Shown here: piece by piece, positions 1-32,000 of the stretch | Position numbering within the stretch: position 1 is the stretch's first letter | Layout of the letters: the number at the start of each line of letters is the position of its first letter | Origin: Candidatus Saccharimonadota bacterium | Lineage (GTDB): Bacteria > Patescibacteriota > Microgenomatia > UBA1406 > GWC2-37-13 | Length of the DNA: 32,000 nucleotides | Direction of reading: 5' to 3' | Assembly: GCA_016432445.1 (NCBI GenBank) | Contig: CP066689.1 | Coordinates: 600,001 to 632,000, forward strand | The notes under the pieces: model-generated | The model's input: only the letters and a program-made list of their open reading frames with translations | Told to the model about the DNA's origin: nothing | The model's database searches: none | Translations under genes and position numbers: made by a program

Positions 1-1
1 G

Positions 2-610
2 ATCAAAAGCGCCATCAATTTAGGAACTCTTGCAGGCGGTAAAGTTCATTTTGTTGGTCATTCTAAAGCCGCTATTGAAGGTATTCCTATTATTAAAAAA
101 AATCCGGATAAGATCGAAGGCTGTATACTTATTGCTCCCCGGGGAATCTTAAAAAAGAAAAATCCAGTAGGAGCATTAGGCACTTTAATAGCAGGTGAAG
201 TAAGAAATAGTTTAGGAAAAAGACGTTTAAAAAAAAGATTTCCTGAGCTGAAAGATACATTAAAACTAATAAAGAAAGCCGAAAAGCAATATGGTAAATT
301 TGGTCCGAAATATCTTATAGAAATTTTATCCACGGTTACACAAACTATTCAAGATTCTTTTCGACAACTGCAGGAATACGGCGTTAGAGTAGTGGTCATG
401 CCCCAGCAAAATGACGGGTATTATCCGCCTGAGCAAATGAGAAAAATATTAAAAGAAGTGGATTTTCCCGAAGAGGATCTATTAATTCTTTCTGGGATTT
501 ACGGAGCTTTGCACGGCGCAGTTAAATATGACCCCACAGTGTGCCAGGACATAGTTGAGGCTCTAAAAGAGATTGAAGAAAACAAACATCATTCTCATTT
601 TCTGGAGTGA
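2..610 (+). CDS. alpha/beta-fold hydrolase, C-terminal part (5' end lies outside the window)
   Basis: Frame 2 is open from nt 2 to the TGA at 608-610, so the listed 392..610 ORF is only its tail. The translation contains a nucleophile-elbow-like VHFVGHSKAA. Confidence 0.55.
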   Translation: MKSAINLGTLAGGKVHFVGHSKAAIEGIPIIKKNPDKIEGCILIAPRGILKKKNPVGALGTLIAGEVRNSLGKRRLKKRFPELKDTLKLIKKAEKQYGKFGPKYLIEILSTVTQTIQDSFRQLQEYGVRVVVMPQQNDGYYPPEQMRKILKEVDFPEEDLLILSGIYGALHGAVKYDPTVCQDIVEALKEIEENKHHSHFLE

Positions 611-623
611 AAATGACTTCAGA

Positions 624-1532
624 TTAAGAAGTTTTCTTCATTTTTTGAAGCCGGTCGGCAAATAATTGTGCCCAACCAGCACCTTTATAAAAAGCAATTG
701 ATCCAACTCCAAAAAGTATGTCGAATCGATAGGGGAATAACGGATAAGTAAGTAAATACAATATTCTGCCTATGTGAGTGTCTAACCCTACATGAACGAC
801 CTTTTTTATATTTTTTCCTTCTGCAATATCATAAATTACTTGAGCCACTTTTTCTGGTTTTGTTCCAAAAGTATTTCTCCACCAGCTGGTTATTTTTTCA
901 GCGGCCTTTATCTCAGCGGGATTTTTTCCTTCAGTCCAACTCGCGCGGTCGATCCTAGTTATAGTGTTTCCAGGACGAATATCTACTAATCTAACGTTAT
1001 AATTCTTCATATATGATTTTTTTGTTCTTCTTGTAACTCTTGAAAGACGGATTTTAGAGTCGTTATAGCCGCCATGATGAAGATCTGGCCAGTAACGTTT
1101 AGCTGAGGTTACGTTAATTATAGTTCCTCCACCATTTTGATCCATAATTCCTGAAGCGGCTGCTGTAATAAGAATAGGCGCGTATAAATTTACTGCAAGC
1201 ATATCTTCCAAAGCTTTTGTAGGCGTGAGATCTTTACCATACATTGTAGATAATGCGCCTTTAGTCATGATTCCTGCGGCGTTAACTACAATATCAAGTC
1301 TTCCCGACTCTGCGCTTTCATTAACCATGCTGATAACTTGGCAATGATCAGTCACATCAATTTTTAAGGGTCTAATATTTGAATATTTAGGTTGAGAGAA
1401 AACTTCATGAATAGCTGGGTCTTTATCGGCTGCATAAACTGTATATCTTCTATCTTGAGCAAATTTTTCAGCAGTGGCTTTTCCAATCCCGCTGGCTGCG
1501 CCAGTAACGATTGCAACTTTTCTTTCAGACAT
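624..1532 (-). CDS. short-chain dehydrogenase/reductase (SDR) family oxidoreductase
   Basis: N-terminal VAIVTGAASGIGKA (TGxxxGxG Rossmann motif) and YNDSK (YxxxK catalytic motif). It carries a C-terminal extension of about 80 aa. Confidence 0.85.
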   Translation of the reverse strand: MSERKVAIVTGAASGIGKATAEKFAQDRRYTVYAADKDPAIHEVFSQPKYSNIRPLKIDVTDHCQVISMVNESAESGRLDIVVNAAGIMTKGALSTMYGKDLTPTKALEDMLAVNLYAPILITAAASGIMDQNGGGTIINVTSAKRYWPDLHHGGYNDSKIRLSRVTRRTKKSYMKNYNVRLVDIRPGNTITRIDRASWTEGKNPAEIKAAEKITSWWRNTFGTKPEKVAQVIYDIAEGKNIKKVVHVGLDTHIGRILYLLTYPLFPYRFDILFGVGSIAFYKGAGWAQLFADRLQKMKKTS

Positions 1533-1538
1533 TTCAAG

Positions 1539-1547
1539 ATTATATCA
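1539..1547 (-). promoter_or_regulatory. extended -10 promoter (TGaTATAAT) 6 nt upstream of the SDR ATG
   Basis: The minus strand reads TGATATAATC-TTGAA-ATG. There is no Shine-Dalgarno, and the geometry fits a leaderless transcript. Confidence 0.45.
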
Positions 1548-1563
1548 CAGATAGTTATAGGAT

Positions 1564-1641
1564 AAAAAAAAGACCTATGGGGTGGAAAAAATCAGCCAGC
1601 GGCTGATTGATGACAACATTGTCACCAGTCCATAGGTCTTT
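1564..1641 (-). terminator. multi-hairpin 3' element of cassette A ending in U8 (complex intrinsic terminator or 3'-UTR RNA)
   Basis: Outer stem agacctatgg (1571-1580) pairs with ccataggtct (1630-1639). It encloses hairpins at 1591-1607 and 1611-1624. On the minus strand the structure is followed by T8 (1564-1571). Confidence 0.55.
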
Positions 1642-1695
1642 CGATTTTGCACTCCATTGTGCGGATGACTAGATTAGTTTGGTTGCCATTACACC

Positions 1696-2109
1696 TCAGC
1701 TTGTGTGATTGACTCCGTTTTGCCGTATCACAGTGATAGCGGCTGCAGCTGCTAAAAGGATTGCTCCTGTAAGCAGAGACAGCATTATTAGGGTCTTAAA
1801 TGTGCTAGGTGACACGTAAGGTACGATTGTTACGACCAGCATGGGGAGTGCAATGAGCACGAGCGTTCCCAATCTGATCAACCTTGGGCTTCCGTCGGAT
1901 AATAGGATTGCGATTAAAAAAGTTCCAGCCACTATGATGGATGACACGATCAGGCTAAGGATTCTCCCAAGCGGTGAGCTTTCGTCTGAGAGGCCTGGAC
2001 CCTGGCTGATGTTTAGTGAGATAGCTCCTACAGTGACGACTATCAGGAGCAGACCAATAAGAGCGTTAAAAACCAAGGTTGTTTTGTCGATTGACGCTAA
2101 ACGTTTCAT
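1696..2109 (-). CDS. small integral membrane protein, 137 aa, about 4 TM (cassette A gene 3)
   Basis: The ORF is almost entirely hydrophobic segments. It runs co-directionally 4 nt after the 68-aa gene, and its G+C is higher than the flanks. Confidence 0.55.
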   Translation of the reverse strand: MKRLASIDKTTLVFNALIGLLLIVVTVGAISLNISQGPGLSDESSPLGRILSLIVSSIIVAGTFLIAILLSDGSPRLIRLGTLVLIALPMLVVTIVPYVSPSTFKTLIMLSLLTGAILLAAAAAITVIRQNGVNHTS

Positions 2110-2113
2110 TGCA

Positions 2114-2320
2114 CTAGCCTCCTTTTTCAGTTGTTTGTCTTTTCGGCAGTCCGAACGTCATGATTCCTGGCCCGGATATTCCAATGATAGCTCCGAAGCC
2201 AAAAACCAAAGCCGCAGTAGAGTGATCCGTAACATTCCAGGCTACCATAACGACTGATGTCACAACAATTGCCAAACCCAGAATTGCTACGATCCCCCCA
2301 GCATAGAACCACTTTGACAT
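2114..2320 (-). CDS. small membrane protein, 68 aa, 2 TM (cassette A gene 2; paralogue of 4055..4276)
   Basis: GGAGG Shine-Dalgarno upstream. An ungapped alignment to the 73-aa ORF shows MSKW.Y, GAI.G..GP and GLP.RQTT. Confidence 0.65.
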   Translation of the reverse strand: MSKWFYAGGIVAILGLAIVVTSVVMVAWNVTDHSTAALVFGFGAIIGISGPGIMTFGLPKRQTTEKGG

Positions 2321-2392
2321 GATCTTTCCTCCTTCTTATTTTAATCAATCTCCAAGTGACCGCCGAGCAATTTTCAGTTGTGAGTTTTTATG

Positions 2393-2647
2393 TTAGATCT
2401 CGATCCTCCTTACTGGAATGTGAATGCTTGATGCTAGGAAGGTTACGCCGATTGAACCGATTAGGATACCTCCATAAAACAAGATGTCTGACAAGAGTTT
2501 GAACGAGATAACCAGAACATAGTTACCTCCCAATGATATGAACAGAGGATAGTCATTAGATAGTATAGGCAAGAAGAAAATAGATACAATTACTAGCGCC
2601 GTCCCAACTGCGGTTAGAGATGCCCCAATTTTTTGAGCGATAGACAT
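2393..2647 (-). CDS. small membrane protein, 84 aa, about 3 TM (cassette A gene 1; paralogue of 4294..4566)
   Basis: Hydrophobic ORF with an AGGA Shine-Dalgarno. It shares FFL..DY...YVL...Y.G.L..IG with the 90-aa ORF. Confidence 0.6.
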   Translation of the reverse strand: MSIAQKIGASLTAVGTALVIVSIFFLPILSNDYPLFISLGGNYVLVISFKLLSDILFYGGILIGSIGVTFLASSIHIPVRRIEI

Positions 2648-2673
2648 TATTTAATTTTCCTTTCTTCTTTTTT

Positions 2674-2814
2674 ATCCGCACAATTTGTCAAGGTTCGAAG
2701 AAATCTGCAAAAGAAACTTCATCAGGCAGCTATTGTCTAAATCCATTTATCTCACAGCCTTCTTCAAAATGAATTATAGCAAATTCATTTCGAGCCTTTT
2801 ATAGCAACACTTTC
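2674..2814 (-). repeat. 141-bp perfect direct repeat, copy 1 (promoter plus 5' leader of cassette A)
   Basis: Identical base for base to 4594..4734 at an offset of exactly 1920 nt. Identity breaks at 2673/4593 and at 2815/4735. Confidence 0.95.
2773..2807 (-). promoter_or_regulatory. tandem TTGCTATAA motifs; proximal one is an extended -10 (TGcTATAAT)
   Basis: The minus strand reads gTTGCTATAAAaggctcgaaatgaatTTGCTATAATtc. The predicted transcript start leaves a leader of about 120 nt. Confidence 0.5.
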
Positions 2815-2895
2815 ATCAAAGAATATTAAATATCCCTAGCGTTGACATAAATATAATATTATTATATCTTTAACTATTAATTCCAAATAATCTCT

Positions 2896-3066
2896 ATGTA
2901 TAAGGTTACAGCTTATAGATTTGCAATCAAACTTTGGGGAAGATTTGGACCGGAAAGAGCCAAAGAATTAGAAGGATATCTAAACTCAAGTTCACCTGAC
3001 GGCTATGAATTAGTTATCGTATTACCTTTTGGATTTTGGTTTATGTGTATCTGGAAAAAGAAATAG
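2896..3066 (+). CDS. 56-aa protein, possibly DUF4177-like
   Basis: An ORF below the track cutoff translates to MYKVTAYRFAIKLWGRFGPERAKELEGYLNSSSPDGYELVIVLPFGFWFMCIWKKK. The pattern resembles the ...EL...L...G.EGWELVSV signature, recalled from memory. Confidence 0.3.
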   Translation: MYKVTAYRFAIKLWGRFGPERAKELEGYLNSSSPDGYELVIVLPFGFWFMCIWKKK

Positions 3067-3184
3067 AAATAGCTTTGAAAACATAATATTCTCATTACGC
3101 TCGATTTCACTTCGGAGGTAAGTAAATTCAAATATTTTAGAAACTTTTGCTATGGCCTATAGCATTGCTTTTTATTTCTTCTTT

Positions 3185-3193
3185 TGCTAGAAT
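3185..3193 (+). promoter_or_regulatory. extended -10 (TGcTAGAAT) 7 nt upstream of the ATG at 3201
   Basis: Sequence TGCTAGAAT-tcagcat-ATG with no Shine-Dalgarno. This supports 3201 as the real start. Confidence 0.4.
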
Positions 3194-3200
3194 TCAGCAT

Positions 3201-3803
3201 ATGGTAATGAATGAGCAGTTTAAAAGACATATTCGTGCAAATGAGGGTGAACCAGGACTAAACGAATTAATAGAACTTCATGATCGTTTTAATCAACTTG
3301 TAACAGAGGGAAAAATAAAAGAATTACCACTTGATGAACAAGTTTCTCTTAGGGAAAAACCACGTGGACATAGAGGAAATAGAAAAAAGATTGATATTGT
3401 GTTAAAAAACGGAGAAACAGTATCGATTCCAAGAGAATTGTTGTCTGAAGAGACTGCAATATTGGAATATGCAGAAAGACGGCATAATGAAGATCCTGAA
3501 CATCCTTATTTTTATGCTAAGGATTTATTTAATGATGCGGTAATTAAAGCTGAAGTAAAGAATACTGGGTTTGTTTACAAGATGATGGGTAAGCTTATAA
3601 AATGGCATTGCTTAATTTCTAGGTTTGATCCTGTGGACTGCGAAAAAAAAGGGCCTGCGATTCGTGCAACTGCTTTTGCTATAACAGACAGCGGGTTAGA
3701 GATAGTCTCATTATTCCGTACACAAACAGGTGAAGCAAAAGTAAAGGGTGCGCAATTTAAATTCTTAAAAGCAATAAACGCTTCAGGTTATTCAAGAAAA
3801 TAA
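3201..3803 (+). CDS. hypothetical protein, 200 aa, with a possible C-terminal winged-helix-like region
   Basis: Long ORF. The internal ATG at 3201 is preferred over the TTG at 3147 because of the adjacent -10 box. The segment FVYKMMGKLIKWHCLISRF...AITDSGLEIV looks like a wHTH recognition helix plus wing; this is a weak by-eye call. Confidence 0.55.
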   Translation: MVMNEQFKRHIRANEGEPGLNELIELHDRFNQLVTEGKIKELPLDEQVSLREKPRGHRGNRKKIDIVLKNGETVSIPRELLSEETAILEYAERRHNEDPEHPYFYAKDLFNDAVIKAEVKNTGFVYKMMGKLIKWHCLISRFDPVDCEKKGPAIRATAFAITDSGLEIVSLFRTQTGEAKVKGAQFKFLKAINASGYSRK

Positions 3804-3843
3804 TTCTTCTAAAATAATGATTGAATAAAAAGCTTGGGGGGGT

Positions 3844-3933
3844 AAAAAAAAGACCTATGGTTTTCCGTTGAGTAAATGCACTTTATTGTGCACCGGCGAC
3901 TATATAGTCGTCTAAACGGTTGACCATAGGCCT
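3844..3933 (-). terminator. multi-hairpin 3' element of cassette B ending in U8
   Basis: Outer stem agacctatgg (3851-3860) pairs with ccataggcct (3924-3933) and is perfect on the minus strand only, via one G-U. Inner stem ccgtt/aacgg, with hairpins at 3877-3892 and 3895-3912. T8 follows on the minus strand (3844-3851). Confidence 0.55.
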
Positions 3934-3961
3934 TTAAACCTATCCACACCTGCGCGGATAT

Positions 3962-4051
3962 TTAGTTTGCCGTGACAGACCGCACGGCCGCAAAAACGAC
4001 TCCCACGACTACGACGAAGCCAATAAAAAGGCGAAGAAGAATCTCGTCCAT
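3962..4051 (-). CDS. 29-aa single-TM micro-ORF, possibly a deletion remnant of the 137-aa gene
   Basis: Translates to MDEILLRLFIGFVVVVGVVFAAVRSVTAN. It occupies the gene-3 position of cassette B, and its C-terminus resembles ...AAAAITVIRQNGVN of the 137-aa protein. Confidence 0.3.
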   Translation of the reverse strand: MDEILLRLFIGFVVVVGVVFAAVRSVTAN

Positions 4052-4054
4052 TTG

Positions 4055-4276
4055 TTATGCTCTTTCTTCAGTGGATTGAGTGGTTTGTCTTGGCGGCAGT
4101 CCGTGAACTATCAGCGCTGGGCCAATAAGACCCAGTATGGCTCCTGCAGCGAGGAACCAAAAAGAGAGCAGGTGCTCAGCTGGGTTTGAGAGCAGTATAA
4201 CAATGGACACAGCTATGCATACCAAACTGAGAGCAATGGTGGCTCCCGCTAAGTAGTCCCATTTAGACATGATCAT
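4055..4276 (-). CDS. small membrane protein, 73 aa, 2 TM (cassette B gene 2)
   Basis: GGAGG Shine-Dalgarno. Paralogue of 2114..2320. Confidence 0.65.
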   Translation of the reverse strand: MIMSKWDYLAGATIALSLVCIAVSIVILLSNPAEHLLSFWFLAAGAILGLIGPALIVHGLPPRQTTQSTEERA

Positions 4277-4293
4277 GATCTAATCCTCCTTTC

Positions 4294-4566
4294 TTAAGAG
4301 TATTCAGACTTGCGTTTATTCAGTTGTGAGTTGTCTTTCCTCTTTCCTTTCTCCACGATGAATAAACCGATCACCGTGAGCAAGACTCCTGCATAGAGCA
4401 GGGTATTCAAAAAGTGTCCATAAGGCAGAATTAAAACATAGGGTTCCACTGTGAACAATATTGAATTGTAGTCACGTACTGTAAATAGAAAAAAGGCAGA
4501 TAACAACAGTAGTATCGATCCGCTTGATACCATAGCAATACCAATGACCAGAGTCTTCGTCACCAT
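4294..4566 (-). CDS. small membrane protein, 90 aa, about 3 TM (cassette B gene 1)
   Basis: Hydrophobic ORF and paralogue of 2393..2647. The C-terminal basic tail corresponds to non-coding spacer in cassette A (shared ctcacaactgaa). Confidence 0.6.
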   Translation of the reverse strand: MVTKTLVIGIAMVSSGSILLLLSAFFLFTVRDYNSILFTVEPYVLILPYGHFLNTLLYAGVLLTVIGLFIVEKGKRKDNSQLNKRKSEYS

Positions 4567-4593
4567 CTCGATTCATCCCTTCGTTTATTTTTG

Positions 4594-4734
4594 ATCCGCA
4601 CAATTTGTCAAGGTTCGAAGAAATCTGCAAAAGAAACTTCATCAGGCAGCTATTGTCTAAATCCATTTATCTCACAGCCTTCTTCAAAATGAATTATAGC
4701 AAATTCATTTCGAGCCTTTTATAGCAACACTTTC
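4594..4734 (-). repeat. 141-bp perfect direct repeat, copy 2 (promoter plus 5' leader of cassette B)
   Basis: Identical to 2674..2814. It ends 5 nt before the ATG of the divergent gene at 4740. Confidence 0.95.
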
Positions 4735-4739
4735 GTAAA

Positions 4740-5735
4740 ATGAATATAACTTTTCTTGAACTTGAAGAGTGGGAAAAGCCAATGCTTAGAAATAATTTTT
4801 CAGGGCATAGTCTTAATTTTTATGAAGAAGCTTTAACTCAAAATAATCTTCAGTTGATCATAAAAACTGAGATATTATCACCCTTTATTTATTCCACGCT
4901 CTCAAAAGATATTCTTTCACAGCTTCCTAACCTCAAACTTATTGCTACCCGCTCAACAGGCTTTGATCATATTGATGTGAATTATTGTAAAGAAAGGGGA
5001 ATAACAGTCTGTAATGTTCCAACCTACGGAGTAAATACAGTGGCTGAGCACACTTTTTCTTTAATTTTGGCTCTGTCCAAGAAAATAGTTCCCTCAGTAG
5101 AGAATACAAGACAGGGTAATTTTGATCTTGATGGTTTGCGCGGAATTGAACTGGCCAACAAAACATTAGGGATAATTGGGCTTGGGCATATTGGTTTAAG
5201 AGTGGCTGAAATTGGGCGCTGTTTTAAGATGAAAATTATAGCCTACACGCCTCATCCTAATATTGATAAAGCGCAGGGAGTAACTTTTTGTGATCTGACA
5301 AGTCTTCTTTCCACCTCAGATTTTATAACATTGCATGTTCCCGCTACACCTGATTCAAATCACCTCATAAACAAGGAAAATATTAAACTATTAAAAAAAG
5401 GAAGTTTTCTTATTAATACTGCAAGGGGAGTCGTGGTTGAAACCGAAGCTATTCTTTGGGCTCTTGAACAAGGGATTCTTGGCGGAGTCGGATTGGATGT
5501 TCTTGAGGAAGAATGTGTTTTGAAAGAAGAACGGGAACTCTTGTCCAAGGATTTTTTAAAAACATGTAACCTAAAGACACAGCTATTAAACCATGTCCTT
5601 TTAACCAAAAAAAATGTGATTGTTACTCCACATAACGCCTTCAACAGCTATGAAGCATTACAGGAGATATTAGATACAACAGTCATCAACATAGAAAATT
5701 TTCTGGATGGGCAAGCAAAAAATCAAATATTATGA
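4740..5735 (+). CDS. D-isomer-specific 2-hydroxyacid dehydrogenase family protein
   Basis: GIIGLGHIGLRVAE NAD-binding motif. Also RSTGFDHID, LINTARG, GLDV..EE and TPHNAF, which holds the catalytic His region. Confidence 0.9.
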   Translation: MNITFLELEEWEKPMLRNNFSGHSLNFYEEALTQNNLQLIIKTEILSPFIYSTLSKDILSQLPNLKLIATRSTGFDHIDVNYCKERGITVCNVPTYGVNTVAEHTFSLILALSKKIVPSVENTRQGNFDLDGLRGIELANKTLGIIGLGHIGLRVAEIGRCFKMKIIAYTPHPNIDKAQGVTFCDLTSLLSTSDFITLHVPATPDSNHLINKENIKLLKKGSFLINTARGVVVETEAILWALEQGILGGVGLDVLEEECVLKEERELLSKDFLKTCNLKTQLLNHVLLTKKNVIVTPHNAFNSYEALQEILDTTVINIENFLDGQAKNQIL

Positions 5736-6310
5736 AAAACGGATTGAAAATACTGCTTCTGGCTGATTCTTGGCAGGTAACCGCACTTGGGATGATTGCC
5801 CCTATCTACGCCATTTTCGTAGAGAGAATTGGAGGAGATTTGTTAGATGCATCCTGGGCTTACTTTGCTTTTATGATGTCAACCGGAGTTACGATTTTTC
5901 TAATAAGTCATTGGGAAGATAAGATAAAACATAAAGAAAAACTGATTATGCTTGGTTATGTTTTAACGGTTGCTGGAGCAATGATGTACATCTTTGTCTT
6001 TAATCAGTTTACTTTAATTATTACTCAGATTGTCCTTGGTCTGGCTCAGGCAATTAAAGATCCTGCTTATGACGCTTTGTACTCCGATTATCTGGATACA
6101 GGAAAAAAAGCCTCAGAATGGGGTGACTGGGAGTCTATGTATTATGTGGCGACAGCTTTAGCGGCAATTCTCGGAGGATATATTGCTACAGTTCTTGGTT
6201 TTAGGGCGCTATTTGTTGGAATGGCTATATTTTCAATATTTAGTGCCCTTGTCTGCATAAATCTTTTTAGAAAGAAAGAGTATTTGCATTCAAAAGAATT
6301 GCTAAGATGA
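5732..6310 (+). CDS. six-TM membrane protein resembling half of an MFS transporter
   Basis: About six hydrophobic helices in 192 aa. The start overlaps the upstream stop (ATGA). Confidence 0.5.
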   Translation: MKNGLKILLLADSWQVTALGMIAPIYAIFVERIGGDLLDASWAYFAFMMSTGVTIFLISHWEDKIKHKEKLIMLGYVLTVAGAMMYIFVFNQFTLIITQIVLGLAQAIKDPAYDALYSDYLDTGKKASEWGDWESMYYVATALAAILGGYIATVLGFRALFVGMAIFSIFSALVCINLFRKKEYLHSKELLR

Positions 6311-6393
6311 GAAATATTATTTTGGCTTCTAAATCGCCGCGTAGAAAACAAATACTTGAAAAAAACGAAGGGGATTATTTTAATCGATTTTAA
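6307..6393 (+). pseudogene. maf: Maf-like nucleotide pyrophosphatase, N-terminal 28-codon remnant
   Basis: Translates to MRNIILASKSPRRKQILEKNEGDYFNRF*. IILAS.SPRR..IL is the typical Maf N-terminus. The rest of the gene is absent and the locus is overlapped by the converging 92-aa ORF. Confidence 0.5.
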
Positions 6394-6658
6394 TAAACTT
6401 AAATCGGTGGCTTTCCTCTCCCTTAAATATCTTATCTTCATAAACAAGAGCTAAGCATTCTGAATCAAACTTTCTAAAAAAATCAGTCCACGTGATTTTT
6501 TCAAGTCTATCATTTCTGCCGTTGTTTAAGAAATCAAAAGATAGTCGGTCTTCTTCATTAATTATTTCTTCATCTTTTATGACAGTCGGTATGCCATTGC
6601 GATCCTGCACCCAATTTTTTATCTCTTTGTGATTTCGTGTAATTCTTTTGAAATTCAT
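6380..6658 (-). CDS. conserved uncharacterised small protein (92 aa)
   Basis: The pattern T.NH.EI.NW...R.G.P....LSFDF......LE.ITW.DFF.KFD...LALVY matches a widespread small-protein family that I recall as uncharacterised. Confidence 0.55.
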   Translation of the reverse strand: MNFKRITRNHKEIKNWVQDRNGIPTVIKDEEIINEEDRLSFDFLNNGRNDRLEKITWTDFFRKFDSECLALVYEDKIFKGEESHRFKFIKID

Positions 6659-6753
6659 ATTTTTTAAAAAAACTGATAATGTTAAAAATCTTAATAATAA
6701 AGATTAAGAAGTCTCCAAGAAATCAGTAAGAAGGATGTAAGAGTTTACAAAAA

Positions 6754-7437
6754 TTATTTTATAACGAGAGTTATTTCTCCTCTAAAAGATTTATTTATCA
6801 ACTCTGAAGGTTTACCGCGGACAACTTCCTCGAATTTTTTAGTGATTTCACGGGCAACTGCCACATCTGCAGTAGGGTTAACTTCATTTAATATCTCTAA
6901 CGTTTTATTGACTCTATGGGGCGAGTCGTAAGCGGTAAAGATTGTTTCAGGAATGATTTTTTTTATTTCAAGCATTTTACGGATGAGTTTAATTATTTCA
7001 TTATTTTTTTTAGGAATAAACCCGACAAAAAACATATTTCCAGGGTTAAACCCAGATAAAACAACGGCAGTTGTAGAGGCAGTAGGGCCAGGAATAACTG
7101 TAAAAGGAATCTTTTCTTTGATGACATGATTGACTAAAAGAAAGCCGGGATCGGATATAAGAGGCAAACCTGACTGAGAGATAAGCGCGACTTCTTTATT
7201 TTCCTTTAATAAATCTAAAACTTCCGGTAGTTTTTCAAATTCTTTTTCTTTATAATAAGAAATTAATCTTTGAGAAGATTTAGTTGCAAGACCGAAAAGG
7301 TCTTTTATTTTTAAAATTAAAAGTCCGGTAGAACGGGTGTCTTCGGCTAAAATATAATCAACAGAAGTTAAAGTTTTTGCCTGTCGCAAAGACAAGTCTT
7401 CTAAATTACCAATTGGAGTGGCGACTATATATAGCAT
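6754..7437 (-). CDS. rsmI: 16S rRNA (cytidine1402-2'-O)-methyltransferase
   Basis: MLYIVATPIGNLEDLSLRQ...ILAEDTR N-terminus, typical of RsmI and the tetrapyrrole-methylase fold. Confidence 0.88.
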   Translation of the reverse strand: MLYIVATPIGNLEDLSLRQAKTLTSVDYILAEDTRSTGLLILKIKDLFGLATKSSQRLISYYKEKEFEKLPEVLDLLKENKEVALISQSGLPLISDPGFLLVNHVIKEKIPFTVIPGPTASTTAVVLSGFNPGNMFFVGFIPKKNNEIIKLIRKMLEIKKIIPETIFTAYDSPHRVNKTLEILNEVNPTADVAVAREITKKFEEVVRGKPSELINKSFRGEITLVIK

Positions 7438-8076
7438 ATGGAACAGATAATAGCTTTCTTAACAAACCTTATTATACAGGTTATTGAAAAAAGCGGTTAC
7501 GCAGGCATTTTTATACTGATGGCGGCAGAATCCGCTCTTATTCCAATTCCTTCTGAGGTAACTATGACTTTTGCCGGTTACCTTGCGTCAATCGGGAAAT
7601 TCAATATTTATATGGTGATTTTTATGGGTGCGTTTGCAAATTTGGTAGGTTCGATCGTTGCTTACTGGCTGGGTTATTGGGGAGAAGACGCTTTTATCAG
7701 AGACGTTATTAAAAAATACGGTAAATGGGTTTTTATTACAGTTGATGAGTATGAGAAATCTGAGAGATGGTTTCGTAAATATGGGGAAAAGATAGTTTTC
7801 ATTACGCGCGTTTTACCGATAATAAGAACCTTTATCTCACTGCCTGCAGGAGTAGCCAAAATGAATTTTTGGCGTTTTTCGGTCTATACTTTTGTTGGTT
7901 CATTAATTTGGAGCGCACTTTTGACGTATATAGGTTTTGTACTTGGAAAAAACTGGCACTCTTTAGAACAATATTACCGGAAGTTTGAGTATGCAATTGT
8001 TGCCGGAATAGTAATTTTGGTTATCTACTACATCCACCATAAATGGAAAAAAATCACAAAAAAATTGCACCCTTAA
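7438..8076 (+). CDS. dedA: DedA family membrane protein
   Basis: The motifs ...AESALIPIPSEV... and ...RVLPIIRTFISLPAGV... are characteristic of DedA/SNARE-associated proteins. Confidence 0.85.
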   Translation: MEQIIAFLTNLIIQVIEKSGYAGIFILMAAESALIPIPSEVTMTFAGYLASIGKFNIYMVIFMGAFANLVGSIVAYWLGYWGEDAFIRDVIKKYGKWVFITVDEYEKSERWFRKYGEKIVFITRVLPIIRTFISLPAGVAKMNFWRFSVYTFVGSLIWSALLTYIGFVLGKNWHSLEQYYRKFEYAIVAGIVILVIYYIHHKWKKITKKLHP

Positions 8077-8285
8077 CCTGTTAATTCAGAATTACCCCTT
8101 TGAGCGGGGCGGAGACCAAAGTCTCCAAGGGCGCGTGGCACAGTGAAACCGGAAGCCTTGTTGTTCGATTGCTAGCCATCACGCCATATGCGGTAAGCTG
8201 ACCAACCTATAAAGCACAAAAAGCTTCCTGCGAATACCCACCAGTCGGGGTGAAAGTATGCAGATAGCACTCCCGCCACTCTAAA

Positions 8286-8477
8286 CTATGGTCTTGGGTG
8301 GCGATGATGGTCTTCAAACCGCCTGAAGTCGCTGGTTGGTTTTCTGGTGAGCGCAGCCGTAGCAATCAGCACTAAGCCGATAATTACGAGGGCGCCTGCC
8401 TCCAGGCTAATTTGACGCTGAGATGCTATGAGTGCTAATCCTGCGAAAAACAAAATGACGCCTGTAATCTGTAGCAT
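8286..8477 (-). CDS. small membrane protein, 63 aa, 2 TM (cassette C gene 2)
   Basis: Two hydrophobic helices plus a basic/His-rich tail. AGGAG Shine-Dalgarno. Same length and architecture as 8506..8697. Confidence 0.55.
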   Translation of the reverse strand: MLQITGVILFFAGLALIASQRQISLEAGALVIIGLVLIATAALTRKPTSDFRRFEDHHRHPRP

Positions 8478-8505
8478 GTCTTTCTCCTCCTTTAACCAAG
8501 ACTTT

Positions 8506-8697
8506 TCATCTCGAGTTCTGGCGTGCGTGGTCGGACTTACGGTAATCGGCCACTGGTCCTGCTATAAGATAGTGGACCACAATCATGGCTACGCCTACTA
8601 ATGCTACTACAATTGCTCCGCGTCGACCTGGCATAAATAAAAATACCAGGTTTGCAACCCCAACGATCAGAATGACTACTCCTACTGTTTTGAGCAT
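8506..8697 (-). CDS. small membrane protein, 63 aa, 2 TM (cassette C gene 1)
   Basis: Two hydrophobic helices and a polar tail. AAGGAG Shine-Dalgarno. It lies downstream of a diverged copy of the cassette A/B leader. Confidence 0.55.
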   Translation of the reverse strand: MLKTVGVVILIVGVANLVFLFMPGRRGAIVVALVGVAMIVVHYLIAGPVADYRKSDHARQNSR

Positions 8698-8792
8698 CTG
8701 ACTTACTCCTTCTAAATATTTTTTTTGAGCATAAGCTCTTTAAACTCACAAATATTTATGAGCTAAAAAAGCTTATGCTCTTTACTTTCCAC

Positions 8793-8884
8793 CAATTTGT
8801 CAAAGTTCAAAAAATATAATAAGCCAAAAAAGGCAAGCTATTAGCATTTTTTACTTATTTTATCAGCCTATATTATACCAAATT
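8793..8884 (-). promoter_or_regulatory. diverged third copy of the cassette promoter/leader (extended -10 TGgTATAAT at 8880..8872)
   Basis: Blocks shared with 2674-2790: caatttgtcaaRgttcRaaRaaat, ggcaRgctatt, tttatc..agcct and attataSca aatt. Confidence 0.5.
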
Positions 8885-8940
8885 GCTATGGGTTAGTGTT
8901 TTTTTTCCAAAAAAAGGTCATAGATAAGATGTACAAATCA

Positions 8941-8971
8941 GCCTCAATCCACCCCGTACGTGGATTGAGGC
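8941..8971 (+). promoter_or_regulatory. 11-bp-stem palindrome in the uvrB upstream region
   Basis: gcctcaatcca-N9-tggattgaggc, ending 18 nt before the ATG at 8990 and immediately before the AAGGAAG Shine-Dalgarno. Confidence 0.4.
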
Positions 8972-8989
8972 TAAAAAGGAAGTGAACTA

Positions 8990-11176
8990 ATGGTATACGA
9001 CTATAAAAAGTGGTACAATTATTGGTTTATGCAATTTACTCTTACTTCAAAATTTAGTCCTACCGGAGATCAACCTCAGGCGATAGAGAAATTATCTGAA
9101 GGAATCAAAACTGGCCTTAAAAACCAGGTTCTTTTGGGTGTGACTGGTTCTGGTAAGACTTTCACCATGGCTAATATGATCGAAAAACTTCAAATGCCCG
9201 CGCTCATAATTTCGCACAATAAAACTTTAGCTGGTCAGCTTTATCAGGAAATGAGAGATTTCTTTCCGGAAAATGCCGTCTCTTATTTTGTTTCTTATTA
9301 TGACTACTACCAGCCTGAAGCTTATATGCCCCAAACTGACACTTACATAGAAAAAGAAGCTCAAATTAATGAACTTATTGATAAACTACGTTTACAATCA
9401 GCCACAAATATTTTGACCCGCAAAGACGCTATTGTTGTCGCTTCAGTGTCCTGCATTTACAATATTGGGTCTCCAGTTGATTATGGAAAATATATTTTAA
9501 ATCTGGCTATAGGTGATAAAGCCAATTGGAACAGCATTGCTTACCGGTTGGTAGAACTTATGTATTGCCGGGCTGAGTTTGAGTTTGGCCGCGGAACTTT
9601 CAGGATAAGAGGGGAGAGCATGGATATTTACCCAGCTTATGAAGATTATGGTTATAGAGTAAAATCCAAAAATGGAATCATCAGCGAGTTTGTAAAATTC
9701 GAACCATTAACTGGTAATGTCATTGCGAGCGAAGCCAGGTACAGGCCTGTACCTGACGAAGCGAAGCAATCTCACAATGGGATTGCTTCGTCACCTTCGG
9801 TTCCTCGCAATGACGGTCTGAAATCTATAATCGTCTACCCCGCCAAGCAGTATCTTACTGATAAACTTAAGTTCGACTCCTCCGAGCAGCAAATAAGAAC
9901 CGATCTTAAAAAAGAATACGATGATTTGAAAAACCAAGGTAAAGATCTAGAGGCTCACAGACTTCTAAAAAAAGTGAATTATGACTTAGAAATGATAAAA
10001 GAGGTTGGTTACGTAAATGGAATAGAAAACTATTCGCGTTATCTTGATGATAGACGGCCAGGCGATCCTCCCTACAGTTTAGTTGATTACTTTACCCAAG
10101 CTTACGGAAAAAATTTTTTAGTTTTCATTGATGAGTCGCATATGACAGTGCCCCAGTTAAGAGGTATGTACAATGGTGATTTTTCTAGAAAAAAAACATT
10201 AATTGATTTTGGTTTTAGAATGAAAGCGGCTTATGATAATAGACCTTTAAAATTTGAAGAATTTTATCGCCTTCCTCCGCACATAATTTATGTGTCAGCA
10301 ACTCCTGATGAGTGGGAAATAAATCAATCGAAGACGGAAGTAAAAACGAAAGTAGGGAACGCAGATCTGCGTTCCGTACAACATGATGGGGTTGTTGAAC
10401 AGTTGATAAGACCGACCGGCATTATTGATCCTCAAATAACTGTCAGGCCATCATCAACAGAGATTCCTGATTTGGTTGAGGAAATAGCGAAAAGAGTTAA
10501 ATTAAACCAAAAAATACTGGTAACTACTCTAACAAAAAAAACGGCGGAAGATTTAACAGAATATTTAAAAGATAAGCAAGTAAGAGCCTCATATCTTCAT
10601 TCGGATATTCAAACTCTTGAGCGGTCTGACGTTTTGGATAATTTGAGAAAAAATGAGTTTGATGTTTTAATTGGTGTTAATTTGTTAAGAGAAGGATTAG
10701 ATTTACCTGAAGTCTTTTTGGTGGCTATACTTGACGCCGATAAAGAAGGTTTCTTAAGATCGAAAACTTCACTTGTTCAGACTATGGGAAGAGCGGCCAG
10801 AAACGTATCAGGAGAAGTTATAATTTATGCTGATACAATGACTAAGTCAATTAAAGCCGCAATAGAGGAAATTGAGCGCCGAAGAGCTTATCAATCTCAA
10901 TACAACAAAAAACACAATATTACACCAACTACAGTTCTTAAGCCAATAAGAGAAAAAATCATCGAAAAGCCAGAAGATTATTTAGCATACGATGCACCAA
11001 AATCAGATATCGGCAAGGAATATTTAGATAATCTAAAAACAGATTCACTCACACCATACGATAGAAAGAAAGTTGTTAAACGTTTGGAGAAGGAAATGAA
11101 AAAACAAGCCGAAGATCTTAATTTCGAGATGGCTATTAGGATAAGGGATAAGGTAAGGGAGTTAAAAACCATTTGA
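8990..11176 (+). CDS. uvrB: excinuclease ABC subunit B
   Basis: GDQPQAI, GVTGSGKTF, YVSYYDYYQPEAY, DESH, the helicase motifs and a C-terminal UVR domain. An alternative start at 9029 (MQFTLTSKF...) aligns better to E. coli UvrB, but 8990 has a Shine-Dalgarno. Confidence 0.97.
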   Translation: MVYDYKKWYNYWFMQFTLTSKFSPTGDQPQAIEKLSEGIKTGLKNQVLLGVTGSGKTFTMANMIEKLQMPALIISHNKTLAGQLYQEMRDFFPENAVSYFVSYYDYYQPEAYMPQTDTYIEKEAQINELIDKLRLQSATNILTRKDAIVVASVSCIYNIGSPVDYGKYILNLAIGDKANWNSIAYRLVELMYCRAEFEFGRGTFRIRGESMDIYPAYEDYGYRVKSKNGIISEFVKFEPLTGNVIASEARYRPVPDEAKQSHNGIASSPSVPRNDGLKSIIVYPAKQYLTDKLKFDSSEQQIRTDLKKEYDDLKNQGKDLEAHRLLKKVNYDLEMIKEVGYVNGIENYSRYLDDRRPGDPPYSLVDYFTQAYGKNFLVFIDESHMTVPQLRGMYNGDFSRKKTLIDFGFRMKAAYDNRPLKFEEFYRLPPHIIYVSATPDEWEINQSKTEVKTKVGNADLRSVQHDGVVEQLIRPTGIIDPQITVRPSSTEIPDLVEEIAKRVKLNQKILVTTLTKKTAEDLTEYLKDKQVRASYLHSDIQTLERSDVLDNLRKNEFDVLIGVNLLREGLDLPEVFLVAILDADKEGFLRSKTSLVQTMGRAARNVSGEVIIYADTMTKSIKAAIEEIERRRAYQSQYNKKHNITPTTVLKPIREKIIEKPEDYLAYDAPKSDIGKEYLDNLKTDSLTPYDRKKVVKRLEKEMKKQAEDLNFEMAIRIRDKVRELKTI
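9721..9816 (+). repeat. 96-nt in-frame palindromic repeat element inside uvrB
   Basis: Flanked by cattgcgag...ctcgcaatg. Internal palindromes caggtac-aggcct-gtacctg and gaagcaatc-N9-gattgcttc. It adds 32 codons (IASEARYRPVPDEAKQSHNGIASSPSVPRNDG) that are absent from E. coli UvrB at this point. Confidence 0.8.
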
Positions 11177-11216
11177 TTCAGGATTTAAGATTCATGAATC
11201 ATGAATCTAAACTTAT

Positions 11217-14099
11217 ATGTTAAATTCAATCAAAATAAAAGGGGCAAGACAACATAATCTTAAAAATATTGATCTTGAAATTCCTAAAAATAAATTTGTA
11301 GTGATAACTGGTGTTTCAGGATCGGGTAAATCCTCTTTGGCTTTTGACACAATTTATGCTGAAGGACAGAGGAGATATGTTGAATCTTTATCGGCCTACG
11401 CCAGACAGTTTTTAGGAATAATGGATAAGCCGGATGTAGAAAGTATCGAAGGCCTATCCCCTTCTATTTCAATTGACCAGAAAACTGTTTCACATAATCC
11501 CCGTTCAACAGTGGGAACAATCACTGAAATCTATGATTACCTGCGTCTTTTATATGCCCGTATCGGTCACCCTCATTGCCCAAACTGTAAAATTGAGATC
11601 AGCAAGTTGTCAGTTGATGAAATTACAAGAAAAGTGTTTGATGCTATTGCTTTAGAACTGAATAAAGATAAAATCAAGCCTCACCAGTTTTCAATACTTT
11701 CGCCTATTGTTAGAGAAAGAAAAGGTGAGTTCAAGGATCTTTTTGATAACTTGAGCAGTAAAGGTTATACAAAAGTGAGAGTTGACGGCAAAGAAATAGA
11801 GATAAGCAGAGATATTAACTTAATAAAAACTAACAAACATACGATTGAGGTTATTGCTGACTCATTTTTTGTTTCGTATAGAGATTTTAAAGATGAGATT
11901 TTTAAAAGTAACTTAAGATCCCGCCTAAGCAGTAATATTGAACAGAGTACTAATTTATCAGATGGATTGGTTATTTTGAAAAGCTCTTCAGAAGAACATC
12001 TTTACTCGGAAAAATTTTCATGTCCCAACTGCAATTTGTCTCTTCCCGAAATCGAGCCGAGGATGTTTTCCTTTAATTCTCCCATTGGGGCGTGTGTAAC
12101 CTGTAAAGGCATAGGCACTATTTATAAGGTCGATCCTGAACTAGTACTTAACAAAAACTTAAGTATTAATGAAGGCGGTATTATCCCCTTCAGCAAGTTC
12201 TTTTTTATGGAAACATGGTACACCAGAATAATAAAAAAGATGGCTGAAGAGAAAGAAATTAATCTGAATAAACCTATTGAAAAGCTTGGGAAAGAAAAGA
12301 TTGAGACACTCCTTTATGGAACTGATGAGGTTTATCATGTGCCTGGAACAAACCGGCAAGGAAGACATACTGTCATACATGAAAAGTTTGATGGAATAGT
12401 GAAGGAGTTGGAACGGAGATACTTTGATTCCAGCAGCGACTACAGCGGTATGGATTTTCAAAAATACATGCGGGAGGAAGTTTGCGAATATTGCCGCGGA
12501 GCTAAACTTAAACCAGAGGTTTTATCAATCACAATTGATAATCAGAATATAGCTAAGCTTTCAGATTTTTCAGTAACTGATCTTATTGATTACTTAAAAA
12601 ATAAATTATTGTCAAAGATTAATAACTATGAAACCCAGATTGCCACTCCAATTTTAAAGGAAATTGATACGAGATTGACATTTTTAAATAATGTGGGATT
12701 ATCTTACCTTACTGTTTCCCGAGCCGCCAAGACTTTGTCAGGAGGAGAACTTCAAAGAATACGTTTAGCTTCGCAGATCGGAACAGGCCTAACCGGAGTT
12801 CTTTATGTTCTTGATGAGCCTTCAATCGGACTTCATCCTAAAGATGTTTCCGCTCTTATTGACAGCCTAAAAAATTTAAAAGAGCTGGGTAATACATTAA
12901 TTGTGGTTGAGCATGACCGCGAAACAATTGAGTCGGCAGATTATATTGTCGAACTTGGGCCCCATGCTGGGAAAAACGGCGGTAACATTATTTTCACAGG
13001 ATCTGTTGAACAAATTAAAAAGTCTGAAAAAGCTTTAACTGGTCAGTTTTTATCAGGAAAAAAATTAATAGAATTGACTAAAAATGAATTAGTTTCCACT
13101 CGAGGAAAAATCTCACTTAAAGGTGCCAAGCAATATAACCTTAAAAATATAAATGTTGATTTTCCATTAGGAAATCTCATTGCGGTGACCGGTGTATCTG
13201 GGTCAGGGAAATCTACATTGGTAACTGAAACTCTGTATCCAGCCCTTAAATACTATCTTGATGGTTACTATCAGGAACAAATGGGTGATTTCCAAAGATT
13301 AGAAGGATATCACTATATTGATCGCGTCTACCTTGTTGATCAGGGTCCAATAGGAAGAACTCCAAGATCAAATCCAGCAACGTACATTGGTTTTTTTGAT
13401 CTTATAAGAGACATTTTTGCTAAAACAATTGAGGCAAAAGTCAAAGGCTTTGAGAAAGGACGATTCTCATTTAATGTTAAGGGAGGCCGATGTGAGAAGT
13501 GTCAAGGTGCAGGAGTCATAAAAATTGAGATGCAGTTTTTACCAGATGTTTATGTGATCTGTGATGTCTGCGAGGGCATGCGTTACAACAGTGAAACGCT
13601 CGAGATTAAATATAAAGGTAAAAGTATTTATGATATTTTGAAGATGACGGTTGATGAAGCTGTTGACTTTTTCCAAAATCATCTATTAATTCACACAAAA
13701 CTACTCTTCCTTAAAAAGGTGGGCTTAGGCTATGTTGAACTCGGCCAGCCAGCTCCTACTTTCTCAGGAGGCGAAGCTCAAAGAATAAAACTGGCCAATG
13801 AACTTTCAAGAAAAGAAACTGGAAAGACTATGTATATTCTTGATGAACCCACTACTGGACTTCACTTTTATGATATCGAAAAACTTCTTCATGCATTAAA
13901 TGAGTTAGTCGCACGGGGTAATACGGTTGTAGTTATCGAACATAATCTTGATGTCATCAAAAATTGTCAGTACGTAATTGATATGGGGCCGGATGGAGGG
14001 ACAAAAGGCGGCCAGGTAGTTTATCAAGGAGAATTTAAAGGAATACTGAAAACAACATCCTATACAGGGGACTACTTAAAGAAAATGTTGTACTATTGA
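11217..14099 (+). CDS. uvrA: excinuclease ABC subunit A
   Basis: Two ABC ATPase modules ([29 protein letters not shown]), zinc-finger Cys clusters and 960 aa. Confidence 0.97.
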
Positions 14100-15934
14100 A
14101 TAATATGTCTTTGATTCTTCGTAATGTATTGACATCTATACTTTTCGTTATTTTTATTGTTTTACCCTACCAAGTTAAGGCACAGGATTTTAAAAGCGCT
14201 TATAAAGCCGAGTATTTTTTAAGTACTAATCAAGGAAGAATAACCGCCAGTGTTAAATTTGCTGCCTTGTTGACTAACCTTAGATCTGATATATATGTTA
14301 AAAAATTTTCAATAATTTTCCCAATGTCATTTGAGATTAAAAATATTAAAGCTTATGATGATAAAGGCGCAATCAATCCGTCAGTAACTACTGAAGGCTC
14401 GAAGATCAATATCCAGCTTGAGTTTAATGATCCTAATATTGGCAAGACAAGCGTTAACACTTTTAATTTAGAGTTTGATCAGGAGAACCTTTTTAAGGTT
14501 AATGGTAATGTGTGGGAAGTTATACTTCCGGTCATTGATGATAAGACAAGTGATAACTATCAGGTTATTGTTCATCTTCCATTAAATGAGGAAAAAAAGG
14601 TATCTATCTCAAAACCTAAGCCAGATGAGATAAAAGGTAACACTATTACATGGAATAATCCAAAAGTTAAAACTATTTATGCAGTCTTTGGCGATAAGCA
14701 ATATTACCAAACTAAGTTATCATATCATCTACGCAATCCTAAAATAATACCAGCTTATGCTGATATTGCTTTTCCCCCCGACACGCTTTATCAAAAAATT
14801 TTTATTAATAACATTGTACCAGCTCCAAGTTATACATATATCGACGAAGATGGAAATTTTAAAGCGAGATATTTGTTAAAGCCTAAAGAAAATCTTAATA
14901 TTTTATTTGATGGTGTGATTGAAGTTTTAAGCCAACCTCGATCTGAGCTTCAACCTCTGACTCGAGAAAAATTTCAGAACCAAAAAATATATTTACTTAC
15001 ACAAAAAAGCTTTTGGGAATTACCTACATCATCAAACATAAAAGTAGGTAAATCGCCAAAAGAAGTATACGATTTTGTAGTGGACAACCTAAAATATTAC
15101 TATGAAGGACTAAGTAAAAAGGACTTAAAAAGATTAGGAGCTGCTCAGGCTTTAGTAACACCAGAAAAGGCAGTCTGTGTAGAATTTACAGATTTATTTA
15201 TAGCAATTGCCCGTGAAAAAGGCCTTTATAGTCGAGAGATACAAGGGTATGGTTTTTCCAATGATCAAAAGTTAAGGCCTTTATCTTTAATCGCCGATGT
15301 GCTTCATTCCTGGCCTGAATATTATAATGATAGGACTGGTTTATGGGTGCCTATTGATCCAACTTGGGAAAATACGTCAGGCATTGATTATTTTTCTTCA
15401 TTTGATTTAAATCACATTGCTTTTGCCATCCATGGAAAAAATCCTGACAGTCCAGCTCCAGCCGGCTCTTATAAGCTTGCAGATACAAAAGATGTGTCAA
15501 TAGTTGCGGTTTCCTCAAGGCCTGATGAACAAACTAATGTAGGCACGAATCAGATTAACCTTCCCTCGCAGATTACTGATAAAGGAGAATATGAGACAAA
15601 GATAACAGTTGTAAATAACAGTAATGTTTTTCTTTACGATTTGCCAGTTGAGTTTATCTCAGATAACTTAGTTCTTTCACCAGACATGACAACGATAGCC
15701 TCTTTTGCTCCTTATGAAAAAAAAGAGATTATTTTAAAATATAAATCTCTTAATAAAAATAAAAAAACTAAAGCGAATTTATCAGTATCGGTTATGAAGA
15801 ATAACGTTTTTACTGGAACAATAGTTATTCTGCCATACTATTATCAATGGGGAATTTACATTGGTTATGGAGTAATTGGAATCTCGGCATTGATCTTGTT
15901 TTTCAAATTAATCCTAAGAAAACGGCCATTCTAG
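14096..15934 (+). CDS. transglutaminase-like domain protein with an N-terminal signal/TM and a C-terminal TM anchor
   Basis: Cys-His-Asp core pattern VCVEFTDLFIAIAR...HSWPEYY...WVPIDPTW. Hydrophobic N- and C-termini. The start is either the TTG at 14096, which overlaps the uvrA stop, or the ATG at 14105. Confidence 0.75.
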   Translation: MNNMSLILRNVLTSILFVIFIVLPYQVKAQDFKSAYKAEYFLSTNQGRITASVKFAALLTNLRSDIYVKKFSIIFPMSFEIKNIKAYDDKGAINPSVTTEGSKINIQLEFNDPNIGKTSVNTFNLEFDQENLFKVNGNVWEVILPVIDDKTSDNYQVIVHLPLNEEKKVSISKPKPDEIKGNTITWNNPKVKTIYAVFGDKQYYQTKLSYHLRNPKIIPAYADIAFPPDTLYQKIFINNIVPAPSYTYIDEDGNFKARYLLKPKENLNILFDGVIEVLSQPRSELQPLTREKFQNQKIYLLTQKSFWELPTSSNIKVGKSPKEVYDFVVDNLKYYYEGLSKKDLKRLGAAQALVTPEKAVCVEFTDLFIAIAREKGLYSREIQGYGFSNDQKLRPLSLIADVLHSWPEYYNDRTGLWVPIDPTWENTSGIDYFSSFDLNHIAFAIHGKNPDSPAPAGSYKLADTKDVSIVAVSSRPDEQTNVGTNQINLPSQITDKGEYETKITVVNNSNVFLYDLPVEFISDNLVLSPDMTTIASFAPYEKKEIILKYKSLNKNKKTKANLSVSVMKNNVFTGTIVILPYYYQWGIYIGYGVIGISALILFFKLILRKRPF

Positions 15935-15953
15935 GGTCGTCTTTACATCTAAA

Positions 15954-15962
15954 TGCTATAAT
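15954..15962 (+). promoter_or_regulatory. extended -10 (TGcTATAAT) 9 nt upstream of the uvrC ATG
   Basis: Sequence TGCTATAAT-ttaaggaca-ATG. Confidence 0.4.
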
Positions 15963-15971
15963 TTAAGGACA

Positions 15972-17285
15972 ATGAATGAGACTAATAATGCTGTTTGCTA
16001 CAAGCTTAGTAAAAGCGAATTAACTAAATTACCAGCTACGACTGGCGTTTATATTTTTAGAAACAGGAAAGAGATTCTCTACATAGGAAAATCAATAAAT
16101 CTTAAAGCTAGAGCTTTATCACATTGGGAAAACTCAAAAATTGATAACAAAGAAGCAGCAATCATTCAAAACTCAAAGTGGCTAGAAACTCAGATTACAG
16201 ATTCAGAGTTTATGGCTTTGATATTAGAATCAAGACTTATTCAAAAATATAAACCTAAATATAACGCCCGCTGGAGAGATGACAAAAGCTATCTCTACAT
16301 TAAAATAAACACTAAAACAGATTATCCTAAAATATTATCATCAAGAAAAGAGTTTGATGGAAAATCGAAATATTTTGGTCCTTTTTCATCTGTAAAAAAT
16401 GTCTTTAAAATATTAAAGGAGGTGAGACGCGTTTTTCCATTTTGCTCACAAAAAAATATAACTAAAAAACAATGTTTTTATTCAAAAATACATCTATGCA
16501 GTCCCTGTCCCAACGAGATAGAACAAGTTATAGACTTAGTTTTAAAAAGAAATCTTAAATTAGTCTATAGAAGAAATATATACAGCATAATCAAAGTCTT
16601 GGAAGGAAAAACAGAACCTATTTTAAATCAGCTTTATAAGAATTTAAAAAAACTGTCGGAAGAAGAAAAGTATGAGGAAGCTTTAATAACGAGAGATAGA
16701 ATCATGCACCTGGAAACATTGCTTCATAAAAGACTATTTTCAGCAGATACAGCATTAAGTTATAATCTCAGTACTCAAAGTACAGAAAGTTTGATTAAAC
16801 TACTAAGTAGATTTTTTTCCAATTTACAGGATTTGAAACGGATAGAGTGCATAGACATCAGTAATTTTGCCTTAAAGCAAGCTACGGCTTCGCTAGTAGT
16901 TTTCACAGAAGGTTTAATGGATAAGAATGAGTATAGGCGTTTTAAGATAAAAGACTTAACTCTCAAATCGGATTTTGAGATGATGAAAGAAGTTCTTGAA
17001 CGGCGCTTTAGACAAAACTGGCCTTTTCCTGATTTGCTTGTTACTGATGGAGGAAAACCGCAGGTGAAAACTGCACTTAAAGTAACAGCTGATTTAAATA
17101 TTAAAGTTCCAATAATCGGTATTGCTAAACATCCCGACAGATTGGTTATTGGCAACAACAGCCTTGAGACGGTAAAACCTGATATTCATCATTTAGGTTT
17201 TAATTTAGTAAGAGCTATAAGGGATGAATCACACCGCTTTGCCAGGAAATATCATATATTTCTGAGAGATAAAAAAATAGTATAA
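15972..17285 (+). CDS. uvrC: excinuclease ABC subunit C, short form lacking the C-terminal (HhH)2 domain
   Basis: GIY-YIG (GVYIF..ILYIGKS.NL..R), a Cys-rich segment, a UVR domain (EEKYEEALITRDRI) and an endonuclease domain ending ...RDESHRFARKYH. It has 437 aa against about 600 in E. coli. Confidence 0.9.
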   Translation: MNETNNAVCYKLSKSELTKLPATTGVYIFRNRKEILYIGKSINLKARALSHWENSKIDNKEAAIIQNSKWLETQITDSEFMALILESRLIQKYKPKYNARWRDDKSYLYIKINTKTDYPKILSSRKEFDGKSKYFGPFSSVKNVFKILKEVRRVFPFCSQKNITKKQCFYSKIHLCSPCPNEIEQVIDLVLKRNLKLVYRRNIYSIIKVLEGKTEPILNQLYKNLKKLSEEEKYEEALITRDRIMHLETLLHKRLFSADTALSYNLSTQSTESLIKLLSRFFSNLQDLKRIECIDISNFALKQATASLVVFTEGLMDKNEYRRFKIKDLTLKSDFEMMKEVLERRFRQNWPFPDLLVTDGGKPQVKTALKVTADLNIKVPIIGIAKHPDRLVIGNNSLETVKPDIHHLGFNLVRAIRDESHRFARKYHIFLRDKKIV

Positions 17286-17322
17286 CGGTTATAATAGTTA
17301 TGACCATTATAAAAATAATAAT

Positions 17323-17721
17323 ATGAAAAGACTGTTGAGGATGTTTATATTTTCTGCTTTTGCTTTGTATATTACTTCCTTGTGGAATGAGGGCTTTATC
17401 ATTAAGTTTGAGATTTATTCTTTGTTGGTACTTATATTAGCAATAGTTTTACTATACTATATTGTTAAGCCGTTAACTAAAATTATTCTTTTTCCGTTAA
17501 ATATATTAACCTTTGGTTTGGTTTCACTTGCCGTTTATTGTTTTCTTTTTTATATTATTGCTTCTCAGTCTTCGGTAATTATAATAAACAGCTGGATTTT
17601 CCATGGCGGTTCTTATCTAGGAGTAAACTTGGCAAAAATGAATATTTCATATGTACAAAATATAGTTTTGTCTTCTTTATCAGTATCGTTTATAATAAGC
17701 TTGCTGGAAAAAATACTTTAA
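17323..17721 (+). CDS. four-TM membrane protein, YvlD/phage-holin-4-like
   Basis: The pattern ...IVKPLTKIILFPLNILTFGLVSLAVYCFLFYI... resembles the PF04020-type family, recalled by eye. Confidence 0.45.
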   Translation: MKRLLRMFIFSAFALYITSLWNEGFIIKFEIYSLLVLILAIVLLYYIVKPLTKIILFPLNILTFGLVSLAVYCFLFYIIASQSSVIIINSWIFHGGSYLGVNLAKMNISYVQNIVLSSLSVSFIISLLEKIL

Positions 17722-17725
17722 TACT

Positions 17726-17947
17726 ATGAAAACATTTTTATTATTATCAAATATCGTTATTGCCATAACTGTTATTGTTCTTGTTCTTATTCAAGGTAGA
17801 GGAGCAGGATTGGGTAGTGCTTGGGGAGGTGGAGGAGAATTTTTTCAAACAAGAAGGGGTATTGAGAAAATCACTTTGCGTTTAACTATATTTTTTATTA
17901 TTTTGTTTTTTATCATCTCTTTATTAAATTTATTTATAAGTAGATGA
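17726..17947 (+). CDS. secG: preprotein translocase subunit SecG
   Basis: 73 aa with two TM helices and the LIQGRGAGLGSAWGGG motif typical of SecG. Confidence 0.8.
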   Translation: MKTFLLLSNIVIAITVIVLVLIQGRGAGLGSAWGGGGEFFQTRRGIEKITLRLTIFFIILFFIISLLNLFISR

Positions 17948-19308
17948 TTGTTAAGCAAAAAACGCTTCGTTACTACTATTGGGTTGCTGTAGAATTTGCC
18001 AAAAAACACCTTAAGTTGATTGTTGTGAGTTTCTTTCTAAGTATAGTTGCAATTGTCAGTTTTATATCTTTTTCTCCATATATTATAAATTTTGCTACTG
18101 CAAAAAATGAAATTATAGGTGTGGTGGGAACAGGTCAAATTAATAATTTACCTGATTTTATTCTTTCGAAGATATCGAATGGCTTAATTTTTATAAATGA
18201 GAAAGGACAAATAATTTCAGTTTTAGTAGAGAAATGGGATCAAAGCAAAGACGGTAAAACTTATCACTTTTATCTTAAAAAAAATATTTATTGGAATGAT
18301 GGAAGTCTTTTTACAGCCAAAGGCATTAATTACGATTTCAAAGATGTAGAAATGAAAATTATTAACGATTATGAGATAGAGTTTCAACTTAAAAAACCGC
18401 TTCCGATATTTCCCACTTACCTAACGAAACCGCTTATTAAATATCCTTTCGTCGGAGTTGCAGGTCTTTACAAAGTTGACAGTTTTAAGTCGCAATATGG
18501 GAATTTAAAAGAGATCTACTTGAGTCCTAATAAGAGTAATTTTCCTTATTTAGTCTATAAGTTTTATGAGAACGAAACGAAAACTATAAATGCCTATAAA
18601 CTAGGGGAAGTTACACAAATAGAGGTAACTAGACAGTCGGTTTTGGATTACTTTGCAAGCTGGAAAAATACAGTTATTGACAAAAACGTTGATTATACGC
18701 GTTTGATGACTTTATTTTTTAACATGAACAGTGATTACTTAAAGCAAAAAGATATCAGAAAGGCGATTATAAGCGCTATTTCAAAAAAACAGTTTAAAGA
18801 TGAAGGAGTTGAGTCTATTGGTCCTATCCCGCCAATATCATGGGCATACAATCTAAATCTTAAAAAAACAGGTTTTGATCCAGAAATGTCAGATAAGATT
18901 CTAAATAAAAGCATGGAAAGCAGTAAATCAGCTACTTTACAAATTGCGACATACTACGATTATTTATATATAGCTGAAGCCATTAAATCTGATTTAGAGA
19001 AAGTCGGATTAAACATTAAAATTAATACTTTATCTTATAATCAGCCATCTTCATTCGATATGCTTTTAGCATATTGGAAAGTGCCTCTTGATCCAGATCA
19101 GTATTACTTTTGGCACTCAACTCAGAAACAGGGCAACATAGCAAATTACAATAATATTAAGATAGATAAATTACTTGAGGATGGCCGGAGTGTAACTTCA
19201 GTTGAAGAAAGAAAAAAAATTTACTTTGATTTTCAGAGAACTATTCTTGATGATGCTCCTGCTTATTTTATCTTCTACCCCTATATTTACACCATCCGAC
19301 GGAAGTGA
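17944..19308 (+). CDS. ABC-transporter family-5 (peptide/nickel type) solute-binding-like protein with an N-terminal TM anchor
   Basis: C-terminal ...YYFWHS...NYNN.KIDKLLEDGR....ERKKIY.DFQ..ILDDAP..FI.YP, typical of SBP_bac_5. Confidence 0.65.
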   Translation: MIVKQKTLRYYYWVAVEFAKKHLKLIVVSFFLSIVAIVSFISFSPYIINFATAKNEIIGVVGTGQINNLPDFILSKISNGLIFINEKGQIISVLVEKWDQSKDGKTYHFYLKKNIYWNDGSLFTAKGINYDFKDVEMKIINDYEIEFQLKKPLPIFPTYLTKPLIKYPFVGVAGLYKVDSFKSQYGNLKEIYLSPNKSNFPYLVYKFYENETKTINAYKLGEVTQIEVTRQSVLDYFASWKNTVIDKNVDYTRLMTLFFNMNSDYLKQKDIRKAIISAISKKQFKDEGVESIGPIPPISWAYNLNLKKTGFDPEMSDKILNKSMESSKSATLQIATYYDYLYIAEAIKSDLEKVGLNIKINTLSYNQPSSFDMLLAYWKVPLDPDQYYFWHSTQKQGNIANYNNIKIDKLLEDGRSVTSVEERKKIYFDFQRTILDDAPAYFIFYPYIYTIRRK

Positions 19309-19414
19309 TATAATCTATAATTAGATCTTCGATCTTAGATATTGGATCTTAGATAATAAAAACGAACCTAATCTAACATCTAACATCTAATATCTAAGAA
19401 CTAAGATCTAAAAT
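19306..19414 (+). promoter_or_regulatory. promoter (TGaTATAAT) plus a ~100-nt leader with GATCTTAGAT repeats upstream of tRNA-Leu(UAA)
   Basis: The 15-mer TGATATAATCTATAA starts at the TGA stop of the upstream gene. An inverted homologue lies at 22058..22172. Confidence 0.5.
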
Positions 19415-19497
19415 GCGGGGGTGGCGGAATGGCAGACGCACAAGACTTAAAATCTTGCGATGACAACATCGTGAGGGTTCGACTCCCTCTCCCCGCA
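19415..19497 (+). tRNA. tRNA-Leu (anticodon UAA)
   Basis: Cloverleaf read by hand: 7-bp acceptor stem, anticodon loop CTTAAAA, long variable arm, T-loop GGTTCGACTCC. No CCA is encoded. Confidence 0.9.
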
Positions 19498-19502
19498 CTT
19501 AA

Positions 19503-19577
19503 GCCGACTTAGCTCAGTGGTAGAGCAACTGTTTTGTAAACAGTAGGTCGTCGGTTCAAATCCGACAGTCGGCTCCA
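19503..19577 (+). tRNA. tRNA-Thr (anticodon UGU), CCA encoded
   Basis: GCCGACT acceptor stem, D-arm GCTCAGTGGTAGAGC, anticodon loop TTTGTAA, T-loop GGTTCAAATCC. Confidence 0.9.
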
Positions 19578-19699
19578 CTCTTCGCCAGGCACAGTATTGT
19601 ACCTGGCTACGAAGTGGCACAGCCACTAGATATTAGAGTAACAGTAAGTTACTTCTAAGAAGAGTGTCCCTAACGAAGCCGATAGGTGAAGTGGGACCT
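19578..19699 (+). ncRNA. structured 122-nt inter-tRNA spacer (multi-hairpin; function unknown)
   Basis: A closing stem cactcttc (19576-83) / gaagagtg (19659-66) encloses three hairpins at 19585-19606, 19614-19626 and 19635-19656. Confidence 0.35.
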
Positions 19700-19771
19700 G
19701 ACCCTATAGTTCAACGGATAGAATAAATCCCTTCTAAGGATTAGATGACAGTTCGATTCTGTCTGGGGTCA
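19700..19771 (+). tRNA. tRNA-Arg (anticodon UCU)
   Basis: Acceptor stem GACCCTA/TGGGGTC, anticodon stem-loop AATCC-CTTCTAA-GGATT, T-arm GACAG-TTCGATT-CTGTC. Confidence 0.8.
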
Positions 19772-19772
19772 C

Positions 19773-21257
19773 ATGAAAATTCTTTTTGTTTATCCTAAAT
19801 ATCCGGATACGTTTTGGAGTTTTAAGCATATTCTTCATTTCATCTCCAAAAAAGCGGCTTTTCCTCCCCTGGGATTACTAACCGTCGCGGCTATGCTACC
19901 TGAGAAATGGAAAAAGAAGCTTGTCGATCTTAACGTAACTGAATTAACGGATAAAGATATTAAATGGGCTGATATGGTATTGATCGGAGCAATGATTGTT
20001 CAAAAAGACAGCGCTAGGGAAGTTATTGCCCGGTGCAAAAAATTGAAGAAAAAGGTTGTTGCTGGAGGCCCATTATTTGTCACGGAATATCGAAAATATA
20101 AAGGGGTTGACACCTTTGTGCTTAATGAGGCTGAAGTAACCCTACCTCCCTTTCTTAGTGATCTAAAAAAGGGAAGGACAAAACATGTGTATAGTTCTAA
20201 TGTTAAACCTGATATAAGTAAAACTCCTCGTCCCTTATGGTCACTAATTAATATTAAAGATTACGCCTCATTGGCTATTCAATATTCGCGGGGCTGCCCT
20301 TTTAACTGTGAGTTTTGCGATATCGTTTTCTTAAACGGCAGAATTCCACGGACTAAAACACCTTCTCAAATGTTAGCGGAACTTGATTCACTTTATAATT
20401 ACGGATGGAGAGGTACGCTTTTTATTGTTGATGATAACTTTATTGGCAACCAAAAAAATGTTAAGAATATGCTTCCTCATCTTATAGAATGGCAAAAAAA
20501 ACATAACTATCCCTTTCAGCTGCTTACTGAGGCAAGTACTAATCTTGCCTCGGACAAAGAACTAATGACACTTATGTCTGAGGCTAATTTTAATAAGGTT
20601 TTCTTAGGTATAGAAACACCAAACATTGAAAGCCTAAAAGAATGTGGTAAGTTTCAGAATGTTGCTAAAGATCTTTCACAAGCAATCAAAACAATCCACC
20701 AAAATGGCATGCAGGTTATGGGAGGATTTATAGTCGGATTTGATAACGATACAGATAATATATTTGATAATCAGATTAAGTTTATCCAGGAAACTGGTGT
20801 AGTAACGGCCATGGTAGGAATGTTAAATGTAATTCCTCAGACTAGACTTTGGCACCGACTAAAATCTGAAGGCCGGCTGCTAAATGAAGTTATTGGAGAA
20901 AACACTAATACTACACTTAACTTTGTGCCAAAAATGAACAAAAAAAAATTAGTAGAAGGTTATAAAAAAATTATTAATTTTATTTATTCAACAAAAAATT
21001 ATTACAAGCGTATTAATACTCTTCTTGAACATTACCAACCTAAGGCTAGAACGCGCTTTAACTTTGAACAAATTAAAGGTTTTATAAAAAGTACATGGCG
21101 GATAGGATTATTTTCAAGATCAAATATATTTTACTGGAAGCTTTTGTTTAAAACTTTATTTACTAATACTAAAGCCTTCCCGACAGCTGTTGAACTGGCT
21201 ATTTACGAGTTACACTACCGAAAAATTGCCAATAGAATTCTTAGTAGTTCCTCCTAA
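19773..21257 (+). CDS. B12-binding-domain radical SAM protein (class B, DUF4070-type C-terminus)
   Basis: CPFNCEFC (CxxxCxxC) cluster after an N-terminal Rossmann-like B12-binding region (MKILFVYP...LGLLTVAAML). 494 aa. Confidence 0.85.
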   Translation: MKILFVYPKYPDTFWSFKHILHFISKKAAFPPLGLLTVAAMLPEKWKKKLVDLNVTELTDKDIKWADMVLIGAMIVQKDSAREVIARCKKLKKKVVAGGPLFVTEYRKYKGVDTFVLNEAEVTLPPFLSDLKKGRTKHVYSSNVKPDISKTPRPLWSLINIKDYASLAIQYSRGCPFNCEFCDIVFLNGRIPRTKTPSQMLAELDSLYNYGWRGTLFIVDDNFIGNQKNVKNMLPHLIEWQKKHNYPFQLLTEASTNLASDKELMTLMSEANFNKVFLGIETPNIESLKECGKFQNVAKDLSQAIKTIHQNGMQVMGGFIVGFDNDTDNIFDNQIKFIQETGVVTAMVGMLNVIPQTRLWHRLKSEGRLLNEVIGENTNTTLNFVPKMNKKKLVEGYKKIINFIYSTKNYYKRINTLLEHYQPKARTRFNFEQIKGFIKSTWRIGLFSRSNIFYWKLLFKTLFTNTKAFPTAVELAIYELHYRKIANRILSSSS

Positions 21258-21287
21258 AAACAAATGGCCAATAGGCCATTTGTTTTT
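21256..21287. terminator. intrinsic terminator (14-bp stem, symmetric A/T runs)
   Basis: aaaaacaaatggcc-aata-ggccatttgttttt, immediately after the radical SAM stop codon. Confidence 0.8.
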
Positions 21288-21538
21288 ACGCTCCGGGATT
21301 AGCATTTTTTAATAAGTCATTCCTCTGCTTCTTTTTGATTTCCTTTGTTTTTTTGCAGCCATTTTGCATCACCTCCAATAAACAACTTGTAACGCATAAT
21401 AAAAAATATTAACAATAAAGTTATAAACAGAGTACATTTGTGATGTAAGAAATCAACAATAATTATGTTATAAATGTGTAATAAACAATGAAATTAAACT
21501 TACGTTATAATATCATTCAATAAACTAAACAAATTAAT

Positions 21539-21958
21539 ATGGTAATTAATCCAGTCATAATCGGCGTCGTAAAAAAGTCAAATAAATATCTGCTTACCAA
21601 AAGAATTCACCGGCACAAGAAATATCATGAAAAATGGCAGTTTCCAGGCGGAGGATTAAATTACGGTGAGACAATTGTAGAGTGTTTGTTAAGAGAGATG
21701 AAAGAAGAAACGAACCTCAATGTGAAACCAATGCAGTTAATACCTAAAATTATTGATTTAATTCGAGGTAAGTGGCATGGTCTTCTAATTCCGTATCTTT
21801 GTACAGTAACATGCGAAGATCAGCAAATAATTATTGATTCAGAAGCATCAGCATACGGATGGTTTACTCATGAAGAAATAAAGTCACTGGATGTTATGCC
21901 ATATACTGTTGAGTTTGTTAACGAAGCGAATAAAATTAATTCCTTATCTGACTCCTGA
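21539..21958 (+). CDS. NUDIX hydrolase
   Basis: Nudix box GGGLNYGETIVECLLREMKEETNL (GX5EX7REUXEEXGU). Confidence 0.88.
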   Translation: MVINPVIIGVVKKSNKYLLTKRIHRHKKYHEKWQFPGGGLNYGETIVECLLREMKEETNLNVKPMQLIPKIIDLIRGKWHGLLIPYLCTVTCEDQQIIIDSEASAYGWFTHEEIKSLDVMPYTVEFVNEANKINSLSDS

Positions 21959-21973
21959 AGAGTCATCACAGGG

Positions 21974-22057
21974 TGTCGGAGAGAGGACTTGAACCTCCAC
22001 AGCCTTGCGGCCACAGGCCCCTCAAGCCTGCGCGTCTGCCAATTCCGCCACTCCGAC
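21974..22057 (-). tRNA. tRNA-Leu (anticodon GAG)
   Basis: Reverse complement GTCGGAG...CTCCGACA, with anticodon loop TTGAGGG, a long variable arm and T-loop GGTTCAAGTCC. Confidence 0.9.
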
Positions 22058-22172
22058 TATATTGATCTGATCTTAGATGTTAGTTCTTGGATCTTTAATT
22101 AAACTGAGAAACAATATCGAGTATCTAAGATCAAAGATCTCAGATCTAAGATCCAGTTTATAGATTATATCA
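22058..22172 (-). promoter_or_regulatory. promoter (TGaTATAAT) plus a ~100-nt leader with GATCTTAGAT repeats upstream of tRNA-Leu(GAG)
   Basis: The reverse complement of 22158-22172 is TGATATAATCTATAA, and its TGA is the ruvB stop codon. The leader shares GATCTTAGAT x2 and AAGAACTAA.ATCTAA with 19321-19414. Confidence 0.5.
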
Positions 22173-23153
22173 AATTAGAGCTTGTTGCTCCAACTTAATT
22201 TTAAGGTGATCGAAGGCTTTTTTCGTCAAGACCCTGCCTCTTGGAGTTTTTTTAATAAATCCTATCTGCAAAAGATAAGGTTCGATAAACTCCTCTATAG
22301 TTCTTCTGTCTTCTGAGAGCGATGAAGCGATTGTCTCAACGCCTATTGGATTATTTTGAAATTTTTCTCCTAAAAGATTTAAATATTTAAGATCAACATC
22401 AGTTAAGCCCGCATGATCAATTCCTAAAAGCTTAAATAATTTATCAAGCAGGTTTTCATCAATTACATCATGTTCATGAACTTCAAAAACATCTCTGGCC
22501 CTCTTAAGGATTCTGTTGGCTATACGAGGAGTTTTTCTGGCTCTTTTAGCAATTTCCTCTGCCGCTTTTTTTGTAATTGGAAGATTCAATAGATTGCTGG
22601 AGCGGCTTACTATCCTAACCATTTCACTTTCATTATAATAATCGAGCCTCATTAGCAGTCCAAAGCGGTCTCTTAAAGGAGCGGATAGCAATGCTAGTCT
22701 GGTAGTGGCGCCAATAATTGTAATTTTTGGGATAGGTAAACGTACGGTTCTTGCTGATGGTCCTTTTCCAATAATAATATCTAGGTTGTACTCCTCCATT
22801 ACAGGATAAAGCATTTCTTCAACAGTCTTTGGTATGCGGTGGATTTCATCTATGAAAAGGATATCGTTGTCCTTTAAATTAGTTAATATAGCTGCCAAAT
22901 CGCCGCTTCGTTCAATGGCAGCGCCTGAAGTTACTTTTATTTCACCCGATAACTCATGAGCGATAACGTGAGCTAATGTGGTTTTTCCTATACCTGGCGG
23001 ACCGTAAAAAAGTACATGCTCAGACGCAAAACCTCTTTTTTTTACAGCTTCTATAAACAGTTTTAGAGTTTCAGTAACTTGGTTTTGTCCTAAGTAATCA
23101 GTTAGTTTTGTAGGCCTTAGGTTGTTTCTATCCGAAGCAGAGACTTCATTCAT
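22170..23153 (-). CDS. ruvB: Holliday junction branch migration ATPase RuvB
   Basis: LRP..L.DYLGQ, Walker A GPPGIGKTTLA, DEIHR, and a winged-helix C-terminus. Confidence 0.96.
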   Translation of the reverse strand: MNEVSASDRNNLRPTKLTDYLGQNQVTETLKLFIEAVKKRGFASEHVLFYGPPGIGKTTLAHVIAHELSGEIKVTSGAAIERSGDLAAILTNLKDNDILFIDEIHRIPKTVEEMLYPVMEEYNLDIIIGKGPSARTVRLPIPKITIIGATTRLALLSAPLRDRFGLLMRLDYYNESEMVRIVSRSSNLLNLPITKKAAEEIAKRARKTPRIANRILKRARDVFEVHEHDVIDENLLDKLFKLLGIDHAGLTDVDLKYLNLLGEKFQNNPIGVETIASSLSEDRRTIEEFIEPYLLQIGFIKKTPRGRVLTKKAFDHLKIKLEQQALI

Positions 23154-23160
23154 GTGCTAT

Positions 23161-23166
23161 ATTATA
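23161..23166 (-). promoter_or_regulatory. -10 box TATAAT 7 nt upstream of the ruvB ATG, containing the ruvA stop codon
   Basis: The minus strand reads aaggTATAAT-atagcac-ATG. The TAA of ruvA lies at 23164..23162. Confidence 0.4.
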
Positions 23167-23749
23167 CCTTTTTTTGGGGATTTGTGGCTAGTTTTATTCC
23201 TGTTTTAATTTTTTCTTCAAGACTTAAATCTTTGGGGATCTGGAATAAAATCTGTTTAGCTTCGCTACTTCTGAAGCCTAAAGAAATCAGTGCCTCAACA
23301 ACGGTCTTTTCTTCATCTGTCAGATACATTTTTTCCAGTTTAAATTCTTGGTCAAGTTTTCCAGAAAGTTCAAGAAGTATTTTCATGGCGGTTTTCTTAC
23401 CCAATCCAGGAATCTTTGAAAAAAAATCGACATCATTGTTTTTGACTGCCTGAAATAATTCATCTACTTTAATATGTGAAATTATAGCGAAGGCTGTTTT
23501 AGGTCCAACACCTGGAACTGATAGTAAAAGCTTAAATATATTATGTTCGTTTTTATTTTGGAAACCAAAAAGAATCTGGGCATCATCGCGTACTTGAAGG
23601 TAAGTATAAATTTCAATTGACTCTCCTGGTGAAATTGCGGGAAGCAAAGAAGATGGCAGAAAGACTTCATAAAATGTACCACCGGCTGTTTCAATTAAGC
23701 CAATATTTTCTTCGATTTCAGAAAGTTTGCCTTTTATTTTACCGATCAT
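23162..23749 (-). CDS. ruvA: Holliday junction DNA helicase subunit RuvA
   Basis: MIGKIKGKL...YEVF N-terminal OB fold, HhH motifs (LLSVPGVGPKTA, IPGLGKKTA) and a C-terminal domain III. Confidence 0.93.
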   Translation of the reverse strand: MIGKIKGKLSEIEENIGLIETAGGTFYEVFLPSSLLPAISPGESIEIYTYLQVRDDAQILFGFQNKNEHNIFKLLLSVPGVGPKTAFAIISHIKVDELFQAVKNNDVDFFSKIPGLGKKTAMKILLELSGKLDQEFKLEKMYLTDEEKTVVEALISLGFRSSEAKQILFQIPKDLSLEEKIKTGIKLATNPQKKV

Positions 23750-23859
23750 TTGATAGTAATGATAACATTCATAGATTCACGATTCAAGATTTATGATTCA
23801 AGAATGAAGCATTAAATATATTTACCTCGTGAATCCTGAATCATGAGTCGTCAATCGCA

Positions 23860-25137
23860 TTATGTAGAGGGTTTAAGTTCATCACGGTCAATTTGCCAAA
23901 GACGATTATATTTGGCAACGCGTTCACCCCGAGAAGGGGCACCAAACTTAACAAAATCCGCCTGAATTCCAACAGCAAAATCAGCAATAAGACAATCGTT
24001 TGTTTCTCCAGATCGATGTGAAACAATATAATTAAAATTATTTTTTCTGGCGGTGTCGACTACTTCTAAAGTTTCGGTAATTGTGCCTATCTGATTAGGT
24101 TTAATAAGTATGGTTGTACAGGCTTTCTCTTTTATAGCTTTTAAAAGTCTTTCCTTATTCGTTGTTAAAAGGTCATCTCCCACAATGTAAATTTCATCAG
24201 GCATCACTGAAGAAAATTTTTTCCAGCCATCCCAGTCGTCTTCATCGATTGGATCCTCAATGATCAAAACAGAGTAATTGGCAACAACCTTCTTCAGAAA
24301 CTCTATATATTCTTCTTTTTTTAGGGGATGAGGCCGGTCTTTTATGATATAGCGATCATCTTTGTAAAAATGCGAAGCGGCAATATCAAATCCTATAAAG
24401 ACATCCAACCCTGGTTTAAGGTTAAGCTGAACAATTGTTTCGTTTATTACTTCAGGAGCGTCAAGATTAGTAGTAAAGTTTGGAGTGAAGCCTCCTTCTT
24501 CACCAACTGAAACATTAGCGTTTCTATATTTTAAAACATGCTTTAATTCATGAAAGAGTTCAACTCCCATTTCATAGGCTTTAGTGTAAGAAAACGATGA
24601 TGAAGGTATTATTTGAAATTCCTGAAACTCTAGGCTGTTGTTGGCATGTTTTCCTCCATTAATAATGTTGAATATCGGAGAAGGAACTTTTTCCAGCTTA
24701 ATATCACTTTTAAAATTATTCTTATAGACTTGATTAACATATCTGAAAAGAGCAAGGTTTTGATCTGCAGCTCCAGCTTTTAAAATAAGCTGAGATACCA
24801 GAAGGAGTGTATTTGCGCCTAAAGTGCTCTTGTCTTTTGACCCATCAGCTTTTATTAACCAATAATCAATCTCCTGTTGTTTTAGCGGAGAAGCTCCGAC
24901 GAGTTTTGGAGCAATAAGGCTATTAATGTAGGAGACAGCCCGCGTAACTCCCATCCCGGCAAAACGTCGAGCATCATGGTCTCTTAGCTCGACTGCCTCG
25001 TGTTTACCAACAGAAGTACCTGAAGGAATTGAAGTAGTCACAACAGCCCCGTTATCTAAAGTAAGCTGACCTTCAAGGGTTGGACAACCTCTTGAATCAA
25101 TAATCTCATAAGCATGAACTGATTTTATTTTGGCCAT
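23860..25137 (-). CDS. eno: enolase (phosphopyruvate hydratase)
   Basis: I.SV.A.EI.DSRG.PT N-terminus, SHRSGET and KYN.L..I signatures. 425 aa. Confidence 0.96.
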   Translation of the reverse strand: MAKIKSVHAYEIIDSRGCPTLEGQLTLDNGAVVTTSIPSGTSVGKHEAVELRDHDARRFAGMGVTRAVSYINSLIAPKLVGASPLKQQEIDYWLIKADGSKDKSTLGANTLLLVSQLILKAGAADQNLALFRYVNQVYKNNFKSDIKLEKVPSPIFNIINGGKHANNSLEFQEFQIIPSSSFSYTKAYEMGVELFHELKHVLKYRNANVSVGEEGGFTPNFTTNLDAPEVINETIVQLNLKPGLDVFIGFDIAASHFYKDDRYIIKDRPHPLKKEEYIEFLKKVVANYSVLIIEDPIDEDDWDGWKKFSSVMPDEIYIVGDDLLTTNKERLLKAIKEKACTTILIKPNQIGTITETLEVVDTARKNNFNYIVSHRSGETNDCLIADFAVGIQADFVKFGAPSRGERVAKYNRLWQIDRDELKPST

Positions 25138-25140
25138 AAT

Positions 25141-27528
25141 TTATTTAAGATGATCAACAGTTTTTAAGTTATTTTTTTCAATAGTGTGAATAAGTTCTCT
25201 TGTTCTTACTGCCGCATCTGGATTTACGGATACACTTGTTATTCCTGCCTTAACTAATCGTTCAACAATCTCAGGATAATCTGAGGCCGCCTGTCCGCAG
25301 ATTGAACATGTCACTCCATATTTATTGCACGTTTTTACAATATGTTCTAAAACGTCAATAACTACTGGAGTTCTCTCATCATAAATGTAGGACACTTCAG
25401 AGTTATCGCGGTCAATCCCAAGAAGCATCATAGTTAAATCATTAGTACCGATAGAAACTCCGTCTACGCCAATTTTCAAAAATTCTTCAAGGTATAAGGC
25501 CGCAGCCGGTACCTCAACCATCATATAAAGCTTAAACCCAGGTAAGGAAAGAATACCTTCCTGATCGATCATTTCTTTAATCTTTATAATTTCCCAAGGA
25601 ACTCTAACAAAAGGAATCATAAGATGAAGATTTTGATATCCCATGTTCCAAATATTTTTCAAAGCTTCAAGCTCCATAGCAAAGACATCGGGATTAACAA
25701 TGTATCTTGAAGCTCCTCTGAAGCCTAACATTGGATTCTCTTCCTGAGGTTCGTAATGAACGCCTCCTTTTAGATGGCGGTATTCATTAGTTTTAAAATC
25801 TGTAGCTCTGTATATGACCGGGCGAGGAACAAAAGCCTTAACAAATTTTACTAGGTCGTGTGTAAGCCTTTTTATAAATATTGATTCTTCTTTTTTCTTG
25901 ATAAACTCTTTAGGATGAACGCCAATATTAGCAATCATAAATTCAGCCCTCAAGAGTCCTACTCCATCTACATCCATCTCAGCTATTTTTTCAGCATTTT
26001 CCGGCTCAGCTAAGTTTACATAAACTCTCGTTAACGTTTTTAGCTTCTTACTATGATCTATTGGAGCTTTAGCATTTGAAAGTTGAGATTTAGTGAAGAT
26101 ACTGCCTTTAAACACTTCGCCGACTTTACCGTCTACTGACACAATCATATCGTTTTTAAGAATGCTTGTAGCTTTATCCGCTCCCACAATTGCGGGTATT
26201 CCAAGCTCCCTTGAAACAATAGCTGCATGAGAAGTGCGCCCTCCTTTTTCAGTAATGATTCCTGCTGCTTTTTTCATTGCCGGTACATAATCAGGATTAG
26301 TTTGGGGAGCGACAAGAATATCGCCAGACTTAACCTTATCAATTTCAGCCGGCGAGCGGATGATTTTTACTGGACCGACACCAATTCCTGGAGATGCAGG
26401 AGCTCCAGTAAGTATCGGCGTTCTTGTTTCTTCAGCTTTTTTTTGGTCTTGCGCGTTTGTTTTTTCTTGCTCGCCCTTTTTCCCAGTTGCTTGTTCGCGA
26501 ATCGTGGTTATCGGCCTTGACTGAACAATGAAAACTCTTCCTTTTTCAATAGCCCATTCAATATCTTGGGGAAAATAATAATGGTTCTCAATGTCTTTTA
26601 CTCTTAAGGCTACTTCTGTAATTTCCTGATCAGTTAATTTTTGAGTAGTTCCTACTTGTTTACCAAGTTTAACTTCAATGTTAGAAACTCCTCTTTTAAC
26701 ATATTTCATGTTTTGGTATTTAATGTCTTTTTTCAAGATAACTAATGACTGTTTGCTAAGTTCATAGTGGTCTGGAGTAACCATGCCTTGAACGATATAC
26801 TCACCAAGTCCGTAAATAGCTTCAATAACAATCTTTGTTTTATCATTAGTTACCGGATCAATACTGAAAGCAATACCTGATTTTTCCGATTGAACCATAC
26901 GTTGGACTACAGCAGCAAGACCGATTCTGAAGTGATCAAACCCCTGCTCGTGCCTGTAGAAAATGGCTCTCTCCGTAAAAAGCGATGCCCAACATTCTTT
27001 GACTTTGTGAAGCAAATGATTTTCTCCCTGCACATTTAGATAAGTTTCCTGCTGGCCAGCAAATGATGCATTAGGCAGATCTTCGGCTGTAGCACTTGAT
27101 CTAACAGCAACAAGAGGCGGCCTATAGGCATGTTTGATCTTGTGAGCTCCTTTCTTGAGAATTGACAGTTCTTTTTTAAAGTATTTTTCTTCTTTGATTG
27201 TTAATTCCTCATAATACTCCACTATTTCGTTAGCAATTACTTTTGGAGTCTCAGCTTTCAAGATAAGTTCTCTAACATGTAAGGACGCTTGCTGAAGTTC
27301 ATGTGGATTATCGTGATTTACTAATCTTAAGAACTCCTTAATTTTAGGCTGAAGATTTGAATGCTTAATAAACAAAAAATAACTATTAGAAGTGATTATA
27401 AAGCCATAAGGAATTGGTAGACGGGCATTAGTCATTTCACCCAAGTTGGCGCCTTTTCCACCAACCAGTCCAACGTCATGTTTGCTCACTTCTTCAAACC
27501 AAACAATATTTTTTTTTGAAATACTCAT
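25141..27528 (-). CDS. ppsA: phosphoenolpyruvate synthase (pyruvate, water dikinase)
   Basis: 795 aa with GGKGANLGEM ATP-grasp N-terminus, phosphohistidine motif GGRTSHAAIVSRELGIPA and a C-terminal PEP-utilising TIM barrel. Confidence 0.9.
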   Translation of the reverse strand: MSISKKNIVWFEEVSKHDVGLVGGKGANLGEMTNARLPIPYGFIITSNSYFLFIKHSNLQPKIKEFLRLVNHDNPHELQQASLHVRELILKAETPKVIANEIVEYYEELTIKEEKYFKKELSILKKGAHKIKHAYRPPLVAVRSSATAEDLPNASFAGQQETYLNVQGENHLLHKVKECWASLFTERAIFYRHEQGFDHFRIGLAAVVQRMVQSEKSGIAFSIDPVTNDKTKIVIEAIYGLGEYIVQGMVTPDHYELSKQSLVILKKDIKYQNMKYVKRGVSNIEVKLGKQVGTTQKLTDQEITEVALRVKDIENHYYFPQDIEWAIEKGRVFIVQSRPITTIREQATGKKGEQEKTNAQDQKKAEETRTPILTGAPASPGIGVGPVKIIRSPAEIDKVKSGDILVAPQTNPDYVPAMKKAAGIITEKGGRTSHAAIVSRELGIPAIVGADKATSILKNDMIVSVDGKVGEVFKGSIFTKSQLSNAKAPIDHSKKLKTLTRVYVNLAEPENAEKIAEMDVDGVGLLRAEFMIANIGVHPKEFIKKKEESIFIKRLTHDLVKFVKAFVPRPVIYRATDFKTNEYRHLKGGVHYEPQEENPMLGFRGASRYIVNPDVFAMELEALKNIWNMGYQNLHLMIPFVRVPWEIIKIKEMIDQEGILSLPGFKLYMMVEVPAAALYLEEFLKIGVDGVSIGTNDLTMMLLGIDRDNSEVSYIYDERTPVVIDVLEHIVKTCNKYGVTCSICGQAASDYPEIVERLVKAGITSVSVNPDAAVRTRELIHTIEKNNLKTVDHLK

Positions 27529-27579
27529 TACTTAAATATAACCAATTAAGCTTAGTATATGCAAGAGAATAATTTGTAC

Positions 27580-28308
27580 CTAAAGCTCAATTAGCACGTA
27601 CGGATGATTTGGGTTAAGATGTTCAAGCAAGGAATGTGAGACATTATAAACAGGAATGCCGGTTGAGGTTTTTCCAAGAACTTTTCCTCCATGTGCGTGA
27701 CCGTGGAAAACCATTGTGGCCTGATAATTATTGATTGGCCTTTCAAGCTGAGAAGAACCAAGATAAGTAAAAATTTCCGGCGATTCCCCAACTACAGTTT
27801 CCTTAACTGGAGAATAATGAAGTAAAACTATTTTATATTTTGTTTGAAGCTTAGCTAATGCAGTTTCGAGTTTCTGAGCTTCATTAACTCCTTCATAATA
27901 AAATCGCTTAATCATTTCCTCACCCCACAATGTAAGCATATAATCCTCAAATCCGCCGCAGAAACCTTTTACTCCTGCAAAACCTATATCTCCAAAAATA
28001 ACTGGATCTTCTCCTTCAAGCACATACATTTTATTTTTTCTAAGTACTTGTTTTATCTCTTCAACCTCTCCTCCTTCATAGTCGTGATTTCCCAGGACAG
28101 TCAGAACTGGGATATGGCAATCGGTTAATTCATGAACTAGTATTTTTGCCTCAATCTCTAATCCCCTTTGTGTAAGATCACCACAAATAAGCAGATAATC
28201 AGCTTCTTCACAGATTTTTTTAAATAGTTTTCTGTAAATACCTCCTAATGGTTCATGAATATGAATGTCAGCAATGGCCGCTATTCTTATTCTTTTTTTC
28301 TTATTCAT
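27580..28308 (-). CDS. calcineurin-like metallophosphoesterase
   Basis: Motifs IADIH, GDLTQRG, GNHDYE and HGHAHGG. The start is placed at MNKKKRIRIAA (28308), 4 nt after the upstream stop, rather than at 28356. Confidence 0.8.
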   Translation of the reverse strand: MNKKKRIRIAAIADIHIHEPLGGIYRKLFKKICEEADYLLICGDLTQRGLEIEAKILVHELTDCHIPVLTVLGNHDYEGGEVEEIKQVLRKNKMYVLEGEDPVIFGDIGFAGVKGFCGGFEDYMLTLWGEEMIKRFYYEGVNEAQKLETALAKLQTKYKIVLLHYSPVKETVVGESPEIFTYLGSSQLERPINNYQATMVFHGHAHGGKVLGKTSTGIPVYNVSHSLLEHLNPNHPYVLIEL

Positions 28309-28312
28309 AAAG

Positions 28313-29038
28313 CTAAGTGACGCTTTTATAACCCCACTCAGTAATATCAGATTCATAGGAATAATGCGAAAGCAATGTCCCTCGACAAACTATCCCTTGA
28401 GGTGTTGGAACTTCAAGCTGATTCTCAACTCTAGATATGAGCTCCTTAATTAGCCACTTGGGTACTTTATTTCTTTCAGATGGGTAAACAAATCTAAAGT
28501 TAAGAATATGGGAAAATAAAATTTCCCAATGCTGTTCAAACCTCAAAAAAATATGTTTCCAGTTTAATTCTTTTCCCCTTTTTAGAATGAGATGATTAAC
28601 ATCAGCACCATCATATTTGAATCTTTCCTGGCGGTATGCTTTACTCCAGATAAGGTCTTCTGGAGAGATGAATTTTATTTTTATTCCAAATAATCGTCCA
28701 TCAGTAGCGTGCTTAAGCCAAGTATCATCAACCGGATGCAGATTAGTAATAGATCCAAAAATAATATCAATATAATGACCATTTGAAAGGATTTTAGCTA
28801 ACCATCTATCGTCAAGTATTCGAATCCTGTAACCATCATCACGTAAGCTTCTTAAAAGAAAAGGGTAATCTCCTCCTTTGCAAAAAATGTCCATATCTTT
28901 AGTTTCTCTATTTATCCCAGTATAATGATGTAGAGCATAAGTGCCGCCCATCATAAAAGGTATCTTTTTTCTGTTGATTGACTTAAGAACGCTCTTATAA
29001 AACTCTTCAGTTTGAGCTATTAGAGTTTTTTTATCCAT
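28313..29038 (-). CDS. minimal nucleotidyltransferase-fold protein (NTP_transf_5 / AbiEii-like by eye)
   Basis: MMGGTYALHHYTGINRETKDMDIF fits the G[GS]-x(9-13)-D-x-D NTase signature. 241 aa. Confidence 0.55.
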   Translation of the reverse strand: MDKKTLIAQTEEFYKSVLKSINRKKIPFMMGGTYALHHYTGINRETKDMDIFCKGGDYPFLLRSLRDDGYRIRILDDRWLAKILSNGHYIDIIFGSITNLHPVDDTWLKHATDGRLFGIKIKFISPEDLIWSKAYRQERFKYDGADVNHLILKRGKELNWKHIFLRFEQHWEILFSHILNFRFVYPSERNKVPKWLIKELISRVENQLEVPTPQGIVCRGTLLSHYSYESDITEWGYKSVT

Positions 29039-29248
29039 AATATGAAATTAAAATACAGATTTTAGGTAATAATAAGATAATATTCAGGTAAATGATCGGT
29101 AAGAGATGTAGTAACTGCACTAATTCTAACTGAAAATCAATTCGACCGGTAAAGTTTTTTAAAACGAAACTTTTCCTACAAATTACGCATATATTAATCA
29201 GAGTCTCAATAGACAAATTTCCTATGACCTTATTAACATTATAAAAAT

Positions 29249-29626
29249 ATGTCAGAAAAAATTAATAGAATTTCTCCTGGATTATATAAATTTGCTTTTT
29301 GGTTAGACAAACGAAAAATAGAAGTAACAGATCCGCAAACAAAGAATAGAATTTTAAGGGAAGAATGGACGTATGTGTCACCTGTGTATTTATTTAATGG
29401 TAATCTTACAAATAAAATTCACCAATTAATTGAGCTTTCACGAGGTGAAGTCTATTCTCTAAGTCCTATAGCTTTAGCATTTTTTGGACTTTGCCGAATG
29501 ACTAAAGGTAAATTAACCTTCGAAAAATCAATAAGCACAAAAGGTAAGGGAGTAACAAAAGATCATTTCCAAGAAGCCCTTCAGCTTGGCGCCAAACTCC
29601 TCAAACCAGAAGATGAATGGTCGTGA
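29249..29626 (+). CDS. hypothetical protein (125 aa)
   Basis: Clean ORF with no motif I recognise. Confidence 0.45.
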   Translation: MSEKINRISPGLYKFAFWLDKRKIEVTDPQTKNRILREEWTYVSPVYLFNGNLTNKIHQLIELSRGEVYSLSPIALAFFGLCRMTKGKLTFEKSISTKGKGVTKDHFQEALQLGAKLLKPEDEWS

Positions 29627-29708
29627 GTTTCTTACATTTTTCTTAATTATTTCATGAGGACAAGATAAGAAACATAGGTAACACTTGTATATCAAAACGA
29701 GTAAACTT

Positions 29709-29990
29709 ATGAGCGGTAGATTATCAGATAGTGGTAGCTACTCAATAACCTACAATCTTCCATTCTGGTTTTTAAAACAAACCAGTGAATATACTTCTGA
29801 AATGAAAATATCAAGAAAAAACTTCTACGAGTGGAAAGATAGATTCGAATCCTCAGGACGAGAATTTCCTTCCCTTGAAGTTAAGTCAAAAGCTCCTAAA
29901 ACTGAACGTACTATTGAATTAACTTCTCACAATTTTGATAACCTCATGGACTTGACGAAATTCGATAAGAAAGGTAACATTTATATATGA
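29709..29990 (+). CDS. small protein with a transposase-N-terminal-like HTH segment
   Basis: ISRKNFYEWKDRFESSG....LEVKSKAPKT resembles the IS3/IS481 OrfA HTH (..SR.T.YRW..RY...G...L...SR.P). ATG at 29709 is preferred to the TTG at 29685. Confidence 0.45.
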   Translation: MSGRLSDSGSYSITYNLPFWFLKQTSEYTSEMKISRKNFYEWKDRFESSGREFPSLEVKSKAPKTERTIELTSHNFDNLMDLTKFDKKGNIYI

Positions 29991-30541
29991 ATCTAGAACA
30001 ACAACCTAAATATGCAGTGCCGTTAGATAAGGCGATTGCTCCCTACCGAAGTCCATTTTATCAAGATGCCGGAGAACGTAACCTTATTCGCACTCTGTTC
30101 TTAAATCAGATTAAAGAGGAAAAATATTCACAACCTTCTGTAAAACCCTATTCTGCATTACTTAATATTGCTGAGAGTGGAGGTTTAGGGGGTTATACTC
30201 ATCCGACGAAGTTAATAACGTATATTCTTGAATCCCCTGATTTCTGTGATAAATTTGGCGCACTTAGTGAAAATGAGTCGGGTAAACGACATATCCTTAC
30301 TGTTGCTGCAGCTAAAGAAATGGGAAGGTTGTATAGGCTTCGTTCCGCTGCCACTTATGAAGTTTTTGGTGCAAGAATAGATAAAGAACAAGAAATACAA
30401 AGATACACTGAAGAAATAAAGATGCTATCAAGCTTTATAGATAACTTAAGTTTAACAGAAAGTCCTGGTAGTCCTCCGGAAGGCAATCGATTACCTTGGC
30501 CAGATAGGGGATTGCCTTCAGCAGAGACAAATAGACATTGA
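29987..30541 (+). CDS. hypothetical protein (184 aa)
   Basis: The start overlaps the upstream stop (ATGA). No recognisable motif, and no DDE-type transposase signature. Confidence 0.45.
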   Translation: MNLEQQPKYAVPLDKAIAPYRSPFYQDAGERNLIRTLFLNQIKEEKYSQPSVKPYSALLNIAESGGLGGYTHPTKLITYILESPDFCDKFGALSENESGKRHILTVAAAKEMGRLYRLRSAATYEVFGARIDKEQEIQRYTEEIKMLSSFIDNLSLTESPGSPPEGNRLPWPDRGLPSAETNRH

Positions 30542-30551
30542 TTATTTCATC

Positions 30552-30580
30552 TTGACATTTGAATTTGGGGGAGGTAGAAT
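30552..30580 (+). promoter_or_regulatory. near-consensus sigma70-type promoter TTGACA-N17-TAGAAT
   Basis: TTGACA at 30552-57, a 17-nt spacer and TAGAAT at 30575-80, about 200 nt upstream of tRNA-Ala and the 23S gene. Confidence 0.6.
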
Positions 30581-30724
30581 ATCTCTACATGATGAATCTT
30601 ATTTCATGATGTAGCACTGGACGCAGCATCACTGCACTCCTATCAGCTTCATCTACCAAAGCCAGTGAATAAACCAAATAAATAGACCTTGTATCGCGGT
30701 TTTATTTCGGTTAAAATAGATTCT

Positions 30725-30754
30725 CCCAGAGTGGAAACACTTGGGTCTTTTTTT
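30725..30754 (+). terminator. intrinsic-terminator-like hairpin (GAAA tetraloop) plus T-run between the promoter and tRNA-Ala
   Basis: cccagagtg-gaaa-cacttggg followed by tcttttttt. A boxA-like gcacttttaaaat follows at 30756-30768. Confidence 0.5.
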
Positions 30755-30780
30755 CGCACTTTTAAAATTTTCACTGGACT

Positions 30781-30854
30781 GGGCTCGTAGTTCAGTTGGC
30801 TAGAACATCGCATTTGCAATGCGAAGGTCACCGGTTCGATCCCGGTCGAGTCCA
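30781..30854 (+). tRNA. tRNA-Ala (anticodon UGC)
   Basis: Acceptor GGGCTCG/CGAGTCC with the G3-U70 identity pair, anticodon loop TTTGCAA, T-loop GGTTCGATCC. Confidence 0.92.
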
Positions 30855-31065
30855 CCCTTCGTCCACGAGCTTACGCTCGGGATTTTGGAGTGGCACAGAC
30901 ACAACAAAGTGGGGCTAAAATAGTCGGCAAACTATAGTCAGCAGACAACAGAATTAATTTCCGTTGACTGTTGACTGTAGACTATCGACTATATATGTAC
31001 TTTGACAATCAGGAGTAAGGTAACAATTGAAAGGTATAAAATAATACATCTTTTTTTGAATAACT

Positions 31066-32000
<935 letters not shown>

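Follow-up and report, generated by a model that had tools for sequence, protein, structure and literature searches.

The window analyzed here, a stretch of 32,000 nucleotides, belongs to an AT-rich, largely leaderless genome of the candidate phylum Roizmanbacteria and contains three small operons for tiny membrane proteins, all on the minus strand (as are all features below unless stated). Cassette A (2647→1564) encodes membrane proteins of 84, 68 and 137 amino acids, cassette B (4566→3844) encodes proteins of 90 and 73 amino acids together with a 29-codon stub, and locus C (8697→8286) encodes two 63-residue proteins, each with two transmembrane (TM) helices, that are paralogous to each other; all ORFs that a sequence-only reading had assigned to the cassettes were found in place. 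The neighbors are housekeeping genes (SDR, 2-hydroxyacid dehydrogenase, rsmI, DedA, uvrB). No prophage, integrase, endolysin, spanin or antisense RNA was found near the loci or in the window; the lack of prophage, integrase, endolysin and antisense RNA nearby runs counter to reading the loci as acquired units.

Cassettes A and B are two old, diverged copies of one small-membrane-protein operon. Both consist of an extended -10 promoter, a 5' UTR of ~118 nt, a gene for an 84/90-aa protein, a gene for a 68/73-aa protein and a Y-shaped terminator, and they align collinearly from leader through terminator with the same gene order and boundaries. The first gene is A84 (2393..2647; 2, possibly 3, TM helices; weak Shine-Dalgarno (SD) site, AAGGA) in A, and its 2-TM paralog B90 (4294..4566; charged C-terminal tail) in B. 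The second is A68 (2114..2320; NCBI HYW86_03175), a 2-TM hairpin protein with an AGGAGG SD site, a GxxxGxxG motif in TM2 and a conserved C-terminal GLPxRQTT, and its 2-TM paralog B73 (4055..4276; AGGAGG SD site; 73 aa, or 71 aa if translated from Met3). At the third position A carries A137 (1696..2109; 4 TM helices, AGGAGG SD site, GC3 0.49), and B just the hydrophobic 29-codon ORF B29 (3962..4051), which has no SD site. Locus C comprises the tandem paralogs C63a (8506..8697; AGGAG SD site) and C63b (8286..8477; AGGAGG SD site, GC3 0.50).

The gap-free alignment of the 68- and 73-aa proteins noticed from the sequence was confirmed at 25/66 identities, with a BLASTP E of 6e-16 and a z of 21.9 relative to shuffles of the same composition. 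A84 and B90, which had been paired through a FFL..DY motif, are true, if weak, paralogs (27% identity, z = 8.6), with one indel inside that motif. The 29-aa ORF had been called a remnant, and it is possibly what is left of a 137-like gene, a reading suggested by its position at gene 3; its similarity to A137, however, is not significant (z = 1.4). C63a and C63b are mutual paralogs (z = 8.4), and homology between them and the A/B proteins was looked for and not detected. Locus C is a third operon, analogous to A and B and with one short box in common with them, but homology with A/B is not demonstrable, so the description of the loci as three copies was overstated. Topology prediction (hydropathy and AlphaFold model) gave two TM helices in the 84/90, 68/73 and 63/63 proteins and four in the 137-aa protein, for which the AlphaFold model is of low confidence (pLDDT 64).

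On sequence criteria the cassette ORFs are genuine coding sequences, a judgment based on their SD sites, on conserved residues whose codons have changed synonymously and on hydrophobicity confined to one strand. In A68/B73 the differences fall 31/26/41 on the three codon positions, pN is 0.42 vs a pS of 0.70 in frame with pN/pS higher in both off-frames, and at 12 of the 25 conserved residues the two genes differ by a synonymous codon; the A84/B90 and C63a/C63b pairs follow the same pattern, with the second codon position changing least in each of the three. Synonymous sites in the A/B genes are saturated. Strand-unspecific hydrophobicity arising from local G+C content had been named as grounds for rejecting the ORFs; the hydrophobicity is strand-specific, the 138-aa ORF on the opposite strand having a GRAVY of -0.31 and no TM segment. 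Gene callers disagree over these ORFs: NCBI annotation includes A68 only under these exact sequences, A137 being among those absent, and Logan gene calls miss B90/B73 on one contig (L111) and C63b on three contigs; the available contigs are all clonal. The omission of most ORFs by NCBI, together with a 209-nt G+C-rich, ORF-free stretch after locus C, would suit a view in which they are not genes, being hydrophobic by-products of G+C-rich non-coding or RNA-coding islands or pieces of a single larger, decayed transporter gene. We regard this as extremely unlikely in light of the SD sites ahead of almost every ORF, the gap-free protein alignment, the codon-position pattern, the one-strand hydrophobicity, the gene order and boundaries kept by A and B, and the lack of an Rfam family match.

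The coding parts of the cassettes are compositional outliers in the host genome. Their GC3 is 0.42-0.57, compared with 0.281±0.033 in native genes (native maximum 0.357), and native membrane proteins (DedA, MFS, holin-like) as well as enolase and PPDK all fall within the native range; the spot G+C values reported earlier, 0.50 at 2161-2220 and 0.32 at 17341-17400, are exact. SD-like sites, at canonical spacing in the cassettes, precede 6/8 cassette ORFs vs 1/25 other genes, and eight of those 25 look leaderless because a -10 box lies 4-13 nt ahead of the ATG, in keeping with the contrast that the sequence-only reading had drawn between cassette ribosome-binding sites and leaderless housekeeping genes. 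The G+C richness is limited to the coding parts, the 5' regions, promoters and terminator loops being native-like, and because of this restriction the GC3 could be explained by selection on codon or amino-acid composition instead of transfer. The loci might encode native, lineage-specific, fast-evolving small membrane proteins in which selection maintains the SD sites, the high GC3 and helices rich in Ala, Gly and Val. One possibility is a special translation mode, SD sequences being ignored elsewhere in the genome, and the common 16-nt box would mark the three operons as a small regulon. In Bacteroidia, specially regulated genes are marked by rare strong SDs (PMC7797042, PMC9976891). The native-like UTRs and promoters, a GC3 that is high despite saturated synonymous sites (as selection would give), the confinement of the box to the three loci and the failure to find a donor are all consistent with such an origin. 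Set against it, neither highly expressed natives (enolase, PPDK) nor native membrane proteins have shifted GC3, orthologues are absent from the other CPR genomes and metagenomes searched, and one copy is decaying, with gene 3 lost; on balance we consider it unlikely.

We instead favor, with a probability of about 50%, the reading that the loci are horizontally acquired moron-like units for small oligomeric membrane proteins, probably accessory ones. A moron is a promoter-gene-terminator unit with a composition unlike that of its neighbors (PMC4378225), and the three loci would be acquired, self-contained promoter-genes-terminator units of this kind, though situated among housekeeping genes. 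Like phage morons, each locus is compact, has its own predicted promoter and a strong intrinsic terminator, is inserted between unrelated genes from which its coding composition clearly departs, and has small membrane proteins as products, as is the case for many morons. Unlike phage morons, the loci lie in a CPR chromosome among housekeeping genes and not in a prophage, contain two or three genes instead of one, have promoter and UTR regions of host-like composition, and have no phage relatives that we could find. Cassettes A and B probably split before their residence in the present genome, since their synonymous sites are saturated, yet their GC3 is still far from the host value. A donor or homologue was found nowhere, which would be odd if transfer were recent.

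Upstream of the genes, a 141-nt leader/promoter repeat at 2674..2814 matches exactly the copy at 4594..4734, and identity is 97% across 156 nt (2665-2820 vs 4585-4740), while the coding DNA beside the exact run is ~50% identical between A and B. The first copy contains the extended -10 TGCTATAAT at 2773-2781, and the second contains it at 4693-4701 together with the box at 4601-4616 and lies directly next to the plus-strand 2-hydroxyacid dehydrogenase gene at its start (ATG 4740). The repeat recurs, longer by 22 nt, in contigs assembled from other samples (163 nt identical in independent assemblies), where it also includes the -35 box belonging to divergent promoters of the neighboring plus-strand genes; these independent contigs end exactly k-1 nt within the leader repeat. 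As far as sequence can tell, the divergent-promoter region and 5' UTR were probably duplicated or gene-converted recently, rather than preserved by riboswitch-like constraint, because the identity is perfect beside genes that are synonymously saturated.

The predicted 5' UTR of A (2648..2766; ~118 nt, from the extended -10 position and the fold) forms an imperfect 70-nt hairpin followed by an A-rich single-stranded stretch with the box and the SD site. In A this 16-nt box, GAACCTTGACAAATTG, lies at 2681..2696; the exact box GAACYTTGACAAATTG is found upstream of the first gene in A, B and C and is exclusive to these loci (chance expectation 0.00 for a 22-mer with up to 3 mismatches). The upstream region of C (8698..8880) has an extended -10 TGGTATAAT at 8872-8880, the box GAACTTTGACAAATTG at 8793-8808 and a near-perfect 54-nt hairpin (8727-8780; fold z -5.4) directly before the SD site, within a predicted 5' UTR of ~168 nt. 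Its overall similarity to the A/B leader is not significant, the 16-nt box being the only common element, so that the long shared leader described earlier stands for A and B but not for C. A 14-nt block, AACTCACAACTGAA, at 2373..2386 is also identical in A and B (4319-4332), lying in an intergenic position in A and inside the C-terminal tail of B90 in B.

The terminators are conserved in architecture. In A (1561..1641) two inner hairpins lie within a 12-bp basal stem (AAAGACCUAUGG/CCAUAGGUCUUU), after which comes U8 (-36.4 kcal/mol, z -7.3); that of B (3841..3935; -39.3 kcal/mol, z -5.8) has the same basal stem, U8 and Y shape with different inner hairpins. The dedicated cis elements proposed from the sequence are borne out in the form of a promoter, a long 5' UTR and a conserved terminator, but a leader conserved by selection as a regulatory RNA is not: shuffled sequences fold as well as the A and B leaders (z -0.09 and 0.02), with the SD site unpaired in the MFE structure. 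These data bear on the interpretation first drawn from the sequence, in which the loci would be a channel or stress module of several subunits, regulated by a leader that acts as a cis-regulatory RNA (riboswitch, thermosensor or attenuator), senses a signal and controls subunit translation. The long predicted 5' UTRs, the hairpin preceding an A-rich SD region, a possible alternative anti-SD pairing of GAAGAAGG / UUUCUUC / GAAGAAAGG (seen by eye, not computed) and a glycine-zipper-like motif in TM2, of a type typical of oligomeric pores, would agree with it. Yet the leader has no Rfam match up to an E of 10 and was not found in JGI metagenomes, its perfect identity leaves no covariation, and C has only the box in common; moreover, recent conversion better explains an identity that extends across the promoter and the divergent promoter's -35 box. 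This possibility is therefore distinctly unlikely.

Type I toxin-antitoxin loci, of which hok/sok, ldr/rdl and zorO/orzO are examples, are likewise multi-copy and lineage-specific, with small hydrophobic products, decaying copies and long 5' UTRs nearly identical between copies. The cassettes could by analogy encode membrane-depolarizing toxins silenced by the long 5' UTR together with a small RNA, either antisense or divergent, and multiplied in the genome like hok, ldr and zor, and their lineage restriction, long conserved 5' regions, strong terminators and one decaying copy fit this picture. We nevertheless judge it very unlikely, as the cassettes are polycistronic, each with two or three products that are 63-137 aa long and have 2-4 TM helices instead of a lone 1-TM peptide of <60 aa, the SD site is open in the predicted folds, and no antisense RNA signal or conserved antisense promoter was found, a plus-strand TTGACA-17-TATTTT at 2314-2342 lying within coding sequence and missing from B.

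The view that the proteins belong to no named family was upheld by searches of Pfam, NCBIfam, PHROGs, PADLOC and PDB. The profile search proposed for the 68/73 pair returned self hits only among 5.8 billion clusters and 1.84 billion representatives, as did the homologue search with A137, and the cassette ORFs looked up (all but A68 and B29, the B29 sequence being absent from the collection) were all singleton clusters. Phages, plasmids and viral contigs gave no matches and other CPR genomes and metagenomes no orthologues, in searches that are blind to TM proteins of 63-90 aa below about 35-40% identity. No cassette protein reached a curated threshold in Pfam or NCBIfam, PDB offered neither a sequence nor a fold match, and PHROGs and PADLOC, which are without curated cut-offs, yielded nothing beyond two weak PHROGs hits (A68, E 0.001; C63a, E 0.0034). 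C63b scored 24.5 bits against Pfam DUF7470 and C63a 21.5 bits against DUF7319 (cut-off 27 for both); these small membrane protein families, themselves without known function, are of a similar 2-TM size class, but the sub-threshold scores may reflect hydrophobic composition only.

The weakest step of the moron-like reading concerns what the proteins do. The 84/90 and 68/73 hairpin proteins, which A and B both retain, may insert N-in/C-in into the cytoplasmic membrane and assemble there as a small hetero-oligomer, packed via motifs of small residues such as the GxxxGxxG in TM2 of 68/73, with the 4-TM A137 as a dispensable third subunit. An accessory, holin-like or toxin/exclusion-like membrane role would fit better than a housekeeping one, because the proteins are small, have two TM helices and charged C-terminal tails, diverge to an extreme degree and are presumably of foreign origin. 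The channel, stress or toxin functions suggested from the sequence are possible too. Class II holins, pinholins and PF07332 (Phage_holin_3_6) share with them a length of 63-90 aa, two TM helices, short charged C-terminal tails and extreme sequence diversity. PF07332 gave weak hits for three proteins, none at the family threshold (E 0.0012-0.078; 13.5-19.3 bits, cut-off 28.4), and the endolysin, spanin and phage context of class II holins and pinholins are absent from the window. As in class II holins and pinholins, B73 has Met codons two positions apart (M-I-M), although, unlike in a lambda-type antiholin, its extra N-terminal residues bring no charge.

Cassettes A (minus strand, 2647 to 1564; genes A84, A68 and A137) and B (minus strand, 4566 to 3844; genes B90, B73 and B29) and locus C (minus strand, 8697 to 8286; genes C63a and C63b), whose names carry the protein length in amino acids, contain all of the open reading frames (ORFs) listed in the sequence-only reading of this DNA, and the G+C spot counts given there are exact. 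A68 (2114-2320) and B73 (4055-4276) align without gaps with 25/66 identities (E 6e-16, z = 21.9 versus shuffles), matching the ungapped alignment with about 25 identities that had been claimed. The proposed relationship between A84 and B90 is weaker but still real (27% identity, z = 8.6), and C63a and C63b are mutual paralogs (z = 8.4). Hydropathy and AlphaFold modeling place two transmembrane (TM) helices in each of the 84/90, 68/73 and 63/63 proteins and four in A137, consistent with the earlier multi-TM prediction.

In the ungapped codon alignment of A68 and B73, 31, 26 and 41 differences fall at the first, second and third codon positions, respectively (pN 0.42, pS 0.70), dN/dS is ~0.31 in frame versus 0.58 and 0.89 in the off-frames, and the two copies use different synonymous codons for 12 of the 25 residues that they conserve. 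A84/B90 and C63a/C63b follow the same pattern, with the second codon position the most conserved. The 138-aa ORF opposite A137 is hydrophilic by hydropathy, and the hydrophobicity is therefore strand-specific, not the strand-unspecific kind that had been raised as grounds for dismissing the ORFs. Every Logan contig matches the window at 100% identity, leaving no population variation for dN/dS. These sequence patterns indicate that the cassette ORFs are real coding sequences; the ORFs are undescribed and largely unannotated. A68 is identical to HYW86_03175 from a Candidatus Roizmanbacteria MAG (1.10-Mb contig) at NCBI, where only A68 and the 56-aa and 200-aa ORFs located between A and B are annotated as exact sequences; the exact sequences of A84 (2393-2647), A137 (1696-2109), B90 and B73 (4055-4566), and C63a and C63b are recorded only from Logan gene calls. 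This gene calling is inconsistent, with the latter six genes called on some contigs and missed on others, and cassette B seemed polymorphic for presence or absence only through a gene-calling artefact, B being on contig L111 in 13 samples.

Global alignment revealed that A and B are collinear from the upstream region through the terminator, in the order near-identical 5' region, gene 1, an identical 14-nt block (AACTCACAACTGAA), gene 2, gene 3 and terminator. The 14-nt block is intergenic in A and lies within the C-terminal tail of B90 in B. Gene 3 encodes 137 aa in A and is just a 29-codon hydrophobic ORF without a Shine-Dalgarno (SD) site in B, and no significant similarity was found between B29 and A137. 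The terminators of A and B have a common 12-bp basal stem and U8 tail, and the inner hairpins, though different in sequence, retain a common three-way architecture (z -7.3 and -5.8). Consensus searches predict extended -10 elements TGCTATAAT at 2773-2781 in A and 4693-4701 in B, and TGGTATAAT at 8872-8880 in locus C, positions that give predicted 5' UTRs of ~118 nt for A and B and ~168 nt for C, in agreement with the leaders of 120-170 nt claimed previously. A 24-codon upstream ORF on the minus strand was set aside as not conserved, the B copy lacking the stop codon. As a separate observation, the final eight codons conserved between A68 and B73, encoding GLP.RQTT (2133-2152 and 4083-4102), are nucleotide-identical in seven of eight cases, whereas elsewhere in the pair most conserved residues use different codons; the identity suggests an overlapping nucleotide-level constraint just 5' of gene 3. 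The hexamer ACTGAA recurs in this region and again within the 14-nt block (2373-2386 and 4319-4332).

The leader copies upstream of A and B are identical over 141 nt (2674-2814 and 4594-4734), while the adjoining coding DNA is ~50% identical. Purifying selection does not hold every base constant, which marks the leader as a tract of recent duplication or conversion. Logan contigs from more than 10 samples, otherwise 100% identical to the window, stop precisely k-1 = 30 nt into the repeat when coming from either cassette, which identifies it as a true repeat. In the Logan contigs both copies share 22 further nucleotides, AACTCCAGAGGTTGATATTTTA on the plus strand, and compared with these contigs (L103-L111) the window is short by 38 nt at 2814/2815 and by 43 nt at 4734/4735, consisting of the common first 22 nt followed by 16 and 21 nt of unique flank. 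Each missing stretch takes the -35-to--10 part of a plus-strand promoter, and the extra stretch in the contigs supplies a TTGATA -35 box, completing TTGATA-17-TAAAAT towards the 56- and 200-aa ORFs and TTGATA-17-GATAAT, which ends 8 nt 5' of the dehydrogenase ATG in the leaderless layout typical of this DNA. The two gaps may reflect either a paired deletion variant or a mistake in assembling or curating the public genome. Judged by these predicted promoters, the leader is a duplicated divergent-promoter region plus 5' UTR.

The earlier proposal that the shared leader is a dedicated regulatory RNA is not supported by this analysis. The predicted UTR folds of A and B are no more stable than shuffles (z ~0), the whole repeat reaches only z -0.95 on either strand, and no match to Rfam 15 was found at the gathering threshold or at E <=10. 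There are only two leader copies, identical to each other and so without covariation signal, and a 32-nt exact leader probe had no match in JGI metagenomes. The leader illustrates that a perfectly conserved 5' region can be a conversion tract instead of a regulatory RNA. The cassettes do have their own predicted promoters and strong terminators, but the shared leader, as a recent conversion tract over a divergent promoter, is not evidence of a dedicated regulatory RNA. A 39-aa plus-strand ORF inside the repeat is nowhere on record as a called gene and was set aside.

Locus C is like A and B in kind, with tandem tiny 2-TM proteins, SD sites, raised G+C and a long 5' region. However, its proteins have no detectable homology to those of A and B (hhalign probabilities <=6%), and the three copies reported earlier reduce to two true paralogous cassettes, A and B. 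The locus was also thought to carry a diverged copy of the leader; its upstream region overall has no significant similarity to the A/B leader, but a 16-nt motif upstream of the first genes, GAACYTTGACAAATTG (the box), is common to all three loci. The box is exact and on the same strand in A, B and C and occurs nowhere else in the 32 kb, even allowing three mismatches, and the chance expectation for the 22-mer at <=3 mismatches is 0.00. Searches for further copies of the leader or box gave 24 matches in a species-representative collection that does not include the source genome and six in viral sequences, both at chance level for a 19-mer. Two functional assignments of the box were rejected. 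TTGACA within it was considered as a -35 element, but no acceptable -10 lies 16-18 nt downstream at any of the three loci, and a transcription start there would also remove the SD site. The divergent orientation of locus C and uvrB prompted consideration of a Gram-positive-type LexA/SOS operator; GAAC-N4-GTTC is not enriched (8 observed versus 10.3 expected) and no such site was found in any uvr or ruv promoter. Between the box and the SD site, locus C has a 54-nt near-perfect hairpin (z -5.4). The 209 nt that separate C63b from the end of DedA (8077-8285) have 51% G+C, no ORF above 35 codons, no Rfam match and a minus-strand fold of -75 kcal/mol (z -2.2). They may represent a third C gene in decay, a structured 3' UTR or an independent small RNA.

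The cassette genes differ from the 25 other genes of the window (native genes) in both composition and start signals. GC3 is 0.42-0.57 in the cassette ORFs versus 0.281±0.033 (maximum 0.357) in the native genes, and DedA, MFS, a holin-like 132-aa protein, enolase and PPDK all fall in the native range, so the shift cannot be put down to hydrophobicity or to expression level. Synonymous sites of the paralog pairs are saturated (pS 0.68-0.76), and GC3 is still far from the host value; either the pairs would have diverged before entering this genome, or their GC3 would be under selection. We favor acquisition in the manner of a moron, a phage-borne autonomous promoter-gene-terminator unit of deviant composition (PMC4378225). 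The main rival is that GC3 has been kept by selection instead of transfer, and the native-like composition of the UTRs and promoters is consistent with it. AGGAGG, AGGAG or AGGA at canonical spacing precedes 6/8 cassette ORFs versus an SD-like site in 1/25 native genes, a contrast that, if the cassettes are expressed, offers a clean natural system for studying how SD-dependent and leaderless initiation coexist in one cell. A TATAAT-like -10 box lies 4-13 nt 5' of the ATG in 8/25 native genes, about a third, which look leaderless; this implies widespread leaderless mRNAs in this Roizmanbacteria genome. The contrast drawn earlier between the cassettes and leaderless-looking housekeeping genes is supported.

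Database searches agree with the earlier failure to recognize any named family. No cassette protein matched Pfam-A or NCBIfam at the curated cut-offs, the best family scores being 24.5 bits for C63b against DUF7470 (cut-off 27) and 19.3 bits for B73 against Phage_holin_3_6 (cut-off 28.4), and no match was found in PDB sequences and folds, in phage and plasmid collections or in IMG/VR. PHROGs and PADLOC, which lack curated cut-offs, gave nothing except weak PHROGs matches for A68 (E 0.001) and C63a (E 0.0034). An A68/B73 profile found only the two proteins themselves in a word-indexed search of 5.8 billion clusters; a full HMMER scan of 1.84 billion representatives gave these two plus long repetitive proteins. 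For 63-90-aa TM proteins such searches become less sensitive below ~35-40% identity. A137 and the neighboring 200-aa protein had self matches only, and all cassette ORFs looked up are singleton clusters (A68 and B29 were not among them; the B29 sequence is absent from the collection). The A137 AlphaFold model (pLDDT 64) gave only generic helical-bundle matches (E > 0.5). Synteny in relatives, which had been put forward as a check, was absent among 57 loci with dehydrogenase homologues (<=62% identity), which share no neighbors, cassette proteins or leader.

The pair kept in A and B (84/90 with 68/73) would work together, with the 4-TM protein dispensable. The K/R distribution suggests N-in/C-in hairpins, and GxxxGxxG followed by Pro in TM2 of 68/73, together with the conserved and presumably cytoplasmic GLPxRQTT, would suit helices packed closely in an oligomer. 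The proteins are small, with two TM helices, charged tails and extreme divergence; taken with the foreign composition and one decaying copy, these traits make an accessory holin-like or toxin/exclusion-like role seem a better fit than a core function. Like holins, the 2-TM cassette proteins have two helices followed by a charged C-terminus (KRQTTEKGG, PRQTTQSTEERA, DYRKSDHARQNSR or DFRRFEDHHRHPRP); unlike holins, they have no lysin or phage genes beside them in a Pfam scan of the larger ORFs of the 32-kb window, and the sub-threshold Phage_holin_3_6 matches are leads only. No phage DNA or protein matches were found for the loci. The loci resemble morons in their own promoters and terminators with U8, as predicted from consensus and folding, and in a coding composition unlike that of adjacent genes, but A, B and C are neighbored by housekeeping genes and not by a phage or prophage. 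Type I toxin-antitoxin systems differ in having a single one-TM ORF of <60 aa, whereas the loci here have two or three ORFs, each specifying 63-137 aa and 2-4 TM helices, and consensus scans showed no conserved antisense promoter of the kind they would carry. The cassettes fit a familiar class, that of orphan, probably acquired small membrane-protein units.

We consider it improbable that A, B and C form a CPR-specific orphan membrane-protein regulon set by the box, in which strong SD sites, against an otherwise leaderless and SD-free background, would allow separate, switchable translation of an undescribed, conditional oligomeric pore or complex; Bacteroidia, where a few specially regulated genes carry SD sites, would offer a parallel. 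If real and expressed, the cassettes would add unannotated orphan membrane proteins to a reduced CPR genome, and CPR lineage-specific biology (host attachment, membrane transport, defence) is thought to lie mostly in such small unknown proteins. Their practical value now is mainly better annotation and a list of candidates for experiments, with modest extra interest in the contrast between SD and leaderless genes and in the box common to all three loci.

The surrounding DNA is ordinary CPR chromosome, encoding an SDR protein, a D-2-hydroxyacid dehydrogenase, a half-size MFS protein, rsmI, DedA, uvrB, uvrA, uvrC, ruvAB, enolase, PPDK, five tRNAs and the 5' end of a 23S rRNA with insertions. The 56-aa (2896-3066, plus strand) and 200-aa (3201-3803, plus strand) ORFs have native composition and leaderless-type promoters; the former is a singleton cluster, no homologue of the latter was found, neither matched a family in Pfam-A, NCBIfam, PHROGs or PADLOC, and AlphaFold gave no usable model of the 200-aa protein (pLDDT 41). 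The MFS_1 protein (5732-6310, plus strand) is 192 aa, about half the normal MFS length, with a start overlapping the dehydrogenase stop, and may be truncated or a half-size transporter. A 612-aa transglutaminase-core protein (14096-15934, plus strand) lies between uvrA and uvrC, its TTG start overlapping the uvrA stop. Compared with the bacterial model, the 5' part of the 23S rRNA (31070-32000, plus strand) has insertions of ~50 and 89 nt, and it is preceded by tRNA-Ala (30780-30857); no 16S rRNA lies upstream within the window, and the rRNA genes therefore appear unlinked.

Follow-up and report, generated by a model that had tools for sequence, protein, structure and literature searches.

Elements A and B, two branched structures at the 3' ends of paralogous small-membrane-protein operons in the window (the whole 32-kb stretch of DNA analyzed here), are probably compound Rho-independent terminators that also protect the 3' end of the operon transcripts. 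We observe that the two elements agree in anatomy, position and orientation, that both fold into stable structures, that the operons that end in them are paralogous, and that their topology recurs at other gene ends.

Element A occupies positions 1564 to 1642 on the minus strand and consists of a 13-bp closing stem, two inner hairpins and a U8 tail. Pattern search and folding place its 5' arm (GAAAGACCUAUGG) at 1630 to 1642 and its 3' arm (CCAUAGGUCUUUU) at 1568 to 1580, the latter overlapping the U-run at 1564 to 1571. Within the stem lie inner hairpin 1 (UGGUGACA-AUGU-UGUCAUCA, 1608 to 1627), identified by folding, and inner hairpin 2 (AUCAGCC-GCU-GGCUGAU, then U6; 1585 to 1607), identified by folding and by a scan for T-runs. 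Element B (3844 to 3935, minus strand) has a 13-bp closing stem with one G·U pair, a 5-bp inner stem, two hairpins and U8; the same two methods locate its 5' arm (AAAGGCCUAUGGU) at 3923 to 3935 and its 3' arm (ACCAUAGGUCUUU) at 3849 to 3861, with the U-run at 3844 to 3851. Its inner hairpins 1 (3897 to 3910) and 2 (3875 to 3894) both fall within the inner stem formed by 3915 to 3919 and 3865 to 3869.

The closing-stem arms common to both elements are AAAGACCTATGG and CCATAGGTCTTT, with one A-to-G change in B. On the plus strand, AGACCTATGG is found at 1571 to 1580 and at 3851 to 3860, and its reverse complement is exact at 1630 to 1639 and carries one mismatch at 3924 to 3933, so that the shared outer stem described in the original prediction (1571 to 1639 and 3851 to 3933) is recovered where it had been placed. 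The pairing reaches 13 bp in both copies through AAA/UUU and a terminal pair, and the stem contains five G-C pairs. The eight U's that had been noted on the minus strand are likewise present in both copies; the run takes in the last base of the 10-nt arm, leaving seven U's after that arm, and three to four of the eight are able to pair with the upstream (G)AAA.

With respect to folding, the minimum-energy structures on the minus strand reach −36.4 kcal/mol for element A (z = −7.1) and −39.1 kcal/mol for element B (z = −7.5), and none of 200 shuffles is as stable. Minus-strand folding, which had been proposed as a check, therefore returns a structure that is stable beyond a simple hairpin. Both minimum-energy folds contain the closing stem and two inner hairpins, with the extra 5-bp inner stem only in B. 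The folded interior measures 49 nt in A and 61 to 63 nt in B, in agreement with the earlier description of the elements as far more elaborate than a normal terminator. These folds, together with local alignments against shuffles (P = 0.21 with both interiors in the same orientation and P = 0.59 with one of them reverse-complemented), also bear out the claim that each stem encloses two hairpins whose sequences are unrelated between the copies.

The conservation between A and B is restricted to the arms and the tail. A common block of 18 to 21 nt, made up of the 3' arm, U8 and flank, is detected by blastn-short within the 32-kb window (E = 5e-5). Identity extends to 20 of 21 positions across the 3' arm, U8 and the three bases flanking them and to 11 of 12 positions across the 5' arm, and arms and U8 together are conserved at 33 of 35 positions, whereas the interior, the 3' UTR next to the element and the downstream flank show 41 to 47% identity, which is the random level. 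The conserved positions are all base-paired, while unpaired and interior positions are not conserved. These results confirm that elements A and B are real and homologous at their arms, beyond chance, and the arms are probably common to both because the operons are paralogues (common descent). As a separate observation, the two 3' regions have in common a small minus-strand hairpin, GCACAAU(GG/AA)AGUGCA (13 of 15 positions, P of about 0.009), which lies inside element B (GCACAATAAAGTGCA, 3877 to 3891) and outside the closing stem of element A (GCACAATGGAGTGCA, 1648 to 1662); its displacement hints that the 3' region may have been rearranged around the arms.

Operon A (1696 to 2647, minus strand) comprises three small membrane-protein genes of 84, 68 and 137 aa and ends in element A; operon B (3962 to 4566, minus strand) comprises paralogous genes of 90 and 73 aa plus a 29-aa ORF and ends in element B. 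Each belongs to a minus-strand unit (A, 1564 to 2814; B, 3844 to 4734) with the order leader, three tightly spaced genes, short 3' UTR and element. The encoded proteins of both operons are small and hydrophobic, the gene order is common, and identity between A and B is 37% for P2 and 27% for P1; judged by their sequences, the operons are true but distant paralogues. A plus-strand gene separates the two cassettes. Element B sits between convergent genes. Downstream of element A, the extended −10 of an SDR gene (TGATATAAT, 1539 to 1547, minus strand) lies 17 nt past the U8 and 6 nt before the ATG, so that element A sets operon A apart from the SDR promoter. The short distance between this extended −10 and the SDR ATG (1530 to 1547, minus strand) in itself suggests that the SDR mRNA may be leaderless, starting right after element A.

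The cassette proteins appear to be ORFans. No P2 relatives beyond the A and B copies were found in an indexed search of 5.8 billion proteins or when 1.84 billion representatives were searched exhaustively with an HMM, and comparison of the cassette proteins with Pfam, PHROGs and NCBIfam returned only sub-threshold holin-like matches. A distant blastn comparison of the cassette region with phage records gave no match. The neighboring genes are housekeeping genes (uvrABC, ruvAB, enolase, PPDK and secG), and the nearest SDR homologues are found in Patescibacteria MAGs at 65 to 68% identity, in loci that show no synteny and no cassettes. We also observe that, compared with the bacterial model, the 5' part of the 23S rRNA gene (31070 to 32000) contains inserted segments of about 50 and 89 nt; 23S rRNA insertions are often seen in CPR bacteria. 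The SDR homologues, the rRNA insertions and the housekeeping genes together identify the window as chromosomal Patescibacteria (CPR) DNA.

Structures of the same general kind are found elsewhere in the window, where every T-run of at least six was checked for a preceding long-range stem. A third small-membrane-protein operon (8286 to 8697, minus strand) is followed by a branched 3' structure at 8058 to 8134, with an 8-bp closing stem (8127 to 8134 with 8067 to 8074), three inner hairpins and, after a 2-nt spacer, U7 at 8058 to 8064; neither the sequence of this element nor the proteins of its operon show a detectable relation to those of A and B. An outer stem that encloses a hairpin and precedes a U-run is also seen after the gene ending at 6754 (about 6660 to 6720) and at 574 to 646. 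In the scan of T-runs, inner hairpin 2 of element A together with its U6 qualifies on its own as a canonical terminator. A consensus short-loop terminator scan does not report elements A and B, and over the first 10 kb it finds 7 sites against 8.0 expected, which is no excess. Large compound structures with a long-range stem and a U-run thus look like a recurrent feature of gene ends in this genome, with the most elaborate ones belonging to the three small-membrane-protein operons.

Several further observations concern these regions. The third operon with its flanks (8058 to 8900, minus strand) holds two 63-aa ORFs and a possible 35-aa GTG ORF in a GC-rich patch of 46 to 54%, and the GC content of the coding parts of all three small-membrane-protein operons (1650 to 2250, 3900 to 4350 and 8100 to 8700) is 45 to 54%, compared with about 30 to 40% around them. 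The third-operon leader contains a 31-nt palindrome within 8727 to 8780 and the motif TTGACAAATTG (8793 to 8803), which is also present in the A and B leaders (2681 to 2691 and 4601 to 4611). Farther along the window, two long hairpins of GATCTTAGAT-like repeats, with arms of 27 to 34 nt, lie at 19306 to 19414 and 22058 to 22172; both follow a promoter-like sequence (TGATATAATCTATAA) and precede tRNA genes on opposite strands, and the plus-strand hairpin folds at −32.1 kcal/mol (z = −5.8). A palindrome with 41-nt arms, made of GATTCA-type repeats, is found at 23780 to 23857.

The third-operon element bears on whether the interior of A and B matters at all, since the branched interior could be the product of neutral loop growth on a plain terminator stem, by template-switch or slippage insertions in a palindrome, in which case the likeness between A and B would be coincidental. 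A random 50- to 60-mer often folds into one or two hairpins, and when inner hairpin 1 of A is aligned with that of B, 12 of 20 positions match, a level that we estimate from the alignment to be within chance given the palindrome constraint; a covariation test, for which 130 of 500 shuffles do as well, has no power with two homologous copies only. However, each interior, when folded alone, has significantly more structure than expected from shuffling (z = −3.0 to −4.0; no more than 2 shuffles in 200 do as well), and the third operon shows the same closed multi-hairpin topology in unrelated sequence. We therefore consider neutral loop growth unlikely.

The original prediction had assigned the elements to minus-strand RNA on the strength of the single difference in the B stem, which is indeed A·C on the plus strand and G·U on the minus strand (one copy has AU and the other GU at pair 10/88). 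This argument carries almost no weight, since any single transition in a Watson-Crick pair gives G·U on one strand and A·C on the other, and only one substitution is involved. Furthermore, the two strands of A and B fold about equally well (plus versus minus, −38.3 versus −35.8 kcal/mol for A and −37.1 versus −36.4 kcal/mol for B), and G·U pairs on the minus and plus strands number 5 versus 3 for A and B together and 8 versus 3 when the third-operon element (8058 to 8134) is included. The orientation itself is nevertheless plausible on other grounds. The T8 tail is present on the minus strand only, the corresponding plus-strand tails being CGATTTT in A and AAACC in B, and the 5' arm begins 53 nt (A) or 26 nt (B) past the last minus-strand stop codon. 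The third-operon element is strand-specific, with −32.2 kcal/mol and three G·U pairs on the minus strand versus −25.6 kcal/mol and none on the plus strand. Given the one-sided U8 tail, the gene context and the 6.6 kcal/mol by which the third-operon element favors the minus strand, A and B most plausibly act as minus-strand RNA.

Several features argue for termination. In both copies a stem with G-C pairs is followed directly by the U-tract, on the same strand as the operon and downstream of its last stop codon, with element A preceding the promoter of the next gene and element B preceding a convergent gene. Strong terminators typically possess an upstream A-tract able to pair with the first part of the U-tract, and A and B resemble strong intrinsic terminators in the G-C pairs at the stem base, the U8 directly after it and the upstream AAA complementary to the first U's. 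Their location right after the last operon gene and ahead of the next promoter or convergent gene is also that of intrinsic terminators. Copy A, with its second hairpin and U6, would offer two successive stop points in the manner of tandem fail-safe terminators, although its second terminator is nested inside the first and does not follow it. Against the reading as terminators, the short-loop criterion of about 3 to 8 nt that describes canonical terminators does not fit an interior of 49 to 63 nt with two hairpins and a three-way junction. In addition, structure alone would allow compensatory changes in the arms, yet the arm sequence is near-perfectly kept; unlike in intrinsic terminators generally, the closing-stem sequence is near-identical even though the proteins are only 27 to 37% identical. 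Near-identical arms would thus call for recent homogenization or for sequence-specific recognition, and homogenization of two short arms without the interior between them is awkward.

In the proposed protection of the transcript, A and B would be comparable to known stabilizers of mRNA 3' ends, such as the enterobacterial REP/BIME palindromes and the stem-loop known as the 'positive retroregulator' at the 3' end of Bacillus thuringiensis cry. Like these, A and B are large, stable 3' stem-loops that would block 3'-to-5' exonucleases. In contrast to REP, which occurs in hundreds of dispersed copies of conserved sequence, A and B are two copies sharing their arms only, with no other copy found.

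From these features we infer termination, stabilization and the reason for the conservation of the arm sequence, as follows. Once RNA polymerase has passed the last gene, the inner hairpins would fold first and, by keeping the 49- to 63-nt interior compact, would hold the arms close to each other; in copy A, inner hairpin 2 with its own U6 might already stop some transcripts. The emerging 3' arm would then close the 13-bp stem, whose base (AAAGACC/GGUCUUU) abuts the U8, and the transcript would be released. The finished RNA would end in a compact three-way junction resisting 3'-to-5' exonucleases. Over evolutionary time the interior, subject to a need for compactness only, would have turned over in sequence, whereas the arms would have been held by strong selection on the long-range helix or by homogenization as in the leaders, the non-coding ends of the paralogous operons being kept or homogenized in the same way as the 141-nt leader. 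The G·U pair in B would be an expected, tolerated intermediate.

The leader referred to here is a promoter/leader repeat present at the opposite end of each cassette. Copy A (2674 to 2814) and copy B (4594 to 4734), both on the minus strand, are identical at 141 of 141 positions and carry an extended −10 (TGCTATAAT, at 2773 to 2781 in copy A). Set against proteins that are only 27 to 37% identical and other non-coding DNA that is no more alike than random sequence, this identity speaks for a recent gene conversion or for a portable promoter-leader module. The repeat has no Rfam match and the fold of the 5' UTR is not significant (z = −1.6). A 23-mer of the leader is absent from the JGI metagenomes and IMG/VR, and a spurious 39-aa ORF inside the leader, looked up as a way of finding other leader copies, led to none on record.

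At the promoter-distal edge of the leader, the same-population contigs that could be read across it (L010, L012, L016, L017 and L019 to L021) all differ from the window: after ...ACACTTTC they continue with 22 more common bases (AACTCCAGAGGTTGATATTTTA) and then with 16 or 21 unique bases. The window accordingly lacks 38 nt at copy A (2814/2815) and 43 nt at copy B (4734/4735), both gaps starting at the same repeat position. These gaps may stem from parallel deletions, from an event specific to this site, or from an artifact of assembly.

Two further sequence similarities within the operons may be functional. In the 3' UTR of A, AUCCGCACAAU (1656 to 1666) can pair over 11 nt without a mismatch with AUUGUGCGGAU, which lies close to where the 5' UTR ends (2674 to 2684; P = 0.0005 versus shuffles), and at the homologous site of B (AUCCGCGCAG, 3950 to 3959 versus 4594 to 4604) ten pairs are kept through two G·U wobbles; this complementarity may reflect an interaction between the 5' and 3' UTRs, or a DNA-level inverted repeat flanking the coding block. 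Between P1 and P2, both operons contain an identical 14-mer, AACTCACAACTGAA (2373 to 2386 and 4319 to 4332, minus strand), which is non-coding in A and in B falls within the coding sequence of P1; the third gene of A is preceded by a related sequence, ACAACTGAA. The 14-mer may be a signal for RNA processing or for translational coupling.

The conservation of primary sequence in the arms also raises the question of whether the elements are RNAs recognized by sequence, either a stable 3'-UTR-derived sRNA of about 80 to 100 nt or a platform for protein binding or processing, in which the stem and U8 would be recognized and the hairpins would serve as a scaffold. Arms and U8 stand out from a random-level background, the three-way junction is very stable (z of about −7), and the semi-conserved 3'-UTR block just upstream of the element complements the 5' UTR, perfectly over the 11 nt in A. 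The long U-tail fits as well, since tails of at least 7 U are characteristic of Hfq-binding sRNAs in E. coli (PMC5558911). On the other hand, every conserved position is paired, which leaves no conserved unpaired seed, and the interiors are unrelated. Rfam returns nothing for the elements at gathering threshold, the best match at E ≤ 10, on the plus strand, being Chlorobi-RRM, whose 19 bits fall short of a threshold of 45. The third operon, moreover, has the topology without the sequence, which argues for a structural role. A function as a sequence-recognized RNA is, in our judgment, quite unlikely.

A further point against such an RNA is that no additional copy or relative was found in the collections searched. 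The arm pair AAAGACCTATGG-N40-70-CCATAGGYCTTT is absent from IMG/VR and the JGI metagenomes, and among 185,579 GTDB species genomes it occurs at one site, in a Defluviitaleaceae MAG, which we rejected as a relative of A and B because it is an unrelated perfect hairpin. A covariance model built on the two copies, in line with the covariance search that had been suggested, detected no third copy in the 32-kb window or the searched loci (8 sources); a 22-bit match in L013 was also rejected, as its location is within a coding gene and it appears to be a chance match. Across both elements, Logan contigs of the same population, which come from a series of sequencing runs, show 100% identity and consequently carry no polymorphism information on A and B. 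The A and B arms are thus found in only two copies across the window, the searched loci and the public collections, and the recurrence of the stem elsewhere, whose absence the original prediction had named as a refutation, was not found in the window (32 kb of a source genome of about 1.1 Mb), the same-population contigs, the GTDB species genomes, the JGI metagenomes or IMG/VR.

The arrangement of conserved outer repeats around a variable center, at the 3' end of a cassette, also invites a reading at the level of DNA, as an attC-like recombination site or cassette boundary, or as a foldback or MITE-like repeat with the arms as 12-bp terminal inverted repeats. A and B resemble integron attC sites in being imperfect palindromes with these features that fold as single strands, and the equal folding of the two strands is as expected for a DNA palindrome. 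The opposite cassette end is formed by the 141-nt identical repeat, and the 38- and 43-nt indels in the same-population contigs fall exactly at the edge of that repeat, so that cassette borders do vary in the population. Unlike attC, however, the arms AAAGACCTATGG and CCATAGGYCTTT lack the R''/R' cores, with no GTT/AAC and no RYYYAAC/GTTRRRY core sites at their ends, and the window contains no integrase, attI or cassette array. No transposase or other recombinase was found in the 32 kb either. Each cassette carries its own promoter, a plus-strand gene lies between the cassettes, and the asymmetry of the U8/A8 tract, present on one side only, is what would be expected of a signal in RNA. The 3' elements are invariant in all population contigs, and there are no target-site duplications or direct repeats flanking the arms.

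Palindromic repeat families provide a second comparison at the DNA level. Pneumococcal BOX elements have the structure boxA-boxB(n)-boxC, and BOX and MITE families are multi-copy, with middle modules conserved within a family. A and B share with such palindromes the complementary conserved ends around a variable middle and an intergenic position near gene ends, but they form a pair at homologous sites, their middles are unrelated, and their conserved ends are very short (12 to 13 nt). Two copies in homologous position and the same orientation are sufficiently explained by common descent without mobility, and we regard a DNA-level element as highly improbable. The alternatives that had been put forward alongside the original prediction, namely an sRNA, a protein-binding RNA or a recombination site, accordingly gain no support from the analysis: we find no conserved unpaired segment, no Rfam family, no further copy, and no recombinase in the window.

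In a broader reading, fast-evolving ORFan membrane-protein cassettes would sit in a constant frame formed by the closing stem with U8 on one side and the 141-nt leader on the other, and the branched junction would act as a specific signal; the junction might then be recognized by a protein, act as a processing signal, or mark a boundary of homogenization or exchange. If true, the junction would belong to a class of 3' structures, linked to the small-membrane-protein operons of Patescibacteria, that has not been described. We consider it very unlikely. The support obtained extends to termination only, and in the sequences searched the recurrence of arms and U8 is confined to two paralogous operons.

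Compound termination with transcript protection is, as stated above, the reading that we favor, and the element is unusual in form and probably ordinary in function, with no new element class on present evidence. A literature search on branched terminators and on termination in Patescibacteria returned nothing specific. If the favored reading is true, A and B would illustrate the use of compound, multi-branched terminators to mark gene ends in a very small, AT-rich Patescibacteria genome. Standard terminator finders would miss such ends, which would matter for operon prediction in these genomes. The ORFan membrane-protein operon pair, whose regulatory ends are frozen while the proteins diverge, would furthermore be a pattern of note in episymbiotic bacteria.

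Follow-up and report, generated by a model that had tools for sequence, protein, structure and literature searches.

A 163-bp perfect direct repeat in front of two diverged membrane-protein operons of a Candidatus Roizmanbacteria chromosome, and its 141-nt form in the deposited assembly

Why should two stretches of DNA be identical to the last base when the genes that they precede have diverged almost beyond recognition? The question is raised by a window of 32,000 nt (the whole stretch of DNA analysed here), in which positions 2674–2814 and 4594–4734, as deposited, match at 141 of 141 positions with an offset of 1920. A sequence-only reading had drawn attention to this pair, and its count of identical positions is accurate for the window.

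The window is part of a chromosome that was assembled from agricultural groundwater and belongs to a Candidatus Roizmanbacteria. One of its open reading frames, orf218, is HYW86_03185 in the NCBI annotation (Candidatus Roizmanbacteria MAG), and run SRR12113421 is from BioProject PRJNA640378, the study of Modesto agricultural groundwater by He et al. 2021. The comparison set consisted of Logan k = 31 contigs from runs SRR12113383–432, which were found via proteins of the window in public assemblies; these are independent k = 31 assemblies from at least 13 sequencing runs of one groundwater project. BLAST alignments of Logan contigs with the window gave 100.000% identity over 11,001, 2,703, 1,809 and 1,155 nt. 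Over more than 15 kb, not one mismatch was seen, and disagreement is confined to the DNA immediately right of each repeat copy.

Extent and edges of the repeat

In the deposited window, the bases flanking both copies differ (2673/4593 and 2815/4735), the match does not extend on either side, and the pair is the sole long exact repeat of such kind within the 32 kb. The true repeat is a perfect direct repeat of 163 bp, not 141. In the Logan contigs, both copies run on for 22 further common nucleotides beyond position 141. For instance, L092, a contig found in identical form in 13 samples, contains ACACTTTC, AACTCCAGAGGTTGATATTTTA, TCTACCTTTGTTTAAA and ATCAAAG in succession, and contigs L001–L008 contain ACACTTTC, AACTCCAGAGGTTGATATTTTA, AAGACGATAGAAGATAATAAA and GTAAAATG. 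Contig L006 covers the entire second copy and then 22 more common nucleotides.

The positions at which contigs break are equally informative. At the left edge (2674/4594), L009–L012, L084 and L092 all break off exactly 30 nt (k-1) into the repeat, with L009–L012 starting at 2703 and both L084 and L092 ending at 4623; L001 and L092 both start with the final 30 nt of the 163-mer. Breaks recur in 7–13 samples at two places, 30 nt (k-1) in from the left edge and 30 nt short of the end of the 163 nt. Since these are the k-1 offsets expected in a k = 31 graph, the 163-nt repeat is regarded as genuine. Of the sharp edges previously ascribed to the repeat, the left one is upheld by these contig ends, and the right one very probably falls away, as 38 and 43 nt are missing at the two joins. 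Copy 2 had also been said to end 5 nt from the ATG of a dehydrogenase gene. That distance is 26 nt in the Logan contigs, and the 5-nt spacer occurs in none of the eight dehydrogenase contigs compared, out of 11. The suspicion of an assembly artefact, raised in the same reading, is therefore correct in part: the duplication is real, and the repeat has very probably been clipped at both scaffold joins.

The default largest k of MEGAHIT is 141. The assembly in question was made with MEGAHIT v1.2.9 at default parameters and then scaffolded with IDBA-UD (He et al. 2021, Methods). Because the deposited repeat length equals this largest k, because these two programs were used, and because the independent assembly differs at the joins only, the length of 141, both right edges and the 5-nt distance to the ATG very probably arose as artefacts of scaffold joining. 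A contig that runs into a 163-nt repeat would, in a k = 141 graph, stop on the first shared 141-mer, and 2674–2814 and 4594–4734 would be precisely that 141-mer. The following contig would start at repeat position 23, for a true overlap of 119 nt. The scaffolder would then merge the contigs by a paired-end distance estimate, and trimming of 157 and 162 nt instead of 119 would delete 38 and 43 nt. Alternatively, a minor strain may genuinely carry both deletions.

If the joins are indeed at fault, the deposited Roizmanbacteria genome has two small deletions that strip the dehydrogenase gene and orf56 of their predicted promoters and produce a misleading 141-nt repeat with sharp edges, and the assembly artefact generated the very properties that drew attention to the repeat. 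When an exact repeat in a MEGAHIT plus IDBA-UD scaffold is just as long as the assembler's k, this is a warning sign, and it may concern other genomes of the project.

Table 1. Features of the repeat and its surroundings, in window coordinates.
Feature	Position	Strand	Description	Basis
Compound intrinsic terminator of operon A	1560..1641	-	Outer stem AAAGACCTATGG/CCATAGGTCTTT, then T-run	D11, I7
Perfect inverted repeat (11 nt) of the repeat's left end	1656..1666		ATTGTGCGGAT vs ATCCGCACAAT at 2674–2684	
Operon A	1696..2647	-	Three small membrane-protein genes (84, 68, 137 aa); GC3 0.44–0.49	
Repeat copy 1	2674..2814	-	Initial 141 of 163 nt; putative operon A promoter and ~93 nt of 5′ leader	
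Leader block	2681..2696	-	GAACCTTGACAAATTG	Repeat family D2 and alignments
Palindrome	2767..2790 (copy 2: 4687–4710)		AAATGAATT-N6-AATTCATTT, centred on the -10 box	Inverted repeat I2
Putative extended -10 box	2773..2781 (copy 2: 4693–4701)	-	TGCTATAAT	Sequence reading; consensus match
Distal motif	2799..2807	-	TTGCTATAA; possible second -10-like box or second binding site	
Scaffold join	2814..2815		38 nt absent (AACTCCAGAGGTTGATATTTTATCTACCTTTGTTTAAA)	L092 sequence, BLAST, promoter scan
Operon B	3962..4566	-	Small membrane-protein genes (90, 73, 29 aa); GC3 0.46–0.57	
Repeat copy 2	4594..4734	-	Initial 141 of 163 nt; putative operon B promoter and leader	
Scaffold join	4734..4735		43 nt absent (AACTCCAGAGGTTGATATTTTAAAGACGATAGAAGATAATAAA)	L001, L004, L005, L006, BLAST, promoter scan
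Locus C leader (probable diverged copy)	8784..8876	-	Upstream of two 63-aa membrane-protein genes (8286–8697)	

Promoters, leader and neighbouring operons

Both minus-strand signals that had been read in the repeat are present (Table 1), namely the TTGCTATAA motifs in tandem and, as an extended -10 box, TGCTATAAT; transcription is predicted to start near 2766. A palindrome with 9-bp arms lies over the -10 box, a layout commonly seen in operators, and looks like a candidate operator; it is not kept in the third leader of the window (locus C, described below). An active promoter, its start point and the operator are all putative, being consensus readings. The portion of the leader that lies inside the repeat measures ~93 nt and reaches the left edge. 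Each repeat copy is then separated from its operon by 26–27 nt of diverged sequence that includes the Shine-Dalgarno, and the earlier description of these spacers as unrelated up to the start codons holds for the window. The block best conserved between the repeat and the locus C leader (there at 8793–8808) is GAACCTTGACAAATTG, which contains a possible anti-Shine-Dalgarno, CCUU.

Two further leader signals were considered and rejected. An upstream open reading frame would encode 24 aa in A, 64 aa in B and, in another frame, 15 aa in C, and its frame is not conserved. Likewise, TTGACA in the leader was discarded as a second -35 box, as no copy has a -10 box at 16–18 nt from it.

The 22 nt restored from the Logan contigs bring with them a plus-strand TTGATA. 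Toward orf56 and orf218, the restored 38 nt yield TTGATA-17-TAAAAT on the plus strand, and toward the dehydrogenase gene, the restored 43 nt yield TTGATA-17-GATAAT, which ends 8 nt before the ATG; each site has 10 of 12 consensus matches. Because of these promoter-like sites, the repeat is read as a two-way promoter region, the far end of which would contribute TTGATA as the -35 box to plus-strand promoters that diverge from it, one for orf56/orf218 and one for the dehydrogenase. It follows from the losses of 38 and 43 nt that the deposited sequence is without either predicted divergent promoter. In the corrected sequence (L006 153–189; window 4735–4742), the dehydrogenase gene has no Shine-Dalgarno and its ATG lies 8–9 nt past the GATAAT -10 box, and for both of these reasons its mRNA is probably leaderless.

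The two genes between the copies, orf56 and orf218 (2896–3803), have no family match. A single-sequence AlphaFold model of orf218 has a pLDDT of 39.

Operons A and B both encode small proteins with two or more transmembrane helices, and in operon A, each of the three genes is preceded by a strong Shine-Dalgarno. The proteins encoded downstream of the two copies are as diverged as had been claimed, with 27% identity between those of 84 and 90 aa and 37% between those of 68 and 73 aa; at the DNA level, the identity of the genes is about 50%. Islands of conserved DNA nonetheless stand out, namely AACTCACAACTGAA (14 nt), the beginning of gene 2 and a stretch coding for GLPxRQTT, and the outer stems of the terminators (GGRTAAAAAAAAGACCTATGG) are common to A and B (in B at 3840–3935). 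Taken together, the amino acid identities of 27% and 37%, the conserved islands and the shared terminator stems identify the operons as paralogous.

Some details of these operons deserve separate mention. The minus-strand AACTCACAACTGAA is identical in the spacers between genes 1 and 2 (2373–2386 in A and 4319–4332 in B), with ~50% identity around it. Within the terminators (1560–1641 and 3840–3935), conservation covers a 12-bp outer stem, AAAGRCCTATGG/CCATAGGTCTTT, as well as the T-run, and the interiors of 49–66 nt are unrelated. Candidate unannotated open reading frames for tiny transmembrane proteins lie on the minus strand at the end of operon B (3962–4051, 29 aa) and at the end of locus C (~8170–8277); the possible one at locus C would encode ~35 aa from a GTG start.

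All eight small genes of A, B and C have a GC3 of 0.42–0.57, as opposed to 0.22–0.36 in 22 others, including enolase. The GC content of the repeat is host-like at 0.355. The cassettes could thus be either compositionally foreign or under unusual codon selection. Relatives of the encoded proteins were sought widely. Among 5.8 billion clustered and 1.84 billion representative proteins, the 73-aa protein of B, a profile of the 68- and 73-aa proteins, orf218 and the 137-aa protein of A retrieved self-matches only, nothing scored above threshold in Pfam, PHROGs, PADLOC and NCBIfam, and BLAST against phages and plasmids returned no matches. Likely effects of a shared promoter/operator would be that operons A and B are regulated together, and the two point to a family of membrane proteins that is lineage-specific, regulated jointly and without known relatives.

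Locus C has a leader of its own, with TGGTATAAT where the repeat has its extended -10 box and with three blocks in common with the repeat (AGGCTG, AATAGCT and GAACYTTGACAAATTG). Under lenient scoring, it ranked best of 1546 windows, albeit narrowly (22 vs 21), with a shuffle p < 0.0005. Given this narrow margin, the locus C leader is a probable, not proven, third and diverged copy, and about 40% of its aligned positions differ from the repeat, with a homology that is statistically modest. The copies within the 32 kb accordingly number two plus one diverged. The two 63-aa genes behind this leader are paralogues of one another, and their proteins have no detectable relationship with those of A and B. 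A near-perfect 54-nt hairpin (8727–8780; z = -6.4) lies in the locus C leader between the conserved block and the Shine-Dalgarno. It is not the terminator of this operon, since its U-run is on the opposite strand.

Palindromic elements also occur elsewhere in the window. The interior of uvrB has two GC-rich, perfect 20-nt palindromes, in frame (9718–9800 and 10356–10375), the first of them within a larger palindromic stretch of the GCGAAGC type that is translated as QSHNGIASSPSVPRNDG; both look like insertions of small palindromic elements. In addition, the palindromic 20-mer CAGGTACCGTCTGGTACCTG is found twice (at 31224 and 31779) in the 5′ part of the 23S rRNA gene (31070–32000). Insertions in this gene are suggested by the rRNA match, which takes up 931 nt for model positions 1–793.

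Explanations for the identity of the copies

The identity could in principle be a product of the assembly. That the whole duplication is a chimera or collapse of a single genomic copy is exceedingly unlikely; although the deposited repeat matches the assembler's largest k in length and errors at both joins are demonstrable, independent k = 31 assemblies from many samples attach two left and two right flanks to one 163-nt sequence, and their contigs end at the exact k-1 offsets of the true repeat. It is also quite unlikely that the tandem layout is a misresolved loop of the assembly graph, in which case the chromosome would run from operon A through the repeat to the dehydrogenase gene, and there is little reason to believe that orf56, orf218, operon B and one repeat are a separate circle of ~1.96 kb or come from another strain. 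The de Bruijn graph does have two entries and two exits at the repeat, the contigs fit either path, and L006 passes from the repeat into the dehydrogenase gene without branching. Against such a loop, the authors' paired-end scaffolding joins operon A to the middle segment and the middle segment to the dehydrogenase gene, the codon usage of the middle is host-like, no replication or mobilisation gene can be recognised in it, and it was found together with its flanks in 13 samples. One biological candidate, akin to the riboregulator suggested in the sequence-only reading, is a new cis-regulatory RNA in the leader (for example, a riboswitch, an attenuator or the binding site of a regulatory protein that recognises RNA), with the copies kept identical by strong purifying selection. 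Such an RNA would fit a leader that is long relative to such small genes, that has the blocks AGGCUG, AAUAGCU and GAACYUUGACAAAUUG in common with the locus C leader, itself placed before unrelated small membrane proteins, and in which, judging from folds, the CCUU/CUUU of a conserved block could pair with each Shine-Dalgarno. The idea is nevertheless unlikely. Rfam has nothing for the repeat, either at gathering thresholds over the whole window or at E <= 5 over 1500–9000. The folding and covariation checks that had been proposed for the leader also went against a riboregulator: its minimum-free-energy fold is no better than that of shuffled sequences (z = -1.2 to -1.6), and RNAalifold returned -6.3 kcal/mol with a covariation term of +1.68, a penalty, from two distinct sequences only, with most pairs broken in locus C. 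The leaders of A and B have neither a terminator-like site nor a sequestering hairpin, their pairing amounting at most to the 4 bp of CCUU:AAGG. Nothing, then, supports a structured RNA in the leader in this comparison of two distinct sequences. Moreover, the identity extends over the untranscribed promoter and, in the true sequence, over another 22 nt upstream of it, and constraint does not explain why 163 nt are free of differences when ~40% of positions differ in locus C.

Other candidates involve mobility of the operons or of the repeat. The left end of the repeat recurs in inverted form behind operon A, where the 3′ UTR at 1656–1666 perfectly complements the final 11 nt of the repeat (ATTGTGCGGAT; p of about 0.003). 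Operon B has a weaker counterpart (3950–3959; p of about 0.15) with 10 pairs, one of them G-U, and C has none. This complementarity of 5′ leader and 3′ UTR could reflect mRNA pairing, a relic of recombination, or chance. It is very unlikely that the left end (ATCCGCACAAT) and its inverted 3′ UTR copy are recombinase sites, and just as little credence is given to foreign cassettes being inverted or swapped behind a fixed promoter-leader in the manner of a shufflon, an integron or an invertible switch. In favour of both ideas are an 11-nt inverted repeat that is perfect and sits exactly at the identity boundary of operon A, with its weaker form in B, the GC3 of the cassettes (0.42–0.57 vs 0.22–0.36 elsewhere) next to a repeat of host-like GC (0.355), and the similar leader in front of unrelated genes at locus C. 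They are opposed by the domain searches, in which no ORF tested at the loci or close by had a domain of a recombinase, integrase or transposase, by the lack of significance of the inverted repeat in B and its absence from C, and by the single A-to-G change in B, which keeps RNA pairing (G-U) and breaks the DNA repeat. Furthermore, the Logan contigs recovered, which represent ~25 loci from at least 13 samples, agree in orientation and have identical cassettes (100%). Every one of them is collinear with the window, a statement that applies to contigs and leaves room for minor variants. A MITE or other mobile promoter was rejected: the ends, ATCCGCAC on one side and CACTTTC (or GATATTTTA) on the other, are not inverted repeats, and the flanks have no target-site duplication. 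It is, finally, rather improbable that the conserved, AT-rich promoter-leader is a lineage-specific landing pad or regulatory module behind which compositionally foreign operons of small membrane proteins were placed at least three times. Such a module would act as a new leader RNA, for example by masking the Shine-Dalgarno via GAACCUUGACAAAUUG, or by recombination at the boundary motif ATCCGCRCA. When the leader pattern was searched elsewhere, viral contigs gave 61 matches, none with the second block; GTDB representatives gave three chance matches (Saprospiraceae, Flavobacterium and Legionella); and JGI metagenomes gave four, none with extended similarity. No relatives of the leader emerged from these scans.

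What remains is the contrast between zero differences in 141 (163) nt and the ~50% nucleotide and 27–37% amino acid identity of the adjoining genes. Selection on every base is not credible, because the genes have diverged to saturation and the leader of locus C is ~40% different. Going by this one locus, which offers thin data and a statistically modest homology, the function of the leader would tolerate ~40% divergence. The repeat is therefore read, with moderate confidence, as a shared two-way promoter/leader of 163 bp that was copied recently by recombination and was clipped in the course of assembly. Of the two causes originally proposed, gene conversion or strong constraint, recombinational homogenisation gives the best fit, and constraint by a riboregulator is unsupported.

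Gene conversion requires flanking homology. The event would have been a gene conversion between tandem paralogues or, equally, an integration or a duplication by way of the repeat; either of the latter two would leave a perfect direct repeat around a middle segment of 1.8 kb. Since both edges of the 163 nt are abrupt, a single event of copying or integration fits better than repeated conversion. The feature is real but ordinary, and on present evidence it involves no new mechanism. Its value is that it illustrates neatly how recombination can homogenise regulatory DNA in a reduced genome of the candidate phyla radiation (CPR).

Relation to known systems

The locus resembles several known systems in part. 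Like riboswitches and other 5′ leader RNAs, it combines a long leader and conserved blocks with small membrane-protein genes downstream, but its leader matches no family, shows neither a stable nor a covarying structure and, in A and B, lacks an expression platform. With the mRNAs of hok/sok-type (type I) toxin–antitoxin systems, it shares small hydrophobic proteins and, in operon A, the 11-nt complementarity of leader and 3′ UTR. In contrast to those systems, its operons are multi-gene, its proteins are 63–137 aa long, no antisense RNA is evident, and the 5′–3′ complementarity, weak in B, is missing from C. Morons, the promoter–gene–terminator units of phages, are similar in having their own promoter, small genes, a strong intrinsic terminator and an atypical GC3. 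The units described here, however, lie among core chromosomal genes (uvrABC, ruvAB and enolase) rather than in a prophage, and they have no similarity to phages or plasmids.

The deposited form of the repeat has its own parallel in the artefacts that de Bruijn assemblers and scaffolders produce at repeats longer than k. The deposited length equals the largest k, sequence is missing at the joins, and the remainder is identical to independent assemblies. The difference is that the underlying repeat is genuine, and only its length and its right junctions are wrong.

The last comparison is with the concerted evolution of regulatory regions in paralogous operons. The present case differs in its abrupt edges without a gradient of identity, and no conversion event or polymorphism was observed. 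It is alike in that a perfect block lies between paralogues that have diverged to saturation, and in that direct repeats ~2 kb apart on one chromosome result in a shared promoter.

What the first reader, a model, noticed from the sequence alone, without database searches (positions are those of the whole stretch)
9721..9816. 96-nt palindromic repeat element inserted in-frame in uvrB
The segment cattgcgag...ctcgcaatgacgg contains nested palindromes: CAGGTAC-AGGCCT-GTACCTG and GAAGCAATC-N9-GATTGCTTC. It is exactly 32 codons with no stop.

It falls between the residues LTGNV and LKSIIVYPAKQY, which are contiguous in E. coli UvrB ([20 protein letters not shown]). The encoded peptide (..IASEA..EAKQSH..IASS..PRNDG) is typical of a widespread short palindromic repeat that normally lies between genes.

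Either UvrB tolerates a 32-residue surface loop, or the element is removed or affects expression at the RNA level.
Basis: partly seen in the sequence, partly recalled or inferred. Interest (0 to 1): 0.65.

Follow-up and report, generated by a model that had tools for sequence, protein, structure and literature searches.

The report
Palindromic repeat inserted in-frame in uvrB
A 96-base copy of a very widespread bacterial palindromic repeat (a "CGTC-tagged REP" pair, the same kind as some Rickettsia palindromic elements) sits in-frame in the DNA-repair gene uvrB of a Candidate Phyla Radiation bacterium and most likely just adds a floppy 32-residue surface loop; this is a known kind of event seen here in a new host lineage.

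Summary
Window 9719-9814 is 96 nt with perfect 11-nt terminal inverted repeats (GTCATTGCGAG/CTCGCAATGAC). It is exactly 32 stop-free codons of uvrB and is the most stable 100-nt fold in the 32-kb window.

It is not a lineage-specific loop. The titled genome records name about 15 or more phylum-level groups, including CPR.

Its anatomy matches the CGTC-tagged REP superfamily of Di Nocera et al. 2013, which includes Rickettsia RPE-4 and RPE-6. It has a C/T-GTC tag, a stem starting AT, a CCA-like tail, head-to-head units and no target duplication. That paper already lists in-frame copies in uvrA, uvrB and uvrC.

The window copy is a composite of two head-to-head units, with a third small CGTC unit nested in the left one.

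The site is the loop at the end of UvrB domain 2. AlphaFold2 predicts the insert as disordered. Eighteen of 120 Roizmanbacteria UvrBs have an expanded loop there, and all seven examined at DNA level hold a hairpin-forming palindrome.

Best explanation: a selfish repeat tolerated and translated in a permissive loop. Translation is inferred, not shown. Verdict: new member of a known kind.

The parts
8990..11176 (+). uvrB (excinuclease ABC subunit B). The database version starts at 9029 and is 715 aa. uvrA follows at 11217-14099 and uvrC at 15972-17285.
   Evidence: The ORF is listed. The match to solved UvrB structures has E = 1e-209. Pfam finds ResIII, UvrB_inter, Helicase_C, UvrB and UVR. The neighbouring genes are annotated in L001. 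Walker A (GSGKT) and DESH are invariant in the 72-sequence alignment.
9719..9814 (.). Whole composite palindromic element, terminal repeat to terminal repeat. It is 96 nt, i.e. 32 codons (VIASEARYRPVPDEAKQSHNGIASSPSVPRND). With the tag bases it spans 9718-9815.
9718..9774 (+). Unit A, on the + strand. It reads tag TGTC, stem arm ATTGC (9722-9726), GAG, a CGAAGC mini-hairpin region, GAA, stem arm GCAAT (9766-9770) and tail CTCA. It is interrupted by the nested unit C.
   Evidence: Compared with the family consensus YGTC-ATTGC-GAG-X-GAA-GCAAT-CCA, which comes from 236 half-units. The base before GTC is C or T in 95% of copies.
9734..9758 (-). Nested unit C. On the - strand it reads CGTCAGGTACAGGCCTGTACCTGGC: a CGTC tag plus a 9-bp perfect stem. 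Together with the duplicated CGAAGC it adds 27 nt, which encode RYRPVPDEA.
   Evidence: The tag-plus-stem scan found it. Its DNA fold has z = -3.4. The identical 25-mer occurs in one unrelated intergenic context in a groundwater metagenome, L249 1231-1255. Canonical 69-nt dimers without this piece exist, e.g. L236 VIASEAKQSQNQIATSPAAPRND.
9728..9735 (+). First copy of the direct repeat AGCGAAGC that flanks nested unit C. The second copy is at 9760-9767.
   Evidence: family D2, spacing 32.
9760..9767 (+). Second copy of the direct repeat AGCGAAGC.
   Evidence: family D2.
9778..9815 (-). Unit B. On the - strand it reads CGTC-ATTGC-GAG-GAACCGAAGGTGAC-GAA-GCAAT-CCCA. It is a canonical unit arranged head-to-head with unit A, separated by a 3-nt spacer (9775-9777).
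   Evidence: Sequence, compared with the family consensus.
10352..10375 (+). A second, separate in-frame palindrome in uvrB: GTAG followed by GGAACGCAGA/TCTGCGTTCC, a perfect 10-bp stem. It encodes VGNADLRS and lies in another length-variable loop. It is not part of the 96-nt element.
   Evidence: No exact copy was found in viral contigs.

Best explanation
The segment is a non-autonomous selfish DNA repeat of the CGTC-tagged REP superfamily. Two about 30-40-nt hairpin units lie head-to-head, and a third small CGTC-tagged unit is nested in the left one.

It sits in the loop at the C-terminal end of UvrB domain 2, the UvrA-interaction domain. Its length is a multiple of three, and it lies in one of its two open frames. 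It is therefore most likely transcribed and translated with the gene, adding a 32-residue disordered surface loop that UvrB tolerates.

Such copies are seen inside genes because selection removes insertions that break essential genes. CPR genomes also have very little intergenic space, so surviving copies pile up in permissive loops.

What is shown:
- identity with a multi-phylum repeat family;
- the tag, stem, tail and head-to-head anatomy;
- absence of a target-site duplication;
- in-frame and stop-free status;
- absence from nearly all relatives;
- recurrence of palindromic inserts at this loop and in other housekeeping genes.

What is inferred:
- that the insert is translated and not removed;
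- that UvrB stays functional;
- the mode of spread. This is probably a single-strand, hairpin-recognising mechanism like that of REP/RAYT or IS200/IS605 elements, or recombination between repeat copies or relics. No mobilising enzyme is known for CGTC REPs.
For: Family identity:
- A stricter three-block pattern hit the 120-stretch limit in species-representative genomes. These include the CPR groups Patescibacteria, Berkelbacteria, Daviesbacteria, Saccharibacteria and Parcubacteria, and cultured Flavobacterium, Mucilaginibacter, Pedobacter, Lacinutrix and Sphingopyxis.
- Copies occur in Novosphingobium plasmids (at least 40 places in one record), and in Methylosinus, Methylocystis, Methylobacterium, Aulosira and Legionella plasmids.

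Anatomy:
- The base before GTC is C in 50% and T in 45% of ends, at both ends, and there is no target-site duplication.
- The tail after GCAAT is CCA in 49% and CTC in 28% of half-units.
- The two halves vary independently: 53 pairs are the same against 46.6 expected. This fits a head-to-head dimer of separate units.

Literature:
- Di Nocera et al. 2013 (PMC3733652) define CGTC REPs by a CGTC/TGTC tag, a stem starting AT, a CCA tail, a predominance of head-to-head dimers and no associated transposase.
- They equate the CGTC-1 and CGTC-4 families with Rickettsia RPE-6 and RPE-4.
- They list in-frame intragenic copies in uvrA, uvrB, uvrC, uvrD, recBCD, polA and dnaE2. R. conorii uvrB carries two.

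Insertion rather than native loop:
- 102 of 120 relatives have a loop of 15 residues or fewer here, and the closest relative has 14.

Tolerated loop:
- AlphaFold2 gives pLDDT below 50 and coil for residues 235-262, between well-modelled strands.
- The catalytic motifs are invariant.
- uvrA and uvrC next door are intact.

Frame constraint:
- Only 2 of the element's 6 frames are open, and the frame in use is one of them.
- Among gene-internal copies found by DNA pattern (not by protein) in low-GC genomes, the lengths of the GMP synthase copy, the scanned LeuRS copy, both L236 copies and the L215 copy are multiples of three. The YchF copy measures 94 nt between terminal repeats.
- GMP synthase, YchF and LeuRS were confirmed by Pfam. 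The L215 and L236 ORFs were not tested.
- Lengths over all 257 distinct copies fall in all three classes, 98/88/71.

Recurrence at this loop:
- All 7 expanded loops examined at DNA level hold hairpin-forming palindromes, 4 of them with (C/T/A)GTC tags.
Against: - No RNA or protein data show that the insert is retained in the mRNA and translated.
- Only one copy of this family lies in the 32-kb window. Multi-copy status in this genome is therefore untested.
- The units do not meet the published stem and loop dimensions of CGTC REPs. They have a 5-bp stem that encloses a mini-hairpin, instead of an 8-9-bp stem with a 4-5-nt loop.
- Isolated half-units are not unusually stable under nearest-neighbour DNA energies, z about 0.
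- The AlphaFold2 'disorder' is partly by construction, because the alignment has no homologues of the insert.
- A -54 kcal/mol hairpin inside an mRNA could well affect translation or mRNA stability.
Confidence: 0.78

Rival explanations
1. The element acts at the RNA level. The very stable hairpin inside the uvrB mRNA could be a target for a double-strand-specific RNase, or a ribosome roadblock that tunes UvrB expression. Alternatively the segment could be excised from the transcript, so that the protein lacks the 32 residues.
For: - The RNA fold is -54.1 kcal/mol, z = -7.5, and is the strongest in the window.
- REPs are widely thought to act as post-transcriptional elements. Di Nocera et al. 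argue this from their location and G-T pairing.
- CPR bacteria are known, from general knowledge, to carry intervening sequences in rRNA genes that are removed.
Against: - No Rfam family matches, even at E <= 10.
- Ninety-six nucleotides is too small for a group I or group II intron.
- No mRNA cleave-and-rejoin pathway for such elements is known in bacteria.
- There is no terminator-like T tract after the hairpin.
- Excision would put no constraint on frame or stops. Yet this copy and the Pfam-confirmed gene-internal copies of the family are stop-free.
- For Rickettsia RPEs the review literature treats such inserts as translational fusions (PMC10969869; PMC3733652).
- An effect on expression can coexist with translation, and it is not excluded.
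Confidence: 0.1
2. The loop content is an old, vertically inherited insertion rather than a recent transposition. An ancestral REP dimer entered this loop before the window lineage split from its closest relatives. Most lineages then lost the interior by deletion between the arms. The window lineage kept it, or restored it by recombination with another copy using the relic ends as homology.
For: - The closest relative, P0002, has the loop KELKVIASTRGDTQ.
- Its DNA, GTT ATC GCA AGT ACT CGT GGA GAT, resembles the two element ends (GTC ATT GCG AGC ... CCT CGC AAT GAC). The left-end differences are all third-position transitions.
- Other relatives show VIA[SD]..N[ST][ND] at the same place.
- P0017 has KVIAS followed by a single tagged hairpin unit.
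Against: - The window copy has perfect 11-nt arms and near-consensus inner arms, although the proteins have diverged by about 25%.
- V-[IL] after LTGx is also a native feature of UvrB in Bacillus (LTGEVL), so part of the resemblance may be native.
- The resemblance at the right end is weak, 8 of 15 bases.
- This rival changes the history, not what the element is.
Confidence: 0.25
3. Insertion at this loop is targeted or selected, not merely tolerated. The repeats would preferentially enter, or be retained in, the UvrA/Mfd-contacting domain 2 of UvrB, and repair genes in general, because they alter repair activity. This is the mutator idea of Di Nocera et al.
For: - 18 of 120 Roizmanbacteria UvrBs have an expanded loop at the same site, with unrelated palindromic contents.
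- This includes a pair 96.6% identical outside the loop.
- A second tagged palindrome lies in another loop of the same gene.
- Published lists are rich in uvrABCD, recBCD, polA and dnaE2.
Against: - The same families are also in-frame in GMP synthase, YchF and LeuRS, the last with three inserts. This fits a general permissive-loop filter in gene-dense genomes.
- The loop is naturally variable in length, 7-15 residues in 102 of 120 relatives.
- No functional data exist.
Confidence: 0.12
4. Ordinary lineage-specific loop, or an assembly artefact.
For: The loop varies in length among relatives.
Against: - The termini and inner arms are identical to more than 250 copies in unrelated genomes.
- The fold has z = -7.5.
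- The same DNA is present in an assembly of a public sequencing run, and the 728-aa form of the protein is on four more contigs.
Confidence: 0.01

Closest known systems
CGTC-tagged REPs (Di Nocera, De Gregorio and Rocco 2013, BMC Genomics 14:522), especially the CGTC-3 type (CGTC-ATTGCCGGG-loop-CCCGGCAAT-CCA, back-translated by me from the peptides VIAGLDPAIH...RVKPGHD in their Additional file 3)
   Same: - An unpaired C/T-GTC tag at the outer end.
- A stem beginning AT. Here it is ATTGC/GCAAT, the same first five pairs as CGTC-3.
- A CCA-like tail.
- A head-to-head dimer arrangement, with no target duplication.
- Mostly intergenic, with occasional in-frame copies inside housekeeping genes, including uvrA, uvrB and uvrC.
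- Multi-copy in alphaproteobacteria such as Novosphingobium.
- No associated transposase found.
   Different: - The stem is only 5 bp. It encloses GAG + a small GNA-loop mini-hairpin + GAA, instead of a continuous 8-9-bp stem with a 4-5-nt loop.
- The host here is a CPR (Roizmanbacteria) genome of 36% GC.
- The distribution seen here, with titled records naming about 15 or more phylum-level groups plus viral contigs, is wider than the 5 phyla reported.
- The window copy carries a third unit nested inside one unit.
Rickettsia palindromic elements (RPEs; Ogata et al. 2000 and 2002; Claverie and Ogata 2003)
   Same: - Palindromic repeats inserted in-frame in unrelated housekeeping genes.
- Read through as extra peptide segments at sites judged compatible with the fold.
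- RPE-4 and RPE-6 are themselves CGTC REPs according to Di Nocera et al.
   Different: - The classical RPE-1 is a longer (about 100-150 bp) family specific to Rickettsia.
- Sequence similarity of the window element to any RPE consensus was not tested, because the papers with the consensus sequences are not in the library.
- The host and the GC context differ.
GTAG REPs / REPINs mobilised by RAYT (TnpA-REP) transposases
   Same: - Short hairpin units with an unpaired 4-nt tag, commonly as inverted pairs.
- No target-site duplication.
- Presumed single-strand hairpin recognition.
   Different: - The tag differs (GTAG, not CGTC).
- RAYT genes flanked by the repeats are the hallmark of that system. 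None was seen next to or between copies here, and none is reported for CGTC REPs.
MITEs such as Correia, ERIC and RUP
   Same: Small non-autonomous elements with terminal inverted repeats. Some occur inside genes as in-frame fusions.
   Different: MITEs made by DDE transposases leave target-site duplications and share their ends with a parent IS. Here there is no duplication and no parent IS is known.

Membership tests
CGTC-tagged REP superfamily (Di Nocera et al. 2013) | An unpaired tetranucleotide tag, CGTC (or TGTC/CCTC), at the outer end of the unit. | tested here: met
   The window has TGTC at 9718-9721 (+) and CGTC at 9815-9812 (-). In the family the base before GTC is C in 50% and T in 45% of 508 ends. 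Nested unit C also has CGTC.
CGTC-tagged REP superfamily (Di Nocera et al. 2013) | The stem begins with complementary A and T in its first and second positions. | tested here: met
   ATTGC...GCAAT in units A and B and throughout the family. Nested unit C starts AG, so it does not meet this.
CGTC-tagged REP superfamily (Di Nocera et al. 2013) | A continuous stem of 8-9 bp with a loop of 4-5 nt. | tested here: not met
   Units A and B have a 5-bp stem (ATTGC/GCAAT) that encloses 10-20 nt with a 2-4-bp mini-hairpin, mostly with GNA loops. The authors note that units with bulges may have escaped their search. Nested unit C has a 9-bp stem and a zero-nt loop.
CGTC-tagged REP superfamily (Di Nocera et al. 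2013) | A 3-nt unpaired tail, consensus CCA. | tested here: met
   In the family the tail is CCA in 49%, CTC in 28% and CCC in 5% of 236 half-units. The window has CTC(A) in unit A and CCC(A) in unit B.
CGTC-tagged REP superfamily (Di Nocera et al. 2013) | Predominantly head-to-head dimers of independent units. | tested here: met
   All copies retrieved are inverted pairs, although the search pattern required this. The inner-arm variants of the two halves are statistically independent, 53 the same against 46.6 expected.
CGTC-tagged REP superfamily (Di Nocera et al. 2013) | A repeated family, with many copies within one genome. | tested here: inconclusive
Elsewhere the family is multi-copy: at least 40 places in one Novosphingobium plasmid, 3 copies in 10.6 kb of L036, and several genomes with two or more stretches.
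CGTC-tagged REP superfamily (Di Nocera et al. 2013) | No dedicated transposase gene flanked by the repeats. | tested here: inconclusive
   The ORFs between paired copies 200-2500 nt apart were inspected by eye only, with no family search. They did not look like transposases, and several look like phage or membrane proteins. No systematic co-occurrence test was done.
Rickettsia palindromic elements (RPE) | Sequence similarity to one of the RPE consensus families. | not tested
The only link is indirect, through Di Nocera's statement that RPE-4 and RPE-6 are CGTC-4 and CGTC-1.
Rickettsia palindromic elements (RPE) | In-frame insertion in protein-coding genes, read through as a peptide at a site compatible with the fold. 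| tested here: inconclusive
   In-frame and stop-free status is shown. AlphaFold2 places the insert in a disordered surface loop. Translation itself is not testable with these tools.
MITE (derivative of a DDE-transposase IS) | Terminal inverted repeats plus a target-site duplication. | tested here: not met
   Terminal repeats are present. No direct repeat of the flanks stands out in 254 copies: matches of 4 nt or more number 0-3 at any offset.
GTAG REP / REPIN-RAYT system | A GTAG tag and an associated RAYT gene. | tested here: not met
   The tag of the 96-nt element is YGTC, not GTAG. No RAYT-like ORF was seen between copies. A separate GTAG-tagged palindrome does exist at 10352-10375.
Self-splicing intron, intervening sequence or known structured RNA | A match to a curated RNA family, or the size and motifs of an intron. 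| tested here: not met
   No Rfam match at gathering score or at E <= 10. The element is only 96 nt.

The most novel reading that the evidence does not exclude
The loop at the end of UvrB domain 2 may be a true insertion hotspot for CGTC-type repeats in Roizmanbacteria, not merely a permissive site. Relics of earlier copies (VIAS...RND) would act as landing pads that recruit new copies by recombination or by a tag- or hairpin-directed enzyme.

In that case the family would be moved between phyla by a conserved, still unidentified machinery, possibly carried by phages. The family has invariant 11-nt ends, its titled records name about 15 or more phylum-level groups, and it occurs on viral contigs. 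Repeated remodelling of the UvrA/Mfd-contacting domain would then have consequences for repair.
Probability: 0.12. Interest if true: 0.65.

Novelty: new member of a known kind. Interest (0 to 1): 0.36.

Why it matters
In-frame palindromic repeats in housekeeping genes are a classic curiosity of Rickettsia, and in-frame REPs have been catalogued in other bacteria, notably in excision-repair genes.

This case extends the phenomenon to the Candidate Phyla Radiation. Those genomes have almost no intergenic space, so such repeats may often survive only inside permissive protein loops. LeuRS, YchF and GMP synthase examples turned up in the same scans; LeuRS and YchF are from CPR genomes.

Practical consequence for annotators: GC-rich 20-35-residue inserts with VIAS/SLRG/HCEE...PRND/LAMT motifs in CPR proteins are repeat-derived. 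They are not functional domains or assembly errors.

The very wide distribution of one repeat with invariant ends also sharpens an open question from 2013: what mobilises CGTC REPs?

Tried and rejected
- Rfam, at gathering score over the whole window and at E <= 10 on 9600-9950, found nothing on the element.
- A full-text search for the terminal and inner-arm sequences found only chance primer matches.
- A search for CPR/Patescibacteria together with REP, MITE or palindromic-element terms found no paper on such repeats in CPR.
- A peptide search of the 5.8-billion-protein collection with a tandem canonical-plus-actual insert peptide gave no hit at E <= 1. Neither in-frame copies in other proteins nor same-genome copies could be found that way.
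- Exact copies of the nested palindrome were absent from viral contigs. One was found in metagenomes.
- The GTAG palindrome at 10352-10375 has no exact copy in viral contigs.
- The GenBank phage collection has no match to the window element.
- A look for a gene flanked by two copies, which would be a REPtron-like autonomous partner, found nothing that looked like a transposase.
- A terminator or promoter role was rejected by the scan.
- The idea that the element is one co-evolving long hairpin was rejected, because the two halves vary independently.
- MITE classification was rejected for lack of target-site duplications.
- The count of stop-free frames spanning copies in high-GC viral contigs (29 of 139) was set aside, because long open frames arise by chance at high GC.


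Full report
**1. The observation**

The repeat finder reports three inverted repeats:
- a perfect 11-nt terminal pair, GTCATTGCGAG at 9719-9729 and CTCGCAATGAC at 9804-9814;
- a perfect 20-nt palindrome at 9736-9755;
- a 13-nt arm pair at 9762-9790.

The same call reports an 8-nt direct repeat, AGCGAAGC, at 9728 and 9760.

The element folds far better than chance:
- As RNA it folds at -54.1 kcal/mol, against -28.0 +/- 3.5 for shuffles. That is z = -7.5, with none of 200 shuffles as stable.
- As single-stranded DNA both strands give z near -9.
- In a sliding 100-nt fold of the whole window it ranks first, ahead of the 23S rRNA.
- Local GC is 0.50-0.51 in 100-nt windows, in a 36% GC window.

The repeat-defined element (9719-9814) is 96 nt, or 32 codons, with no stop in the uvrB frame. 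Only two of its six frames are open.

**2. The host gene and the site**

The ORF at 8990-11176 is UvrB. It matches solved UvrB structures at E about 1e-209 and has the full Pfam architecture. uvrA and uvrC lie just downstream.

The best protein matches are Candidatus Roizmanbacteria (CPR). The protein is recorded on a 1.10-Mb contig.

The HMMER alignment to Bacillus caldotenax and Geobacillus UvrB splits exactly at the insert. It falls between chain residues about 237 and 241, at the C-terminal edge of the Pfam UvrB_inter domain, which is domain 2.

An AlphaFold2 model built on 72 relatives has mean pLDDT 77. It shows residues 235-262 as coil with pLDDT below 50, between well-modelled strands 217-224 and 266-269. 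The low confidence is partly expected, because the alignment holds no homologues of the insert.

Walker A, DESH and the other helicase motifs are invariant.

The identical DNA is present in an assembly of a public sequencing run, Logan SRR12113431. The 728-aa form of the protein is on four further contigs. I did not check whether that run is independent of the data behind the 1.10-Mb contig, but an assembly artefact is unlikely.

**3. It is an insertion, not a native loop**

In a MAFFT alignment of 120 relatives the loop has a median of 11 residues, and it is 7-15 residues in 102 of them. The window has 36. The closest relative, P0002 (75% identical over the whole protein), has 14.

**4. It belongs to a very widespread repeat family**

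It yielded 139 copies in contigs of GC 0.36 to 0.72.

A stricter three-block pattern hit the same limit in the species-representative genome collection. The records come from:
- Alpha-, Gamma- and Delta-proteobacteria;
- many Anaerolineae and other Chloroflexota;
- Bacteroidota, including cultured Flavobacterium defluvii DSM 17963, Mucilaginibacter, Pedobacter aquatilis and Lacinutrix venerupis;
- Planctomycetota, Omnitrophota, Elusimicrobiota, Nitrospirota, Gemmatimonadota, a cyanobacterium and Firmicutes;
- the CPR groups Patescibacteria, Berkelbacteria, Daviesbacteria, Saccharibacteria and Parcubacteria.

Most of these are metagenome bins, so individual assignments (for example one 'Halobacteria archaeon') should be treated with care. 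The cultured isolates are firm.

In PLSDB plasmids the consensus matches at least 40 places in one Novosphingobium resinovorum replicon. It also matches Methylosinus, Methylocystis, Methylobacterium, Aulosira and Legionella plasmids, always without an annotated feature.

The consensus is Y-GTCATTGCGAG, then X, then GAA/GCG/GTG-GCAAT-C(C/T)N, a variable spacer, and the reverse complement of the same.

**5. Anatomy of the family**

- The base before GTC is C (50%) or T (45%) at both ends. Positions further out are unconstrained, and there is no target-site duplication.
- After GCAAT the next three bases are CCA in 49% and CTC in 28% of 236 half-units.
- The piece X is a small GC stem closing mostly GAA, GCA, GGA or GTA loops, with clearly different stems in different copies: GC-GAA-GC, CC-GCA-GG, GCCC-GCA-GGGC, GCGC-GCTT-GCGC.
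- The three common variants of the inner arm (GAAGC, GCGGC, GTGGC) combine independently in the left and right halves. They are the same in 53 elements, against 46.6 expected.

The roughly 80-nt 'palindrome' is therefore a head-to-head pair of separate units, not one co-evolving hairpin.

**6. Anatomy of the window copy**

- Unit A (+ strand, 9718-9774): TGTC-ATTGC-GAG-CGAAGC-[nested piece]-GAA-GCAAT-CTCA.
- A 3-nt spacer at 9775-9777.
- Unit B (- strand, 9815-9778): CGTC-ATTGC-GAG-GAACCGAAGGTGAC-GAA-GCAAT-CCCA.
- The nested piece, read on the - strand, is CGTCAGGTACAGGCCTGTACCTGGC (9758-9734). This is another CGTC tag followed by a perfect 9-bp stem. It is flanked by a duplicated CGAAGC.

The nested piece adds 27 nt, encoding RYRPVPDEA. 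Without it the dimer would be the canonical 69-nt form seen elsewhere, for example VIASEAKQSQNQIATSPAAPRND in L236. Both layers are multiples of three.

The identical 25-mer occurs once more in the metagenome collection, in an unrelated intergenic hairpin of a Hainich groundwater contig. The nested piece is therefore probably a mobile unit in its own right.

**7. What is already known**

Di Nocera, De Gregorio and Rocco (2013, PMC3733652) sorted REPs into GTAG- and CGTC-tagged superfamilies. They define CGTC REPs by:
- the tag, often TGTC;
- an 8-9-bp stem beginning AT;
- a 4-5-nt loop;
- a CCA tail;
- predominance of head-to-head dimers;
- no associated transposase.

They also report that:
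- CGTC REPs occur mainly in alphaproteobacteria but in five phyla overall;
- the CGTC-1 and CGTC-4 families in R. conorii correspond to RPE-6 and RPE-4;
- in-frame intragenic copies exist, with the encoded peptides listed.

Those peptides include VIPAKAGI...SRFRGND and VIAGLDPAIH...RVKPGHD. The genes hit are rich in uvrA, uvrB, uvrC, uvrD, recBCD, polA and dnaE2, and R. conorii uvrB has two single units.

Back-translating their CGTC-3 peptides gives CGTC-ATTGCCGGG-CTTGA-CCCGGCAAT-CCA (my inference). That shares the tag, the first five stem pairs and the tail with the family found here.

A 2024 review restates that RPEs are frequent in-frame fusions, judged compatible with protein folds (PMC10969869).

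I found no paper on such repeats in CPR.

**8. Recurrence at the same loop**

Eighteen of the 120 relatives have loops of 18-54 residues. I obtained DNA for seven of them, and each expanded loop holds a hairpin-forming palindrome:
- P0008: CATTCTGG...CCAGAATGAC with nested hairpins, -50.8 kcal/mol over 150 nt.
- P0044: GTCATCTCGAAC...GCTCGAAATGAC.
- P0081: CGTC-ATTCTCGG...CGAGAAT, plus an inverted unit ending GTGAGGATGAC.
- P0017: AGTC-ATCCTGAA-GATAT-TTCAGGAT.
- P0069: CTGTC...CATCTTTAAC/GTTAAAGATG...GACAG.
- P0009 and P0011: these are 96.6% identical in protein outside the loop, yet carry different palindromic contents.

Two unexpanded loops fold weakly (-11.4 and -5.1 kcal/mol).

The closest relative's short loop (KVIASTRGDT; GTT ATC GCA AGT ACT CGT GGA GAT) looks like the two ends of the element with the interior missing. 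The left-end differences are all third-position transitions. This suggests either an old shared insertion later eroded, or relic ends that serve as homology for re-acquisition. I could not decide between these.

**9. Recurrence in other genes**

Among 46 copies in low-GC loci from the genome scan, most are intergenic or at gene ends. Several lie well inside long ORFs, and three of those hosts were confirmed by Pfam:
- GMP synthase (L134).
- YchF of a Daviesbacteria genome (L190).
- LeuRS of Parcubacteria GW2011_GWB1_42_6 (L231). It holds three palindrome-derived inserts, including a VIPAQAGIQ...LDPRFHGDD one of the Rickettsia-like CGTC-1 type.

The terminal-repeat-to-terminal-repeat lengths are multiples of three for five gene-internal copies: the GMP synthase copy, the scanned LeuRS copy, the two L236 copies and the L215 copy. 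The L236 and L215 ORFs were not tested against Pfam. The YchF copy measures 94 nt. Lengths over all 257 distinct copies fall in all three classes, 98/88/71.

This pattern is what a translation constraint predicts. It argues against removal at the RNA level, and it also argues that UvrB is not a special target.

**10. How it most likely works**

Shown:
- The segment is a copy of a mobile-looking repeat family.
- It is absent from most relatives.
- It is in frame and free of stops.
- It lies in a loop that varies in length and is predicted disordered.

Inferred:
- It is co-transcribed and translated, and UvrB keeps working.
- Insertions that break genes are purged, so the copies seen inside genes are those in permissive loops and in an open frame.

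The way the units spread is unknown. Three features point to a single-strand, hairpin-recognising mechanism like that of REP/RAYT or IS200/IS605 elements: the lack of target duplications, the 4-nt tag next to a hairpin, and the head-to-head pairs. No enzyme is known for CGTC REPs. I saw none between paired copies, though those ORFs were inspected by eye only.

An additional effect of the very stable mRNA hairpin on expression cannot be excluded. There is no terminator-like T tract.

**11. Verdict**

The case is a new member of a known kind: a CGTC-REP, RPE-like in-frame insertion, already documented for uvrB in Rickettsia.

Modest new points:
- the CPR host;
- a unit architecture with an interrupted stem, outside the published stem and loop dimensions;
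- the three-unit composite;
- the repeatedly remodelled UvrB loop;
- the breadth of the family, including viral contigs.

Interest is moderate to low for the finding itself. The open question of what moves CGTC REPs is the more interesting thread.

Noticed in passing
window 10352-10375: A second in-frame palindrome in uvrB: GTAG followed by a perfect 10-bp stem (GGAACGCAGA/TCTGCGTTCC). It encodes VGNADLRS and lies in another loop whose length varies among relatives. It looks like a GTAG-tagged REP unit, so the same gene may carry both REP superfamilies. No exact copy was found in viral contigs.
   Followed up: partly
window 1569-1641 and about 3851-3930: Two copies of another palindromic element with ends AAAGACCTATGG...CCATAGGTCTTT (the second copy ends CCATAGGCCTTT). 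Each is preceded by an A run and lies between ORFs. They fold at -38 to -45 kcal/mol and may be a second repeat family or bidirectional terminators.
   Followed up: no
window 8940-8972: A perfect 13-bp hairpin (AGCCTCAATCCAC-CCCGTAC-GTGGATTGAGGCT) about 20-55 nt upstream of the two candidate uvrB start codons, just before a GGAAG ribosome-binding-like motif.
   Followed up: no
window 30780-32000: The 23S rRNA gene starts at 31070, preceded only by tRNA-Ala (30780-30857). No 16S rRNA or tRNA-Ile was found upstream in the window, where protein ORFs run up to about 30541. The rRNA genes appear to be unlinked.
   Followed up: no
window 30479-30519: A hairpin with 10-nt arms GAAGGCAATC...GATTGCCTTC, one base different from the repeat's inner arm GAAGCAATC. 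It lies at the end of an ORF without any Pfam match (29987-30541), upstream of tRNA-Ala and the 23S rRNA gene. It could be an rRNA-leader processing stem or a repeat relic.
   Followed up: no
L231 (Parcubacteria GW2011_GWB1_42_6, LCEC01000010.1), ORF spanning locus position 2520: Leucyl-tRNA synthetase carrying three separate palindrome-derived in-frame inserts: CHCEESEGRRSNP..., VIASSERAKQSRSDAANREIASSQAPRNDD and CHSRSASVIPAQAGIQ...LDPRFHGDD. The last is of the same type as Rickettsia CGTC-1/RPE-6 peptides.
   Followed up: partly
L125 (P0002), L126 (P0017), L127 (P0048): UvrB loop after LTGK: Relatives without a full insert carry VIA[SD]...[RN][GNS][DN] in the same loop. In P0002 the DNA resembles the two ends of the element, with third-position differences at the left end. 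These may be relics of older insertions.
   Followed up: partly
L250 (P0009) and L251 (P0011): Two UvrBs that are 96.6% identical in protein outside the loop (84% at nucleotide level) have entirely different palindromic contents in the loop, 34 against 54 residues. This points to fast turnover at the site.
   Followed up: partly
L005-L124 (IMG/VR viral contigs): The same repeat with invariant 11-nt ends is common on contigs classed as viral, often between phage structural genes. Phages may carry the family between hosts, or these contigs may include host DNA.
   Followed up: no
L249 1231-1255: The nested 25-mer CGTCAGGTACAGGCCTGTACCTGGC recurs inside a larger CCCCG...CGGGG hairpin. The hairpin lies in an intergenic region of a Hainich groundwater contig that also carries a P-type ATPase fragment.
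   Followed up: partly
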